Part shown: positions 1-64,000 of the stretch, one piece after another
Position numbering within the stretch: the stretch's first letter is position 1
Layout: each line of letters begins with the position of its first letter
Assembly (NCBI GenBank): GCA_043797085.1
Contig: JAZDQA010000006.1
Coordinates: 1 to 64,000, forward strand
Reading direction: 5' to 3'
Source of the DNA: Pseudomonadota bacterium
Lineage (GTDB): Bacteria > Campylobacterota > Campylobacteria > Campylobacterales > Sulfurimonadaceae
Length of the DNA stretch: 64,000 nt
Notes under the pieces: model-generated
The model's input: the letters and a program-made list of their open reading frames with translations, nothing else
What the model was told of the DNA's origin: nothing
Database searches by the model: none
Translations under genes and position numbers: made by a program

Positions 1-163
1 CTTCACTCTTTCCCTCAAGGGAGTAAACGCTGTAGCTATCGGGGGCGATAATAGACGTGGCTGGTTTGTACTCGTTTAATCGTACTCGGCAGTTTATCCG
101 TCGGTTGATTAGGGGAGAAGCGCCTATTAGGGTGCTTAGGAAAGAAGCGGAAATTGGTGTCAT
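1..163 (-). CDS. 5' part of a gene running off the window edge, probably T6SS spike protein VgrG (TssI)
   Basis: Manual translation from ATG at 163 gives an open frame MTPISASFLSTLIGASPLINRRINCRVRLNEYKPATSIIAPDSYSVYSLEGKSE to the window end. SVYSLEGKSE resembles the VgrG N-terminal V-x-x-x-x-G-x-E segment. It lies directly downstream of hcp and no other vgrG is in the cluster. Confidence 0.55.
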   Translation of the reverse strand, partial: MTPISASFLSTLIGASPLINRRINCRVRLNEYKPATSIIAPDSYSVYSLEGKSE

Positions 164-201
164 TTAATACTATCCATCAACGTTAATCCTCTAAAAACTT
201 T

Positions 202-207
202 ATTATA
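202..207 (-). promoter_or_regulatory. Putative sigma70 -10 box (TATAAT) for the vgrG-like gene
   Basis: Minus-strand TATAAT about 40 nt upstream of ATG 163 in an AT-rich spacer. Confidence 0.35.
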
Positions 208-270
208 AAAATTAATATTTTCCATGGAGTATTAAACTTTATACTAAATTTTGGTGTGATTTTTCAATGT

Positions 271-288
271 GCAGAGCCGAAGCTCTAC
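271..288 (-). terminator. Hairpin with cUUCGg tetraloop just after the hcp stop
   Basis: Minus strand GTAGAGC-TTCG-GCTCTGC. The U-tract is weak, so it may be a stabilising stem rather than a terminator. Confidence 0.55.
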
Positions 289-294
289 CTAAGA

Positions 295-819
295 TTAAGC
301 ACTTTTACCAACGCCGATACGCCAGTCATCTTCACCAGATGTACTTGCAGTCTCATGTCTCCATGTGATTTTACGATATGCGAATGCTACATTTTCAAGT
401 GGTGCAACATCTGAAACAGACATACCTACTTCAGAATTCATTGACGTTTCAATGTTAACGATCACAGCATCTTCAAGAGCGATTGTAAAATAGTGCTCCG
501 GTTTACCTGCGTAACTTGTACGATAAAACTTAAGATCAACATTGGTTAATGTTTCACCTTTGGTCAATGCATTGTAAATCAACGGTGAACTTTTGTCAAA
601 AAGTTTTGTGACCACTAATGGTTGATGTGATCGTTGCCCTGATGGTTGACCAGAACTTGGATCACGAGGAACTTTAATACTATGTGTTAACGCTTTTACC
701 AACGTCTCATTTTCATGACCTTCTTGATACGTGTTGCCGACAGACTCAGGGGTAAATGCCCCTTCTGTTATCAGACCTTGTGTAGTTCCCTTGATAGAGA
801 TAAACACTGGATTGTTCAT
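295..819 (-). CDS. hcp: T6SS tube protein Hcp (TssD)
   Basis: PRDPSSGQPSGQRSHQPLVVTKLFDKSSP and YRKITWRH motifs of Vibrio/Pseudomonas HcpA-type Hcp. Start set at ATG 819 (AGGAG RBS) instead of the ORF-track start at 849. Confidence 0.96.
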   Translation of the reverse strand: MNNPVFISIKGTTQGLITEGAFTPESVGNTYQEGHENETLVKALTHSIKVPRDPSSGQPSGQRSHQPLVVTKLFDKSSPLIYNALTKGETLTNVDLKFYRTSYAGKPEHYFTIALEDAVIVNIETSMNSEVGMSVSDVAPLENVAFAYRKITWRHETASTSGEDDWRIGVGKSA

Positions 820-852
820 TTGTGCTCCTAATTTAATATAAAGTAACATAGT

Positions 853-861
853 ATTATAGCA
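853..861 (-). promoter_or_regulatory. Extended -10 promoter (TGCTATAAT) for hcp
   Basis: Minus-strand TGnTATAAT about 35 nt upstream of the hcp ATG. Confidence 0.6.
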
Positions 862-899
862 TGATTAAATTAATTATAACTAAAGTAATTATCTATTTA

Positions 900-1781
900 T
901 TAAATATATTTTTTAATATTTAAATATAATGGATATTTTCCGCTACGTTTAAGAGGATCTGTAGATAATGCTCTCCTAAACCAATACCGTAAAGCAAATG
1001 GCAGATATCTAAGATCTCGTAAAGTAACCGGCTGGTCATTCAATTCAGTCGAATGTTCTTTATAAGGAAGGCATCCGCTGTAAAGTTCAAAACAAATAAC
1101 TGCCATAGAAAACAAGTCACTTGCATAATTTGGTATTCCTCCTTGGATTACTTCAGGGGCTGAATATCGAGGATTATATGCCTTTATGTTTTTATAGTCG
1201 AGTTCAAAAAGTTGTTTTTGACTTTGATTTATGGATATTCCAAAATCAAAAATTCTTGTTGACCCATCATCCAAGTACATAATATTCGTTGGATTAATAT
1301 CCGCATGAACGATTTGCTTTGAATGAAGATACTCAACAGTTTGAAAAAGTGTATATAAAAGCTTCCATTTCATGGATGTATCCATCTCTGAGAATGGGAT
1401 TTCGTTTAATAACCGTCCCTGCAACTGTTCTAGAATGATGTAAGGAATATTAAATTCCGCATCAATCCCAAAATCAATTACCTTTATAATATTAGGATGC
1501 GATAAACGAGAAAGATGAGAATATTCTGCATACATAAAAGCATCTATATCACTTTTAGCAGATAGATGCTCCGATGGAAGTTTTACAGCTAATTGCCTAT
1601 TATCATTATAGTATTCTGAATAATCATCTCTTGCATCGTATATAGCACATAATCCACCTCTTCCAAGAAGTTTACCCACGACATATCGGTTATTCAAACG
1701 TTTTATACTATCATTACTTTTTGTCTGAATAAAGTTACTTTCAGGAATTAAATCGCATATATTTAGGTGTTGGTTTGACAT
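900..1781 (-). CDS. T6SS-associated Ser/Thr protein kinase (Stk1/PpkA-like), kinase domain only
   Basis: GRGG Gly loop, LAVK, HADINPTN catalytic loop, DFG, YSAPE, SDLFS; no TM or periplasmic part; adjacent to a PP2C gene. Confidence 0.9.
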   Translation of the reverse strand: MSNQHLNICDLIPESNFIQTKSNDSIKRLNNRYVVGKLLGRGGLCAIYDARDDYSEYYNDNRQLAVKLPSEHLSAKSDIDAFMYAEYSHLSRLSHPNIIKVIDFGIDAEFNIPYIILEQLQGRLLNEIPFSEMDTSMKWKLLYTLFQTVEYLHSKQIVHADINPTNIMYLDDGSTRIFDFGISINQSQKQLFELDYKNIKAYNPRYSAPEVIQGGIPNYASDLFSMAVICFELYSGCLPYKEHSTELNDQPVTLRDLRYLPFALRYWFRRALSTDPLKRSGKYPLYLNIKKYI

Positions 1782-1789
1782 CTATCCCC

Positions 1790-2476
1790 CTATATTTCAA
1801 TAATAATAGCGGTCAAATTATCGTCCGCTTCTTTTGAAAGGACAGAAGAGATTAAAATATCCAGCCCGACTTGTAAAGAGAGGCAACTTAACGACTCTTG
1901 TATAAATTTAGAGGTAACGTTATCATATAATCCATCTGAACATAATAAAAAAATATCCCGTTTTTGGACCCGAAATTTTTTGACTTCTACTGATAATTCC
2001 CCTGGAGCTGAGAGGGCATTGGTCAATACTTTACGCATCCCATTTTTGGTTTGAATTTCTCTGGCATGATCCAATGTAACGAATGAGAGATGATCATCTC
2101 GTAAAAGATAACATCGACTGTCTCCAGCATGGATCGTAACGGCTTTTTCACCTTCAATAAACAATAATACAATTGTTGTCCCTACGACAGCATTTGCTCC
2201 TAACGTTTGAACTTTCTTTTTTAATATCAAATGGATATTGTATATTTGAGAAATGATTGCTTCGATTTTTTCCTCAAAACTTCCTGACATTTTCATTTTT
2301 TCAAAAATATCAGTGACAAGATGACTTGCAAAGTTTCCCTCTTGATGCCCTCCCATCCCATCACATACGATCCACAACCTCTGTTTATCATTAATATAAT
2401 AGGAATCTTCATTATTTTTACGTACATGCCCAGGATGGGTTACAGAATAACTCTTACTCAAGCTAGATATGTCCAC
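1790..2476 (-). CDS. PP2C/PPM-family Ser/Thr phosphatase (Stp1/PppA-like)
   Basis: GHVRKNNED, CDGMGGH, HAGDSR, LCSDGL and DDNLT motifs. Confidence 0.93.
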   Translation of the reverse strand: MDISSLSKSYSVTHPGHVRKNNEDSYYINDKQRLWIVCDGMGGHQEGNFASHLVTDIFEKMKMSGSFEEKIEAIISQIYNIHLILKKKVQTLGANAVVGTTIVLLFIEGEKAVTIHAGDSRCYLLRDDHLSFVTLDHAREIQTKNGMRKVLTNALSAPGELSVEVKKFRVQKRDIFLLCSDGLYDNVTSKFIQESLSCLSLQVGLDILISSVLSKEADDNLTAIIIEI

Positions 2477-5400
2477 TCAATTTAAATTTACGTAAAGAAC
2501 TATTGGGATCAAATGCTTTTGCCGATGTTCCACTTAGAACAAATGAACCCTTGTAATCTTTGTTGGTGTATTCAATGCTAACATCTTCTGCACCATTTGG
2601 TAGTGATTTCATGCGATCAAACAATTTAAAGAGCGCCCATGTACCTTGTGCATTGAGTGAAGCTACGTTAGTGTTTTCTAAGTTTATCAGTTGAAATTTC
2701 GTATCGGTATTTCCACTCTCAGATGGCCAAACTATTTTTCGAGATTTGATCGGTCCATGCTCATAAATAATACTATTATCATCATATTGCAATACCATCG
2801 TCTCCAAATTTCTGCTCAAAGTATTGGGGCGAATAAAAAGGGTCGTATTTGCACTATCCCCTCGACCGTTAAATAAGCGTTTTCGAATTTCTCTCGCCTG
2901 ATACAGTGATTCCATCAATTGTGGAGTAATAGGAACTGTAGCACCGTCAATACGTTTAAGCTGATAGCCTCGACCTGAAGGATTTATCGTTACAAAAGGA
3001 GAAATATATTCATTTTGAAATTGATCGAGTATCCCTCCCGTTCTGAAAAATTCCTCAAAATCACTCAACGCAACATCATTGACAGCATTTGTTTTGAACG
3101 GGTACTTATTGGCCAATTTGTCACGATAAAATGGATATACCTGTGATAAAAATTGTTCCTTAATATGTTGTTTTCCCTGAGAAATCATTTTCCCGATACC
3201 GTTTCCGGTTGATCTAGGAAGCCAGCGACTAACCGGAGAGGGTAGCGGGCTAACTTCCATCGTCATGCCCCCCTGCTTCGCACGTCCTACAAGTGCATCA
3301 AAAGTATCTGAAGGAGATCCTGACCCCTCAGAAGGAGCATTTTGTGCTGAAGCATTATCAAATCGGGTCATTTCAGCCTGTAAAGTTGATCCCGCGATTC
3401 CCTCATCGCTCAGCAACTGGTTATAAGGCTTAAAATAGTCTCTGAGTATTTTTGGAGTGTTCTCGGATAAAACATGTACATTTCCACTAACATCTTTACC
3501 AGACGCAACCGAAAGTTTTGCAGAGGCTTTTTTCTCTATTAATTCTGTTATCGAATAAATATCCGTGTTGCGCTTAAGCGCTTTAAGTACAGCAATAATT
3601 GGCGAATCTTGTGAAGCAAGTACTTTAATCTGTTCCGGTGTCAAATTTGAATGAAGATATAGCGTGTTTAATCCCTCTATCCATATCTTTTTATAATCGG
3701 CGAAATAGTAATTTTGAATTTTGCCATAAACGATATCCAATTCACTGTCTTTTAGTTCAGTTGAATACCCAAGTACCCAATTCGAACGGATAATCTCTTT
3801 CAAAAGTGTTTTAGCATCGAGAGTAAAGACTTTGTCGTATCCATTTTTCGTATAAAAACCGGGTATTATATAATTCGTCCCAGAAAAGAGCAGTGTATTC
3901 GTACCAATCACAGTAGAAAATTGAACATCTTTGAGATTCATTTCCTGAACTTTATCTTTTAACTGCTTGTACAGCAATGCTTCTTGTCCATAGCCTGCTA
4001 ATTTAGCTCTGGCAATTTGCACCGTATTCTGATTCAGATTATACGGTTTAAATCCATGCGCTAAAAGTCGTTGCCAGTGTCCTTCGAGATTTTTTTGAAG
4101 CGTAAGATTTTCCGGATACTGATGAGCCCATGTTTTTTGCATCCATTGCAGCATAAATCGCTTATCCCGCTTCTCTTGATTGTTAAGCATGAGATACGCT
4201 TTTGTGTTTTCCCATGTATCATCATAATTATTTAGATTCGCTAGGGTCTGAGATTCAAGCATCTCAGCCACTTGTGGTAAAAATAGTTTTTCCAGTGAGC
4301 TGTAATAGAGACTATCAAGCTTTTGTTGACGTTCTTTCACAGTGTAAAAAGACAATCTCCAAAAATATTGTGATCTTTGCGAATCATCCAATAACTTAAG
4401 TTCGTACCCTTTATTTAATTGATTTAAATTATCTTCAAAATCATTACTATTCACACTCTTTTTTTGTATGTATTGATATTCTTTTAGCCCTTTTTTGAGT
4501 TCTTTAAGTGTATCTAAATGCCTACTATAATCCCAGATCCAAAGGGAAGAGACAACTATAATGATAAGTGCTGCTGCAGCAAGACCGATTCTCTCTCGTA
4601 TTTTTTCTTTAATCCGATGTCCCATATCCATTTTTATTACATAAGCTTCAGGAAAAATAATTTCTTGTAAAACTTTGCGGATAAATAACCCCTTACTTAC
4701 CATCGCAGTCCCAAGAGAATGCTCTTTAGAGGAGGTAACAGTTTTATTATGACTTGGAACACTGGTAAAATAAATACCTCGTAGCATTAACGGAGCACGG
4801 TAGCGTGTTTGTGCAAATCCTATATCAATAAATGTTTTGAGTTTCTCAAATAAAAGGCTAAATTCATCGCCAAAAAGCAAAATTTTTGACCGTGCACTGT
4901 TATCCCATTCGTGGTGTATTCGATCCAAAATCGAAGCATCAAGACGTTTAATCATCGCGTCAAATTCACGTTGAGCACTTTTACTGTCAATGTTTTGGGA
5001 ATCATCAAACGTCATACCTAAAACTTCATCTTTTTCATTATCACTCAACGTACTGAAATACTCCGTGAATCCTGGAATTTTATCCGTTTTTGTCACCAGT
5101 AAATAAATGGGTATAGTAGACGTAAATGCTTCAGAAAGTTCATCAAAACGATCGCGCAGACCTTTCGCATAAAGTTCTAATTCAATATCACTTTTTTCCA
5201 TCAATGTTTCGACACTGAGAGTTAAAATTACCCCATTAATCGGACGTTTCCATCGCTTCTTTTTAAAGAGCTTTAAAAATCCGTGCCAAACTCCTGCATC
5301 GATAGAGCCTTCTTCTTGTTTGATAAATTTCCCCGGAATATCAACAAAAATAGCATGTTCGGCAAAGTACCACTGAAATGACGGCTCAGCAGCGATAGAA

Positions 5401-5885
5401 AAATCTGGCTGATTTTTGTAGTTAATATTGAGAGGAAAATCAAGACCTGAAGATTCAAGAAGAGTCGTTTTTCCCTCTTTCTCTTGACCAAGAATCAAAT
5501 ACCAAGGAAGTTCATATTTGGCGTCACGCTGTCCTTTGTAAACACTGGAATTTTTGATAATTTTGGTCGCTTCAATAAAACGGGATTTTAGCTCTTTTAC
5601 TTTTTCGGCAACAAAATCGGTATTTATATTCTCTTTTGCACGCTGTGCTTTTGTCGCTTTTAACTTGGCTTGGGTATCCTCTTTTGCATAGAGCTTAAAC
5701 ACTAAAATGGCCATTAATGTACCAAAAAATATTGAAAATCCGATCAATAAGCGTAAGCTTAATGATGCAAAAGAATCAAACATATTATCGCCGAATGCAA
5801 TAACTACAATCGACAAAATAAGGGCAATTACTATAATCCAAAATAGTGTGCTTTGAAATAGTTCTCTTTTATTAATTTTTAACAT
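2463..5885 (-). CDS. tssM: T6SS membrane complex subunit TssM (IcmF)
   Basis: Three hydrophobic TM segments, LPWYLILG-x4-GKTT Walker A, RPINGV, LRGIYFTS, IPGFYT, GTWALFKLFD; 1140 aa. Confidence 0.96.
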   Translation of the reverse strand: MLKINKRELFQSTLFWIIVIALILSIVVIAFGDNMFDSFASLSLRLLIGFSIFFGTLMAILVFKLYAKEDTQAKLKATKAQRAKENINTDFVAEKVKELKSRFIEATKIIKNSSVYKGQRDAKYELPWYLILGQEKEGKTTLLESSGLDFPLNINYKNQPDFSIAAEPSFQWYFAEHAIFVDIPGKFIKQEEGSIDAGVWHGFLKLFKKKRWKRPINGVILTLSVETLMEKSDIELELYAKGLRDRFDELSEAFTSTIPIYLLVTKTDKIPGFTEYFSTLSDNEKDEVLGMTFDDSQNIDSKSAQREFDAMIKRLDASILDRIHHEWDNSARSKILLFGDEFSLLFEKLKTFIDIGFAQTRYRAPLMLRGIYFTSVPSHNKTVTSSKEHSLGTAMVSKGLFIRKVLQEIIFPEAYVIKMDMGHRIKEKIRERIGLAAAALIIIVVSSLWIWDYSRHLDTLKELKKGLKEYQYIQKKSVNSNDFEDNLNQLNKGYELKLLDDSQRSQYFWRLSFYTVKERQQKLDSLYYSSLEKLFLPQVAEMLESQTLANLNNYDDTWENTKAYLMLNNQEKRDKRFMLQWMQKTWAHQYPENLTLQKNLEGHWQRLLAHGFKPYNLNQNTVQIARAKLAGYGQEALLYKQLKDKVQEMNLKDVQFSTVIGTNTLLFSGTNYIIPGFYTKNGYDKVFTLDAKTLLKEIIRSNWVLGYSTELKDSELDIVYGKIQNYYFADYKKIWIEGLNTLYLHSNLTPEQIKVLASQDSPIIAVLKALKRNTDIYSITELIEKKASAKLSVASGKDVSGNVHVLSENTPKILRDYFKPYNQLLSDEGIAGSTLQAEMTRFDNASAQNAPSEGSGSPSDTFDALVGRAKQGGMTMEVSPLPSPVSRWLPRSTGNGIGKMISQGKQHIKEQFLSQVYPFYRDKLANKYPFKTNAVNDVALSDFEEFFRTGGILDQFQNEYISPFVTINPSGRGYQLKRIDGATVPITPQLMESLYQAREIRKRLFNGRGDSANTTLFIRPNTLSRNLETMVLQYDDNSIIYEHGPIKSRKIVWPSESGNTDTKFQLINLENTNVASLNAQGTWALFKLFDRMKSLPNGAEDVSIEYTNKDYKGSFVLSGTSAKAFDPNSSLRKFKLSGHI

Positions 5886-6741
5886 TCAAATCCTTTTCAG
5901 AGCTATGCTCCATATAAGGGAACAAACTCTTTTCTTGAGTATTCAATGAAATACTCAGACTCACATAAACAATACTTACTATTGCTATAACACCAATAAT
6001 CAATGCCATATAGGAAGCTTTCTGAACATAATGATGCTTTTGAGATGATACTTTTGGTTCAGTGTAAAACGTTTGACTTTGACGCCCATGAACGGTTTTG
6101 ATTTGTTTATACAAATTCTCGCGTATAGCATCTAATTCCATTTTTCCACGTGTTTGAATACGGTATTTACCCTCAAATCCCAGTGATATACAGACATACA
6201 TAAATTCAAGAAGATGTATGTTATTGGCAGGTGATGCAAGTAATTTTGTCAATAGCTGAAAAAATTTCTCCCCTCCATACGTTTCACGATAAAAGTGTCC
6301 CAAAAGACTGTCTCTCGCCCAATCATTATTTTTACCCCAATGAGTAGTACAAATTAGCTCATCTAAAAAGGTACATAACAAATACCGCGCAACTAATACT
6401 TGTGAATTCTCAATATTTTGTTTTGCAGAATTTTGGGTAAATGCTTCAATCTCTTCAATTAGCAGAGCGTGAGCATTCCCTACATCTCCCAAATCATAGG
6501 TGTGTAACAATTTATCAATGTGTATAAAAATCGGCTTAGACAATGAAATAAAGGGATTCATCCCATCAATCATACTAGATTCATACTCTTGAAAAAAAGC
6601 TTTGTAATGTTGCTGAGACATAGATTGTTTAGCTTTAGCCATACCGCCAATATCTCGATTACTTGATGAAAACCCAGTCAAAGTATCTTCTACTTCGGAT
6701 GAAGGCAATAATACGGTTCTATTATCAGTCATTATAGTCAT
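5872..6741 (-). CDS. tssL: T6SS TssL (DotU), without OmpA domain
   Basis: ARYLLCTFLDE, ETYGGEKFF, CISLGFEGKY, C-terminal TM helix. Confidence 0.95.
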   Translation of the reverse strand: MTIMTDNRTVLLPSSEVEDTLTGFSSSNRDIGGMAKAKQSMSQQHYKAFFQEYESSMIDGMNPFISLSKPIFIHIDKLLHTYDLGDVGNAHALLIEEIEAFTQNSAKQNIENSQVLVARYLLCTFLDELICTTHWGKNNDWARDSLLGHFYRETYGGEKFFQLLTKLLASPANNIHLLEFMYVCISLGFEGKYRIQTRGKMELDAIRENLYKQIKTVHGRQSQTFYTEPKVSSQKHHYVQKASYMALIIGVIAIVSIVYVSLSISLNTQEKSLFPYMEHSSEKDLNVKN

Positions 6742-6747
6742 ACCCTC

Positions 6748-8082
6748 TTATTCTTTATTACTGCGTATTGCCCATAAGTCATACTCAATACCTTCAACTT
6801 CACCAGCTAAATAAAAAGCCATTCCACCCGAACTTTGAAGAGTGCGTTTGTCTTCAGACGAAAGTTCAATTTTGAAATATATATGATTTACACGGTAGGG
6901 GATCTGTCGAGGAGCTGCAGGAAGCGGTTTGATTTTAAATCCGGCAAGATGATAGTTAACCAAATCTCGAATAGTCTCAATGGTTCCCACTTTGAGATTG
7001 TCAAGAAGAAGTTTTTTTAATTTTTCCGCTGCCATGTCTGCCGTCACTGCCAAAACAAATGAACCGGATTCAATAAGTGTTTTATCATCAAGTTTGGCTA
7101 CGTAGATACCGTATTTGCGCTGTTCAATAATCAATTTGAAGCTGTTTTGTTCCAGAACCATACTGAGCATTGTTTTAAGCTCGTTTAATAATATAAGAAA
7201 ACTCTCTTTTTGTTTTTTATGGTCATATAAATATTCCTTTTCTAAACGTCTCTCTTTTTTCATAAAAACCGCCAACTCTGCAGCTAATGAATTGAGTTCC
7301 AAAAAGAGAACATCTGGATGAATTTTTTCTTGTGAAAGGTAAAAATAAAAACGACTATGAAATCGATTTAAGAGCTGCAGTAACAAATAATCACCCAGTT
7401 CAGCTACTTGAATCGTCACATCACTCAATTTTTCCGCCAGCTTTACCATGCGGAAGTTTAATACGCTCATCAATTCTTTAAGTTGCGCCAGTAAATAATG
7501 GCAATGATGAAGATGCAAATAGGTAGGAATAAAATTTTCATCAAAGGATACCGACCCACTAGCAGATACAGCACCAATACGAGCAATGGCGATTACACTA
7601 TATCCCTCATTAAGCTCATCATCGCGTAAAAGACGAAAATTAGGTTGCGCCAAGAGCAATTCTGTATTAGAGTTCTCTCCGACATTGGTATTAGGTACTT
7701 CACGCTCTCGACGAGCAACCATGCGCGTCGCTTTTACTTCATCTTCATCAAAAGAGAGATCATCGATATACTGCATACATAATGGCAACGAGAGATAAAT
7801 CATTTTGCCGGAGTCTTTTGTTCCAATGTCAAGAATCAGCTCATGTGCTTTTATGGTTATATTAAATAATGTACCATCAGGCATAATGCCATATGCCCGA
7901 TTTAAAACAAGCTTTCCAGAATTTAAAAACTGGGTGTCAATATCCAAATCAAACAAACCCCATTGGTTTGAACCGGATTCAATGGTTCGTGTCCGTAATT
8001 CATAATCATAGTGGCGATCATTTTGTTGAAAATGTTGCGGACGAATAAAAAGGCCTTCTCTCCATACTACGTTATTTATCAT
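6748..8082 (-). CDS. tssK: T6SS baseplate TssK
   Basis: VVWREGLFIRPQHFQQ, GIMPDGTLF, LPAAPRQIPY, LWAIR. Confidence 0.96.
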   Translation of the reverse strand: MINNVVWREGLFIRPQHFQQNDRHYDYELRTRTIESGSNQWGLFDLDIDTQFLNSGKLVLNRAYGIMPDGTLFNITIKAHELILDIGTKDSGKMIYLSLPLCMQYIDDLSFDEDEVKATRMVARREREVPNTNVGENSNTELLLAQPNFRLLRDDELNEGYSVIAIARIGAVSASGSVSFDENFIPTYLHLHHCHYLLAQLKELMSVLNFRMVKLAEKLSDVTIQVAELGDYLLLQLLNRFHSRFYFYLSQEKIHPDVLFLELNSLAAELAVFMKKERRLEKEYLYDHKKQKESFLILLNELKTMLSMVLEQNSFKLIIEQRKYGIYVAKLDDKTLIESGSFVLAVTADMAAEKLKKLLLDNLKVGTIETIRDLVNYHLAGFKIKPLPAAPRQIPYRVNHIYFKIELSSEDKRTLQSSGGMAFYLAGEVEGIEYDLWAIRSNKE

Positions 8083-8542
8083 TGTTTATTTCCTTTATTG
8101 CTGAGTTGTCGATAATAAGTTCCGCTTTGTTGTACCCTTTTCCAATAGGTTTTACATAGCGCCATGAAGTACTTGCATCGATATTTCTAAAACTGCCTAC
8201 AACTCCAAAATATCTAGTATTCTCATCAAAAAGAATTTTGTAATTTTGTTCCTCACTCGGAATAATGATCTGTTTGGACTGAGAGATCAAAGAATTTTCC
8301 AACCGTTTTTTTGCTTCATCGCTCAATCCCCAAAAATCGATTTTGGAAAATTGTTCTGCATCTTTCAACTCATAAAAATGAAGAACTAAAGGTGAAGCCA
8401 TATTATTTTTATTCGGGTTTAAATTTTTGCCGGATTTAATCACCAGTTCTAAATGCCTAGGTTTATCAGCACAGTTGCTAAGTGTGAGAGCAAGGATAAT
8501 AAACAACATTGTTTGAAAGAATGTTTTTTGGTATGTTTTCAT
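8072..8542 (-). CDS. tssJ: T6SS outer-membrane lipoprotein TssJ
   Basis: Lipobox LSNC, LNP...SPLVLHFYELK, GVVGSFRN, WR motifs; upstream of tssK. Confidence 0.92.
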   Translation of the reverse strand: MKTYQKTFFQTMLFIILALTLSNCADKPRHLELVIKSGKNLNPNKNNMASPLVLHFYELKDAEQFSKIDFWGLSDEAKKRLENSLISQSKQIIIPSEEQNYKILFDENTRYFGVVGSFRNIDASTSWRYVKPIGKGYNKAELIIDNSAIKEINNDK

Positions 8543-8554
8543 TGTATTTCCTTT

Positions 8555-9805
8555 TTAACGTTTATGGTGCATATCAGAAAAAGCAAGCCCTACTGAAAAA
8601 GCTAATTTTTCATACTCTTTTGTAAAATGTTGCGATAGCATTTCAATGCCAGAATCAGGATCATCATTCAAGTTTTCAAACATCTTGGTATAGGCTTTCC
8701 ACATCAAGCAACTACGAGGTATTGGTCCGCGTAATGCACCGATAGCATCAAACTTGTGTTCCAAACTTTTGGGAGAAAACTGTATTAGTGTCATACCCAT
8801 AAGATTTTTAGAAGCACCATGAAGTGCAATCGTATGTGCATCAATTTGTGAGAATGATCGAGTGACTGCCGTGGAAAGATTCATAAATCCTGAACGCCCC
8901 TCCATCCGCTCATCTTGAAGCAATTTCAAAGCAGAATTACCCAATTTGATTGGATTGTTCTCATTGGCATCCGTTTGGACATGCAAATCTTGTTTAGTTT
9001 TATCTTGTATGTAAAGCGAATTTCTTAATCCGTCCAAACTGTTGATAAGGAGATCAGCGATTTCACTCATTAGCAAATCGCGCTCTTTTTTCTCCAGTGC
9101 GATAATTTCCAATCCGAGCTTTTCTTCCAAAATTCGGACAGAATCACTCAATTGCTGATCATGTGCCGAAATATAAGATTTTTTCTTTGCTTCAGTTGGT
9201 GCGAACGTAGGAACATTAACGTGTTGATCGTACAACTCTCGTCGTACTTCAGGAGGCTCATGAAACTCATCATCATTCATATCTAACAAAGATGAAGCCA
9301 TTTTGCTGTTATCCAGTAAATCTAAAACATCTTCCTTCGTCTCCAACTCTTCTTCAGATATCATACCAAGTGTATCCCGGACATCTTCATATAAAAAGTC
9401 ATCATCCGGTATTAACTCTCGAATCGCTTCTAATGGTTCAGGCTCATTAGAAAAGCTCCCGACAATAAAATCATCCGTGTATTCGTTATCACTAAAACGT
9501 GCTTGTAACTCATGATCTCCAATAATATACACATCGGATGCATTAATCTGATGCGGGATACCTTTAGACAGTTTTTTGTACGGATGCTTTAAAAACGTGC
9601 CATTTGTGCTCTCATCACGAAGATAATATTGCTCATATTTATATTCTATGTAAACATGTTTTCCTGAAATATAATTATCAAAATCGCTCAATTGATAATC
9701 AGCTTCGCTGCTTCGCCCGATGACGCCGTTACATTGATCAAATTTCATATTTTTATATGCTGGACGACTCTTCCCGCTTTTTGCAATATCAAAAATAAGC
9801 TGCAT
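8555..9805 (-). CDS. tagH: T6SS FHA-domain protein TagH/Fha
   Basis: N-terminal FHA (IGR, ISGKH, STNGT), acidic linker, C-terminal ENNPIK and FTKEYE motifs. ATG 9805 preferred over GTG 9814. Confidence 0.92.
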   Translation of the reverse strand: MQLIFDIAKSGKSRPAYKNMKFDQCNGVIGRSSEADYQLSDFDNYISGKHVYIEYKYEQYYLRDESTNGTFLKHPYKKLSKGIPHQINASDVYIIGDHELQARFSDNEYTDDFIVGSFSNEPEPLEAIRELIPDDDFLYEDVRDTLGMISEEELETKEDVLDLLDNSKMASSLLDMNDDEFHEPPEVRRELYDQHVNVPTFAPTEAKKKSYISAHDQQLSDSVRILEEKLGLEIIALEKKERDLLMSEIADLLINSLDGLRNSLYIQDKTKQDLHVQTDANENNPIKLGNSALKLLQDERMEGRSGFMNLSTAVTRSFSQIDAHTIALHGASKNLMGMTLIQFSPKSLEHKFDAIGALRGPIPRSCLMWKAYTKMFENLNDDPDSGIEMLSQHFTKEYEKLAFSVGLAFSDMHHKR

Positions 9806-9806
9806 C

Positions 9807-9941
9807 TTACTCACCTGCTTTAATCGATTTTTTTTCTGGTTTTACTTGAGTCATGGGTTTATACTCTTCCGTCTTGCCAAAACATCCGGTAAAAATAATC
9901 CCGATAAACAGTGCCATCATTAACGTCATTAATATCTTCAT
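9807..9941 (-). CDS. Small 44-aa lipoprotein, positional equivalent of H2-T6SS OrfX (not in ORF track)
   Basis: Manual translation MKILMTLMMALFIGIIFTGCFGKTEEYKPMTQVKPEKKSIKAGE*. Lipobox FTGC, AGGAG RBS inside the clpV 3' end, and it exactly fills the clpV-tagH gap. Confidence 0.8.
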   Translation of the reverse strand: MKILMTLMMALFIGIIFTGCFGKTEEYKPMTQVKPEKKSIKAGE

Positions 9942-9942
9942 T

Positions 9943-12507
9943 CTATGCTCCTTTGATACTTATTTCTTTGTTTTTATCCATACTTACCCGAATCGAATGC
10001 AACGGAATATTTTCAACACTGCATTTCAAAACTTCTTGAGCCAACTTCGGCATCAGATTGATATTAATAATCAACTCTATATTACGTGCACCGGTATCTC
10101 TTGTATTACATAATGCGACGATATGTTCCAAAAGCGCCTCATCGTATTTAAATCCTATCTCACGAACCGCGAGCTGTTTTTCAATCCGCTTTAGTTTTAA
10201 AGTAATAATCTCTTTTAACGCTTCCGTACTCAAATTCATGTAAGGTATAACATTCATCCGTCCCAAAAGAGCCGGCTTGAGATAATCACTCAAAATCGGA
10301 AGAATTGCATTCGTAAGTGCTTCCAACTCAACATTTTCATATTCACCGCAAATCTGAGTTATCGCATCAGTAGCAAGGTTGGATGTCATTAAAATAATCG
10401 TATTTTTAAAATCGATTGCTCGCCCTTCCCCGTCATTGACCGTCCCTTTGTCAAATATCTGATAAAAAAGATTCAGAATATCCGGATGCGCTTTTTCGAT
10501 TTCATCGAACAATACAACTGAATACGGTTTAATTCGCACAGGATCGGTAAGCTGTCCTCCGTCTCCATACCCAACATACCCAGGAGGGGAGCCGATTAGT
10601 CGCGATACCGTATGTTTTTCTTGAAATTCGGTCATATTGATCGTGGTTAGAAACTGCTCTCCACCATATAAAAGATCGGCGATGGCACGAGCTGTTTCCG
10701 TTTTACCGACACCGCTGGGACCAACGAGCAAAAATACCCCAGTAGGAGCATTTTCATTTTTTAGCCCCGCAGCAGAAATTTGTAAAAAAGTATTGAGATA
10801 TTTGATCGCTTGATCTTGTCCAATAACCCGTTGCGTCATTTGCTCTTGAAGTGTCATCAAGTTTTTAGCCTGTTCACGCACCATATTTCCCAGTGGTATT
10901 CCAGTCCATGAAGAGATCACTTCAGCGATCTGTTCCGCAGTGACATTATCATAGACATAACGACATTGTTCTTGCATGGCGAGAAGTTTTTGATGCTCTT
11001 TCGCTGCCCCTTCTTTTTTTCCCAAGATACGGAGAGTGGCAATTTCTTCTACGAGTTTCTTTTGTTTTTCGTATTCAATTTCACTTTTTTTGAGCTCTTT
11101 TTCTAACTGTCTTATTTCTCCATTTAAATGCTTGATCCGTTTAGAATAATCTTTTAGACCATTCCCCTCATCACGGCTCAAAAGATCAATTTCTTGTGTA
11201 ATTTTGAGCTTTTCATTTTCAAGACGTGAAATTGCATACGGTCTGTTTGTTTTACTGATTTTGACGTTAGCACACGCGGTATCCAAAACATCGATCGCTT
11301 TATCCGGCAATTGACGTCCGGTAATGTAGCGTGCAGATAAAGCTGCGGCGGCTTGGATAGCAGCATCTTCGATGTACACGTCATGCTCTTGCTCATATTT
11401 ATGAGCAATTCCGCGTAAAATAGTTACAGCGTCCTCTACGCTTGGTTCTAAAAGATTTATTTTTTGGAACCGACGTGAAAGTGCGGGATCTTTTTCAAAA
11501 TATTTTCGGTATTCGAGCCACGTCGTAGCCGCAATAGTACGTAATTCACCCCGTGCCAGAGCAGGTTTAAGAAGATTAGCAGCGTCGCTTCCCCCTTCAT
11601 TTCCACCTGCTCCGATTAGGGTATGCGATTCATCGATAAATAAAATAATAAACTGTGTACTGGATTGAATAGCGTTGATGACCGATTGTAAACGTCGTTC
11701 AAACTCTCCCTTAACACTCGCACCGGCTTGCATCGCACCCAAATCTAACGAAAGCACTTTTGCACCGTAGAGCTGAATCGGAACGTCCTGATTAATTATT
11801 TTAAGCGCCAAACCCTCAACCACTGCCGTTTTACCTACACCCGCTTCTCCGACAAGTATCGGATTGTTTTTTCGGCGACGCAAAAGAATGTCTATAGCTT
11901 GGCGAATCTCGTCATCACGGCACAATACCGGATCGATTTTACCCTCAACAGCCAACTCGGTCATATCGGTCGTATATTTTTCGAGATCCTCCCCCGAAGT
12001 ACTCATCGAAGATTTTGCTGAAGGTTTGGATCGTACGGATTGTGCGGCTTCAGCCGTTAATCCCTCAATGAGCGTATATGCTTGAGCGGCATCAACCGTT
12101 TCAAGGATTTTAAAATAAGCTGTATTTGAATATTTAGCACCGTTTTGCAGCAAACTCATCATTAGTACCGATTCATTTACCTCATTAAGCGCCATTTCCA
12201 ATTTGGCAAGCATATACGCATCTTCAAGCCATTGAATCAACGTGGATGAGAAAACAGGGCTGCTACTCTCACTACTGTGTGATTTCACTCCGTTTTGGAG
12301 AGCTTTTAACATTTTTTCCGGAGCTATCTCATAATGTTTAAGTAATCCGGTAAGGAGACTGTACTCGTTTTCAAGCATTACAAAGAGTAAATCTTCGATC
12401 AATATTTCACCGCCGCCACGTGAAATACACCGCTGTGCTGCATTTTGAAGATTTTGTTTCGCAATCGCGTCTAATGTTTCAATCAACTTTTTTAACTCAA
12501 TTTTCAA
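9943..12507 (-). CDS. tssH: T6SS AAA+ ATPase ClpV (TssH)
   Basis: Two Walker A motifs (GEAGVGKT, GPSGVGKT), LLRRRKNNPILV, AANLLKPALARGELR, GQLTDPVR; TTG start with AAGGA RBS. Confidence 0.97.
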   Translation of the reverse strand: MKIELKKLIETLDAIAKQNLQNAAQRCISRGGGEILIEDLLFVMLENEYSLLTGLLKHYEIAPEKMLKALQNGVKSHSSESSSPVFSSTLIQWLEDAYMLAKLEMALNEVNESVLMMSLLQNGAKYSNTAYFKILETVDAAQAYTLIEGLTAEAAQSVRSKPSAKSSMSTSGEDLEKYTTDMTELAVEGKIDPVLCRDDEIRQAIDILLRRRKNNPILVGEAGVGKTAVVEGLALKIINQDVPIQLYGAKVLSLDLGAMQAGASVKGEFERRLQSVINAIQSSTQFIILFIDESHTLIGAGGNEGGSDAANLLKPALARGELRTIAATTWLEYRKYFEKDPALSRRFQKINLLEPSVEDAVTILRGIAHKYEQEHDVYIEDAAIQAAAALSARYITGRQLPDKAIDVLDTACANVKISKTNRPYAISRLENEKLKITQEIDLLSRDEGNGLKDYSKRIKHLNGEIRQLEKELKKSEIEYEKQKKLVEEIATLRILGKKEGAAKEHQKLLAMQEQCRYVYDNVTAEQIAEVISSWTGIPLGNMVREQAKNLMTLQEQMTQRVIGQDQAIKYLNTFLQISAAGLKNENAPTGVFLLVGPSGVGKTETARAIADLLYGGEQFLTTINMTEFQEKHTVSRLIGSPPGYVGYGDGGQLTDPVRIKPYSVVLFDEIEKAHPDILNLFYQIFDKGTVNDGEGRAIDFKNTIILMTSNLATDAITQICGEYENVELEALTNAILPILSDYLKPALLGRMNVIPYMNLSTEALKEIITLKLKRIEKQLAVREIGFKYDEALLEHIVALCNTRDTGARNIELIININLMPKLAQEVLKCSVENIPLHSIRVSMDKNKEISIKGA

Positions 12508-12528
12508 TTATTTTCCTTTTTGTGAATT

Positions 12529-14076
12529 TTAAAATTTTGTAGGCGGTATCGCTCTACCTTTATTCGGGTAAATTTCTCTCTCTACGATAATCTTGCCTGA
12601 TTTGGTTCTAGCATATCGTGTATCATTTCCTCCGATACCATCCGGGCTATCATCTAAAAGGACCGCCGGGATACTAGTATTTCCATCATAGTGGGTATCC
12701 CTCTCATCCTGGTCAACAGCAGAGTGATGAAAATATTTCACCCTTAACTTTTGCATCCCTTTAAATGACATAGCCTTGGATGGGTTAGCTTTGGTATGAA
12801 TGTTATATTCTTTCATGGAAGCAGGCATAGGTGTAGAGATAGGCTTGAACGGCACTTTATGCTGTATCGCCTCTTCGTACATGCGGTGTAGCGTGATATA
12901 AGTTATCTCATTGGTCACTTCACGATTATTAAAAGCATGGGTATGGTGCACTCTGTTCATAACTTTGCCCAGTAAGTTAACTCTAGGTTCTGGAATCCGA
13001 TAAAATTGCCATCCTGATGATAGACTTTTTTTAGCTTGTTCAATAGCTAATTCTGAATCGTAGTATGAGACGAAACGTCCTATTGCGAATCTATGCTTTT
13101 CAATCATCTTTGGTTTATATCCACCTCCAATATCTGAGTGGACTCCACCGTATGTCCATTCCTGATGTCCAGTACTTGGGTCTTTACTGGCAAGATTGCT
13201 GAGAGAACTGAGTGGAAAGTTTTTACGTACTTCATCACTAGCTACCATATGGACTATTTTTTTAGCTGAATTATGGGCTAAAACGAAGTTGTAAGGTTCA
13301 AATCCTTGTGATGCTTTGATAAATGTTACCGTATAAAATGTTTTATCAGATAACCACTGTTTGCTCTCTTTTACTTCCCATCCGTTCTTCATCATACTCT
13401 TTATAAGAGCTGTCTTATTCTCATTACCGTGCACCGTTTTAACACTTTCGACACTGTTGTTGGATAAACCATCGGGTGTATAAATACCTTTTTTAGCATG
13501 TTCGACATAATGGGTATTTGCCTCATCATCTGTATTGGCATCAATTGGTTTGTAGTTAATGTTATCTCCGGCAATGCCGAATGATCCGACGGTGTCATAA
13601 AGTCCTACGAAGTTAATGCGGACTTTAGTGAGACCAAACTTTTCATTCTTTTTATAAAAGGTATTGATAAAATCGCGTGCCATTGCCGCTCCTCGGCTAA
13701 AGCCGAAGACATCGATGATTCGTTCGCGGTAGCCTTCACCATTCTTTTCGGAAGCTACTGGGTAATCATTATTGAGCAATGAAACTAATTTATCAATGGT
13801 CTCGTTAATCCGTTTAGCTCCACCTCCACCTGCCCCTTTTTCATACTTTCTATCAACAAATTTACCTCCATCATTATAAGTACCCACGCCTTCTTTATAA
13901 ATCTTATCACCATAATGATCACACTGTTCATTTGACCAATTAGTAACTTTACCATGGATATAGAGTTCACTGAGTTTGGCTATATTGCTTTCAGATCCTT
14001 TGGGGGTATCGTTGTACTTATTATTTCCCGTTCCGTCGAAAAACACACCGATGTGTACCACTTTGCATTTAGCCAT
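12529..14076 (-). CDS. DUF2235 alpha/beta-hydrolase, Tle1-like T6SS phospholipase effector
   Basis: GVFFDGTGNN, SNIAKL, EGVGT, DVFGFSRGAAMARDF (GxSxG), FVGLYDTVGS, DEVRKNFPL, GVHSDIGGGY; no signal peptide. Confidence 0.88.
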   Translation of the reverse strand: MAKCKVVHIGVFFDGTGNNKYNDTPKGSESNIAKLSELYIHGKVTNWSNEQCDHYGDKIYKEGVGTYNDGGKFVDRKYEKGAGGGGAKRINETIDKLVSLLNNDYPVASEKNGEGYRERIIDVFGFSRGAAMARDFINTFYKKNEKFGLTKVRINFVGLYDTVGSFGIAGDNINYKPIDANTDDEANTHYVEHAKKGIYTPDGLSNNSVESVKTVHGNENKTALIKSMMKNGWEVKESKQWLSDKTFYTVTFIKASQGFEPYNFVLAHNSAKKIVHMVASDEVRKNFPLSSLSNLASKDPSTGHQEWTYGGVHSDIGGGYKPKMIEKHRFAIGRFVSYYDSELAIEQAKKSLSSGWQFYRIPEPRVNLLGKVMNRVHHTHAFNNREVTNEITYITLHRMYEEAIQHKVPFKPISTPMPASMKEYNIHTKANPSKAMSFKGMQKLRVKYFHHSAVDQDERDTHYDGNTSIPAVLLDDSPDGIGGNDTRYARTKSGKIIVEREIYPNKGRAIPPTKF

Positions 14077-14969
14077 TATTGTCCCTCTTCTGAGAAATTC
14101 TCATCCTGAGTAAGACTCCCTTGTGCTCGAACCGGACGATCTGGATAGGGGAGATGGGCAAGAGAATCTTTCAGCCACCAATCAGTCATTGGATTTCCAC
14201 TAATGCTAACATTCTTACCGTAAACAGTGAAATCAATATATTCAACAGCTTCACCAGCATATGCCATAGATACACTATCTGGTAGTTTGATAAAATCGAC
14301 AATGTATTGCCATTTGGGATCACGGTCGAAATTCAAACCAATACGTCCGCACAGTTCAATAAATTGTTGGGCTTCGCGTATCGTACTGGAAACACAGTAA
14401 GGCTTACCGCTTTTATCAAGAAGAATTTCGTCTTTATATCGATACGGATTTTCTGATATCTCTGTGCGTTTCTTTTTTAACCCGTAACCGTATTTCATCG
14501 CTTTAGCAACACACAGCCTCATCCATCGGTGTCTCACCGCACGCGGAGTATCCCCCCAAAACCCGGGATATTGCTCTTCCATCTTTACTTCCATCTCTTT
14601 GTACCACTGTTTAACGGTGACTTTATCCATCCACACGTAGTCTACTTCGGTTAATACATAATGTTCCATTTTTTCTTTCCTCTCTTTATCTTCCATGTTG
14701 TTTATTCGTTCAAGGTTATTGTATTTCTTCTCATCCCAGTCATAAAAAACAAATTTAGCATCCGCTAAAGGTTCATTGCCTTTGAGTATCTTAGGATCAC
14801 GACTCTCGGGCAGACACTCGAATTTCAGATAATCGGTGCAGTATCGCCCCTTTGCAAATATGGCAGGGTTATGGGTTGGGAGATTCGCTGTATCGATATG
14901 ACGCGGGTTGTTATTGCAAGCGGCAAAAAACAGTGGAATAAGTAGTAGTAATAATGGTTTAAATGTCAT
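14076..14969 (-). CDS. Lipoprotein coupled to the DUF2235 effector; candidate immunity or accessory protein
   Basis: Signal peptide with lipobox FAAC; its stop overlaps the effector start (TAATG). Confidence 0.7.
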   Translation of the reverse strand: MTFKPLLLLLIPLFFAACNNNPRHIDTANLPTHNPAIFAKGRYCTDYLKFECLPESRDPKILKGNEPLADAKFVFYDWDEKKYNNLERINNMEDKERKEKMEHYVLTEVDYVWMDKVTVKQWYKEMEVKMEEQYPGFWGDTPRAVRHRWMRLCVAKAMKYGYGLKKKRTEISENPYRYKDEILLDKSGKPYCVSSTIREAQQFIELCGRIGLNFDRDPKWQYIVDFIKLPDSVSMAYAGEAVEYIDFTVYGKNVSISGNPMTDWWLKDSLAHLPYPDRPVRAQGSLTQDENFSEEGQ

Positions 14970-14980
14970 AATTCTTTCCC

Positions 14981-15976
14981 TTAACTCGCAAATATAACTT
15001 CTAAATTTCCCTGAGGGATACCGATAACACTGTTAACGCCGAGATATCCGCTCTGTATGTCAGAGAGAATGCATTTTTGTATATCTTTTCTCGGTATTTT
15101 GAGGGCAACGTCGTATTTCAAAGGTTCATCAAGCATGAACGCTATCAAATCGTTTATCTCTTTCATTTTGCTTCCCTCAACACCGTACGCCACCAATTCT
15201 TCCCAGTGTGCTTCGTTTAATACGATTCGAAATTTGGTAGAGTTGGTTTTAATCGATTCTCCTGCGAGAAAATCTTTTCCCAGTGAACAGTTCTCATCCC
15301 CCAAGCGACTGTATTGCCACTGTGGGATTGCTACCGTATCGGTTATGCATTGCCGTATCTCAATATCATTGTGAGAGAGGTAATGTCGCAAAATCGCCAA
15401 AAGCATCCCCGATGATTTTTGACGCATGGTCAATACTCCAAGGTACGGCATTAACTTTTGTAAATCCAGCGTCGATGCTTTAGTTTCATGCTCGCTGTAC
15501 AACCCTAATAAAGAAAGTATGTATTTCGAAAAAGGGTCTTTGAGATTGTTCTGGTACTGGATGTAATAGCGATGTTTAACCCATATCGGATAGACGAATT
15601 TTTGAATATTATGATTAAATACGTCCAAAAAATCGCGTAATATATGGTCTGTATCGGCACTTTCTAATACCATTTCACAATAATGCGATGGCAAAGGAGA
15701 GCCACTCCCGAATATAGCCAAAAAGTTGAGCGTCAACTCAATATAAGCACCGTCATTGTTATGCTGTAATGTGGCGGAAGACAATTCTGACTTTTGGAAA
15801 GCCAAACTAGGGTTGGCTCTAAAATGGATTTTTTTATACAGATTATCAACATCTAATTTTGGATAAAAATGGCGTAAATACTGAACACAAAGACGTATTG
15901 CTTGTGGCAATGACGCTTTGGCTACCACATCTTTTAATTCTTTGCTTATCTCTTGAGTCGTCATCCATACACTCAC
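14981..15976 (-). CDS. tssG: T6SS baseplate TssG
   Basis: FRANPSLAF, GSGSPLPSHY, LRDFLDVFNH, SRLG-x3-CSLG motifs. Confidence 0.95.
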   Translation of the reverse strand: MSVWMTTQEISKELKDVVAKASLPQAIRLCVQYLRHFYPKLDVDNLYKKIHFRANPSLAFQKSELSSATLQHNNDGAYIELTLNFLAIFGSGSPLPSHYCEMVLESADTDHILRDFLDVFNHNIQKFVYPIWVKHRYYIQYQNNLKDPFSKYILSLLGLYSEHETKASTLDLQKLMPYLGVLTMRQKSSGMLLAILRHYLSHNDIEIRQCITDTVAIPQWQYSRLGDENCSLGKDFLAGESIKTNSTKFRIVLNEAHWEELVAYGVEGSKMKEINDLIAFMLDEPLKYDVALKIPRKDIQKCILSDIQSGYLGVNSVIGIPQGNLEVIFAS

Positions 15977-17745
15977 ATCAAAGGCTGATAGCCCATTTTA
16001 GGCTGCCATTTAAATGTATCGTGATCAATCATTTTTACCTCTAAGCGATGAAATGAATTGATATTGCAATAGAGCGCAAAAAACTCATTCAAAACGCAAC
16101 ACAGTAGATACGCTTCACCGATACCCGTAAATTTGGCAACATCAATCTCCAAACGGGTATGAATACCTCGAATGGGGAATCCTTCATAGATCATCTCTGT
16201 TTTATCATGCGATATGCTAACGAGTCCTTTAAGCATCAACGCATTTTTATTTTTCAATTTGAGATCATGCGCACCCGGAAAATCATACGTGCTTAAGATC
16301 GATCCCAGTGTTTTAATATCCGTTAATGAGAGGTAATTCAACGACATATTCGAAATAACCCGCCATAAAAAATCTTTGCCAATCGGTGGCGGATAGCTCT
16401 CGGTAGGTATAGTGATGTTTTTAAATTTTAGATGCGCTACGTTTGAATGCGGGTTGGATACATTGATCTGACCCAACTGCAACGCGGATGGCAGTGATCG
16501 GTTTGTACACAACAGTTTTACCGAAACGGTTGCATTCGCATAATCATTTTTTTCATACATCCCCTCCGCAGAAGCAAATCGGATATAACTATGGGTACGT
16601 TCACCATCATCAGAAAGTTTTATACGCAGCGAATAATATTCATCATGATCACCGTAACCGAAGGATTCAAACGGCAAAAAATCTTCATAGACATTCTTAC
16701 TCGGTATCCATCCTCGGACACCCTCTACCAAAAAAACTTCACTCGCTTCACGTTCATATTCCGAAGCACTCAGAAGATACTCTTCTTGCAGCGATGTTTT
16801 ACGGATTGGGATAGCATCTACCTCAAACAAATTGATAATCGGTGTGCAATAAAGAGCAAAATTTTCTTTACTTAATGTTTGCGCAGAAACAAGACGTTTG
16901 GAAAAATGAAACCGCATTCTAAACTGTCGGCTTTGCTCCAAAACATCTTTTTCAACACCTAATATTGCATCAAGATGGTTAATGTCGATAAAGAGATATT
17001 TTTGTTCAAACGAAAAATACTCTTGTAAAACGACATAACCGTCGAAAATATTCTGAGGATACGGAACCATTCGTTCATTGACTTTAAAACCAACCGGAGT
17101 AATAGAACGATTTGGAATTTGAAGTGTTTGTAACGGCTCTTCTTTATAATCAAGAATCTCTATCTCTATCTTTTCAACATACTCTAAAAGATAGAGATAA
17201 AGTTCGTTAGAGACAAAACGGGATCCGTTTAGGTAGACACGCAAGCTATCGAACAAACACAGATCTAATGAACCTTTGCAACTCATCACAAAATCAAGTT
17301 CTAATTGACCTTTATTTCCGTGTACATAATATCGGCTTTGAGAAAGCTCTATCGGATGAATAGTCGTGTCGTAACAAGTACGAAACTTATACTGTTCCCC
17401 ATCTTTCGTCATCTCACTAAGTACTTCACTTCCACGCTGTACAACCTCTGGAGCACGTTGATCACGTAAAGCCTCATATGCCACTACCGAATAAGACGGG
17501 ACGGGTCGAACATAATTCGGCCACAATAATTGCGCCAGATTATGGGAAACTTCTGGTAATTCTTCGTCTAACTGTTGACGTAAACGACCGGTAAGGAATG
17601 AGAATCCTTCAATCATCCTCTCTACATCCGGATCTTGCCCCTCTTTCGAAAGATAAGGTGAAAGTCCCGGATTTTTGAGTGCAAATTCTTCCCCTAGCTT
17701 ACGAAGAGAACCAAGTTCTTGAAGATAGTAGTTATTAATTGTCAT
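15973..17745 (-). CDS. tssF: T6SS baseplate TssF
   Basis: YYLQEL, DPDVERMIEGFSFLTGRL, LYCTPIINLF, WRVISNMSLNYLSL, INSFHRL. Confidence 0.96.
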   Translation of the reverse strand: MTINNYYLQELGSLRKLGEEFALKNPGLSPYLSKEGQDPDVERMIEGFSFLTGRLRQQLDEELPEVSHNLAQLLWPNYVRPVPSYSVVAYEALRDQRAPEVVQRGSEVLSEMTKDGEQYKFRTCYDTTIHPIELSQSRYYVHGNKGQLELDFVMSCKGSLDLCLFDSLRVYLNGSRFVSNELYLYLLEYVEKIEIEILDYKEEPLQTLQIPNRSITPVGFKVNERMVPYPQNIFDGYVVLQEYFSFEQKYLFIDINHLDAILGVEKDVLEQSRQFRMRFHFSKRLVSAQTLSKENFALYCTPIINLFEVDAIPIRKTSLQEEYLLSASEYEREASEVFLVEGVRGWIPSKNVYEDFLPFESFGYGDHDEYYSLRIKLSDDGERTHSYIRFASAEGMYEKNDYANATVSVKLLCTNRSLPSALQLGQINVSNPHSNVAHLKFKNITIPTESYPPPIGKDFLWRVISNMSLNYLSLTDIKTLGSILSTYDFPGAHDLKLKNKNALMLKGLVSISHDKTEMIYEGFPIRGIHTRLEIDVAKFTGIGEAYLLCCVLNEFFALYCNINSFHRLEVKMIDHDTFKWQPKMGYQPLM

Positions 17746-18154
17746 CTCTTAAAACCTTAACGGCACCGTTGCCTAATAAATTTGCTTTAAATGTCACTTT
17801 TTTGTTGATACGATGAAGATTTAAAAATCCTTCGATATGGACGTTCATCTCATTCACATAGAGCTGTTCACGTGATATTCCGACACGCGCATTAAAAAGG
17901 CGCGGTTCGTATTTTCGGATACAGATTTCCGCACTTTTTTCGATCATTTCAATGGAGTCTTTTTGACTCATATGAATGTTATTAAGATCCGGTCTTCCAT
18001 AATCTTGAACGGTCTCAGCGCTTCCGGCATTGGTTGAAAATATCCGAGAAAGATTATTGGCAATGGACTGGTACATCGCTTCTTCATCATTAGCCGCATG
18101 AATGGGCTTGGATGATGAGGATAAACGTTCAAAGAGACTTCCTTTATATGCCAC
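17735..18154 (-). CDS. tssE: T6SS baseplate TssE (gp25-like)
   Basis: SLFERL, DYGRPDL, IRKYEPRL; GTG start after AAGGAG. Confidence 0.93.
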   Translation of the reverse strand: MAYKGSLFERLSSSSKPIHAANDEEAMYQSIANNLSRIFSTNAGSAETVQDYGRPDLNNIHMSQKDSIEMIEKSAEICIRKYEPRLFNARVGISREQLYVNEMNVHIEGFLNLHRINKKVTFKANLLGNGAVKVLRDDN

Positions 18155-18157
18155 TGA

Positions 18158-19636
18158 CTACTCCTTGTCCAGTTTTCCTACAAGGGAAAGTTCGAAACTG
18201 GCACCCATGTATTTAAAGTGTGGGCGTAGAGACATCTTCACACGATACCAGCCTGGATCGCCCTCGACATCCTCGACTAAGATTTGTGCTTTTTTAAACG
18301 GACGTTTGCTACGGATTTCCGCACTCGGGTTTTCCTGATCGGCGATGTACTGTTTCACCCATTTGTTCAGCTCACGTTCCAAATCGGATCGTTCACGCCA
18401 TGAACCGATGTATTCACGTTGCAAAATTTTAATGTAATGCGACATACGGGTAATCGCAAACAAATATGGCAGCTGTGTTCCGAGTTTGTAATTCAACTCA
18501 GCTTCTTTGCCCTCAGGGGTATTGGCAAAAATTTTCGGAGCTTGTGCGGAATTAGCAGCGAAAAATGCTGCATTGTTACTCCCTTTGCGCATAGTTAACG
18601 GAATAAACCCTTGCTCGGAAAGTTCATATTCGCGACGATCCGATACCAATACTTCCGTCGGAATTTTCATCTCAACATCACCCATACTTTCAAACGTATG
18701 CACCGGAAGATCGGTAATCGCACCACCGCTACTTGGACCAATAATATTGGTACACCAGCGATAATTGGAAAAACTTTTGGTCAGCGCACTGGCAAAAGCA
18801 TAAACAGTATTGCCCCATAGATATGACTCGTGACTATTTGAAACATTTTCTTTGTAGACAAATTTTGCTACGGGATTATTTTCAGGATCATACGGTGCTC
18901 GAAGCAAGAAACGAGGTAAAGTCAAACCGACATAGCGCGCATCTTCATTATTTTCTCGAAACCCTCTCCATCCTGCGAACTGCGGAGAACTCATGACGTC
19001 TTGTAAATCTTTCAGATCCGGTAATCCTTCAAAACTTTCCAAACCAAAGAATTTAGGACCTGCAGCAGCAATAAACGGTGCATGACTCATTGCAGCTATT
19101 GATGCTACTTTATTTAAAAACTTTATATCAACATTGGAAGGAGAAAGCTGATAGTCAGCGATAATTGTTCCAACCGGCTGACCTCCAAATTGTCCGTATC
19201 CTGAACTGTAAATGTGCTTATACAAGCCTGATTGTGTAATGTCGAGGCACTCTTCAAAATCTTCTAAGAGCTCCTCTTTGGACACATTAATAATCTCCAT
19301 CATGATGTTTTGACGGAAATCTGTACGCTCCACCAACATATACAAGCCACGCCATTTGGATTCTAAGGCTTGGAACTGTTGCTGATGTAAAATTTCATCC
19401 ATTTGTGCACTGATTTTTGCATCAATCTGTGCAATCATCCGATCAATAATCGATTTATTGACCTTTTCTTCAGAATTTTCAGATTTTAATAGCTCACGAA
19501 TCAATGCACCGACACCGCTTTTAACGACACCGTAGGTTTCATCTTCACGTGTAAGATTAGTTTCTGCAATAATATTGTCTAAAAGATATCCATTTAATTC
19601 AACACCTTGAAGTTGCTGTCTTGTTTCAGTAGTCAT
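18158..19636 (-). CDS. tssC: T6SS sheath large subunit TssC (VipB)
   Basis: FQALESKWRGL, YGQFGGQP, AAMSHAPFI, LTLPRFLLR, YLWGN, RPHFKYMG. Confidence 0.97.
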   Translation of the reverse strand: MTTETRQQLQGVELNGYLLDNIIAETNLTREDETYGVVKSGVGALIRELLKSENSEEKVNKSIIDRMIAQIDAKISAQMDEILHQQQFQALESKWRGLYMLVERTDFRQNIMMEIINVSKEELLEDFEECLDITQSGLYKHIYSSGYGQFGGQPVGTIIADYQLSPSNVDIKFLNKVASIAAMSHAPFIAAAGPKFFGLESFEGLPDLKDLQDVMSSPQFAGWRGFRENNEDARYVGLTLPRFLLRAPYDPENNPVAKFVYKENVSNSHESYLWGNTVYAFASALTKSFSNYRWCTNIIGPSSGGAITDLPVHTFESMGDVEMKIPTEVLVSDRREYELSEQGFIPLTMRKGSNNAAFFAANSAQAPKIFANTPEGKEAELNYKLGTQLPYLFAITRMSHYIKILQREYIGSWRERSDLERELNKWVKQYIADQENPSAEIRSKRPFKKAQILVEDVEGDPGWYRVKMSLRPHFKYMGASFELSLVGKLDKE

Positions 19637-19645
19637 GTTTTTCCT

Positions 19646-20125
19646 TTATTCGGCTGATGTAAGTTCGTTCAAAAGTTTTTCACGCTCATCTTTATCAGAA
19701 ATTGCGTTTTCAATCGCTTTTCTAAACGCAGGGATATTGCCTAATGGCCCCTTTAGAGCAATCAGTGATTGTCGCAGTTGCATCAATTTTTTCATCTCAT
19801 CTACATTTTCAACAATGTTTTCAGGTGAAAAATCTTTCATACTTTCGATTTTAAGTGTGACATTCATATCACTTCCATCCTCCGTTAAACGGTTAGGCAC
19901 AACAAAATCCAGAGACAAGCCTTGATTACCGAGAACATCGTTAAAGTTATTTTTATTGATTGTTATAACTTTTTTCTCTTCAACCGGTTTTTTCTCTTCG
20001 TTAGGATTAAATTCTCCTAGTACCGTTATTTTGTATGGGATTTCAATCTCTTCATTCTGATCCCCCATTGCCGGTTTATAGGTAACGTTGATTCTTTCTT
20101 TTGGTGATTCGGACTGTTTTGTCAT
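19646..20125 (-). CDS. tssB: T6SS sheath small subunit TssB (VipA)
   Basis: PKERINVTY, VPNRL, MKDFSPENI, ALKGPLGNIPAFRK. Confidence 0.97.
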   Translation of the reverse strand: MTKQSESPKERINVTYKPAMGDQNEEIEIPYKITVLGEFNPNEEKKPVEEKKVITINKNNFNDVLGNQGLSLDFVVPNRLTEDGSDMNVTLKIESMKDFSPENIVENVDEMKKLMQLRQSLIALKGPLGNIPAFRKAIENAISDKDEREKLLNELTSAE

Positions 20126-20136
20126 TAAGACTCCTT

Positions 20137-21621
20137 TTATTTAATGTCGATTGCAGCGGCCATGTCAACACGGCATAGTTTTTGAAACGCTACATCGTAT
20201 TTATCACGATCAATTTGTGTTCGATTGAATGAATTGAGATAAAAATGATATACATCTGATACCAATTCAGGGTTCCATTCTTCCAATTTATAGTATTCGA
20301 TCTCTCTCTCAAGCTCTTCAATAAGAGCTAATGCCATCGGAGGTTTTCCTGCGGCAAGCGCTACTTGAGCATGAAGAAATCGCCATCGGAACTTTTCTTC
20401 ATATGACCCAGCATCTCTAAAGAAGCGTTGAAGTATTTCCATCGCCTCTTTAGAATTTTTTTTATTAACAAGCGCATAACACTTCTCACCGATAATCGCT
20501 AACTGATCAACAGCCTCGCTTTCCTTTTCAGTCTCACCCCCTAGTGTTTGTTGATTTAGCCAACCCTTTATTTCGGATGTAACGAATGATGTTCCATCTC
20601 GAAACTTAAGCTCCGTCACACCTTCATTCGAATTGATAAAACCAAGCAACATATTTTTGACATCAGATGCTGCTTTATTCTTTTGGATCGATTCATATAT
20701 TTGAAATGCTTTATAATGCCCTTCGAGCCAAAATGGTGAGCGAAAGATTACATTTTCTATAACATGCAGTGCTTCATCATTTTTTCCTTCTGCTATGAGT
20801 AAATCAATCTGCTCAATGCGTTCAATGCTAGGCGGATTAAGCATGGTGCTTCCATTTTGAACAAGTGGTAGACCATCGATTTCCAACCAACTGATCATAC
20901 GTGTCATACGCAATGCACGACCATCATCTATTTGATGCTCTCGCCAATAATGGGTTAACTTTTCAGCATTTTTTTTCAGTTGGTTTAATACTTTTATCGC
21001 ATCACTATCATTAGTGATTTCATCACTTGATGTATTACTTGTACTAGTTAAAGGTACAAATATTTTTGGTTTTTCAGCTGCATCTCGTTGTTTTTTATCA
21101 GATACTTTTACTTCTAGAAGCCGACACGCCTCTGAAAACAATCGAACATCATCCTCACATACTTTTTTAACTTGTTCTTGAAAAATATGAAACAACTCTA
21201 GATAAGATTCCGAATCGTCAATAGATACACTTATTTGACGATCTTGAATAAGCTGAAGATTCATAACCGTTTCAAACCATGAAATGGCACCCAACTTAGC
21301 TCTATTCGATTTTGGAAAAAGATCTTTACCAAAATTTTCAAGTAACTGATTGATCGTTGAGATACCTTGAAAAAATCCTTTTAAACCATTTACTTTAAAC
21401 TGTGCATATGCCCACCAACAAAGTAGCTTTATGTCTTTAGTGCGAGTTAGCAAAAGTTTTTCAGATTCAATAATAATAAAGGACCAATCTGTTTTAGAGC
21501 CTTCTATAGGACTATTTATTTTATCAATCTCACTCTCAATTGATAAATAAACATCATCATATTTAGCATCAATACCACAATTAAATTCAACAGAAATTGA
21601 TTCAAAAATAAGTTTAAACAA
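20137..21621 (-). CDS. tssA: T6SS TssA (long type, ImpA_N plus VasJ-like C-terminal domain)
   Basis: DW...LL..TKDIKL ImpA_N motif, PFWLEGH, LKFRDGTSF, C-terminal LEEWNPEL; TTG start with AAGGA. Confidence 0.9.
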   Translation of the reverse strand: MFKLIFESISVEFNCGIDAKYDDVYLSIESEIDKINSPIEGSKTDWSFIIIESEKLLLTRTKDIKLLCWWAYAQFKVNGLKGFFQGISTINQLLENFGKDLFPKSNRAKLGAISWFETVMNLQLIQDRQISVSIDDSESYLELFHIFQEQVKKVCEDDVRLFSEACRLLEVKVSDKKQRDAAEKPKIFVPLTSTSNTSSDEITNDSDAIKVLNQLKKNAEKLTHYWREHQIDDGRALRMTRMISWLEIDGLPLVQNGSTMLNPPSIERIEQIDLLIAEGKNDEALHVIENVIFRSPFWLEGHYKAFQIYESIQKNKAASDVKNMLLGFINSNEGVTELKFRDGTSFVTSEIKGWLNQQTLGGETEKESEAVDQLAIIGEKCYALVNKKNSKEAMEILQRFFRDAGSYEEKFRWRFLHAQVALAAGKPPMALALIEELEREIEYYKLEEWNPELVSDVYHFYLNSFNRTQIDRDKYDVAFQKLCRVDMAAAIDIK

Positions 21622-21962
21622 TATCTATCCTTTTAATCTATGATTTAATGTTATATTATTTCAGCATATTACCGTTTTATTCTTTACAAAATCTTTTATA
21701 AATTAATTTTTATAATCATTGTGAATGTATTATTGTTATTTTATGTACTAAATATATAGGCTTAATAAAATATAAAAGTGTAATTTATATACTTTAATTT
21801 TGTTTTTATCGAATTTTTAATAAGTTTTTGGAGGCTAGAAAATCGTTATCAAACACGAAAATACACTTACTGGTCTTGACTTTTATTATTAAGAATATAG
21901 CCGTGTTTAAATATTTTTCAATACAATACAGTAACTCATTACACGATTATTAAGGATTTCCT

Positions 21963-22307
21963 ATCAAACCATTTGCAACGAATAGAAAAACGACACCAAA
22001 AAGAGATTATAAAAGCCCTCCTCCAACTTTTCAACGCAAAGCACCGCCGAAGAAAGAAAGTTTAGAAACCACTCAAAAAAATGAGATCAAAACAATGTTT
22101 ATGACGTGGTTCAAATCTAGCCGTGCCTTAGAAGGTCATATCATGACCAAGCAAGATGTTATCAACGGTATTTTAAAAAAATTAGGACCAAAAGAAGATC
22201 GCCCTTTTCAACTCGCCATGGACGAACTAAAGAATGACGGCATAATCGAAATGAAAGAAGACGGAGTCACGTTGGTATTGACGGCAAAAGGTGCTGACCT
22301 TCTTTAA
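21963..22307 (+). CDS. Hypothetical basic protein, probably 114 aa from a non-canonical ATC start (ORF track gives only 22095-22307)
   Basis: Frame is open from an in-frame TAA at 21951 through ATC 21963 to 22307, with AAGGA 6 nt before the ATC. The C-terminal MDELKNDGIIE...LVLTAKG segment resembles a winged-helix end. Confidence 0.55.
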   Translation: MKPFATNRKTTPKRDYKSPPPTFQRKAPPKKESLETTQKNEIKTMFMTWFKSSRALEGHIMTKQDVINGILKKLGPKEDRPFQLAMDELKNDGIIEMKEDGVTLVLTAKGADLL

Positions 22308-22380
22308 AAAACAAGAAGATAATCGCGAAATAATCAAAGTTAAAATAAAGTAGAATTTCAAAAACAATAAAAGGATCATC

Positions 22381-22659
22381 ATGGCATGGGCAACTGCACG
22401 ACATATATTAGTCGAGACGGAAGAAGAGTGTAATACATTGAAATCAGATATAGAAAACGGAACATCTTTCGAGACTGTTGCTCAAAGTCACTCCAAATGT
22501 CCCTCAGGCAGAGACGGCGGCTCTTTAGGTAAATTTGGTCCTGGTCAAATGGTTCCTGAGTTTGATAAAGCGGTATTTACTGGAGATGTCGGCGTTTTGT
22601 ACGGTCCGATCAAAACACAATTCGGTTACCACTTGCTCGAAGTTACTGCTAGAGGATAA
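22381..22659 (+). CDS. ppiC: Parvulin peptidyl-prolyl cis-trans isomerase PpiC
   Basis: ARHILV, HSKCPSG..GGSLG.F..GQMVPEFD, KTQFGYHL. Confidence 0.95.
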   Translation: MAWATARHILVETEEECNTLKSDIENGTSFETVAQSHSKCPSGRDGGSLGKFGPGQMVPEFDKAVFTGDVGVLYGPIKTQFGYHLLEVTARG

Positions 22660-22669
22660 CAAATGACTG

Positions 22670-22691
22670 TGAGGAAAATAAGTTTTCCTCA
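22670..22691 (+). terminator. Hairpin after ppiC
   Basis: TGAGGAAAA-TAAG-TTTTCCTCA inverted repeat. Confidence 0.6.
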
Positions 22692-22766
22692 TTCTCACTC
22701 GTCTATCAAGAGTTCCCCTTGCTCATTAGGTTATAATACTAAAAAATAACCGAAGGCTTTTTTCCC

Positions 22767-23681
22767 ATGTCAAATCACCCCACCCTCCTCAAACAATTTC
22801 GCTCCTTTTGTTTTCAAAATAGCGCAACGGATATTGAACAAGCGATAGAGTACTTCGCAGTTTTCGGCGGAATGGGATGGAGTGTCGATATGTCAAAACC
22901 GCTGGATGAACTTATTGAAGAAAAAGTGCTGGCAAATTATCGATATATTCATGGGGACATTACTAAAATCACCCAAAGCAATAAATCCTACCACTCTCTT
23001 CTCACTGCACTGGCAAGCGGTGACAGACGTGAGCATTCAGCATTCAAACGTGCCAATCTGTCTCGAAAAGAGGGAGAAGAATCTGCTGCATTTTTGATCA
23101 AATTTGGGATACTGGCTCGTGAAACTTCGCAGGATGAACCCGCCGATGAAAATGAAATAGTCTCTGCACGGCTTGTATTTATCAGTCCGTTTATCCGTTT
23201 TTGGTTTTCTGCAATCTCACCGTATTATAAGGGGATTAAAGAAGGTGACTATCTAGAAGCAAAAGAGCGCTGGGTTGAAATCAAACAGACATTTTTTGAT
23301 TCAATTTATGAGAAGCTCGTAATGGAACGTATCAAAGAGAGTTTCAAAGGTGATTGGATTGAAAAAATCGGTTCTTATTGGGATAAAAATGGTGAAATAG
23401 AAATATTGGGACGAACAAAAGCGGGTAAGATTGTGGCAGGTTCCTGCAAATATTCAAAAGCCAAAGCCAATAAAAGTGAACTAACTAAACTTCAAGAGAA
23501 ATGTGCTCGTGCGAAACTTAATCCCGATATTTTTGTCATCTTCTCAAAAAATGGCTTTTCAAGCGAGTTTAAAAAGGAAAAAGGTGAAACCCTCCGTCTC
23601 TTTAGTCTTAAACATCTAAAAAGTCTGATCGAAGATTTGAGCGAGAAAGATCTTCTTATCAATACGAACAAGAAATATTAG
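22767..23681 (+). CDS. DUF234-domain protein (C-terminal part of the archaeal-ATPase family, no P-loop)
   Basis: FAVFGG, PFIRFWF, YEKL, GSYWDKNGEIEI, GSCKY, FSKNGFS. Confidence 0.75.
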   Translation: MSNHPTLLKQFRSFCFQNSATDIEQAIEYFAVFGGMGWSVDMSKPLDELIEEKVLANYRYIHGDITKITQSNKSYHSLLTALASGDRREHSAFKRANLSRKEGEESAAFLIKFGILARETSQDEPADENEIVSARLVFISPFIRFWFSAISPYYKGIKEGDYLEAKERWVEIKQTFFDSIYEKLVMERIKESFKGDWIEKIGSYWDKNGEIEILGRTKAGKIVAGSCKYSKAKANKSELTKLQEKCARAKLNPDIFVIFSKNGFSSEFKKEKGETLRLFSLKHLKSLIEDLSEKDLLINTNKKY

Positions 23682-23712
23682 TCACTCTACAACTCAATGC
23701 CCAAGGTCTTCC

Positions 23713-24561
23713 ATGCAACGTTATAAAATCATTCATCGCACTTACTATAACTATTCTGCGAACGTAATGCTGGGAGCCCACAACCTGCTCTTACGCCCTC
23801 GAGAAGACTATGAACTGCGCATCGAGTCTTTTACCCTAAAGACGATTCCTGAATCTAATATTCTTTGGCATCGGGATGTTGAGGGGAATTCGGTTGCTAT
23901 TGCCAGTTTTGATCTGCCGACAAATCAACTTTTGATTGAAAGTGAAGTAATAATCCAGCAATTTAATGAAGACCCTCTTGACTTTTTGGTGAGTGATTAC
24001 GCGATTTCTTATCCTTTTAGTTATCGTGAAGATGAACAAATTTTGCTTTCTCCCTATATGGAATTACCCGAACAAGAAACCATCAATGCCGTACATGAAT
24101 GGATCAGCAATTTTTGGAAACCTGATGAAACAATTCAAACCTATACGCTCCTGCAGCGAATTGCCGAATATATTTATCAAACACTGCTTTATAAGGTGAG
24201 AGAAGAACCGGGGGTGCAAAGTGCCACTCAAACGCTCTCTTATGGAACAGGCTCGTGTCGTGATTTCGCCTTGCTATTTATGGAAGCTGTGAGATGTTTG
24301 GGATTGGCTTCGCGGTTTGTCAGCGGATATCTCTACGCGCCGCTCATGTCAGAAATAGGATCAACGCATGCATGGGCTGAAGTCTATTTGCCGGGTGCCG
24401 GATGGAAGGGATTTGACCCAACAATCGGAAAAATCGCAGGAAGTGATCACATAGCCGTAGCCGTTGCACGATTAGCCGAAGCCGTCCCCCCAATAGCAGG
24501 ATCATTCGTCGGTACTGCGGATTCAACTATGGATGTGGGCGTATGGGTCAGTCAGTGTTAA
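23713..24561 (+). CDS. Bacterial transglutaminase-like protein (N-terminal beta domain plus core)
   Basis: IIHRTYYNY, LRPR, DVEGN; triad GSCRDFA, THAWAEVY, GFDPT. Confidence 0.92.
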   Translation: MQRYKIIHRTYYNYSANVMLGAHNLLLRPREDYELRIESFTLKTIPESNILWHRDVEGNSVAIASFDLPTNQLLIESEVIIQQFNEDPLDFLVSDYAISYPFSYREDEQILLSPYMELPEQETINAVHEWISNFWKPDETIQTYTLLQRIAEYIYQTLLYKVREEPGVQSATQTLSYGTGSCRDFALLFMEAVRCLGLASRFVSGYLYAPLMSEIGSTHAWAEVYLPGAGWKGFDPTIGKIAGSDHIAVAVARLAEAVPPIAGSFVGTADSTMDVGVWVSQC

Positions 24562-24575
24562 TGCTATAATGACGC

Positions 24576-25838
24576 ATGCAAAACTCCCCTAAAACTTCTT
24601 TTGATCTCATTGTCGTAGGTGGCGGGGCAGCAGGTCTTATCGCTGCCATTACCGCTGCACGTCGTGGGAACAAGGTCCTTCTCCTCGAAAAACTCTCTAA
24701 AATAGCTTCTAAGCTCAAAGCAACCGGCGGCGGTCGATGCAATCTGACCAATACCCTCTCTAATGAAGATTTCATGGCACGTTTCGGTCGTGAGGGAAAA
24801 TTTATGACTCCTGCCCTGAATGCTTTTGATCATCGTGCTTTAATTGCTTTTTTTGCTGACATAGGAGTAGAGAGCCATGCACCCGATGGCTATCGTGTTT
24901 TTCCAATCTCTCACAGTTCGGTCAGTATCATCACCGCACTCGAAGAGGAAATGGCTCGATTGGGAGTAACCCTCATCACCTCATCACGCGCTGAAAGTTT
25001 AGCCCATGACGGTACTCGCGTAATAGGAGTAACCACCGCAGAAAATAGCTACACTGCAACCAATGTCATTATCGCAACAGGAGGTCTAGGCTATCCGCAA
25101 TTAGGTGCCGAGGGTGATGGATTCACTATTGCCTCCGCTGTTGGGCACAAAATTACCGATCTCTATCCCGCTATGATGCCACTGCGTACTAAAGAGACAT
25201 GGGTGGCTATGTGTCGTGCAGACACCATCGCAAAAGCAGAACTTCGTGTTGATTTACCCAAAGCCAAAAATCTTCGGGCCATTGGGGATCTTATCTTCAC
25301 GGCAAATGGTATTCGTGGTCCCGTCGTCCTTGATTTTGCTCGCGAAGTGAATCCTCTGCTGGAAAAATACGGTGAAGTACCTTTGCTCATCAACCTGACC
25401 AAAGGGTTAAATGAAGAGCAAATTCGCACACACATCAAAAATGAAATTTACAAAAATCCAGAGCAGTCCGTATTGACCCATCTCATGACGCTCCTTCCTG
25501 AATCAATTGCCCGCGAACTCTGCATCCTCGCTCAAGCTGATCCGGACATGGGATTTAACAAGCTCGAAGGAATTTCGCGTGACCGTCTTATCAAACTTCT
25601 CGCATGGACACCTCTCACGGTTATCGGGCATGATGGATTTAAAATGGCGATGATTACACGAGGCGGTGTCTCGCTCAAAGAAATACGTCCTGAAACCATG
25701 GAAAGTAAAATACTCAACGGTCTTTATTTTTGCGGTGAAGTGATGAATCTTGATGGTCCGTGCGGTGGATATAATCTCCAGTGGTCCTTTGCCAGCGGGT
25801 ATGTAGCGGGAAATTTGGGTGCATTGACCGTTAAATAG
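24576..25838 (+). CDS. HI0933/YhiN-family FAD-dependent oxidoreductase
   Basis: GGGAAG, TGGGRCNLTN, ATGGLGYPQLG, TRGGVSL, GEVMNLDGPCGGYNLQWSFASG. Confidence 0.93.
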   Translation: MQNSPKTSFDLIVVGGGAAGLIAAITAARRGNKVLLLEKLSKIASKLKATGGGRCNLTNTLSNEDFMARFGREGKFMTPALNAFDHRALIAFFADIGVESHAPDGYRVFPISHSSVSIITALEEEMARLGVTLITSSRAESLAHDGTRVIGVTTAENSYTATNVIIATGGLGYPQLGAEGDGFTIASAVGHKITDLYPAMMPLRTKETWVAMCRADTIAKAELRVDLPKAKNLRAIGDLIFTANGIRGPVVLDFAREVNPLLEKYGEVPLLINLTKGLNEEQIRTHIKNEIYKNPEQSVLTHLMTLLPESIARELCILAQADPDMGFNKLEGISRDRLIKLLAWTPLTVIGHDGFKMAMITRGGVSLKEIRPETMESKILNGLYFCGEVMNLDGPCGGYNLQWSFASGYVAGNLGALTVK

Positions 25839-25851
25839 ATATAATGTTTCT

Positions 25852-26814
25852 ATGAAAAATATAACTCTTTTACTCGTCGCTTTTATCACTCTTATCTTTC
25901 TTGGCGGATGTCAAAAAGATAATATTAATACATATCAAGGTTATGCAGAGGGCGAATTTGTCAACATTTCATCCACCCAAAGCGGTAAACTCGATAAACT
26001 TTTCGTCAAACGCGGCGATAAAGTTTCCAAAAATTCAAATCTTTACGCATTGGAATCTGACAGCGAAGTCATTGCCTTAACCCAAGCAAAAGAAGCATTA
26101 TCCGCTGCTCAATCCATACTCAATGATTATAAAAAAGGATCACGTCCTCAAGAATTGGATGTCATCACAGCTCAACTTTCACAAGCGCTGGCAAATGCAA
26201 AGAATGCACAAGAACAGCTCACTCGAAATACCTTACTCTATCAATCCAATGCAGTCTCCAAAGAACAACTCGATACCTCAACGGCTCTTGCAAAAAGTAC
26301 TGAGGGCAAGGTAAAAGAATTACGTGATTCACTCAGAGTTGCCAAACTTTCCAAACGTTCCGATCAAATCCTAGCCCAAGAATCTCATATCAAAGAGCTC
26401 AAGGCCATCGTCGATCAAGCGCAATGGAAACTAAGTGAAAAAGCGCTCAAATCTCGAGAAAATGCTTTGGTTTTCGATACCCTTTATCGTGAAGGTGAGT
26501 GGGTTCCATCAGGCGGAATCGTTGTACGTCTCCTCCCTCCTGAAAATATCAAAATCCGTTTTTTCGTTCCGCAGGTGATTGCAGAGCATCTTGTGATCAA
26601 CCAAAAAGTGAGCCTGATTGCACGTGCTGACGGTAAAAAAATACTCGCTCATATCACCTACATATCGACTGAGGCGGAATATACGCCTCCCATTATTTAT
26701 AGCAATGAGACCAAAGACAAACTCACATATATGATCGAAGCCTATCCCAATGTTACCGATCCCCCCCTACTGCATCCGGGTCAGCCAGTGGAAGTTTCCC
26801 TTGAACACCCCTGA
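25852..26814 (+). CDS. HlyD/YbhG-like membrane-fusion lipoprotein of an ABC exporter
   Basis: Lipobox LGGC, YQGYAEGE, coiled coil, AEYTPPIIYS, LHPGQPV. Confidence 0.9.
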   Translation: MKNITLLLVAFITLIFLGGCQKDNINTYQGYAEGEFVNISSTQSGKLDKLFVKRGDKVSKNSNLYALESDSEVIALTQAKEALSAAQSILNDYKKGSRPQELDVITAQLSQALANAKNAQEQLTRNTLLYQSNAVSKEQLDTSTALAKSTEGKVKELRDSLRVAKLSKRSDQILAQESHIKELKAIVDQAQWKLSEKALKSRENALVFDTLYREGEWVPSGGIVVRLLPPENIKIRFFVPQVIAEHLVINQKVSLIARADGKKILAHITYISTEAEYTPPIIYSNETKDKLTYMIEAYPNVTDPPLLHPGQPVEVSLEHP

Positions 26815-27730
26815 TTATGCAATCGACGTTCACGGGCTCAATAAGTATTTCGGCGATAAACATGTCGTCAAAGATCTTTCACTGCAAGTCAAACACGGTG
26901 AAATTCTCGGCTTTCTAGGACCAAACGGAAGCGGTAAAACTACTGCCATTCGGATGTTGTGTGGATTATTGACCCCCGATAGCGGTGAAGGACATTGTTT
27001 GGGATACGACATTTTGAGCCAAAGCGATGCCATCAAGCACGAAGTGGGCTATATGACCCAAAAATTCTCCTATTGGGAAGATTTGAGCATTCGTGAAAAT
27101 CTCGATTTTGTGGCACGGGTATATGAGCTAGCCAACCGCAAGCAAATTGTAAACGAAGCACTCGAAACACTGGGACTCACTTCTCGCGCAAGCCAACTTG
27201 CAAAGTCACTATCAGGGGGATGGAAACAACGCCTTGCCCTCGCCGCTTGCATGCTTCGTCATCCAAGATTGCTCCTGCTGGATGAACCTACCGCAGGAGT
27301 AGATCCCAGTGCCCGAAGAGATTTTTGGGAAGAGCTTCATGAGCTTGCGGCGCAAGGTGTTTCCGTACTCATCAGCACTCACTACATGGATGAAGCAGAA
27401 CGATGTCATAAACTCGCTTACATCGCCTATGGAAACCTCCTCACACAAGGAACCGCCAAAAGTATCATTGAAACCCAAGAACTCTTTACCTATGAACTAT
27501 CCGGTGATGAATTAATGGGTATTTCGAAAAGACTTGAACGAAATGACTGCATTGAACAAACGGTCATTTTTGGCTCAACACTTCACGTAAGCGGGAAAAA
27601 TCCACAGGCAATCGAAACAGCCTTAAAAGGGCAAAATTTCAAACCGATTCCCACATCACTTGAAGATGTTTTTATACATTTGATGAAACGCTCAACGGAT
27701 AATTTTGGAGATAATAGTGATATTCGTTAG
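26801..27730 (+). CDS. ABC-2 type ATP-binding protein
   Basis: GPNGSGKT, LSGGWKQR, LLLLDEPT, STHYMDEAE. TTG 26801 is the likely start (track begins at 26750). Confidence 0.93.
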   Translation: MNTPDYAIDVHGLNKYFGDKHVVKDLSLQVKHGEILGFLGPNGSGKTTAIRMLCGLLTPDSGEGHCLGYDILSQSDAIKHEVGYMTQKFSYWEDLSIRENLDFVARVYELANRKQIVNEALETLGLTSRASQLAKSLSGGWKQRLALAACMLRHPRLLLLDEPTAGVDPSARRDFWEELHELAAQGVSVLISTHYMDEAERCHKLAYIAYGNLLTQGTAKSIIETQELFTYELSGDELMGISKRLERNDCIEQTVIFGSTLHVSGKNPQAIETALKGQNFKPIPTSLEDVFIHLMKRSTDNFGDNSDIR

Positions 27731-28859
27731 TACATTTAGTTTTGCTAGATGGTGGGCAATCGTCATAAAAGAGTTTCTCCAGCTCAAGCGTGACCGTGTG
27801 ACGTTTGCCATGATGGTCGTTTTACCCATCATTCAGCTGGCACTTTTCGGATTTGCAATCAATACTGATCCCAAACATCTTCCCACGGCTGTTGTTTCGT
27901 CCGATAAAAGTGAATTTGCCCGCACCCTGATTTCTGCCATGCAAACCTCTCAATACTACAAGATTGATACACAATATACCACTGCCAACGAAGCACAAGC
28001 TGCGCTCAAACGCGGAGATGTTCAGTTCATCCTGACTATCCCCTCCGATTTTACCCAAAAACTTCTCAGGGGCGAAAAACCTTCCTTGCTGCTTGAAGCC
28101 GATGCTACCGATCCGGTCACAGTCTCGACCGCACTTCTATCCATAGAGGGAATAGCGTCTCAGGTAGCCAAGAAAGATTTAACTGGTCCGCTCTCAGTTC
28201 TTTGGAGTCAAAAAAAGCCTTTTGACGTGCGGGTCCATCGACTCTATAACCCTAATGGTATCAACCAATACAACATAATTCCAGGACTCATGGGGACGCT
28301 TATGACGATGACTCTTGCTATGATGACGGCATTGGCTATTACGCGTGAACGTGAACGCGGAACGATGGAAAATCTGCTCGCCACTCCTGCACGTCCGCTT
28401 GAAATCATGACAGGTAAAATCATTCCCTATGTATTCATTGGTCTCATCCAAGCCACTCTTATTTTATGTGCCTCGTATTTTGTCTTTAATGTCCCTTTTA
28501 ACGGTTCAATTCTTTTGGCATACGCAGTTGCATTGCTCTTTATTGCGGTCAATCTGACCATCGGTATTACCATCTCCTCACTGGCGCAAAATATGCTGCA
28601 AGCACTGCAGCTTACTATCTTTTATTTTCTCCCGAGTATTTTACTTTCTGGATTTATGTTCCCTTTTTCCGGAATGCCGAAATGGGCTCAACACATAGGT
28701 GAACTTCTTCCCCTCACCTATTTTAATCGACTCATACGGGGCATTGTCCTAAAAAATAATGATTTAGCAACGCTATGGCCCAATATTTGGCCTCTCATGA
28801 TCATAGGTCTCGTCATGATGACATTGGCAGTCAAATTTTATAAAAAGACCCTCGATTAA
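27705..28859 (+). CDS. ABC-2 type permease (YbhR/S-like)
   Basis: KEFLQLKRD, LFGFAIN, RERERGTMENLL, LSGFMFP, multiple TM helices; exact start (27705 or 27717) uncertain. Confidence 0.92.
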   Translation: MEIIVIFVSTFSFARWWAIVIKEFLQLKRDRVTFAMMVVLPIIQLALFGFAINTDPKHLPTAVVSSDKSEFARTLISAMQTSQYYKIDTQYTTANEAQAALKRGDVQFILTIPSDFTQKLLRGEKPSLLLEADATDPVTVSTALLSIEGIASQVAKKDLTGPLSVLWSQKKPFDVRVHRLYNPNGINQYNIIPGLMGTLMTMTLAMMTALAITRERERGTMENLLATPARPLEIMTGKIIPYVFIGLIQATLILCASYFVFNVPFNGSILLAYAVALLFIAVNLTIGITISSLAQNMLQALQLTIFYFLPSILLSGFMFPFSGMPKWAQHIGELLPLTYFNRLIRGIVLKNNDLATLWPNIWPLMIIGLVMMTLAVKFYKKTLD

Positions 28860-28924
28860 AAATATGACGTTTCTCGCTATAATGCCGCATATTTTACTCT
28901 CTAAATTTTATTGAAACGATTTGT

Positions 28925-29701
28925 ATGAATAAACTACTCTTTACCCTTCTATTTCTATTCCAAACAGCCCTTTTTGCAGATGTGAATAGCATTTATGACA
29001 TCCGAGGTTCATCTCATTTACTCGATACCAATATGACACAGTTCTTAAATAAATGGCGTACCGATACAATTACTCCCATCCAAAATGGAACGTATAAAAG
29101 TGTTTACGTCAATGGCAATACCACTAAAAAAGTCGTAGCTTTGACCTTTGACGATGCACCCGATGAGAACAATACGCGTAATATTCTCGATATTTTAAAA
29201 AAGCATGATGTAAAAGCAAGCTTTTTTATGATTGCTGCAACGATGAATGATGAAAACATTACCGCAGTAAAACGCTCCTTTAATGAGGGACATCTTGTAC
29301 TAAACCACAGCTTTAACCATCCTCGCTTTACCAATCTTGACGAAAATTCGACACTCTCGCAACTTGATCGTACTTCTACACAAATTGAAACACTCACCGG
29401 AAGTTATCCTCTGCTCTTTCGCCCTCCGTACGGTTCGATCAATCAAAACGTCGTAGACACCGTCCATGCATCCGGCTCTTCTATTATACTCTGGTCGCTT
29501 GATTCACTCGATTGGACACTCAAAGATCCTTTTGCCGTTGCCAACAACGTTGTTTCTAATGTGCGTAACGGCGATATTATCCTCATGCACCGAAATCCAA
29601 CCAGCGTAGCATCCCTAGAAATGATTATAGAAACTTTGCACTCTATTGGCTACACATTCACAACACTTGATGTCATGTTGAATCTCAAAGCTTACAAATA
29701 A
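28925..29701 (+). CDS. Secreted polysaccharide deacetylase (NodB/CE4 family)
   Basis: Signal peptide; LTFDDAP, NHSFNH, FRPPYG, DSLDW, ILMH motifs. Confidence 0.92.
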   Translation: MNKLLFTLLFLFQTALFADVNSIYDIRGSSHLLDTNMTQFLNKWRTDTITPIQNGTYKSVYVNGNTTKKVVALTFDDAPDENNTRNILDILKKHDVKASFFMIAATMNDENITAVKRSFNEGHLVLNHSFNHPRFTNLDENSTLSQLDRTSTQIETLTGSYPLLFRPPYGSINQNVVDTVHASGSSIILWSLDSLDWTLKDPFAVANNVVSNVRNGDIILMHRNPTSVASLEMIIETLHSIGYTFTTLDVMLNLKAYK

Positions 29702-29709
29702 AAATAGAT

Positions 29710-30510
29710 TTACTTGAAGATTTTTTGGAGACCCTTGGTGATCGCATCTGGAATCGTTGCAATTCCCATGAATTCAGTCATTGTTAAAAGTGGGTAGCTA
29801 AGGGCAATGTAATATTTTGCATTCAAGGCTTTGGCTTGTCCCCCCTCAATCAAAACAGCATAAGGTAAAATTTCACTGTTTTGTGATCCAATTTTTTTTA
29901 CAAATCCACTGGTACGTTTATCTAGTTCTAGGAAAGCGAGATAGCGATCTGCTCCTACTTGAACTACTGCCGTTGTCCCTTTTGCCGCTTTTGCTTTTGC
30001 TATCAAATCAGCAGTTGACCCAGTACCTACAACATCCATATCTTCATAATAGGGCATTCCCATCATAAAGTGATACCCCGACAGTCCTTTTACTTCACCC
30101 GCATCTTCAGAATCTTTTAAAGTACCAAATGCTTTTTTAAGAGAATTCAAGACCGCTAAACTGGCTGACTTATTGAACTCTTTTTGCATAAATGCTGCCC
30201 CAAAATAGAGAGGATTAGCAATCGAGACTTGTTTACGCTCATCATCCACCAAAATGCGTCCAACTGCATTAAATCCACGAATCTCTTTTGCAGATGCTGC
30301 TTTCATTGCCGCATTGGTATATAAAATAGTAGTTCCCGCATCAGTCGCTTTATACGTACCGACTACCTCGAAACCTGCCGTGGATAGTTTGCTTTTAGCA
30401 GTTTCAACATCAACATAACCTGCAATTTTATAGGTAGAAATCATTTCTGAAGCAAAACTGCTCAACGCAAACGCCAGTGTCCCTACAAGTAAAGTTAAAA
30501 GTTTTTTCAT
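29710..30510 (-). CDS. Periplasmic hypothetical protein
   Basis: Start reset to MKKLLTLL (AGGAG upstream); Sec signal peptide; no recognised catalytic motif. Confidence 0.75.
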   Translation of the reverse strand: MKKLLTLLVGTLAFALSSFASEMISTYKIAGYVDVETAKSKLSTAGFEVVGTYKATDAGTTILYTNAAMKAASAKEIRGFNAVGRILVDDERKQVSIANPLYFGAAFMQKEFNKSASLAVLNSLKKAFGTLKDSEDAGEVKGLSGYHFMMGMPYYEDMDVVGTGSTADLIAKAKAAKGTTAVVQVGADRYLAFLELDKRTSGFVKKIGSQNSEILPYAVLIEGGQAKALNAKYYIALSYPLLTMTEFMGIATIPDAITKGLQKIFK

Positions 30511-30720
30511 AGCTCTTTTGCTCCTCAATCTTTTATGATGTAAATAATGTCTATATCCATTTTTCAATACAACTGCTTATCCTCTAAAAAATAGTTGATA
30601 AAGTCAAGTTTCAGTAATTATAAAAGAATCTGCTGATTAAAAGCTTAATATCAAGATACTTCATTACGTTTCATTTATTAGATAAATATTCAGTCTCAAA
30701 GCCTATAAGCAATAACTCGC

Positions 30721-30726
30721 TATAAT
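30721..30726 (+). promoter_or_regulatory. -10 box (gcTATAAT) for the 30802 gene
   Basis: TATAAT about 75 nt upstream of the ATG, followed by a leader ending in AAGGA. Confidence 0.5.
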
Positions 30727-30801
30727 TCCGCTATTAAAATTGTGTCGTATAAAGCGCCGCATTCCCTCGAATTACTGAGGCCACACTCCTAAAGGACACT
30801 A

Positions 30802-31941
30802 ATGTCATCTGAAATCCAACGTAAAAACCACCGTATCCATCCATGTAACAGCGAACGTAAAAATGAGTTACTCAATTTTTTAATCTCACAACATCCAGAA
30901 AAACAAATTCTGATTGTAACCGCCAAGAATCCTCAATCTATTGAAATAGGAGACTCAAAAAATATCACCATAGTAGCGGATGATGACATGAAGGGATCCG
31001 AAAAAAATCAATACGATATTCTAATCAGCTACGACCTGCCTGAGAAAGCGATCATCTATATGACCCGTTTCGCCCATGCACGTGAAATGGCATTGGTATT
31101 ATTAGGTGCTGAAGATCAAAAAAATCTTTACGGTATCGAAACACTTTTAGGTCGTACTATTATCCAAGAAGCCGTTGCAGGATTTGAACCAAGTTTTGGA
31201 ATTGCCGTAGACAATCAGCAAAAAGCCGAAGCAAAAGCGCGACGTGATGCACGTGACGAGGAAGAAGCACTAAAAAAAGAACGATGGGCACGTAAAGATA
31301 GAGACAAGCCTAAGTTTTTAGGCAAAGATGAGAACGGCAAACCTATTTTTGAACAAAAAACACGTGAACGTAACCACTTTATCGATGGTACTCCACGTAA
31401 AGATGAAGAAAAATCAACAAAATCTCAGTATGCCAATAAACCGGTCTTTTTTGGTGATGATAAAAAGCAATTTAATAAACCTAGACCTGAGGGTGAACGA
31501 AAACCTTATGGTGACAAGCCTGCTTTTGGTGAAAAGAAACCGTATGGAGATAAAAAACCTTATGGGGATAAGCCAGCCTTTGGTGAAAAGAAACCGTACG
31601 GGGATAAAAAACCTTATGAGGATAAGCCAGCCTTTGGTGACAAAAAACCTTATGGAGATAAAAAACCTTATGGGGATAAGCCTGCTTTCGGTGAGAAAAA
31701 ACCGTATGGAGACAAGAAACCTTTCGGTGACAAAAAACCATATGGGGATAAGCCAGCCTTTGGTGAGAAAAAACCATTTGGAGAAAAGAAACCGTATGGA
31801 GACAAGAAACCTTATGATTCATCTTCAAGCAACCGTAGACCTGATTACGCTAAACCTGCACATTCAGAATCTACTCTGCCAAAGCGTGCTCCACGTCGCA
31901 TAAATGTCAAATCACTCAAACCATCTGAAGATAAGCAATAG
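30802..31941 (+). CDS. Degenerate DEAD-box (RhlE-like) C-terminal domain with a long Lys/Pro/Gly/aromatic repeat tail
   Basis: RKNELLNFLI...KQILIV, LISYDLP, IETLLGRTI...GFEP align by eye with the second RecA domain of RhlE-type helicases; no DEAD domain. Confidence 0.65.
   Translation: MSSEIQRKNHRIHPCNSERKNELLNFLISQHPEKQILIVTAKNPQSIEIGDSKNITIVADDDMKGSEKNQYDILISYDLPEKAIIYMTRFAHAREMALVLLGAEDQKNLYGIETLLGRTIIQEAVAGFEPSFGIAVDNQQKAEAKARRDARDEEEALKKERWARKDRDKPKFLGKDENGKPIFEQKTRERNHFIDGTPRKDEEKSTKSQYANKPVFFGDDKKQFNKPRPEGERKPYGDKPAFGEKKPYGDKKPYGDKPAFGEKKPYGDKKPYEDKPAFGDKKPYGDKKPYGDKPAFGEKKPYGDKKPFGDKKPYGDKPAFGEKKPFGEKKPYGDKKPYDSSSSNRRPDYAKPAHSESTLPKRAPRRINVKSLKPSEDKQ
31498..31821 (+). repeat. Intragenic tandem repeat: 18 x 18 bp units (KKPYGD / KPAFGE), partly in 54-bp higher-order blocks
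   Basis: Counted directly from the translation and visible in the DNA (aaaccttatgg..gataagccagcctttggtga). Confidence 0.95.
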
Positions 31942-31954
31942 GTTTTTAACCTAT
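31938..31954 (+). terminator. Short hairpin between convergent genes
   Basis: ATAGGTT-TTT-AACCTAT. Confidence 0.4.
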
Positions 31955-32001
31955 CGTGTCTTCCATTTTTACACTCATCATTTTATCTTCAACCACAAAA
32001 A

Positions 32002-33339
32002 CTATCTTTTCATAGAAACTTCAATCAGCTTTTGATGACTGTATCTCCATGTCACTAAAGCTGAAAAAGTCACAATCATAGCAATACCAATCCATATCCA
32101 AATCACCCCTAAACCTAAAAAAGACAAAAGGCTCAACACGACGATAGGTGCTGCTATTTGTCTAAAAATAGAGATATAAAAAATAAAACCGGGTCGCTCA
32201 ATTCCTTGAAGCAGCGCCAAATACACAAATATAATAACAAATGAAAAAAGTATAAATGCTTCTACACGTAAATAGCGAGCGCCCTCTTCTATAACTTTTA
32301 AATCCTCGCTAAAGAAGCGCATAAATGTCTCAGCCCCCACAAGCAGTAAAACCATACCGACCAATGAAAGTATCCCTCCGTAATAAAGAGATATTTTTAA
32401 CGTTTCTTTAATACGTTCAAACTGCTTTGCTCCATTATTTTGCGAAACAATCGCAAGAACTGCCACATTCAAACCGATTATAGGCATGAGAATAATTTGC
32501 TCAATCCGCATTCCTATCCCGTATGCAGCTATGACTTCCTGACCGTAAGAAGAAGCAAAATAGGTGACAATAAAAATACCTGTTGCCATCATAACCATGT
32601 TCACACTTGGTGGAAAGCCCTGCATTATAAATTTTTTAAAGATTAATTTATCCACTGAAAACTCTCTGTAGTTCTTAAGAAGAGAAGTTTTTTGCAGTTT
32701 ATAAAATAGGTATACAACCGTAACAAACTCAGTAATCACAGTTGCAAACGCAATTCCGCTCACCCCATGAGGGCTTAGTCCTAATCCTCCTGTGACAAAC
32801 CAATAATCCAAAAGAACATTTAGCACAGAAGAAACGATCAGTACATTTCTAAATGAAGCCGTATCACCTACCGCATTTAAGAGTGCATTGATAAAAAAGC
32901 TAGCAACGAAAAAGACAGACGCATACAAAATGACATTAATATACGCTAAGGAGTCTTGTAAATATACTCCCTTAGCACCCAATAACATCATCAAATAAGG
33001 TGTAGAGATAACCCCAATAATGGTTAAAATAAAAGAAAGAAAAAGTCCAAACAACAATGCATTCAGTGCAATATGAGACGCCTGTTCTCTATTCCCTCTC
33101 CCCAAAGCATTCCCCACTAAAGCCGTGACTGCTTCACTCATTCCTACGGCAATAGCAATCATCATAAAAAAAATGGAAAAGGACAAGGTCAGGGCTGATA
33201 GTGCCTGCGTCGATATCAATCCTGCAAAATACGTATCTGTTACGTTGTACATCGTATGAAAGAAAAAGCCGACACTAGCAGGAATAGCCAGCTTTTTTAT
33301 CTGGACTTTTATATCACCTTGAGTTAAATCTAAGTGCAT
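32002..33339 (-). CDS. MATE-family efflux transporter
   Basis: DLTQG..KKLAIPA, MYNVTDTYFAG, GIAFAT, about 12 hydrophobic segments. Confidence 0.93.
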   Translation of the reverse strand: MHLDLTQGDIKVQIKKLAIPASVGFFFHTMYNVTDTYFAGLISTQALSALTLSFSIFFMMIAIAVGMSEAVTALVGNALGRGNREQASHIALNALLFGLFLSFILTIIGVISTPYLMMLLGAKGVYLQDSLAYINVILYASVFFVASFFINALLNAVGDTASFRNVLIVSSVLNVLLDYWFVTGGLGLSPHGVSGIAFATVITEFVTVVYLFYKLQKTSLLKNYREFSVDKLIFKKFIMQGFPPSVNMVMMATGIFIVTYFASSYGQEVIAAYGIGMRIEQIILMPIIGLNVAVLAIVSQNNGAKQFERIKETLKISLYYGGILSLVGMVLLLVGAETFMRFFSEDLKVIEEGARYLRVEAFILFSFVIIFVYLALLQGIERPGFIFYISIFRQIAAPIVVLSLLSFLGLGVIWIWIGIAMIVTFSALVTWRYSHQKLIEVSMKR

Positions 33340-33343
33340 TTAA

Positions 33344-34963
33344 TTAAACGATTAACGCTTTTTTGATTTCTAACCGGTCGTACATCTTCAACATATTGTG
33401 ATAATCTTGATGCAGGGTAACATCGATTAAAAATTCATCCCCTTCTAAAATCCGTAAGGCACTCTCAACGCGCTCTTTTCCATAAACATTAAACAATGCC
33501 TCTTCATACTCTTCCCACACACATTCTGCTTCACCCATACGAATCAGTTCTGCTACGATGTGACCCATCTTATTGGTTCCAAATTCAAGTAACGAGAGAG
33601 CTTCATCTGTATTACCGAGTAAAAGATGAACTTGAGCTTTGAATTCTTGCATCGTAAAATTATGCTTAAAAATGACTCCAATATATTTTTCGACATTCAG
33701 CGTTTCTTCGAGAGATTCAATATTATCTAATATCTCTTCTCCGTCAAACTCTTCAAAATTCAAGATCATCTCTCGAATCCATTTGCCGTTGTTTTTGTTA
33801 TTAAAACTCATATCCTCTATCGGATACACTTCCGAAACACTGGGAACAATCATCTGACATGAATAGAATCCCAAATAGCTGTATTCACGCAAATACATCT
33901 CTTTATTCATATTTTTTAATATTGAAAGAAGGAACTCAAATTCTGCTTCATTTCCTGTACCCTCATAGCTCCACGGTGCATACTCGAAACTCTTTTTAGA
34001 ACTCAAAAATCCAAATCCGAGCTTACCGTTGGAATCAATAAAATGGGATTCGAGATTAAAACTGTCCGAGACAAGCGACATATCAAAAGTTGGAGACTCA
34101 AACGCATCGAGATTCTCCAATCCGCGTCCTTGCATCAGTTCCGTCATAGTACGTTCCAATGATACTTGTAAAATCGGATGGGCACCAAAAGAGACAAACA
34201 AGGTTGAATTATCCGGATTGATCAATGAAATAGCGGTAACAGGGAATTGTCCTCCCAACGATGCATCGAGGACTTCCACAATGTAGCCAAGCTTTCGTAA
34301 AGCAACAACGTCACTGTAAACTCTTTCGTACGATTGAAGGATATCATCCGGATATTTTGGGAGAGCATAGCCATTTTTTATAATCTCGATCTTGGCATAT
34401 CGCTCGAAAATCTCACTCAACGCCTGCACTTGCGCTTCAAGAGGAGTGTTGCCCGTAGCCAGACCATTACTCACATATAGATTACTAAGAATATTGAGTG
34501 GGACATAAACTTTTTCACTCGTAGAGTGCCGAATAAATGGCAATGCAACCACCTTATCCTCATAATCACTGTTGTAATCAACCCAATCCTCATCAGTTAA
34601 CTCATTATTAGGATTGTATATTGCGCGTAACTCTTCATTTAAAAATTCACCGCCAAACTCAAACGCCACCTCATCAGGATAATATTTTCTCTCAGGAAGA
34701 TAAAAATCGATAAAAAAGTTATTGGTTTGCAATCGCTCGATGTATTCACCTAATGCACTTGCTTTTGAGGCATCGGAAACAATCCCTTTGCCATTTGAAT
34801 AAATATGACGCGGAGCTTCGATGGATGCCAGATTGACAGAATAACAGTATTCCAATGGATGTTTTTCATCTGAGAATGTTGCCTCACATCCAACATCGGT
34901 TAAAACCGCTTCCATTTTCTTGATTGACTCTTCGAGAGGTGAGCTTTTAGATAAAAGATTCAT
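33344..34963 (-). CDS. ycaO: YcaO-family protein, E. coli YcaO-like stand-alone type
   Basis: SNGKG...ASALGEYIERL, SNGLATGNT, LSEIFER, DASLGGQFPV, FGAHP, LERTMTELMQGR. Confidence 0.9.
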   Translation of the reverse strand: MNLLSKSSPLEESIKKMEAVLTDVGCEATFSDEKHPLEYCYSVNLASIEAPRHIYSNGKGIVSDASKASALGEYIERLQTNNFFIDFYLPERKYYPDEVAFEFGGEFLNEELRAIYNPNNELTDEDWVDYNSDYEDKVVALPFIRHSTSEKVYVPLNILSNLYVSNGLATGNTPLEAQVQALSEIFERYAKIEIIKNGYALPKYPDDILQSYERVYSDVVALRKLGYIVEVLDASLGGQFPVTAISLINPDNSTLFVSFGAHPILQVSLERTMTELMQGRGLENLDAFESPTFDMSLVSDSFNLESHFIDSNGKLGFGFLSSKKSFEYAPWSYEGTGNEAEFEFLLSILKNMNKEMYLREYSYLGFYSCQMIVPSVSEVYPIEDMSFNNKNNGKWIREMILNFEEFDGEEILDNIESLEETLNVEKYIGVIFKHNFTMQEFKAQVHLLLGNTDEALSLLEFGTNKMGHIVAELIRMGEAECVWEEYEEALFNVYGKERVESALRILEGDEFLIDVTLHQDYHNMLKMYDRLEIKKALIV

Positions 34964-35009
34964 ACTATTTCACTTTCTTATTTAATAAATGGAGTATATC
35001 CAAATAGGT

Positions 35010-37412
35010 TTATTTCTCCATTTCAGTTTCCAACTCCGAAACGACCTTCCACATTTTTAACAGCGAATCGGGATTGAGCGAAATCGAATCAATCCCCTCT
35101 TGAACTAAAAAACGAGTTATTTCAGGATAATCCGATGGAGCTTGTCCACAAATACCGATGTATTTTCCCCGCTCTTTACACGCACGAATCGCCATACTAA
35201 GCATTCGTGTGACCGCAGGATTTCGTTCATCAAACACCGAGGAGACTAATGCGCTGTCACGATCGACTCCGAGAATAAGCTGAGTAAGGTCGTTGGAGCC
35301 GATACTGTATCCGTCAAATATTTCTAAAAATTGATCTGCGAGGATAACATTTGCAGGGATTTCACACATCGCGTACACTTCCAGTCCATTCTCCCCCTGC
35401 ACCAAACCTACTTCGTTCATCACTGCAATTGCCTTACGAGCCTCATCCGGTGTACGCACAAATGGGAGCATCACTTTGACGTTCGTAAGCCCCATCTCAT
35501 CACGCACTTTCTTCAACGCTTCACACTCCCACATAAACGCTTCTTTGTAGTTGGGAGAATAGTAACGGCTCGCACCCCGAAAACCGATCATCGGATTCTC
35601 TTCGACCTCTTCGTATGCTTTTCCGCCAATCATATGTCGGTACTCATTCGATTTAAAATCACTGGTGCGGACAATTACAGGTCGAGGATAAAACGCTGCG
35701 GCAATCATCCCTACTCCCTCAGAGACCTTGTCGATAAAAAATGCTTTTGGATCATCATATCCCAACATCGCAGCTTTTACCGCCGTACGTTCTTGAATCG
35801 TTTTGCCCTGTGAGAATTCCACTAAAGCCATCGGATGGGCATTAATGTAATGAGAGATGATAAACTCCATCCGTGCCAGCCCTACACCGTCATTAGGAAG
35901 CTTAGCCACTTTAAACGCACTATCAGGATTACCGACGTTCATGTAGAGTTTTGTGCTTGTTGGGGTGACATTTCCCAACTCGATGTGATTGACTTCGTAT
36001 TCCAGTAATCCTGCATAAATACGACCGCTCTCTCCATCGGCGCAGCTCACTGTCACCTCCTGTCCATCGTTCAGCACTTGGGTCGCATTCACTGTCCCTA
36101 CAATCGCCGGAACACCGATTTCCCGAGCTACAATCGCCGCATGACACGTTCGTCCACCTCGGTTGGTAATGACTGCAGAGGCTTTTTTCATGATCGGTTC
36201 CCAGTCCGGATCAGTGATGTCGGCAACAAGGACATCTCCTGCTACGAAATTTTCCCCCTCATGAGGAGAATGGATGATCTTAACCCGACCAGAACCGATT
36301 TTTTCACCGATTGCTTTACCGCTGAGAAGAATTTTTAACTCTGTGCCCTCTTTTAGTGAATATTGCTCGAAGCTGTTATCCCCCATCTTACGGCTTTGTA
36401 CCGTTTCGGGACGGGCTTGGACGATGTAGAGTTCTCCATCTTGTCCGTCTTTTGCCCATTCTATATCCATCGGACGGTAGGTTCCTGCATTTTTGGTGTA
36501 ATGCTCTTCGATAAGAAGCCCATAGCGAGCCAACGTCGCCACCTCTTTATCCGAAATCGAAAAGCGGTTTTGAAGGGCTTTAGGAGTAGCGAGATTGATC
36601 GTAGTGTGCCGTTCATCGTACGTCATCGTGAGCGCTTTGGAACCGATTTGACGTTTAAGAATGGATATTTTTCCCTCTTTAAGCGTTGGCTTAAACACAT
36701 AAAACTCATCAGGATTCACTCTCCCGCCGACGATATTTTCCCCTAATCCCCATATTGAATTAATTAATATCAAATTTTCTGAACCGTTTTCAGTGTCAAT
36801 CGTAAACATTACCCCGCTGCTGGCAAGATCACTGCGTACCATTTTTTGGACCCCAACCGAAAGAGCAACAGCAAAATGATCATAGTTACGACTGTTCCGA
36901 TAACTGATAGCCCGATTAGTAAAAAGAGACGCAAAACAACGCCTTACATACTCTATGAGCATCACTTCACCGCGAACATTTAGATAGCTTTCCTGCTGTC
37001 CTGCGAAACTCGCATCGGGCAAATCTTCTGCTGTAGCCGAAGAGCGTACTGCTACATCTACCGATGCCATACCATACTCCTGCTCCATCGCTCGATAAGC
37101 ATCTATTATTTCTACTTTTAACGCTTCAGGTATTTCTCCTGAGAGTATCAACATTCGTATTGCTTCACCACAAGCATTAAGTGCTTCAATGTTGGTCAAA
37201 TCAACGTCTGCAAAGAAATGACGAATTTTTGGCTCGAAATTATTGTGCTCGATGAATGCACGATACGCATCCGCCGTTACAGCAAATCCTTCAGGAACTT
37301 TTACCCCCAACACTTTGAGAGAGCCTATCATTTCACCTAATGAGGCATTTTTACCACCCACCAAAGCCAGATCAGCTAATCCAAGAGAATCAAATCGACG
37401 AATATAGTGCAT
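35010..37412 (-). CDS. ppsA: Phosphoenolpyruvate synthase
   Basis: VGGKNASLGEM, VAVRSSATAEDLPDASFAGQQE, GGRTCHAAI, EENPMIGFRGA, SIGSNDLTQ, GICGQAPSD; start MHYIRRF. Confidence 0.97.
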   Translation of the reverse strand: MHYIRRFDSLGLADLALVGGKNASLGEMIGSLKVLGVKVPEGFAVTADAYRAFIEHNNFEPKIRHFFADVDLTNIEALNACGEAIRMLILSGEIPEALKVEIIDAYRAMEQEYGMASVDVAVRSSATAEDLPDASFAGQQESYLNVRGEVMLIEYVRRCFASLFTNRAISYRNSRNYDHFAVALSVGVQKMVRSDLASSGVMFTIDTENGSENLILINSIWGLGENIVGGRVNPDEFYVFKPTLKEGKISILKRQIGSKALTMTYDERHTTINLATPKALQNRFSISDKEVATLARYGLLIEEHYTKNAGTYRPMDIEWAKDGQDGELYIVQARPETVQSRKMGDNSFEQYSLKEGTELKILLSGKAIGEKIGSGRVKIIHSPHEGENFVAGDVLVADITDPDWEPIMKKASAVITNRGGRTCHAAIVAREIGVPAIVGTVNATQVLNDGQEVTVSCADGESGRIYAGLLEYEVNHIELGNVTPTSTKLYMNVGNPDSAFKVAKLPNDGVGLARMEFIISHYINAHPMALVEFSQGKTIQERTAVKAAMLGYDDPKAFFIDKVSEGVGMIAAAFYPRPVIVRTSDFKSNEYRHMIGGKAYEEVEENPMIGFRGASRYYSPNYKEAFMWECEALKKVRDEMGLTNVKVMLPFVRTPDEARKAIAVMNEVGLVQGENGLEVYAMCEIPANVILADQFLEIFDGYSIGSNDLTQLILGVDRDSALVSSVFDERNPAVTRMLSMAIRACKERGKYIGICGQAPSDYPEITRFLVQEGIDSISLNPDSLLKMWKVVSELETEMEK

Positions 37413-37517
37413 ACACTCTCCTTTTTCTTCTTGTACTTTATTAAAATAAGAATAGCACGAATTAGGCAATAACGATACGATTTATGCTATATTTGCATAA
37501 AAACTTATGGGTGAATC

Positions 37518-38102
37518 ATGGCTATTATCTCTATCGCATCTACCAAAGGGGGAGTGGGTAAAACTTCTCTTGCTTTTTCACTCGCCAAAGACCTAGGCTA
37601 TCGCTACGCAACCAACGATATGTCCGTCGTTCTCAACAAATATAAAAACGCCCGATATTACCCTAAAAAGATACCCCTTTACCCTGATACAGTCTACGAT
37701 TTCGGAGGATTTGATGCTGATCATGTCGATGAGATTTTACGTAACTCAGACATCATCCTTGTTCCCACAACGAATGATTTAAACTCCATCATGAAAAGCT
37801 TGATTTTTATCAAAAATTACAAAGAAAAAACCATTCTCGTGTTTGCCAACATGATCGATAATCCCAATGATGCCACCGTCATAAAAGCAAAAATTCATGA
37901 ACATTTTCCTAATCTCGCCTTCACCTACCTGCGACGTACCAAACTGCTTAAAAATGCTTTAGAATCAGGAATGAGCGCTACCCAACTGTATGAATCGAGC
38001 AAACAAAACCAGCACGTCTACAAACAAGCATTTAGTGAATACAGCAAAATACTCAAGCTCTTTACAACTGATGGACACTATTTTAGTGCACCCCAATCAT
38101 GA
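37518..38102 (+). CDS. Short orphan ParA/MinD-like ATPase
   Basis: Deviant Walker A KGGVGKTS, VYDFGG, SDIILVPT. Confidence 0.8.
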   Translation: MAIISIASTKGGVGKTSLAFSLAKDLGYRYATNDMSVVLNKYKNARYYPKKIPLYPDTVYDFGGFDADHVDEILRNSDIILVPTTNDLNSIMKSLIFIKNYKEKTILVFANMIDNPNDATVIKAKIHEHFPNLAFTYLRRTKLLKNALESGMSATQLYESSKQNQHVYKQAFSEYSKILKLFTTDGHYFSAPQS

Positions 38103-39616
38103 GCACTATTCTCTTAACTACCCTCAACGCTCGCTACGCCCACAGCGCACTGGGACTTCGATATCTCTACGCTAACTTGCATGAGCTCCAAAACGATACA
38201 AAAATAGTCGAATTTACTATCAATGAGCAAATCCAAACCATCGCCGAAGATATTCTAAAACATAGTCCTAAAATCATCGGAATAAGCGTCTACATTTGGA
38301 ATGCTTCCCAAACTGCAGAACTTATAGAAATCATTAAAAAAGTAGCTCCTGATACCGTTATCGTTCTCGGAGGTCCAGAGGCTGGATACACTCCTCATCG
38401 TGTTGATTTTAGCCGTGCTGATTATATCATTAGCGGTGAAGGCGAAGTGGCATTTTATGAATTATGTAAGGAGATATTGAATCCCACTCACGGCGAACGG
38501 ATAGTGCGAACGGGAGCTGAGTTTATCAAAGCCACCATGCCTGATCTAAAAGCTATTACTCTCCCCTACCGTGCCTACAGTGATGAAGACGTAGCGAACC
38601 GAACCATCTACGTCGAAGCTTCACGCGGATGTCCATTTGAGTGCGAATTTTGCCTCTCATCTATGGATGAAAAGGTACGAAACTTTCCACTAGATGAACT
38701 CATCGAAGAATTTGAGATACTCTGGCAGCGTGGTGCGCGAAGTTTTAAATTCATCGACCGCACCTTTAATCTCAATATGACGTTTGCTAATCGTCTTTTG
38801 GACTTTTTCCTCTCTAAAGAGCCCCCTTATTTTGCCCATTTTGAAGTGATTCCCGATCATTTCCCCGACGTTCTAAAAGCCAAAATTTCTCTTTTTCCTG
38901 AGGGCTCATTGCAACTTGAAATCGGTATCCAGACCTTAGACCCCATTATCGCAAAAGGTATCAACCGTCCGCTTCGACTGGAAAAAATATTTGAAAATCT
39001 TCAGTTTTTAGAAAATGAAACAAAAGCACACATGCACCTTGATCTCATCGTCGGACTTCCGGGAGAAACACTGGCAGGATTTGGGCGCAATCTCGATAAG
39101 CTTGTTTCCCTTACCCATAGTGAAATCCAAATCGGGATCCTCAAAAACCTCTCAGGAACAACACTATCACGCCACGATAAAGAGCATGGAATGATTTACA
39201 GTGATACACCGCCGTATGACATTCTCCAAAACAACAATCTAAGTTTTGAACAAATTCAGAAAATGAAACGGTTCGCTCGCTTTTGGGATATTTTTTACAA
39301 CAGCGGAAGTTTTGAGAATACGGTGAAGTTGCTATGGGATAAGGAAAGTGTATTTAACTCATTTTACGCCTTCAGCAAATGGATTTATACCCAAACCCTC
39401 TCTACATGGAAAATATCCCTAGATCGCCAAATAACACTCATCTATGACTATCTTATTCTAAGTCATGATAAAGAATTAGTAGAAAAAGCACTCACTGAAG
39501 ATATGAGTAAACGACCAGAAAAAACAATCCCTTTTTTCCTACGACAAAAAACATTGGAAAATAAAAATAAAAGTGAAAAAAGCATAACGCCAAAACGGCA
39601 GGCAAATCGGATTTGA
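38099..39616 (+). CDS. B12-binding radical SAM protein (DUF4080-type C-terminus)
   Basis: LNARYAHSALGLRYL, SVYIWN, LGGPE, SRGCPFECEFC, FIDRTFN, YNSG.F. Confidence 0.92.
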   Translation: MSTILLTTLNARYAHSALGLRYLYANLHELQNDTKIVEFTINEQIQTIAEDILKHSPKIIGISVYIWNASQTAELIEIIKKVAPDTVIVLGGPEAGYTPHRVDFSRADYIISGEGEVAFYELCKEILNPTHGERIVRTGAEFIKATMPDLKAITLPYRAYSDEDVANRTIYVEASRGCPFECEFCLSSMDEKVRNFPLDELIEEFEILWQRGARSFKFIDRTFNLNMTFANRLLDFFLSKEPPYFAHFEVIPDHFPDVLKAKISLFPEGSLQLEIGIQTLDPIIAKGINRPLRLEKIFENLQFLENETKAHMHLDLIVGLPGETLAGFGRNLDKLVSLTHSEIQIGILKNLSGTTLSRHDKEHGMIYSDTPPYDILQNNNLSFEQIQKMKRFARFWDIFYNSGSFENTVKLLWDKESVFNSFYAFSKWIYTQTLSTWKISLDRQITLIYDYLILSHDKELVEKALTEDMSKRPEKTIPFFLRQKTLENKNKSEKSITPKRQANRI

Positions 39617-39629
39617 AATAAAGGTAGGT

Positions 39630-39654
39630 GCGCTAGAGTGACGAATTCTAGCGC
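39630..39654. terminator. Hairpin between the convergent radical SAM and porin genes
   Basis: GCGCTAGA-GTGACGAAT-TCTAGCGC. Confidence 0.6.
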
Positions 39655-39680
39655 GGTAGTTTTATATAAGGAGAATCGAA

Positions 39681-39696
39681 AGGGCCCGAAGGCCCT
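39681..39696 (-). terminator. UUCG-loop hairpin 3' of the porin gene
   Basis: Minus strand AGGGCC-TTCG-GGCCCT followed by TTCGATT. Confidence 0.65.
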
Positions 39697-39725
39697 GAAA
39701 AGGGTTTTCTAAGTACCTTAAGGTA

Positions 39726-41033
39726 TTAGAATTTCAAAGAAGCGATAATACGGAGAGTATCTGTTGTTTTATCTGTAGTATTTGTAGCTTTTACATCTTT
39801 ATCAAATGATGTATAAATAGCTGTCAAATCAAGCATTCCAACTTTAGTAGCTGCAACAACGTCCCATGCTGTAAAATCTGTATTAAGTGTACTTGCACCA
39901 GCTGCTGCCCCTGCTGTACCGCCATTGTTACCTACTTCTGCTTGAGCATAACTTGCAGATAATGCTACACCTGGAACCATCTTAGTAGAAGCACCAATTT
40001 TCCATGTATCAGTATCTGGATTTGCTGCAATTTCACCATCCATATAAATGCTGCCAAGAGATGTATAAACCATTGATTTATCACCCGTTGCAACGTTAGC
40101 AAATCCTAAAGTACCTGCACTAACAGTTGAGTAAGCTGCGTAAACGTTTACACCTGCAACATCTCCTGATGCTTTAAGAGCAAAAACATTTGTATCACGG
40201 TGATTAGCAACAGCTGTACCAAGTGTAGTTGATGTAGAATCTGGCATCATACCAGCATATTGAGCACCAACGCTAATCATACCCATCAACTTGCTATCTG
40301 CTTGCAACCAATAAGCATCTGCTACACTAGGAACATTGTAATACCATGCTTGTAATGCAGTATCTGGAAGTGATTTATTGATTACTGCTGCAGCGTATGC
40401 ACCGCTAACTGCAAAATTACCAAATTCGCCACCATAAGATACGGTACTGCCACGACCTGAACCAAGCACACCAACACCATTATGTTTTCCAACCCATGCA
40501 GCTGCTAAAATAGTATCAGGCAAGAAATAACCGTGTGCGACTACTGCTTCGAAAGTATTATCAACAACGTTCCATGATTCTGTAAAACAAAGAGGTGTTT
40601 GCAATGCCATACGTCCAGCTGCAACATCAAACTCTTTTTGAGCGTATTTCAGGTTAGCTACTTCAGCCCAATATTGATCACTTACACGCTCAGCAACAGT
40701 CGTTGCTGTTCCATTCATTTTCATTTTAACTGCTGGAACATCTCCTACTAGATTATTCTCAAGACCAAGAGTAGAGACAGCTGTTACTTTTACCGCACCA
40801 CTAACATTTTGAAGCAATTTTGCAGAGGCACCTACTTTTAATGCAGTCAATGCCATAGAGTTACCAGTTTTATCAAAAAAACCTTGAGATGTGGTTGCAC
40901 CTGCACCTGCACCTGAAAATTCTGATGTTTGGTACCAAAGTTTTGCTTCACCGTCTACTTTAATATCTTCAAGCGCATATGCACTTGTTCCGAGAGCCAT
41001 TACAGCAACTAGACTCAATTTTCCTAATTTCAT
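39726..41033 (-). CDS. Outer-membrane porin (Campylobacterota major outer membrane/OprD-like family)
   Basis: MKLGKLSLVAV signal, GRMALQTPL, NTFEA, amphipathic beta strands, C-terminal Phe, strong RBS. Confidence 0.85.
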   Translation of the reverse strand: MKLGKLSLVAVMALGTSAYALEDIKVDGEAKLWYQTSEFSGAGAGATTSQGFFDKTGNSMALTALKVGASAKLLQNVSGAVKVTAVSTLGLENNLVGDVPAVKMKMNGTATTVAERVSDQYWAEVANLKYAQKEFDVAAGRMALQTPLCFTESWNVVDNTFEAVVAHGYFLPDTILAAAWVGKHNGVGVLGSGRGSTVSYGGEFGNFAVSGAYAAAVINKSLPDTALQAWYYNVPSVADAYWLQADSKLMGMISVGAQYAGMMPDSTSTTLGTAVANHRDTNVFALKASGDVAGVNVYAAYSTVSAGTLGFANVATGDKSMVYTSLGSIYMDGEIAANPDTDTWKIGASTKMVPGVALSASYAQAEVGNNGGTAGAAAGASTLNTDFTAWDVVAATKVGMLDLTAIYTSFDKDVKATNTTDKTTDTLRIIASLKF

Positions 41034-41222
41034 TCTTTCTCCTTGTATAAACCGTTCGTAAATAAGAATTACTTATTTCGAATCATGGGACAATCATAAC
41101 AATTACTTCTTAAATATTTCTTTATTTGTATAGTATTTTCTAATATATTGACAAATTTGTTACTGTGTGAGAGAAAATTGTGATAAAAAGCGTCAGGGAG
41201 ATTTAATTTGGGGTGAGGTTTT

Positions 41223-41298
41223 CCGTTCGTGGTGAGCCCGTCGAACCATGAACCCTTCGACATACCCTATAGGGCACGTGGGCTCACAGGATGAACGG
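41223..41298. repeat. Nested palindromic REP-like element
   Basis: CCGTTCGT...ATGAACGG outer stem; GTGAGCCC/GGGCTCAC; GTCGAA/TTCGAC; internal CCCTATAGGG palindrome. Confidence 0.75.
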
Positions 41299-41304
41299 TA
41301 TATT

Positions 41305-41715
41305 TTACCAGTTACGTATACGAATATGGCAAGAAGTACATTGTTTTAACAACTGATTGTAATCTTCCAGTGCATCATCCATTCTTCCTGCATCGATCGA
41401 TGCTATCATATCATTCGAATAAAGTCTGAGCATACTTGCTGTTTTTTGAGCGAATTGATAGGCGTATTTTTGATCTTTTGGCAAAATCCATTTTACGTCA
41501 TCTCCTTCTAAGGATTTAAGCGTTCCTTGAAGCTTTTTGATTCCGGCTTTCATATCGTCAGGTGAGCTGTAAAGTCCACCGCGCTGAATTTGTTCCATGG
41601 ATTCAAGCATGGTACGCATATCTTTCATCAACATCGAGCGATGGTCTTTTTCAGCAGCATTAATCGAAGCAGCCAACAGTCCTGAAAGTACAAATGCAAT
41701 TAGTGATTTTTTCAT
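41305..41715 (-). CDS. Periplasmic class II (cytochrome c'-like) monoheme cytochrome c
   Basis: Signal peptide, helical body, single CTSCH at the extreme C-terminus. Confidence 0.85.
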   Translation of the reverse strand: MKKSLIAFVLSGLLAASINAAEKDHRSMLMKDMRTMLESMEQIQRGGLYSSPDDMKAGIKKLQGTLKSLEGDDVKWILPKDQKYAYQFAQKTASMLRLYSNDMIASIDAGRMDDALEDYNQLLKQCTSCHIRIRNW

Positions 41716-41726
41716 AATGATCCTTT

Positions 41727-42455
41727 TTAGTATTGGATTAGTTCTTTGGAAAATTCAGTCAATTTAACTGTTTTCGCCGAAATAGAAACGAGTTTTTTTG
41801 CCTCAGCCGGACCGTTATAAAACTGTTTAAGCTCCGGCTTGAACGATTTAAAATAGTCTTGGAATTTATCCAAACCTAAAATCCCGACAGCCCAAAGGGT
41901 ATCATCCGCCGCATGTTCTAAAACAACTGCTGCGAGAGGTTGAGACGCTGCTCCGCCTAGAACTTTTGCCCCTGCACGAACATCGAATGCTGACATGTGA
42001 GAAGAGCACACAATAATACCGCTTTTCTCGTATGCTATTGTCGGTGTTTTTTCAGGAACATACATGATGAAACTGTCACTTGGTGTTGGATGCGTCATTT
42101 GATGCGTACAGATGGCTACATAAGCTACAATCGTACGATCTTTGCCTACACCGCTTTTCCAAAGGTATTTTTCACCATTTTCTGATGTCAACTCAACATC
42201 AGTTAATGTCGGTTTAGGGAGATTGACCAACAAACAAGGGGTAGACGCATAAGGATAATTAAAAATATAATTGACCTCTTTTTCCAGCTTTGACGCTAAA
42301 ATCGGTTTGCCATCCGCTCCTATGAGCTGTGTTTTTTCATACGCTCTGTAAAGCGTTCCGTCTGACGCATACAAATTGCCTCGAATAAGCGATGGACTTA
42401 CCGCCATAACTGTTGCACTTGCAGCAACTACTTTTAAAAAGTTTCTTCTATCCAT
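41727..42455 (-). CDS. Tat-exported Rieske-type [2Fe-2S] protein
   Basis: MDRRNFLK Tat motif; ICTHQ and VCSSH ligand boxes; GGAASQPL loop. Confidence 0.85.
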   Translation of the reverse strand: MDRRNFLKVVAASATVMAVSPSLIRGNLYASDGTLYRAYEKTQLIGADGKPILASKLEKEVNYIFNYPYASTPCLLVNLPKPTLTDVELTSENGEKYLWKSGVGKDRTIVAYVAICTHQMTHPTPSDSFIMYVPEKTPTIAYEKSGIIVCSSHMSAFDVRAGAKVLGGAASQPLAAVVLEHAADDTLWAVGILGLDKFQDYFKSFKPELKQFYNGPAEAKKLVSISAKTVKLTEFSKELIQY

Positions 42456-42561
42456 GATGATTTCCGTGTGAATTATTTTGTGGTGTGTAGTTTAGCAGGT
42501 TTTTTGTAAAATAAAATTTTGATTTTATCTCGTTTGTTTGCTTAGTCTGTGTAATTATATG

Positions 42562-42587
42562 CATTCCCAAGCTAGAGCTTGGGAATG
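42562..42587. repeat. Perfect palindrome (REP-like), likely terminator or stabiliser of fccB
   Basis: CATTCCCAAGCT-AG-AGCTTGGGAATG. Confidence 0.75.
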
Positions 42588-42600
42588 AGAAAACTATTGC

Positions 42601-44010
42601 TTAGCTAAACAAATCTCTCATGGCACCTTTGTACCAATCGTGTGTTGCTTTTCCAAGACCTGTTGAGCGGAATTTATCGTTTACAGTATCTCCTTTTGGA
42701 ACACTTCCTTTGCTTCCGATAACTGGACCTGCAACCATAAACTCATGGTTAACCATGATTGCTTCTTCTGGATTACCATTTACCATTGAGTAGCACACGT
42801 TTGCACTTTTGTATGGAAGTGCTGATGCAACACTGTATGATTTACCGTGGAGAACGTGAGCAATCTCTTTTGCACACTCTTTACCTGACCAGATCGCTGT
42901 TTGACCGCTTGGTGGGATTGCATGTCCAACAACGTCACCGACTGCGTAAACATTTTTATCCGTTGCTGTTTGGAAAGAAACCGGTTTTTCAGCACTGGTT
43001 GCCATTTTAACTTTTTTGAATCCGTCTGGTGTAACGGCGACACCTGACATTTCAATGACTGGATTAGACATATTGTGCGGGATGAAGTTAAATACACCGT
43101 ATTTGATTGTTTTTGTCGTTTTTGTACCTTCAGTGTCTTCTTTGTTTGCAAAAACTGTCTGAACGTATGTAATCTCTTTTTTGTCGAAATCAACATCAGC
43201 GATTTTACAATTGCTTTCGTGTACTACTTGACCTTTGTTAACCTCAGCCCATGATTCTTTAAACGCTGCACCTTTAGCAATTTCAGCCGTTTCATTAAGA
43301 ATGATAACTTTACCGGTTAGCCCCTCTTTTTTCATGTAGTTAGCAATCATACTTGCACGCTCGAAAGGAGCTGGAGGACAACGGAATTTACCGGCAGGAA
43401 CAGTAATAACAACATCACCCTCTTCCATGTTTTTAACCATACGATCCAATGCGATGTGCTCACCGCCCGGAACTAATGCAGCCGGTGCTAAACGTTTAGC
43501 TTTTGCGATTTTAGCCGCATCCCATTTTGGGAATTGTCCTTTGTAGTTGTAATCAATACCGGGAGCCATAACCAAGATATCATAACCTACTGAACCTTTT
43601 GATGTATGAACCACTTTTGCAGCACGGTCAATTCCAGTAACAACAGCGGTCAACATTCCATATCCGTTTGCTTCAACCGCTTGAGAATAGTCATGCGTCA
43701 ATGTACCAAGGTTTACACCCTCGATTCCGCCAAGATTACAGTTTGAAAATGGGCAAGACATAAAGCTGTCATTTTTTTCGATAATCGCTACATCAAAATT
43801 TGCATCAATCTTTTTAAGCTCTTTAGCAACAGTTAAACCGCCGAAACCTCCACCGATAATAACAACTTGATGTTTACCAAGCATAACGCCAGCAGCTGCT
43901 GCTGCTTTTGCCGGAAGTGGATTAAAAGCAGTAGTACTGCACCCTGATACTGCAGCAGCGGCTGCACTGATACCTGCGAATTTAAATAAGTCACGTCTTG
44001 AAATGTTCAT
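42601..44010 (-). CDS. fccB: Sulfide dehydrogenase flavoprotein subunit (FccB/SoxF family)
   Basis: SRRDLFK Tat motif, GGGFGG FAD motif, SCPFSN (FAD-linked Cys), FRCPPAPFERAS and NVCYS (active-site Cys pair). Confidence 0.88.
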   Translation of the reverse strand: MNISRRDLFKFAGISAAAAAVSGCSTTAFNPLPAKAAAAAGVMLGKHQVVIIGGGFGGLTVAKELKKIDANFDVAIIEKNDSFMSCPFSNCNLGGIEGVNLGTLTHDYSQAVEANGYGMLTAVVTGIDRAAKVVHTSKGSVGYDILVMAPGIDYNYKGQFPKWDAAKIAKAKRLAPAALVPGGEHIALDRMVKNMEEGDVVITVPAGKFRCPPAPFERASMIANYMKKEGLTGKVIILNETAEIAKGAAFKESWAEVNKGQVVHESNCKIADVDFDKKEITYVQTVFANKEDTEGTKTTKTIKYGVFNFIPHNMSNPVIEMSGVAVTPDGFKKVKMATSAEKPVSFQTATDKNVYAVGDVVGHAIPPSGQTAIWSGKECAKEIAHVLHGKSYSVASALPYKSANVCYSMVNGNPEEAIMVNHEFMVAGPVIGSKGSVPKGDTVNDKFRSTGLGKATHDWYKGAMRDLFS

Positions 44011-44233
44011 GGGTTTGATTCTCCTATTACTCTTTAAAGTGCAGGTATATTAATCCCGCATTCCTTAAAGTATTATAAGATTATATAAAATGAATGTAAA
44101 AAATGATAATAAGAGTTTATTATATAGAGAAGTGTGATAAATTTGTAACAATTCCCCATCTAATGGCTTTTTTGACTATTTTTATTGTTATAATGCTATC
44201 ATATACGAATAATAATTTATAAGGATGTTACTT

Positions 44234-44533
44234 ATGAAAACAGTAGATTGCCAAAGCTTGGAAGAACTTCGGAACTGCATTGATGCCGTAGACGATCAAA
44301 TTGTGGAATTTATCGCTGCACGTAATGCGTATGTTAAACAAGCCGCCAAATTTAAACACTCCATAGATGAAATCAAAGGTAAAGAGAGAATGGAAGCGGT
44401 CATGGATCGTGTTCGAATGCGAGCAATGGAATTTGGAGTCTCTCCCAATCTTCTCACCAAACTCTATACTATTATGATCGATGAGATGGTGGAAGCGGAA
44501 ATTTCTGAGTTTAGGAATGCTAAGTCGTTATAA
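44234..44533 (+). CDS. Chorismate mutase type II (AroQ/PchB-like)
   Basis: LEELRNCIDAVD..IV..IAAR...V..AA.FK; ATG 44234 fits AAGGA spacing better than 44225. Confidence 0.85.
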   Translation: MKTVDCQSLEELRNCIDAVDDQIVEFIAARNAYVKQAAKFKHSIDEIKGKERMEAVMDRVRMRAMEFGVSPNLLTKLYTIMIDEMVEAEISEFRNAKSL

Positions 44534-44536
44534 GAT

Positions 44537-44568
44537 TGGATCCCGTGTCGTAGCACGGGATGACGAAG
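44537..44568. repeat. REP-like palindrome between convergent genes
   Basis: TGGATCCCGTG-TCGTAG-CACGGGATGACGAAG; a near-identical inverted copy lies at 47823-47855. Confidence 0.8.
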
Positions 44569-44569
44569 A

Positions 44570-45787
44570 TTAAAACCGTGTTACCTCGTCCCCTTGTATC
44601 GCCATCATGACTCGACCGTGAAGAGTCTCATTTTTATACAATGAGTGGTGGTGAGTTACTTGCGTCATCTTATCGGGGTTAAAAATAATCAAATCCGCAG
44701 GAAGCCCCACGTTAATGATACCTTTACTCATTCCCACCGTGTCTGCCGGATTTTTAGATGCTAATTCTACGAGGCGACTCATTGTAATGGTCTCATTTTT
44801 AATAAGATGCGTATAGCATAAGGGTAAATATTCCCCGATCGATGTCGTTCCAAAACTGGCATCATTAAATGTAATATCTTTATGAATATCAGAATTGGGC
44901 TGATGCAAAGCGGATAAAGTGTGAATGTTTCCCTCTTGAAGCGAACGGATTAAAAATGCCCGTTTTTCTTCGCTTACCAACGGAGGATTGATTTTTGCAT
45001 CCGAATCATATCCTTTGCATTCAGAGTCGTTTTTCAATAAATGATGCAAACTAACTTCGCACTCTACATCCACTCCTGATACTCTAGCTTGTGTAATCAA
45101 TTCAATACTTCGTGGTTCAGTAATGCTTTTAAAAATGATTTTGATTCCAAAATGACGTGCCACTTCAATCATAGATGCGACATGAACAATCTCAGAAAGA
45201 GGAGAAATACAGCTCAAACCCAATCTGGCAGCAACAGAACCATCTGCCATCACACCATTTTCAAAAAGGCTTTTATCGACAGCTTTATAGAAAAGAGGCT
45301 TATGAGTCATTTGGAGATATTGGGCGATACGGCTAATAAGATTGTAATCACATAGGGTTGATGTGGATACTGCCAATGCCCCATTTTTTAGTAAAATAGC
45401 GATATTGCTAAGAGCGCCTGCATCATTGAGAGCACTGATACTGCATTCGATGGTCGCACCCTCTTTTGTATCTCGATGCTGATGGACAAACTCTAACGTA
45501 ATTTCGTTGTCGATACGAGGATTGGAATCACTGTTAAGGACAACCGTACTGACCCCTCCCTCAAGTGCATAGCGTGCGAGAGAAACAAGGTTTTTACCGT
45601 TTAACTGACCGTCTTTAAGGGAGACATTGGTATCGATTAATCCAGGGAGAAGATAGCATCCGCTCGCATCAATAATCTCTTCATCACTTAATGAATGACC
45701 AATTTCAACAATAACACCGTTTATAATTCTAACATCGCCGTTACGTTGCGAATCTGCATCACAAATGAGTGCATTTGCAATAACCAT
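44570..45787 (-). CDS. Dihydroorotase-like amidohydrolase, probably non-catalytic (PyrC'-type)
   Basis: LLPGLIDTNV (HxH lost), CEVSLHHL, KINPPL, NPA, ADLIIF. Confidence 0.8.
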   Translation of the reverse strand: MVIANALICDADSQRNGDVRIINGVIVEIGHSLSDEEIIDASGCYLLPGLIDTNVSLKDGQLNGKNLVSLARYALEGGVSTVVLNSDSNPRIDNEITLEFVHQHRDTKEGATIECSISALNDAGALSNIAILLKNGALAVSTSTLCDYNLISRIAQYLQMTHKPLFYKAVDKSLFENGVMADGSVAARLGLSCISPLSEIVHVASMIEVARHFGIKIIFKSITEPRSIELITQARVSGVDVECEVSLHHLLKNDSECKGYDSDAKINPPLVSEEKRAFLIRSLQEGNIHTLSALHQPNSDIHKDITFNDASFGTTSIGEYLPLCYTHLIKNETITMSRLVELASKNPADTVGMSKGIINVGLPADLIIFNPDKMTQVTHHHSLYKNETLHGRVMMAIQGDEVTRF

Positions 45788-45883
45788 GGTTGCTCCTATG
45801 TTGTTAATTGATACACACCCATTTTTGTAAAAGTGTGGAAGGTCAGTTATAATAACGGTATTGTAATCTATGAAGGTTTAAAA

Positions 45884-46246
45884 ATGGGAAATATGCGTAT
45901 TTTTGTTTTGCTTATTATAAGCACAACTTTTTTATTCGCAACTGCCTACGAGCAAGGGAAAAAACTCTATTTTGAAAAAGGTTGCAACGGATGTCACGGA
46001 ATTTCTGCCGGAGGATCGGGTCAATATCCTGCACTTGCTTATCGTCGTAAACCTTTTTTGATAAATAAACTCAAAGGATACCGGGCCAAGCAAGGGGCAA
46101 CACAATTGTCACAAATGATGATCCCCTTTGCTATGGGGCTTAACGATACACAAATTGACGAACTGACCACATTTTTTTCCCAATACAAAGAGGGATCAAC
46201 ACCTGCCAAAAGAGATTTTAATATTAAAGGAGACGGAGGATCATGA
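45884..46246 (+). CDS. Class I cytochrome c553-like protein
   Basis: Signal peptide, CNGCHG, YPALA, distal MM; start 45884 or 45893. Confidence 0.88.
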   Translation: MGNMRIFVLLIISTTFLFATAYEQGKKLYFEKGCNGCHGISAGGSGQYPALAYRRKPFLINKLKGYRAKQGATQLSQMMIPFAMGLNDTQIDELTTFFSQYKEGSTPAKRDFNIKGDGGS

Positions 46247-47292
46247 AATTACTCGTATCAGCACTCGAACATTCGGCTAATGTTCATCTTCGTTATTTAG
46301 CAAATGAGCTTGGAAATGATGTTGAGCTGCATGGAATTTTCGATGCTTCACTGGGAGAGAGTATTGTCGATTTACGCTCAACAGCGATCATGGGATTTGT
46401 GGATGCCCTCACCAAACTCCCCTTTTTCTTTCGTCTGAAAGATGAAATGGTAGAACTTGCAGGAGATGCCGATAAAGTGTTGCTGATTGACTCGTCCGGA
46501 TTTAATTTGCCGCTGGCTAAAGCCATTCGTAAACGTTATCCCGACAAAGAGATCATCTACTATATTCTCCCTCAGGCATGGGCTTGGAAGAAAAAGCGGA
46601 TCCCTGTACTCGAAAAAACAATCACAAAGCTCTGTTCTATACTCCCCTTTGAACCCTCATATTACTCCCCTAGTGCTCCTATCGAATACGTCGGTCATCC
46701 GCTGTTGGATGAAATAACAGTAGAAAAAACATCGCTTGAACCTACTGGAGTAATTACCTTTATGCCCGGCAGCCGTCCGGGTGAAATCAAAAAACTTATG
46801 GGAATTTTTAAAGAGGTACGTGCTCGAATAGAGTGTCAAGCAATGCTAGTTATCCCATCACACTTTACACCGGAAAAAATAGAAGTACTTTATGGGGACA
46901 CGTCCTCTTTTACGCTCACTCATGATGCACACGCGACCCTCGCTCAATCAGATTTTGCATTCATCTGCAGCGGAACGGCAACGCTCGAAGCATGTCTCAT
47001 CAAAACCCCTTTTGTCCTCGTCTACATCGCTAAAAAGCTGGACTATATCATCGGACGTGCGTTGATAAAACTTGAGTATGCAGGGCTTGGCAATCTCTTA
47101 TTTATGCACCAATACGGTAAACCGCTCCATCCTGAGTTTATTCAAAACGATGTAACGGCAGAAAACCTGTATAATAGCTACATTCAAATGGATAAAGAAA
47201 AATTTTTTACTAACGCCGGTACGTTGCGAGCTCTTTTAAAACATGGAAGTGCTGCGCGTGTAAGCGAAATAATCAAGGAAACCAATGCTTAG
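46243..47292 (+). CDS. lpxB: Lipid-A-disaccharide synthase
   Basis: SALEHSANVH, IMGFVD, IDSSGFN, PQAWAWK, YVGHPL, MPGSR, CSGTATLE. Confidence 0.95.
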   Translation: MKLLVSALEHSANVHLRYLANELGNDVELHGIFDASLGESIVDLRSTAIMGFVDALTKLPFFFRLKDEMVELAGDADKVLLIDSSGFNLPLAKAIRKRYPDKEIIYYILPQAWAWKKKRIPVLEKTITKLCSILPFEPSYYSPSAPIEYVGHPLLDEITVEKTSLEPTGVITFMPGSRPGEIKKLMGIFKEVRARIECQAMLVIPSHFTPEKIEVLYGDTSSFTLTHDAHATLAQSDFAFICSGTATLEACLIKTPFVLVYIAKKLDYIIGRALIKLEYAGLGNLLFMHQYGKPLHPEFIQNDVTAENLYNSYIQMDKEKFFTNAGTLRALLKHGSAARVSEIIKETNA

Positions 47293-47815
47293 ACTTTTTT
47301 CATGGGCTAAAACCTATTCAAATCGTATCGTTGATGAGAAAATCATCCCCTACGTTTTTACCCTCTCTGATTCGCCAATGCTGTTTAGAGATTTGCTAAG
47401 AACCAATAAAATGTACCAAGACGGCTTAAAACTCGAAGGGAATATCCCCGGTTTTCGTTTTAGTGTCGGGAAGAGCTATATTGTGTTTATCATTTTATGG
47501 CATATGATAATGCTTCCGCCTGCTGCACTTTTTCACGCTAAACTGGTAAAAATTGACTGTCACTTGCTCATTATTATGGCGGTCTTGTTTACAGGGATGT
47601 TTTTTGCGATGTATGCAATATTCAAAGAATTCCTTATCGACGCAGTAGCGCATAAAATCCTAAAACGCGGATGGGAAAATCACTTTCCCCATTTTAACTA
47701 TGAGCTTCATTCTGCCGAAGTAGCCAACATCTATGCTGAGGCAATCGATAAAGAGATACCAAATAATGAATTGCAGCTTTATATTTTAGAGAAGCTTGTT
47801 GAGGGGAAGAAGTAA
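47285..47815 (+). CDS. Hypothetical membrane protein (two TM helices)
   Basis: Overlaps the lpxB stop, AAGGA RBS, two hydrophobic segments. Confidence 0.75.
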   Translation: MLRLFSWAKTYSNRIVDEKIIPYVFTLSDSPMLFRDLLRTNKMYQDGLKLEGNIPGFRFSVGKSYIVFIILWHMIMLPPAALFHAKLVKIDCHLLIIMAVLFTGMFFAMYAIFKEFLIDAVAHKILKRGWENHFPHFNYELHSAEVANIYAEAIDKEIPNNELQLYILEKLVEGKK

Positions 47816-47822
47816 AACACAC

Positions 47823-47901
47823 CTTCGTCATCCTCGTGCTTGACACGGGGATCCATCTCCATAGATACAAAGCTGGATTCCCGCCTTCGCGGGAATGACG
47901 G
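47823..47901. repeat. Bipartite REP/dRS3-like palindromic element between convergent genes
   Basis: CGTCATCCTCGTG-CTTGA-CACGGGGATCCA, spacer, TGGATTCCCGCCTTCGCGGGAATGACG (contains ATTCCC-N8-GGGAAT). Confidence 0.85.
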
Positions 47902-47904
47902 GTT

Positions 47905-48288
47905 TTACTTCTTAACGCTGTTCAAAATTCCCATGAAGGTGGGAATATTCGCTCCCCCATCATGACGTTTTAGTTTTACCCCTTTTGAATTCACAAAATG
48001 AAAGGTAGGTGTTCCCATATAGCCTAACCCTTCCGGAAGAAAATCTTTATGGATATCAAGATGAACAGGGATGAAGTTTTTGTTAATCATCTGTTCTACT
48101 GCTTGCTCTTCAAATACAACATCTTCCATGTATTCACACGCAGGACACTCTTCCCTAGAAAACATTACCATCACGTTTTTTTTCTCTTTTGCCGCTTTTG
48201 TGAGTGCAACATCATACGATGCCACCCAGTTGATTTGGGCAGATGCACACGATGCTAGTAGTGCCAATGCTACGATTGTTTTATTCAT
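47905..48288 (-). CDS. Periplasmic thioredoxin-fold protein (SoxW-like)
   Basis: Signal peptide, CPAC, GTPT cis-Pro loop; overlaps the dsbD stop. Confidence 0.88.
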   Translation of the reverse strand: MNKTIVALALLASCASAQINWVASYDVALTKAAKEKKNVMVMFSREECPACEYMEDVVFEEQAVEQMINKNFIPVHLDIHKDFLPEGLGYMGTPTFHFVNSKGVKLKRHDGGANIPTFMGILNSVKK

Positions 48289-50081
48289 TTTAGTCTTCCT
48301 AAATGGGTTAAAAATTCTTTTGGCTCTTTAAAACCGACGATGCTGGCATCCTCTATTTGTTGACCTTTCTCATCAAAAAATAAAATAGCGGGTGGTCCGA
48401 AAATTCCGTATTTTTTAGTGATTGCTGTCGCTGCATCGTCGTTGGCGGTTACATCCACTTGTACCAATACATACTCATCCATCGCCGTTTTAACGGTTTC
48501 GTCACTAAAGGTTTTTTCTTCAAGCTCTTTGCAGGCGGTACACCAATCTGCATAAAAATCGACCATCACACGTTTGCCTTTATTTTCTGCCAAAATAGCA
48601 TCCAATTCTTCGATGGAGGTGATTTTTTCAAACGTTTTATGGGCATTTACCAAGACTGATTTTTCTTGTTTAACACTCAAAAAAGGATCAAGAGGATGTA
48701 AAATATTTTTTGCTCCTGCCATACCTCCTATCAATAAACTAATTCCATAGAGTAAGATCATAAATCCGAGTGCTTTGACATTAGCACGAGAACTCCATGA
48801 AGGGTGTTGCCCTAACGGTTCCAAAGCGTTCAAGTTAATCGCAACAAATACTGCTAATCCACCCCATAACAATAAGGTTGTGTTCTCATCCAAGACGCGA
48901 CCCATCATCCAAATGGCGATACCAAGAAGCATCACTCCAAAGATCGCTTTGATGACATCCATCCACATTCCCGGTTTTGGCATAAATTTACCTGAAGTCG
49001 TTCCGACAATGAGTAAGGGAACGCCCATACCGATACTCAGTGAAAAGAGCGCAATACCACCCAGCAATGCATCCCCAGTCTGACCAATATAAATCAACGC
49101 CCCAGCAAGCGGAGCAGCCACACACGGTCCCACAATCAGTGCCGATAAAAAGCCCATAATCGCAATACCGGCAACCCCACTTCTTTGACCTCCGAGCTTA
49201 GAGAGTCGCGATTGAATAAAATTAGGAATTTGAAGTTCATACACATCAAACATTGATAATGATAAAAGGACGAAAACCAGTGCAAATACGGTAATAATCC
49301 ACGGCGTTTGAAATGCAGCTTGTAGATTTGACCCAAACAAACCGGCTAAAACACCCGCTATCGTATACGCTACCGCCATCGATAAAACATATACCAATGA
49401 GAGTAAAAATGCTTTTTTAGCCCCCATTCCCTTGCCCTGAGCGAGAATGACCGAGGAGATGATAGGAATCATTGGGAAAACGCATGGAGTCAAAGAGAGA
49501 AGAAGACCAAAACCAAAGAAACTGATAATGATAAACCAAAGACTCCCGCCTTTAATAACACTCGCAATTTGATCGGTTTCTGATTCATTCTTAGGTTTTA
49601 CAGCCTCTTTTGCAGGCTTTGTCAAAGCTAATGCACTCAGATGTGCCGGATCTGCAACGCTTAGGTTGTCCGCATCCACCATGATTTCCAATACAGATTC
49701 TTGAGGTTCATAACACAATCCTGCCGAAGAACACCCTTGATAAGAGAGCTTAACGCGAATTTTTTGCTCACCGCTAAGCTCTTTAGCCTTACTTAGATCA
49801 ATATGAGTGATAGGATTAGTTTCATAAACCGTTTCCCCCTCATGATCAGCCGTTTTTGTTGCCGTCTCAATAATCGTAAAATTAATACCGTCATTTAAGT
49901 CAGCATCTTCAATTTTGAGTTTGTCTTTATACAGATAAATCTGATCACCCAACTCAATCTCAACCGCGATTGTATCGTCATCCACCGTTGTAATTTTAGG
50001 CTTAAATGCTTCATCAGGCTGGAGAAAACTCACTCCAAAGAGAGCCATAGAAAAAAATAGTAAAAACAAAAAACGCATCAT
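48285..50081 (-). CDS. dsbD: Thiol:disulfide interchange protein DsbD
   Basis: [43 protein letters not shown]. Confidence 0.96.
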
Positions 50082-50221
50082 ATCCCTTTGTATCTAATGA
50101 TAATTGCTTATTTTACCCTATAAAAGACAAGATTCCTATTTTAGAAACATTGTTAATATTATTCAGTTTTTCTATAGTCATAAATGCTACACTACTTCAT
50201 ATATTTACATGGAGTCACACT

Positions 50222-52138
50222 ATGTCCAACCGTCTCGCACTCGAAGATTCTCCCTATCTCCAACAACACAAAAACAATCCATTTAATTGGTATTCTTGGT
50301 GCGATGAAGCATTTGAGAAGGCGAAGCAAGAAAATAAATCAATCTTTATCTCAATAGGTTACAGCAGCTGCCATTGGTGTCATGTTATGGAACATGATGT
50401 ATTTGAAAACGAAGAAATCGCAGCATTTGTCAATCAGCATTTTGTCTGTATCAAAGTGGATCGTGAAGAGCGTCCTGACATCGACAAACATTTCCAAGAA
50501 CTTCATCTTCTTCTCAATCGTCGAGCAGGTGGGTGGCCGCTTTCCATCTTTTGTACTCCACAGAACAAACCCTTTTATGCCGCCACTTACATTCCGCCCC
50601 ATAATCGCGATAAAATGATGGGATTTAGCGAACTTACGGCTATCATTTCCGAAAAAGTTGCCGCAAACGACGAAAAACTTTTCAAAAATGCCGATGAAAT
50701 CACCAGTTTTATGAAACCCAAAGAGACACCGACTCAAGCAACCGTGTTGGATGAAAAAATCATGATCCAATTTGCAAAACAAGCGGAACATAATTTCGAC
50801 ACAATCAACGGCGGATTTTCCAAAGCTCCGAAGTTTCCTCATAGTTCTACGTTAAAAACCCTTATGCGTCTTGAAAAGCTTGAATCCGAGCCATCACGTC
50901 GTACTATCATTACCCATACACTGGATTCGATGGCACGAGGAGGAATGTATGACCTCATCGATGGAGGATTTTGCCGTTACAGTACACAAGAGTCGTGGCT
51001 GATTCCCCATTTTGAAAAGATGACGTATGATAATGCTCTGCTGTGTGAAATATATGCTCTAGCTTCCGTTCAATTCAATAATCCACTCTATTTGCAATGC
51101 GCCACGGAAACTGCCGATTTTATGATGAAGTTTATGATGGAAGATCATCTCTTTTACAGTGCGAGCGATGCGGATACCGAGGGTGAGGAAGGGAAATATT
51201 TTGTTTACTCGTATGATGAAATCACACAAGCCCTTCAAAATGCACATGTTACCAATCTCGATGAAGCCATGGAAATACTTCAAATCACCCCTGATGGAAA
51301 TTTCGAAGGTCAATGCATAATCACCCTCTCCTCATTAGAGCGTCCGCAATGGTTTGAGGATTTTGTCCTAGAGTGTCAAAAAATACGTTCCACTCGAACC
51401 TACCCCTTTATTGATCGTAAAATCAATGTCGCATGGAATGCCATGATGATTAAATCTCTCCTAATACTGGGGAAACAGATTCCATCGTATCAAGACCATG
51501 CAATTAGCTCGCTGGATGCACTCCTCTCGACCATGTTCATTGACGACGTTCTTTATCACACAACCCTCATACATAAACAACCGAAAATCGAAGCTTTTTT
51601 AGAAGATTATGCCTATCTCGCCGATGCATTAATCCAAGCCTATCAAAGCACTTTTGATGAAGTTTATCTCATACGTGCGCAACAACTCACCAACAAAGCC
51701 TTAGAGCTTTTTTACCAAAACGGTGCATGGTATTTTAGTCGAGGCGATTTCCCGACTATCTCTGAACTCGATGATGGTTCCTACCCTAGTGCAATGGCGA
51801 TTATGATGGATGTATTACTTTGCTTAGGAAGTCTCATTAATGGAAAGTATCGCCATTTTGCCTTCAAAAGCCTCGAATACGCCTCAATCAAACTCATGAA
51901 AACCCCGATTTATTATCCCAAACTTACCGAACAAACCATTCGATATCTAAAAGGTGATCGTATTGTCAAAGCGTCTAAAGCATTACTGACACAATTAGAT
52001 GAATTAAATTACCCATTCGTATTGCTCAAAAATGATGAAAATGCGGAAGGATTTTTGATCTGTGGCGAGAACAGCTGCTTTGCCTCTACTCCTGATGCTA
52101 AAACAGTAGAAGAATTAATCCATTCAACGTTACAATAA
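50222..52138 (+). CDS. Thioredoxin-domain YyaL/SSP411 (DUF255) family protein
   Basis: [54 protein letters not shown]. Confidence 0.93.
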
Positions 52139-52147
52139 AAAAAACAG

Positions 52148-53107
52148 GTGATCAGAATGCATTCAAAAGGGTCAATGGTAAGAGATGAGGTTGCTGAAGC
52201 ATCTGATATAGCTGAGGTTGTTCACGGCGACCGAAAACTAGATATTAAAAAACAGAAAAAAGAACAAGAAAAGCACAGTTCTAAAGAAGAGCGTCTTCCA
52301 ATTTGGGTGAAAGCCAGTGTAATAGAATACGAAGATGAACTCAAAAAACTTCAAATCGAACTTTTAAAACTTCAAAACCATATCAAAGATAAAGGGCTCA
52401 AAGTTCTCATGATTTTCGAGGGGCGTGATGCTGCCGGTAAAGGTGGAACGATTAAGCGCATTACCGAGCATCTTAACCCACGTGGTGCTCGTGTCGTTGC
52501 ACTGGATAAACCCTCGGATGTTGAAAAAACTCAATGGTATTTTCAACGCTATGTGCAACATCTACCAAGCGCAGGAGAGATGGTCTTTTTCGACCGAAGC
52601 TGGTACAACCGTGCCGGTGTTGAACCTGTCATGGGCTTTTGCAGTGAAGAAGAACACAAAGAATTTTTACATGAAGTAGGTGAGTATGAGAGAATGCTCG
52701 TAAACTCAGGGATTATTCTTTTCAAATTTTATTTTTCCGTCTCCAAAAATGAACAAGCTAAACGCTTTAAACAGCGTAAAACAGATCCTTTAAAACAATT
52801 TAAACTCTCTCCCGTCGATGCCAAATCTCAAGATCTGTGGGACAAATATACCATTGCTAAATATTCCATGCTTTTAGCCTCTCATACCTTCCATGCGCCA
52901 TGGGTCATTATCCGTTCTGATAACAAGAAAAAAGCACGCATTAACTGTTTTAGACATATCCTCTCACGCAGTAACTATCCGAGTAAAATCAAATCCTCTC
53001 GTCTCAAAATATCGGAAAAGATTTTACTCGATGGAGATCAAGAGATAAAATTAATGGAATCGAGTATGTCCCTGAAGAAAAATGATGAGTTTAATGAAAA
53101 AGGGTAA
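52148..53107 (+). CDS. ppk2: Polyphosphate kinase 2
   Basis: FEGRDAAGKGG, QWYFQRY, FDRSWYNRAGVEPVMGF, KLSPVD; exact start uncertain. Confidence 0.95.
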   Translation: MIRMHSKGSMVRDEVAEASDIAEVVHGDRKLDIKKQKKEQEKHSSKEERLPIWVKASVIEYEDELKKLQIELLKLQNHIKDKGLKVLMIFEGRDAAGKGGTIKRITEHLNPRGARVVALDKPSDVEKTQWYFQRYVQHLPSAGEMVFFDRSWYNRAGVEPVMGFCSEEEHKEFLHEVGEYERMLVNSGIILFKFYFSVSKNEQAKRFKQRKTDPLKQFKLSPVDAKSQDLWDKYTIAKYSMLLASHTFHAPWVIIRSDNKKKARINCFRHILSRSNYPSKIKSSRLKISEKILLDGDQEIKLMESSMSLKKNDEFNEKG

Positions 53108-53109
53108 TT

Positions 53110-55320
53110 GTGCTTCGATCTGCCACCCTAAAATCTAACAATATTCTAAACGATTTTTTGGGTGGTACGGCCGCAATGCTTGTTGCCCTTCCCTCTGCTA
53201 TCGCATTTGGTGTGACCATTTATGCTGCCATTGGCGGTCATTATAGCGCGTATGGAGCTATTGCCGGGATAATAGGTGTTGCATCGATCGGTATTATCGC
53301 TGCACTTCTGGGAGGGACAAATCGACTAATTTCAGCTCCGAGCGCACCTGCTGCTGCCGTTTTATCAGCGTTTGCACTTACCTATATTGCTCAAGATTTT
53401 GGTCCGGATGCTGTATTTGTGATGTTGATGATTGTAGCATTGCTCGCAGGAATTTTTCAAATCTTTTTTGGATTGATTGGTCTTGGAAAACTGATTAAAT
53501 ACATGCCTTTTCCTGTCGTCAGCGGTTATCTCAGCGGCGTCGGTCTTTACATTATTGCCTCTCAAACTCCAAAGTTTTTAGGACTTCCATCAGGATCTCG
53601 CTTTTTTGAAGCCCTTCAATTTCCAACTACATGGCAATGGCAAAGCATAACAGTAGGTCTCGTTACAATCCTTACTATGCTTTACGCGGATAAATTATTT
53701 CGTACTATCCCCTCTGTCATCATTGCCCTGATTGCAGGAATTGCCACCTATGGCGCGATTGGTTTGATCGACCCTACTCTTTTTCTTCCCAACAATCCGT
53801 TGGTGATAGGAGAACTAGGCGGGAGTGAGAGGATTAATTTTCTTCAAATATTTATCGGACGTTTTGAAGTACTTCAAAATTTTTCACTCAACGATTTGAC
53901 TTTGCTCTTTTTTCCGGCATTGACCCTTGCGGCACTCCTCTCTATCGATACCCTTAAAACGTGTGTTATTATGGATTCTATGACTCACTCCTTTCATGAT
54001 TCTGACCGTGAACTTATTGCCCAAGGTTCAGGAAATATCACCTCATCCCTGATAGGCGGTATGCCCGGATCCGGTACTATGGGTGCGACCATGGTCAATC
54101 TCTCCAGCGGTGCAAGCTCAAACCTGTCAGGTCTTTTTGAGGGAGTAATGTCTATCGTTGCTTTTGTGATTTTAGGAAGCTTTATAGGATGGATTCCCAT
54201 TGCAGCATTGGCGGGTATTTTGATGGTTATTGGGCTGAGAATGATCGACAAACACAGTCTAAAACTTCTGCGATCACGTAAAACAATCCTTGATTTTTTT
54301 ATCATTGCAGCGGTTTCCCTTACTGCCCTTTCCATAAGCCTTATTGCGGCGGCAGGAGTAGGATTAATCTTGGCTATTATCTTATACATTACGCAACAAA
54401 TCGGGGCATCTGTCGTGTATCGTCAGCTCGATGGCAAAGAGATTAAAAGTAAAATAGTACGTAATCGAGAGCAAGAAGCCGTATTAAATGAAAAAGGTGA
54501 AGAATTTTCAGTGTATGAATTGCACGGAAGTCTCTTTTTTGGGACAGCAAATCAGCTTTACACAATGCTTCGTGAGGATTTACAACACAAAAAATACATT
54601 ATTTTAGATATGAAACGGGTGCAAACCGTTGACTTAACCGCAGCCCATATTCTACTTCAAATCAAAGATATCCTTCATGATAGAAATGGCTACCTGCTCT
54701 TATCCCGCTTACCGCATAAACTTCCAACGGGTGATGATTTAGAGAGTTATTTTAACCATGTCGGTCTACTAAAACATCTCAGTCCGATAATGCTTTTTGA
54801 TGATTTGGATGATGCCGTTGAGTGGGTGGAAGACACGATAATTCATGAAAATCTTATCGAAGAAGACAATGAGACCCTGCTAGAATTGGAGAGCTTTGAT
54901 CTCTTTGCAGGGAGAAACAGTGACACTCTCGAAGAAATAGAGGGTCTTCTTGAATGCAGGTCTTATAAAAAGGGAGATCTAATTTATTCGGAAGGGGAGT
55001 CGATGGGTGAAATTTTTCTTATTCGTCGTGGTTTAGTACGGATTATGCTCCCTTATCTTGGTCGGAAAAGTGTTCATCTAAGTACAGTGGGACAAGGGAA
55101 TTTTTTTGGAGAATTTTCATTTTTGGAAGGAAGTCCCCACTATACCGATTCAGTTGCAGGTTCTGATACCGATCTTTATGTCATCACACGTGAAGCATTT
55201 GATCGCTTTGCCCAACATCACAAAAAAGCCTCGTTACATTTTATGCAAAGTCTCGCAACCGTGTTAGCCGAAAGACTTCGCCTAACACGTTCTGCATTAG
55301 GTGATGAAGTCGATGTTTAA
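53110..55320 (+). CDS. SulP/SLC26 anion transporter with STAS and cNMP-binding domains
   Basis: VALPSAIAFG, DRELIAQG, GSLFFGTA STAS, C-terminal GNFFGE cNMP fold. Confidence 0.92.
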   Translation: MLRSATLKSNNILNDFLGGTAAMLVALPSAIAFGVTIYAAIGGHYSAYGAIAGIIGVASIGIIAALLGGTNRLISAPSAPAAAVLSAFALTYIAQDFGPDAVFVMLMIVALLAGIFQIFFGLIGLGKLIKYMPFPVVSGYLSGVGLYIIASQTPKFLGLPSGSRFFEALQFPTTWQWQSITVGLVTILTMLYADKLFRTIPSVIIALIAGIATYGAIGLIDPTLFLPNNPLVIGELGGSERINFLQIFIGRFEVLQNFSLNDLTLLFFPALTLAALLSIDTLKTCVIMDSMTHSFHDSDRELIAQGSGNITSSLIGGMPGSGTMGATMVNLSSGASSNLSGLFEGVMSIVAFVILGSFIGWIPIAALAGILMVIGLRMIDKHSLKLLRSRKTILDFFIIAAVSLTALSISLIAAAGVGLILAIILYITQQIGASVVYRQLDGKEIKSKIVRNREQEAVLNEKGEEFSVYELHGSLFFGTANQLYTMLREDLQHKKYIILDMKRVQTVDLTAAHILLQIKDILHDRNGYLLLSRLPHKLPTGDDLESYFNHVGLLKHLSPIMLFDDLDDAVEWVEDTIIHENLIEEDNETLLELESFDLFAGRNSDTLEEIEGLLECRSYKKGDLIYSEGESMGEIFLIRRGLVRIMLPYLGRKSVHLSTVGQGNFFGEFSFLEGSPHYTDSVAGSDTDLYVITREAFDRFAQHHKKASLHFMQSLATVLAERLRLTRSALGDEVDV

Positions 55321-55323
55321 ATA

Positions 55324-56793
55324 TTAGAGAAACTTTAAAATCTCAGTTTCAATATTCTCTTTATCAATGACCGTTGCTTGGGTAATGGGTTTAGAAAAAA
55401 GTTCTTTAATCATCTCAGGAATAGCTAAATTTGCCGTTATGGAGATAGATTGAAGAGCATCGATGTCATTAGCATCTTTCTCACCGGTAAGGGCATTCGC
55501 AATCGTCGGAGAAAACTTCGTCCACTCAGCAGTTGAATAAACAATGGTTTTAAGTGGCATTGTTGCACAGCAGTCATACGCTTTAAAACACGTAGCCGTA
55601 TGAGGATCCATCAAGTAACCACTGTCAAATGCCTCTTTAATGTACCCTTTTCCCTCAGAACCATTACAATAATCCGCTGAAAATATCCCTTGGATCTTCA
55701 TCGTTTCATCATCACTAAGGGCATAAAAACGATCATTTTCCAATTTTTGCATCAACTCTTTGGTTCGTACCGCTCCAAAAAAGTCAAATAAAATTCGTTC
55801 AACATTGCTGGAGACCAAAATATCCATTGCAGGAGATGTTGTCGGAATCACTTTATCATTGCGCAGATCATAGTGTCCGGTATTGATGAGTCGCGTGAGA
55901 ACATTGTTTTCATTGGAAGCAATTATGATTTTTTCAACGGGTAATCCGAGCTTTGTTGCATAATAACCACCCAATGCATTACCAAAATTTCCGCTTGGAA
56001 CATCCAAATAAACTTTTTCACCCATCATGATGGCATTTTGACGTACAAGTTCAAGATAACTGTGAATATGGTAAATAATTTGGAAAATAATACGTCCAAA
56101 GTTGACTGAATTGGCAGCCGAGAGAGAGATATTTTTAGTTTTCAGCGTTGCTTTGAACGTTGCCGATCCCAAAAGTTTTTTCAAAGCACTTTGAGCATCG
56201 TCAAAATCTCCGTGAATTCCGATAACTTTGAGATTCGCTGCATCTTCCGTGACCATCTGAAGACGCTGAACGTCCGAGGTCCCACCATCAGGATAGAGAC
56301 ATACCACACGAACATTTGGGCGATTTTTAAAGGTATCAAGAGCAGCCGGGCCCGTATCACCGCTTGTAGCAGCAAGGATAAGATACTCTTCACCACGTTT
56401 TTGCGCAATAGAGGATAACACTACACCAAAGGGTTGCAATGCCATATCTTTGAACGCACGAGTAGGTCCATGATAAAGCTCACTCACATACAAATCATCA
56501 CGCACTTTTACGACAGGAACAGGATTAGAAGGATCATCAAACTTGTCATACAACGATAAAGCTTCATCAATAACCGACGGTTCAATATCAATGCCAAGGG
56601 TAGTAAGGAGGTCTTTTGCAAGAACTTTGTACGACGAGTTTAGATGCTTGGTTAAAAATTCTTCTCCGAGAACGGGAAGTTCTTTAGGAACATACAAACC
56701 GCCAAAAGATGCAATGGGACTTAGAATCGCCTCTGAAAAAGTGACTTCGCTGGGATGGACTCCATCATTTCCGCGTGTTTCAATAAATTTCAT
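55324..56793 (-). CDS. thrC: Threonine synthase
   Basis: MKFIETRG, ELYHGPTRAFKDMAL, ATSGDTG, ANSVNFGRI, VPSGNFGN, DPHTA. Confidence 0.96.
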   Translation of the reverse strand: MKFIETRGNDGVHPSEVTFSEAILSPIASFGGLYVPKELPVLGEEFLTKHLNSSYKVLAKDLLTTLGIDIEPSVIDEALSLYDKFDDPSNPVPVVKVRDDLYVSELYHGPTRAFKDMALQPFGVVLSSIAQKRGEEYLILAATSGDTGPAALDTFKNRPNVRVVCLYPDGGTSDVQRLQMVTEDAANLKVIGIHGDFDDAQSALKKLLGSATFKATLKTKNISLSAANSVNFGRIIFQIIYHIHSYLELVRQNAIMMGEKVYLDVPSGNFGNALGGYYATKLGLPVEKIIIASNENNVLTRLINTGHYDLRNDKVIPTTSPAMDILVSSNVERILFDFFGAVRTKELMQKLENDRFYALSDDETMKIQGIFSADYCNGSEGKGYIKEAFDSGYLMDPHTATCFKAYDCCATMPLKTIVYSTAEWTKFSPTIANALTGEKDANDIDALQSISITANLAIPEMIKELFSKPITQATVIDKENIETEILKFL

Positions 56794-56853
56794 CGTTAAA
56801 TGCCCCAATTTAAAAAGTTTTCGAATTATAACTAAGCCTCTCTCAGGGTTGGC

Positions 56854-57705
56854 TTAGAGGGTGATTTGTGTCCCCACACCCTCAGAGGTAAAGAGTTCGA
56901 GCAAAATCGCGTGTTCAATGCGTCCATCAATAATATGGGCTTTTTGTACCCCTCCATCAACTGCTTCGAGACATGAATCCACTTTTGGAACCATACCGCC
57001 ATGAATGGTTCCATCAAGCTTAAGTGCTTCAACCTCAGCTTCGGTAAGGGTCGAAAAAAGTTCTTTTTCATTGTTCAAAACACCCGAGGTATCGGTCATA
57101 AAAATAACTTTGCACGCACCGATGGCACTCGCGATTGCCGAAGCTGCGAGGTCGGCATTGATGTTATATCCCGGATGTCCGATAGCTTCATCCGCTCCTA
57201 TTGGGGCGATTACGGGGACAAATCCTTCACGTAAGAGATTATGGATGACATCCGCTTTGACACTCTCTACTCGTCCAGTAAGACCGAATTTCACCGCATC
57301 TTTGGGTTTAGCCATCAAGAAATGGGCATCTTTACCGCTGATTCCGATTGCTTTTGCACCGTGGGAATTGAGCAGTGAGGTAATCTCTTTGTTAATCTCA
57401 CCGCTGAGAACCATCTCGACAATTCGCATTACTTCAGGGGTACTCACCCGCTCACCGTCGATAAATTCCGTCGGTATTTTCAAATCACTCAACAGTTGAG
57501 AGATACGACTGCCTCCGCCATGAACGATGACCACTTTTACCCCAACCAAATGAAGCAGTACAATATCCTGAGCGAATTTAGCTTTGAGTTCATCGGAACT
57601 TTGGGCGGAACCGCCGTACTTTATGACGACAATCTCATCACGGAACTCTTTGATAAACGGCATAGCGTCCATGAGGGTTTTAACGGTTTCAATTTTTTGT
57701 AGCAT
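56854..57705 (-). CDS. argB: Acetylglutamate kinase
   Basis: VIKYGGSA, VHGGG, YNINAD, GGMVPKV; ATG 57705 fits AAGGA spacing. Confidence 0.96.
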   Translation of the reverse strand: MLQKIETVKTLMDAMPFIKEFRDEIVVIKYGGSAQSSDELKAKFAQDIVLLHLVGVKVVIVHGGGSRISQLLSDLKIPTEFIDGERVSTPEVMRIVEMVLSGEINKEITSLLNSHGAKAIGISGKDAHFLMAKPKDAVKFGLTGRVESVKADVIHNLLREGFVPVIAPIGADEAIGHPGYNINADLAASAIASAIGACKVIFMTDTSGVLNNEKELFSTLTEAEVEALKLDGTIHGGMVPKVDSCLEAVDGGVQKAHIIDGRIEHAILLELFTSEGVGTQITL

Positions 57706-58600
57706 GTACATAATCCTTTACGGTAGTAATCAAACTCTCATCAAGTTCTATTGAAAGCTCTAAAACAGAGAGGTTGAGATTATAAGATGATATTTTAACA
57801 AAGTCTTTTGAAGTTACCAAGAGACTTGTCGCTCCGGTACGTTTAACGATTGCTTCAAGTTCCCATTGAGCAAAAAAATGATGATCCTCAAAATAGACTT
57901 TTTCCACTACCTCCGGCAAATACTCATCCAGTCGTTCGGGCCGTGCTATTGCTGTTACCAACACCATCTTAGAGGTTGGATCTTTAATATTAACGTGACG
58001 CTTAAAGGTTTTTTCCTCTCGCACCATGATCACCGATTTACTGCTCCATAGTTTTTCACGATAAGGTCCGCTGGGGAGACAAAAATTATTAGGAGTTTTT
58101 ACATCTATAAGGATATCCAGTTTTTCAATGCCATGCTTTCCGTATCCATCATCCAAGAATACCATCTCGCATCCCATTGCCAAAGCTTCAGAAATACCAT
58201 GCTCACGACTTTCACACACAATGACCACTGCATGAGAAAGGCTTTGCGCATACAGCATCGCCTCATCACCGCTTTTATGGAAATCACATAAAATATCGCG
58301 ATCTTTGACCACAATCATCCCTTTGCTCTTTCTCCCATATCCGCGTAAAATAATAGCTGGTTTAGAAAAATGCTTAGCAAGCTCGATAACTAAAGGAGTT
58401 TTTCCGCTTCCACCCACCGTTAGATTACCAATGCTAACCACACGAATTCCCAAATTCACAGGAGTGCTTCGTGAATAACGGATATATGCAATCAAACAAT
58501 AAAGCCAACTCAATGGCAGAAGTAAAAGGGAGAGTATTTTTTGGAATAATGTGGGGTGATAAAGATAGCGCTCACCCCATAAAACAGCTAAACGCTTCAA
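57689..58600 (-). CDS. lpxK: Tetraacyldisaccharide 4'-kinase
   Basis: SIGNLTVGGSGKTP, LRGYGR, GDEA, LDDG, LPSGPYRE. Confidence 0.95.
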   Translation of the reverse strand: MKRLAVLWGERYLYHPTLFQKILSLLLLPLSWLYCLIAYIRYSRSTPVNLGIRVVSIGNLTVGGSGKTPLVIELAKHFSKPAIILRGYGRKSKGMIVVKDRDILCDFHKSGDEAMLYAQSLSHAVVIVCESREHGISEALAMGCEMVFLDDGYGKHGIEKLDILIDVKTPNNFCLPSGPYREKLWSSKSVIMVREEKTFKRHVNIKDPTSKMVLVTAIARPERLDEYLPEVVEKVYFEDHHFFAQWELEAIVKRTGATSLLVTSKDFVKISSYNLNLSVLELSIELDESLITTVKDYVHATKN

Positions 58601-59715
58601 ACGCGTGTCGCGGCCACATCTAATATGGCATCACAAATCTCTTCAACTTCAGCATCGCTTAACGCAGCATAGTTAGGAATAGAGAGGACTTGACTGTAAT
58701 TACGTAACGCAACCGGAAAATCGTTAATACGCAGTGAATATTTTGTTTTGTAGTAACTCAATAAATGCAATGGAATGTAATGCAATCCGGTCTCAATTCC
58801 GCGTTCTTTAAGTTCACGTGCAAACGAGTCGCGATTTTTATCGATTTTCACAATGTAAAGCGAAAAACTGTGATCTTGTTCAACAACCGGCAATGTAATA
58901 TGAGGAGCATCTGCTAGACGTTCATTGAAAATTGCTGCAATCTCTTGTTGACGCTCAATAATCTCATCTTGTTTTTCAAGCTGGATCAAAATAACCGCCG
59001 CATCGAGAGGACTGATCGTGTACTGGCTTCCGATATCGGTCACATCATAGACATAACCCAACGAATCATCGTCAATTTCAAGCGCATGATGACGCAATGA
59101 TTTGGCTCTCTCGATAATATCTTCATCATTGCTTACCATCATTCCGCCATTGCAGACATTGCGACGCAAATGGGGACTAAAATCAAAACAGGTAATATCC
59201 GCACCCGTTGAACCGATTTTTTTACCTTTATAGGTAGCACCCAACGCATCAGCTGCATCTTCGATAATCTTCACATCATACGTCTTTGCAATAGTATACA
59301 AACGATCCAGATCAATACTCTGTCCCGCTATGTGCGATACGATGACTGCTTTAAGCTTTTTGGATTTATGCTCGTGTAAATAAGCCTCAAGTTTATCCAA
59401 GTCAATCGTAAAAAGTTCCGGATTAATGTCAATAAAAGTAGGCTCTGCATCAAAATGACGTACCACTTCAGGGACAGAAGGATAGGCATTAATCGAACAT
59501 AATACCTTATCACCGCGCTTCAAATCAATCGCCAACATCGCCAAATGAAGCGCGGACGTACCATGAGAGGTTGAAAGGGCATACGTTGCACCGATATACG
59601 ATTCAAAAGCAGACTCTAAATCTTCAATAATATTCGGGGCTTCACCGTCAAATACTTCATCTATCTTTTCACGTTCGTCTCCGCCTACTTCTACTCTAAA
59701 AAATGGAATACTCAT
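58597..59715 (-). CDS. DegT/DnrJ/EryC1/StrS-family aminotransferase homologue lacking the PLP lysine
   Basis: GTSALHLA, IIEDAA, HYIPLH present; FSFxxxK region reads FDFSPHLRRNVCNGGM. Confidence 0.85.
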   Translation of the reverse strand: MSIPFFRVEVGGDEREKIDEVFDGEAPNIIEDLESAFESYIGATYALSTSHGTSALHLAMLAIDLKRGDKVLCSINAYPSVPEVVRHFDAEPTFIDINPELFTIDLDKLEAYLHEHKSKKLKAVIVSHIAGQSIDLDRLYTIAKTYDVKIIEDAADALGATYKGKKIGSTGADITCFDFSPHLRRNVCNGGMMVSNDEDIIERAKSLRHHALEIDDDSLGYVYDVTDIGSQYTISPLDAAVILIQLEKQDEIIERQQEIAAIFNERLADAPHITLPVVEQDHSFSLYIVKIDKNRDSFARELKERGIETGLHYIPLHLLSYYKTKYSLRINDFPVALRNYSQVLSIPNYAALSDAEVEEICDAILDVAATRV

Positions 59716-59725
59716 TGTATGCTCC

Positions 59726-60526
59726 TCATTGGGTTATATCTCTTGGATAATTAAAATCATGATTAAGGGTACGGGATGTCAATTTTGCGATAATCGGCAT
59801 CTTCCGTTTGAACTGATTTTGATAAATTTTACGAATAATTAACTCTACTAATTCACTTTTTTCGCCACTCTCTAATAATTCATCGCGCGTTAAGCGTGAT
59901 TCAACGTACAGCTTTAACACACGATCAAGATCAGAATATGGATAGCCAATCTCATTTTCGTCACTCTGCCCTTCCCATAAATCTGCAGAAGGAGGTTTAG
60001 AAAGTATCGCGTCGTTCACGCCTAAATAGTGTGCGAGCTCAAACACTTCGGTTTTGTACAAATCACCGATGGGATTCAACGCACTCGCCAAATCTCCATA
60101 AAGTGTCCCATAGCCAAGCATCAATTCACTTTTATTGCTTGTGCCCAATACCAAAGCATTCTCGCGCGCAGAAATATCAAACAGTGTCACCATTCGTAAC
60201 CTAGCCGAGAGATTTCCAACCCGAAGAGGTGACATATCTGCTGTTTGATAAGCACGTAACAAAGGTTCTATACTCTGGGTCTCACTACGCAGTCCGAACG
60301 TTGCACACAAGGCATCGGCATCATTCAGCGAGCTTTGCGATGAATAGTGAGACGGCATTTTGACGCACAGCAAATCATCTCCGAATGCTTTGTGCGCCAA
60401 CACTGCCACCACAGCTGAATCCAGCCCGCCACTAAGCCCTACGACCACTTTTTTAAAGCCAGTTTTGAGAACTTCTGATTGTAAAAAACCGACCAAATAA
60501 CGGCTGATTAATTCATACTTGTTCAC
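59726..60526 (-). CDS. nadE: NH3-dependent NAD+ synthetase
   Basis: GLSGGLDSAV, GNLSARLRM, GTSNKSE, GDLYKTEV, KPPSADLW. Confidence 0.96.
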   Translation of the reverse strand: MNKYELISRYLVGFLQSEVLKTGFKKVVVGLSGGLDSAVVAVLAHKAFGDDLLCVKMPSHYSSQSSLNDADALCATFGLRSETQSIEPLLRAYQTADMSPLRVGNLSARLRMVTLFDISARENALVLGTSNKSELMLGYGTLYGDLASALNPIGDLYKTEVFELAHYLGVNDAILSKPPSADLWEGQSDENEIGYPYSDLDRVLKLYVESRLTRDELLESGEKSELVELIIRKIYQNQFKRKMPIIAKLTSRTLNHDFNYPRDITQ

Positions 60527-60586
60527 ACAAACACCTTATTGAAATTTTAACTATTTGCATTATAACTAATTTTTTGCGTTAAGTTG

Positions 60587-61399
60587 TTAACACTTTACTA
60601 ATGATATACGTTTCAGTTCACCATCACTAAATCCGGCAGATACTCTCGCTTCACAGTTGATTCCCACTTTACGAGGGAAACTGCTTGGATAGTGACGCTC
60701 GATGATCTCAAAATAAACATCCGGATGAATTTTCTCACGCTCACACGCCACTTTAAACCATCGATCGCCTCTGTGGACATGGTCGATTTCCTCATCCAAA
60801 ATAATCTGCAATGCCTGAATTATTTTCCCAACCATCGGATTCATTTTCAAAGACTCAAGTTTGGACACAATAAGCGGCGTGGCATCCAACCCGTTTGCTT
60901 CCAAATAGCGAGGGACAACCGCCATCCGTTCCAATAAACTCATCGTATTGAGCGACGCTTCAAACAATCCATTATGAACAGGAAATTCACCGTAAAAACT
61001 TCCAAATTCCTGCAACAATCCTTCAATCATTAGAAAATGACGCACCTCATCGTCCGCAACTTTGAGCCAATCATCATTAAATTCATCCCCAACATCCCGA
61101 AATCGATACACCGCATCCAACGCTAAATCTATGGCACTGTATTCGATATGAGCAATCGAATGTAAAAGCTGTATTTGACCGCGAACACCACCCAATTTTT
61201 GCCGTTTGACAATCTCTTTTGGGTCTATGACGGTACAAAAATTATGATAAGAGGGATGAGCAAATACCTCTATAGGTGTCGAATTATCTCGCGTTATCTC
61301 CCCGTGAAGATAGGCGGTATAAAAATGGTTAAAAAGTTCTATCTTCTCAATAGTCGAAGGGGCAGTTAAAATTGATTTCAGTGTTGTGTAAAGTTTCAT
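60587..61399 (-). CDS. Ferritin-like DUF455 family protein
   Basis: LLHSIAHIEYSAIDLALD, DEVRHF, LEANGLD, EEIDHV..GDRWF. Confidence 0.92.
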   Translation of the reverse strand: MKLYTTLKSILTAPSTIEKIELFNHFYTAYLHGEITRDNSTPIEVFAHPSYHNFCTVIDPKEIVKRQKLGGVRGQIQLLHSIAHIEYSAIDLALDAVYRFRDVGDEFNDDWLKVADDEVRHFLMIEGLLQEFGSFYGEFPVHNGLFEASLNTMSLLERMAVVPRYLEANGLDATPLIVSKLESLKMNPMVGKIIQALQIILDEEIDHVHRGDRWFKVACEREKIHPDVYFEIIERHYPSSFPRKVGINCEARVSAGFSDGELKRISLVKC

Positions 61400-61444
61400 A
61401 GTAGCAATTATGCTAGAATTTGATTAAAAAAAGAAGTAATTAAC

Positions 61445-62038
61445 ATGGAAATCCTAAAACAGCCAATGGGCGAGTATCAGACGAATTGTTATATCGTCAA
61501 AATAGAGGGTAAAGATATTATCATCGATCCGGGTGTTGGAGCAACACAGTGGGTGATGGAAAACGTCACTAATCCTATCGCGATTCTCAATACCCACGGA
61601 CATTTTGACCATGTATGGAGCAATCAGGAACTCAAAGAAAAATTAAATATTCCTCTTTACACACCAAAAGGGGATATTCCTTTACTTACGAACAGTACGT
61701 TTATGCCTGATTTGCCTGCTTCATACCCTGATGTTGAAGTGGATGGGGATGTGACGTTTGATTTAGAAGGGATTGAGGTAAAGTTTCACCATTTTCCGGG
61801 GCATTGTCCTGGATGTTCGATGATTGAGATTGGGGATGTCATGTTTAGCGGAGATTTTTTGTTTCACAATTCCATCGGACGATACGACTTTCCCTATTCA
61901 AGCCCGTCTGATATGAAAAAAAGTTTGGAAAAAATGAAGTTATTGAAAGACGATAAAACTCTGTATCCGGGGCATGGAGGAAGCACAACCCTCTTTAACG
62001 AGAAACGCAATGCCGATTATTGGTTGCGTATGCTCTAA
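61445..62038 (+). CDS. Metallo-beta-lactamase-fold hydrolase (glyoxalase II/YcbL-like)
   Basis: THGHFDH, PGHCPG, FSGDFLF, YPGHG. Confidence 0.93.
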   Translation: MEILKQPMGEYQTNCYIVKIEGKDIIIDPGVGATQWVMENVTNPIAILNTHGHFDHVWSNQELKEKLNIPLYTPKGDIPLLTNSTFMPDLPASYPDVEVDGDVTFDLEGIEVKFHHFPGHCPGCSMIEIGDVMFSGDFLFHNSIGRYDFPYSSPSDMKKSLEKMKLLKDDKTLYPGHGGSTTLFNEKRNADYWLRML

Positions 62039-62042
62039 ATCT

Positions 62043-62123
62043 CGAAAAACATATTTTTCGTAGCTTTAGGGGGTTGTAGGGACGTTTGTCCCTGCCACTA
62101 AAACGGACGAGTTCGTTTTAGTG
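62043..62123. repeat. Three-hairpin intergenic element between convergent genes
   Basis: CGAAAAA/TTTTTCG; GTAGGGAC-GTTT-GTCCCTGC; CACTAAAACG-GACGAGTT-CGTTTTAGTG. Confidence 0.65.
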
Positions 62124-62141
62124 CGTAACATCGGATAGTGT

Positions 62142-62606
62142 TTATTCTTCAATATTTTTAAGTAAATCAAGGCGGAGAATGTGACGCTCCGTAATGACCG
62201 TTTTAAAATCACCTTCAAAAACTTTTATTTCATGAACGTATCCTTTGACACTCACGGTACGTTTGCGCCCTTCTTTTTGATGTTCTATGGCTTCAAAAGT
62301 AACTTTATCTCCTACACGTACAGGGGATAAAAACAAACAGCTTGAGGATGCCAAAACAACATTGGGTTCATTTACTGCCGCCATTGCCGCAAAATCAGCC
62401 GCACTGAAAATAAACCCTCCATGCACTAAGCCCAGTTCATCCGCTCTCATGACTTCGATAGTTTCAAGCACTACTGTTGCACTTCCGCGTTCAAGCTTCA
62501 CTACCTCACCGCTAAAAGCACTGTTCACTTTTTCGTGTGTTATTAAACTGTCTTGCTGGTTATTTACTATCTGCAGTAAATTTTTATCATCTTCTTGAGT
62601 TGCCAA
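62142..62606 (-). CDS. PaaI/hotdog-fold thioesterase family protein
   Basis: GLVHGGFIFSAADFAAM, FLSPVRVGD; TTG start. Confidence 0.9.
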   Translation of the reverse strand: MATQEDDKNLLQIVNNQQDSLITHEKVNSAFSGEVVKLERGSATVVLETIEVMRADELGLVHGGFIFSAADFAAMAAVNEPNVVLASSSCLFLSPVRVGDKVTFEAIEHQKEGRKRTVSVKGYVHEIKVFEGDFKTVITERHILRLDLLKNIEE

Positions 62607-62608
62607 TA

Positions 62609-63502
62609 TTACCCCTTCTTAAGTCGGACGTACCCTCGCACTGGTGCCGGGTATCCCTCTACCGTTTTACTACTATCGTCCGGATCGAGAAAATCTTCAA
62701 GGCTTTGAGATTCAATCCATGAAGTTTTACGCTGTTCGTCCGAAGTCGTCAGTACTATTCCTAATACTTCAAAGCTTTTAAAGCCAGCTTTCGTACACCA
62801 ATTTTCCAATGCTTTCAAGGTTGGTACAAAATAAACATTACTGATTTTCGAATATCCTTCACTCGGACAAAGTGCATACGGTTCTTCCCCTTCGATAATA
62901 AAGGTATCAAGATAAAGCTCTCCATCTTTTTCCAATCCGGCATGCAATGCCTTAAGCATTGCGACAGGATCACTACGATGGTACAAAACACCAAGACAAA
63001 AAAGCACGTCAAATTTTTCTTCATAAAACGGTAAATGCTCAACACCAAGCAACTCATATACGATATCACTTTGTACAAAATGGTTAATCAAATCAAACTG
63101 GGATTTAAAAAGAGCCGACGGGTCAAATCCTACTACTTTGGTGGGAGAATCTTCCAGAAAACGAAACATATAATAACCGTTATTACACCCAATGTCTGCT
63201 ACTTTTTTATCCCGAAGATTAAAGTGGGGACGTAAAAAATTGTATTTTTGATCGCTTTTCCATTCGGTATCGATAAAAAGACCAAAAAGATCAAACGGTC
63301 CTTTACGCCATGGCATCATAAGGCGTGCAACGTTTTCCAATTCTAACAGATCAATAGGTTCTTCACTTTGAAGTGTAACCGTATCTCCCAAAATAACCGT
63401 CGTCTTAAGAAGAGGAAGATCGTTTAAGTCACGCCGAAGCGGTGCAATATTTTTCCATGTCATCCATTTCTCACGTTCCGCGCGAACGGCTGATAAATCC
63501 AT
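62609..63502 (-). CDS. cmoB: tRNA U34 carboxymethyltransferase
   Basis: [44 protein letters not shown]. Confidence 0.96.
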
Positions 63503-63530
63503 ACTCTATTCCCCAATTCTAAAAGAGACA

Positions 63531-63554
63531 ATTTTAGCAATATTAGGCTAAAAT
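63531..63554. promoter_or_regulatory. Symmetric divergent -10 boxes for cmoB and the CDF gene
   Basis: ATTTTAGC-AATATTAG-GCTAAAAT gives gcTAAAAT on both strands. Confidence 0.6.
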
Positions 63555-63561
63555 CCCCCTC

Positions 63562-64000
63562 ATGCGTATAGAAAAAAAAGCCACTCTCATCTCCAGCACC
63601 GTTGCATTCGTTCTCGTAGCCTTTAAACTCACTGTCGGTATTATCAGCGGTTCCGTTGCCGTATTGGCTTCAGCCGTCGATTCATTACTCGATATGGTTG
63701 TCTCCGCCTTTAACTATTTTGCACTTCATAACTCAGATAAAGAACCCGATGAGCATTTTAACTTCGGACGTCGTAAGCTTGAACCTCTTGCTGCTGTTAT
63801 TGAAGGGACGATCATTAGTCTTTCTGCCCTTTTTATTCTCTATGAAGCCATCTCAAAAATGGTGCAAAATGAGCCGATTAAACATTTAAGTCTTTCTATA
63901 TGGGTTATGGTTGGATCGATGGTAATAACAGCAGGATTGGTTATTTTTCTCAACATAGTGGCAAAAAAAACGGGAAATATGGTAATAAAAGCCGATGCTT
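63562..64000 (+). CDS. Cation diffusion facilitator (FieF-like), 3' truncated by the window edge
   Basis: Manual translation MRIEKKATLISSTVAFVLVAFKLTVGIISGSVAVLASAVDSLLD...PDEHFNFGRRKLEPLA. Confidence 0.9.
   Translation, partial: MRIEKKATLISSTVAFVLVAFKLTVGIISGSVAVLASAVDSLLDMVVSAFNYFALHNSDKEPDEHFNFGRRKLEPLAAVIEGTIISLSALFILYEAISKMVQNEPIKHLSLSIWVMVGSMVITAGLVIFLNIVAKKTGNMVIKADA

Follow-up and report, generated by a model that had tools for sequence, protein, structure and literature searches.

The window analysed here is a stretch of 64,000 nucleotides from a Sulfurimonadaceae genome (G000). Within it, two 15-mers that differ at a single base, at 39661-39675 and 41037-41051, form a 14/15 inverted repeat that brackets a porin gene, porin A. 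What does the 3′ copy pair with? The original prediction, which had described this repeat correctly, took the 3′ copy for an anti-SD element directed at the porin's own RBS and possibly at that of fccB. Allowing at most one mismatch, the 3′ copy has three matches in the genome: itself, the RBS of porin A and the RBS of a paralogous porin, porin B (C1:98351). The evidence below points to porin B.

A two-hairpin element at the 3′ end of porin A

Porin A is labelled a porin by homology. No match was found in Pfam, and the match to the Opr-porin model NF033922 is weak (E 1.5e-8) and below the cut-off; the protein is 42% identical to a paralogue that passes Pfam Porin_4. Downstream of the gene, folding bears out both hairpins of the original prediction (hairpin 1, 39681-39696; hairpin 2, 39628-39655) and the single-stranded linker between them, whose computed unpaired probability is 0.72-0.99. 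The z-score of the fold is -4.4 to -4.6 on the minus strand; the plus strand folds too (z = -5.4), and there the stem of hairpin 2 resembles a terminator for the convergent radical SAM gene. The wobble pairs of the element are G-U on the porin strand, indicating that the element is transcribed from that strand. The features of the locus are collected in Table 1.

Table 1. Features of the porin A locus, with positions in the window.
Feature	Position	Strand	Basis or remark
Convergent B12-binding radical SAM gene	38099-39616	+	Adjoins 30/47 element-bearing porins among loci examined
Element: hairpin, open linker, hairpin with conserved UCGUC loop	39628-39696	-	
Hairpin 2, stem varying with compensation	39628-39655	-	8/8 pairs changed on both sides
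Hairpin 2 loop with conserved UCGUC, complementary to GACGA(A) of porin B	39638-39646	-	Invariant columns
Main seed, 20-nt open linker, antisense to SD and 11 upstream bases of porin B leader	39658-39677	-	19/20 paired
Hairpin 1, G+C stem, UUCG loop	39681-39696	-	Fold; 5 pairs, 99.2% of cells paired, 3 changed on both sides
Gene for porin A, whose transcript carries the element; 435 aa, Opr/OprD-like outer-membrane porin by homology	39726-41033	-	ORF; porin tree clade A
Porin A own RBS region, earlier proposed target; 14/15 match here, not conserved	41037-41051	-	Rank 28/2169
Porin A 5′ UTR stem-loop	41055-41082	-	Fold z -0.9, weak alone; similar inverted repeat in many orthologous leaders
Porin A extended -10 promoter-like box	41093-41101	-	Present in many orthologues
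fccB RBS, earlier proposed second target, rejected as conserved target	44017-44025	-	Rank 35/2169

A covariance model was built from 16 copies of the element (13-pair consensus, 8 double-changed pairs). It matches 42 of the 66 genomes of the genus, Sulfuricurvum, and 28 of the 45 good-quality ones; in the other 24 of the 66 the model found no element. When 52 distinct copies are aligned, in an alignment that is fitted to the model and includes its seed sequences, 98.5% of cells are paired and 11 of the 13 pairs show double changes, compared with 18-58% of cells in slid controls. The loop of hairpin 2 is invariant while its stem drifts. The Rfam 15 covariance models gave a chance SNORD34 match at this locus (E 2.3, inside the porin gene) and nothing relevant at four related loci.

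Two other readings of the sequence were rejected. A plus-strand RBS with a small ORF at 39661-39675 has no start codon behind it here, and the change seen in 16 of 37 genomes, which would weaken its SD, accords with G-U pairing on the opposite strand. Nor is the element a genome-wide repeat, as this genome holds only two copies. The second (L032:3993-4074, minus strand; G000:C4:102992-103073) follows a 70% identical porin that closes the nap gene cluster, ahead of nrdD. Elsewhere in the window, a 379-aa ORF at 30802-31941 on the plus strand has a C-terminal half made of a run of short charged repeats.

The element is a feature of one porin clade. Among the loci examined, 53 of 56 profile matches lie behind the end of a porin-like ORF, two are at contig starts, and one is a partial copy behind another gene. 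Across a tree of 117 porins from these loci, each 330 residues or longer, it follows 41 of 44 clade-A porins, a proportion biased upward because many A loci were chosen for having it, and none of 68 on the B side. Of the three clade-A porins that do not have it, two carry GACGAA in the leader, and three of the 53 porin-borne copies belong to a distant porin type. Tandem duplication of the whole unit is seen at L011:2676-2890 and L021:2273-2488, and several other genomes double only hairpin 2. At L107 (G074:C17:31831, minus strand), the end of the linker and hairpin 2 lie behind a non-porin gene, as if left as a remnant after loss of the porin.

Outside the genus, a sample of the order (151 genomes) gave four weak matches, none of them the element. 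A search of the family (122 genomes) gave weak matches in 13 genomes of other genera: clear variants lie behind porins in two (G238, G228), G275 has a G238-type sequence with no porin seen upstream, and the rest, G250 aside, are terminator- or chance-like. A pattern scan of GTDB returned at least 119 stretches; among the 80 matches listed, 16 score at least 75 bits and the remainder at most 28 bits, and those 16 come under the titles Sulfuricurvum (14), Campylobacterales or Epsilonproteobacteria.

The best predicted partner of the linker: the leader of porin B

The best partner of the linker lies outside the window, in the leader of porin B (G000:C1:98369). Compared with 2169 predicted start regions of the genome, the linker ranks porin B first at -24.7 kcal/mol, with the next at -18.9 and the RBSs of porin A and fccB further down the ranking (Table 1). 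In the duplex, which spans the SD and the 11 bases before it (G000:C1:98348-98367), 19 of 20 bases are paired. In 40 shuffles of the linker that keep the anti-SD core, the best matches range from -24.2 to -17.3, so porin B beats all of them, narrowly. The second copy, on C4, ranks porin B fourth at -17.8 kcal/mol. When the whole genome beyond the start regions is scanned, with the element's own opposite strand set aside, two sites at -25.7 outscore porin B; neither has a start codon nearby, and both look to us like the strand opposite a tRNA gene.

We then compared the element and the B leader in the 37 genomes that have both, using the top-scoring copy in each and leaving out two partial matches without the core. 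In the variable half of the duplex, 368 of 407 cells are paired, compared with 335.9 ± 4.4 when genomes are shuffled (0/10000). Four columns vary together on the two sides, and the pair is never broken: column 14 (UA/CG in 35/2 genomes), column 15 (UA/AU, 23/14), column 18 (GC/AU/GU, 27/9/1) and column 19 (CG/UG/UA, 31/3/3). Two of the four pass through G-U intermediates. At a column facing the SD, a C to U change in 16 of the 37 genomes keeps a G-U pair, which fixes the strand and favours pairing between RNAs. In 35 of the 37, one central mismatch persists, at column 12 or 13, and in the sister genomes G077 and G081 column 18 differs on both sides in step.

Because kin share states, the changes were mapped on an rpoB tree (29 of the 37 genomes have rpoB; the 28 of full length were used). 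The target changes once, twice, three times and twice at columns 14, 15, 18 and 19, and 23, 3, 1 and 38 of the 1476 informative rpoB sites follow it no less closely than the element does. At column 13 there is no such co-variation, as 252 of the 1476 sites do equally well. No single column has six independent contrasts, and per-column sign tests therefore cannot reach 0.05. The duplex of 18-20 bp with the B leader is kept through compensatory changes; it is rare for two distant loci to show such clear intermolecular covariation.

The covariation is symmetric and gives no direction. The pairing could be real and act otherwise than on translation of porin B: the B leader might trigger decay of the A transcript or sponge it, RNase III might cut both strands together, or the loop might shield the 5′ end of the B mRNA. 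In their favour, the duplex is 18-20 bp long and RNase III was found in the genome, as were RNase Y and RNase J. Against these effects, the duplex covers the SD of B but no sequence that A needs for its translation, and the retained central mismatch would be expected to hinder cutting by RNase III. We regard them as unlikely.

A second contact may be made by the loop of hairpin 2. The loop (39638-39646) complements GACGA(A) at G000:C1:98315, with a duplex of -8.2 kcal/mol, and the loop and linker seeds are collinear with their two sites in the B leader. In 52 B leaders, GACGA(A) sits 6-7 bases behind a -10-like box, suggesting that it is the +1 of the porin B mRNA; the box consensus used is the one given for the phylum (PMC3847290). 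Of the 37 element-bearing genomes, 36 have GACGAA, and where the element is missing the motif is found in 17 of 19 full-length B leaders. Its losses cut both ways, in G066, which has the element, and in two full-length leaders of element-free genomes. Since the motif is also kept in these element-free genomes, and three genomes of another genus have it too, conservation alone does not establish that the loop pairs. No compensatory change was found at the loop site inside the genus, and the contact is no more than plausible. In another genus, L331:2025-2105 and L333:1994-2072 have a different element loop and their B leaders lack GACGAA, a possible matching change seen in two genomes only.

Pairing with the own RBS and with fccB is not conserved beyond the SD

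The original prediction had the element closing on, or feeding back to, the RBS of porin A itself and binding fccB as well. In this genome the idea has a basis: the match to the own RBS is 14/15, the closure forms in the minimum-energy fold of the naked 1493-nt mRNA, the dimer gain is -16.8 kcal/mol, and the anti-SD core is able to pair with any strong RBS. The closure forms in the fold of this genome alone, however, and across orthologous porin loci pairing with the own leader is not conserved beyond the SD, the property that would be expected of a long-range cis closure or of autoregulation. In the upstream part of the duplex B beats the own leader in 34 of 34 copies for which both leaders were available (means 9.9 and 5.6 of 11 positions); at least 10 of the 11 pairs form with porin B in 29 of the 34 and with the own leader in none, and the C4 copy reaches only -4.1 with its own leader.

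The 9-nt match to fccB at 44017-44025 is likewise present in the sequence, and its 9-mer is carried by only 2 of the 2169 predicted start regions. Among 29 fccB orthologues examined, from 33 found, a run of at least nine pairs survives in 6, and in 28 of 28 genomes B is the stronger partner (mean -24.3 kcal/mol against -11.0 for fccB). Given that B pairs better than the own leader in 34/34 copies and better than fccB in 28/28 genomes, the 14/15 match is an SD match plus local coincidence. Weak cis pairing may occur in this genome, as the predicted fold suggests, but we consider own-RBS feedback with fccB as a second target very improbable. What stands of the original prediction is a conserved, structured anti-SD RNA in the 3′ region of the porin and on its strand, in a genome where Hfq was not found; the feedback and the control of fccB fall away.

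Least probable of all, if only by a little, is that the hairpins are terminators and the linker a functionless inverted copy of the B leader, alike by descent or DNA conversion: the element does read as B-leader antisense in two collinear blocks, making an origin as a relic plausible, and hairpin 2 scores as a plus-strand terminator here, but the G-U-preserving changes and the kept mismatch are unlike the outcome of conversion, column 18 differs on both sides in step between G077 and G081, element copies occur without the convergent gene, and the loop stays invariant over a drifting stem.

Transcription through the element

In one groundwater RNA library (X1), an exact contig covers 39594-41086 at a depth of 291, through the gene and both hairpins; these are assembled contigs, which carry no strand, ends or levels. 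The same library has no cover over 38335-39402, most of the convergent gene. Two further runs (X2, X3) are probably DNA of relatives, and X6 is almost empty. The contig spans both hairpins, which argues against full termination at hairpin 1; the contigs show no separate short species. The contig ends at 41086, 7 bases behind the extended -10 box, and porin A transcription therefore probably starts near that position.

Upstream of hairpin 1, no -10-like motif was found at a shared distance; at any one distance, at most 4 of 53 copies have one. The lack of such an internal promoter (type I) suggests an RNA of the processed type. A steady U tract was not found: T counts behind hairpin 2 range from 1 to 7 of 8, and behind hairpin 1 they are mostly 2-6 of 8. 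Hfq (PF17209) was not found in G000, which is 95.9% complete.

On the 5′ side of porin A, a cluster at 41305-44010 on the minus strand comprises an fccB-like flavoprotein, a SoxL2-like Rieske protein and a small cytochrome-like ORF; its contigs in X1 are separate from that of porin A. Between the cytochrome gene and the porin promoter, the intergenic stretch at 41200-41300 has very high depth with many loose ends from other organisms, and looks like a repeated mobile DNA element. In the loci examined, 18 of 47 element-bearing porins adjoin the cytochrome gene of the fccB cluster and 8 of 47 adjoin nrdD, and in seven of these eight we take the upstream box to be Fnr-like. Porin B adjoins the same ABC permease in 36 of 54 loci.

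A proposed switch between two porins

Porin A transcripts end in a two-hairpin fold whose shape, strand and position are conserved and whose linker co-evolves with the porin B leader. We think it likely, with good though not full confidence, that this 3′ end is an antisense RNA that represses the mRNA of porin B, so that making porin A probably switches porin B down. The duplex would cover the SD of porin B and block ribosome loading, and decay of the porin B mRNA would probably follow. The loop of hairpin 2 may grip the first bases of the porin B mRNA, as the second contact or the first. A fragment of 70-100 nt might be released from the porin A mRNA, with hairpin 1 as a 5′ guard of the processed RNA rather than a full terminator, perhaps stopping 5′ to 3′ decay by RNase J once the mRNA has been cut further upstream. 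The tail of the intact mRNA could serve equally well, and between a released RNA and an intact tail we see little to choose. In either case, induction of porin A would lower porin B, read here as the main porin, and exchange one set of outer-membrane pores for another. Gene context would tie this swap to respiration, as A lies behind fccB-Rieske-cytochrome genes or near nap/nrdD with the Fnr-like box, and B in a conserved housekeeping context.

Seven loci (L315:1480-1700 on the minus strand, L316, L317, L318, L319, L320 and L321) hold a free-standing intergenic sRNA candidate about 130 nt long that has a -10-like box, an anti-SD seed matching the B leader and a UCGUC-type hairpin loop. Full-length copies occur in 7 genomes of the genus, and in 6 of these the model detects no element in the porin tail; in G000 the family was not found, and L319 matched nothing in Rfam except a nearby tRNA. 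As far as sequence can tell, this family supports the B leader as a regulatory hub. A wider relative (L322, L323, L325, L326, L327) shares the 5′ part and the anti-SD, with a different terminal hairpin; four of the five have a second anti-SD in a hairpin loop.

In G061 (L143, L097) and G005 (L010), near-identical clade-A porins occur in one genome, one with the 3′ element and the other without it but with GACGAA in its leader, which looks like a switch from sender to receiver. A bolder and much more tentative proposal, on which we would place less than even weight, is a sender/receiver wiring: a portable 3′ module on inducible porins, acquired by the distant porin type as well and tandemly multiplied in some genomes, would clamp the +1 bases and the SD of any porin mRNA with a receiver leader, without Hfq and possibly as an intact tail, and the free-standing sRNA would take over in several module-free genomes. 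If true, porin exclusion among paralogues would here follow an RNA code that needs no chaperone.

Comparison with known systems

Few sRNA-target pairs are known in the Campylobacterota outside two pathogens. The pair described here comes with a named target, an exact seed and natural compensatory alleles, which makes a reporter test direct, and would connect the remodelling of a groundwater bacterium's outer membrane with its sulfur and nitrate respiration. We found no paper on the element in the literature covered, to which most subscription papers do not belong. Of five features of 3′ UTR-derived sRNAs, two were found, a 3′ region transcribed from the same strand and a conserved accessible seed that pairs with a target in trans; an internal promoter (type I) was not. 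By the tests made, the element is a member of none of the systems compared below.

MicF and MicC depend on Hfq. The element does not fit the Hfq-dependent type of porin sRNA, since neither Hfq nor a steady U-tailed terminator was found. The proposed effect, a porin switch, is the same: MicF and MicC are described as antisense RNAs over a porin RBS, such that one porin falls as the other rises (PMC3617542). They have their own promoters upstream of a porin gene, whereas here the RNA would be the tail of the porin mRNA.

In pairing chemistry, the closest likeness is to CJnc190 and RepG, for which a C/U-rich single-stranded region acting on a G-rich RBS is reported in hosts without Hfq (PMC8687705). 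Those RNAs are encoded at stand-alone or antisense-pair loci and have their seed within a loop; the anti-SD seed described here is an open linker in a porin 3′ UTR, and the second seed is in a loop. The proposed release of the tail by processing resembles FlmE (CJnc230) of Campylobacter jejuni, an RNA reported to be released in this way (PMC11187230), but its source gene and targets are flagellar and its target is no paralogue of the source gene.

In origin, the element resembles two RNAs from porin transcripts. OueS of Vibrio cholerae is an sRNA from the 3′ end and UTR of ompU, made from the porin promoter; the direct targets named for it in that account are RyhB and glyA, with no mention of pairing to the leader of a paralogous porin (PMC13376802). 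IpeX, from an E. coli prophage, is described as driven by a porin promoter, as part of a porin transcript and processed from it, and as lowering OmpC (PMC12197685). The two systems thus share an origin in a porin transcript and the lowering of another porin. They differ in that a co-evolving duplex of 18-20 bp is central here, and in that the neighbours are chromosomal metabolic genes, IpeX being prophage-borne. IpeX is described as not base pairing with ompC or ompF (PMC3617542), and the element and its target leader would offer what that description leaves out, a base-pairing mechanism for the exclusion of one porin by another.
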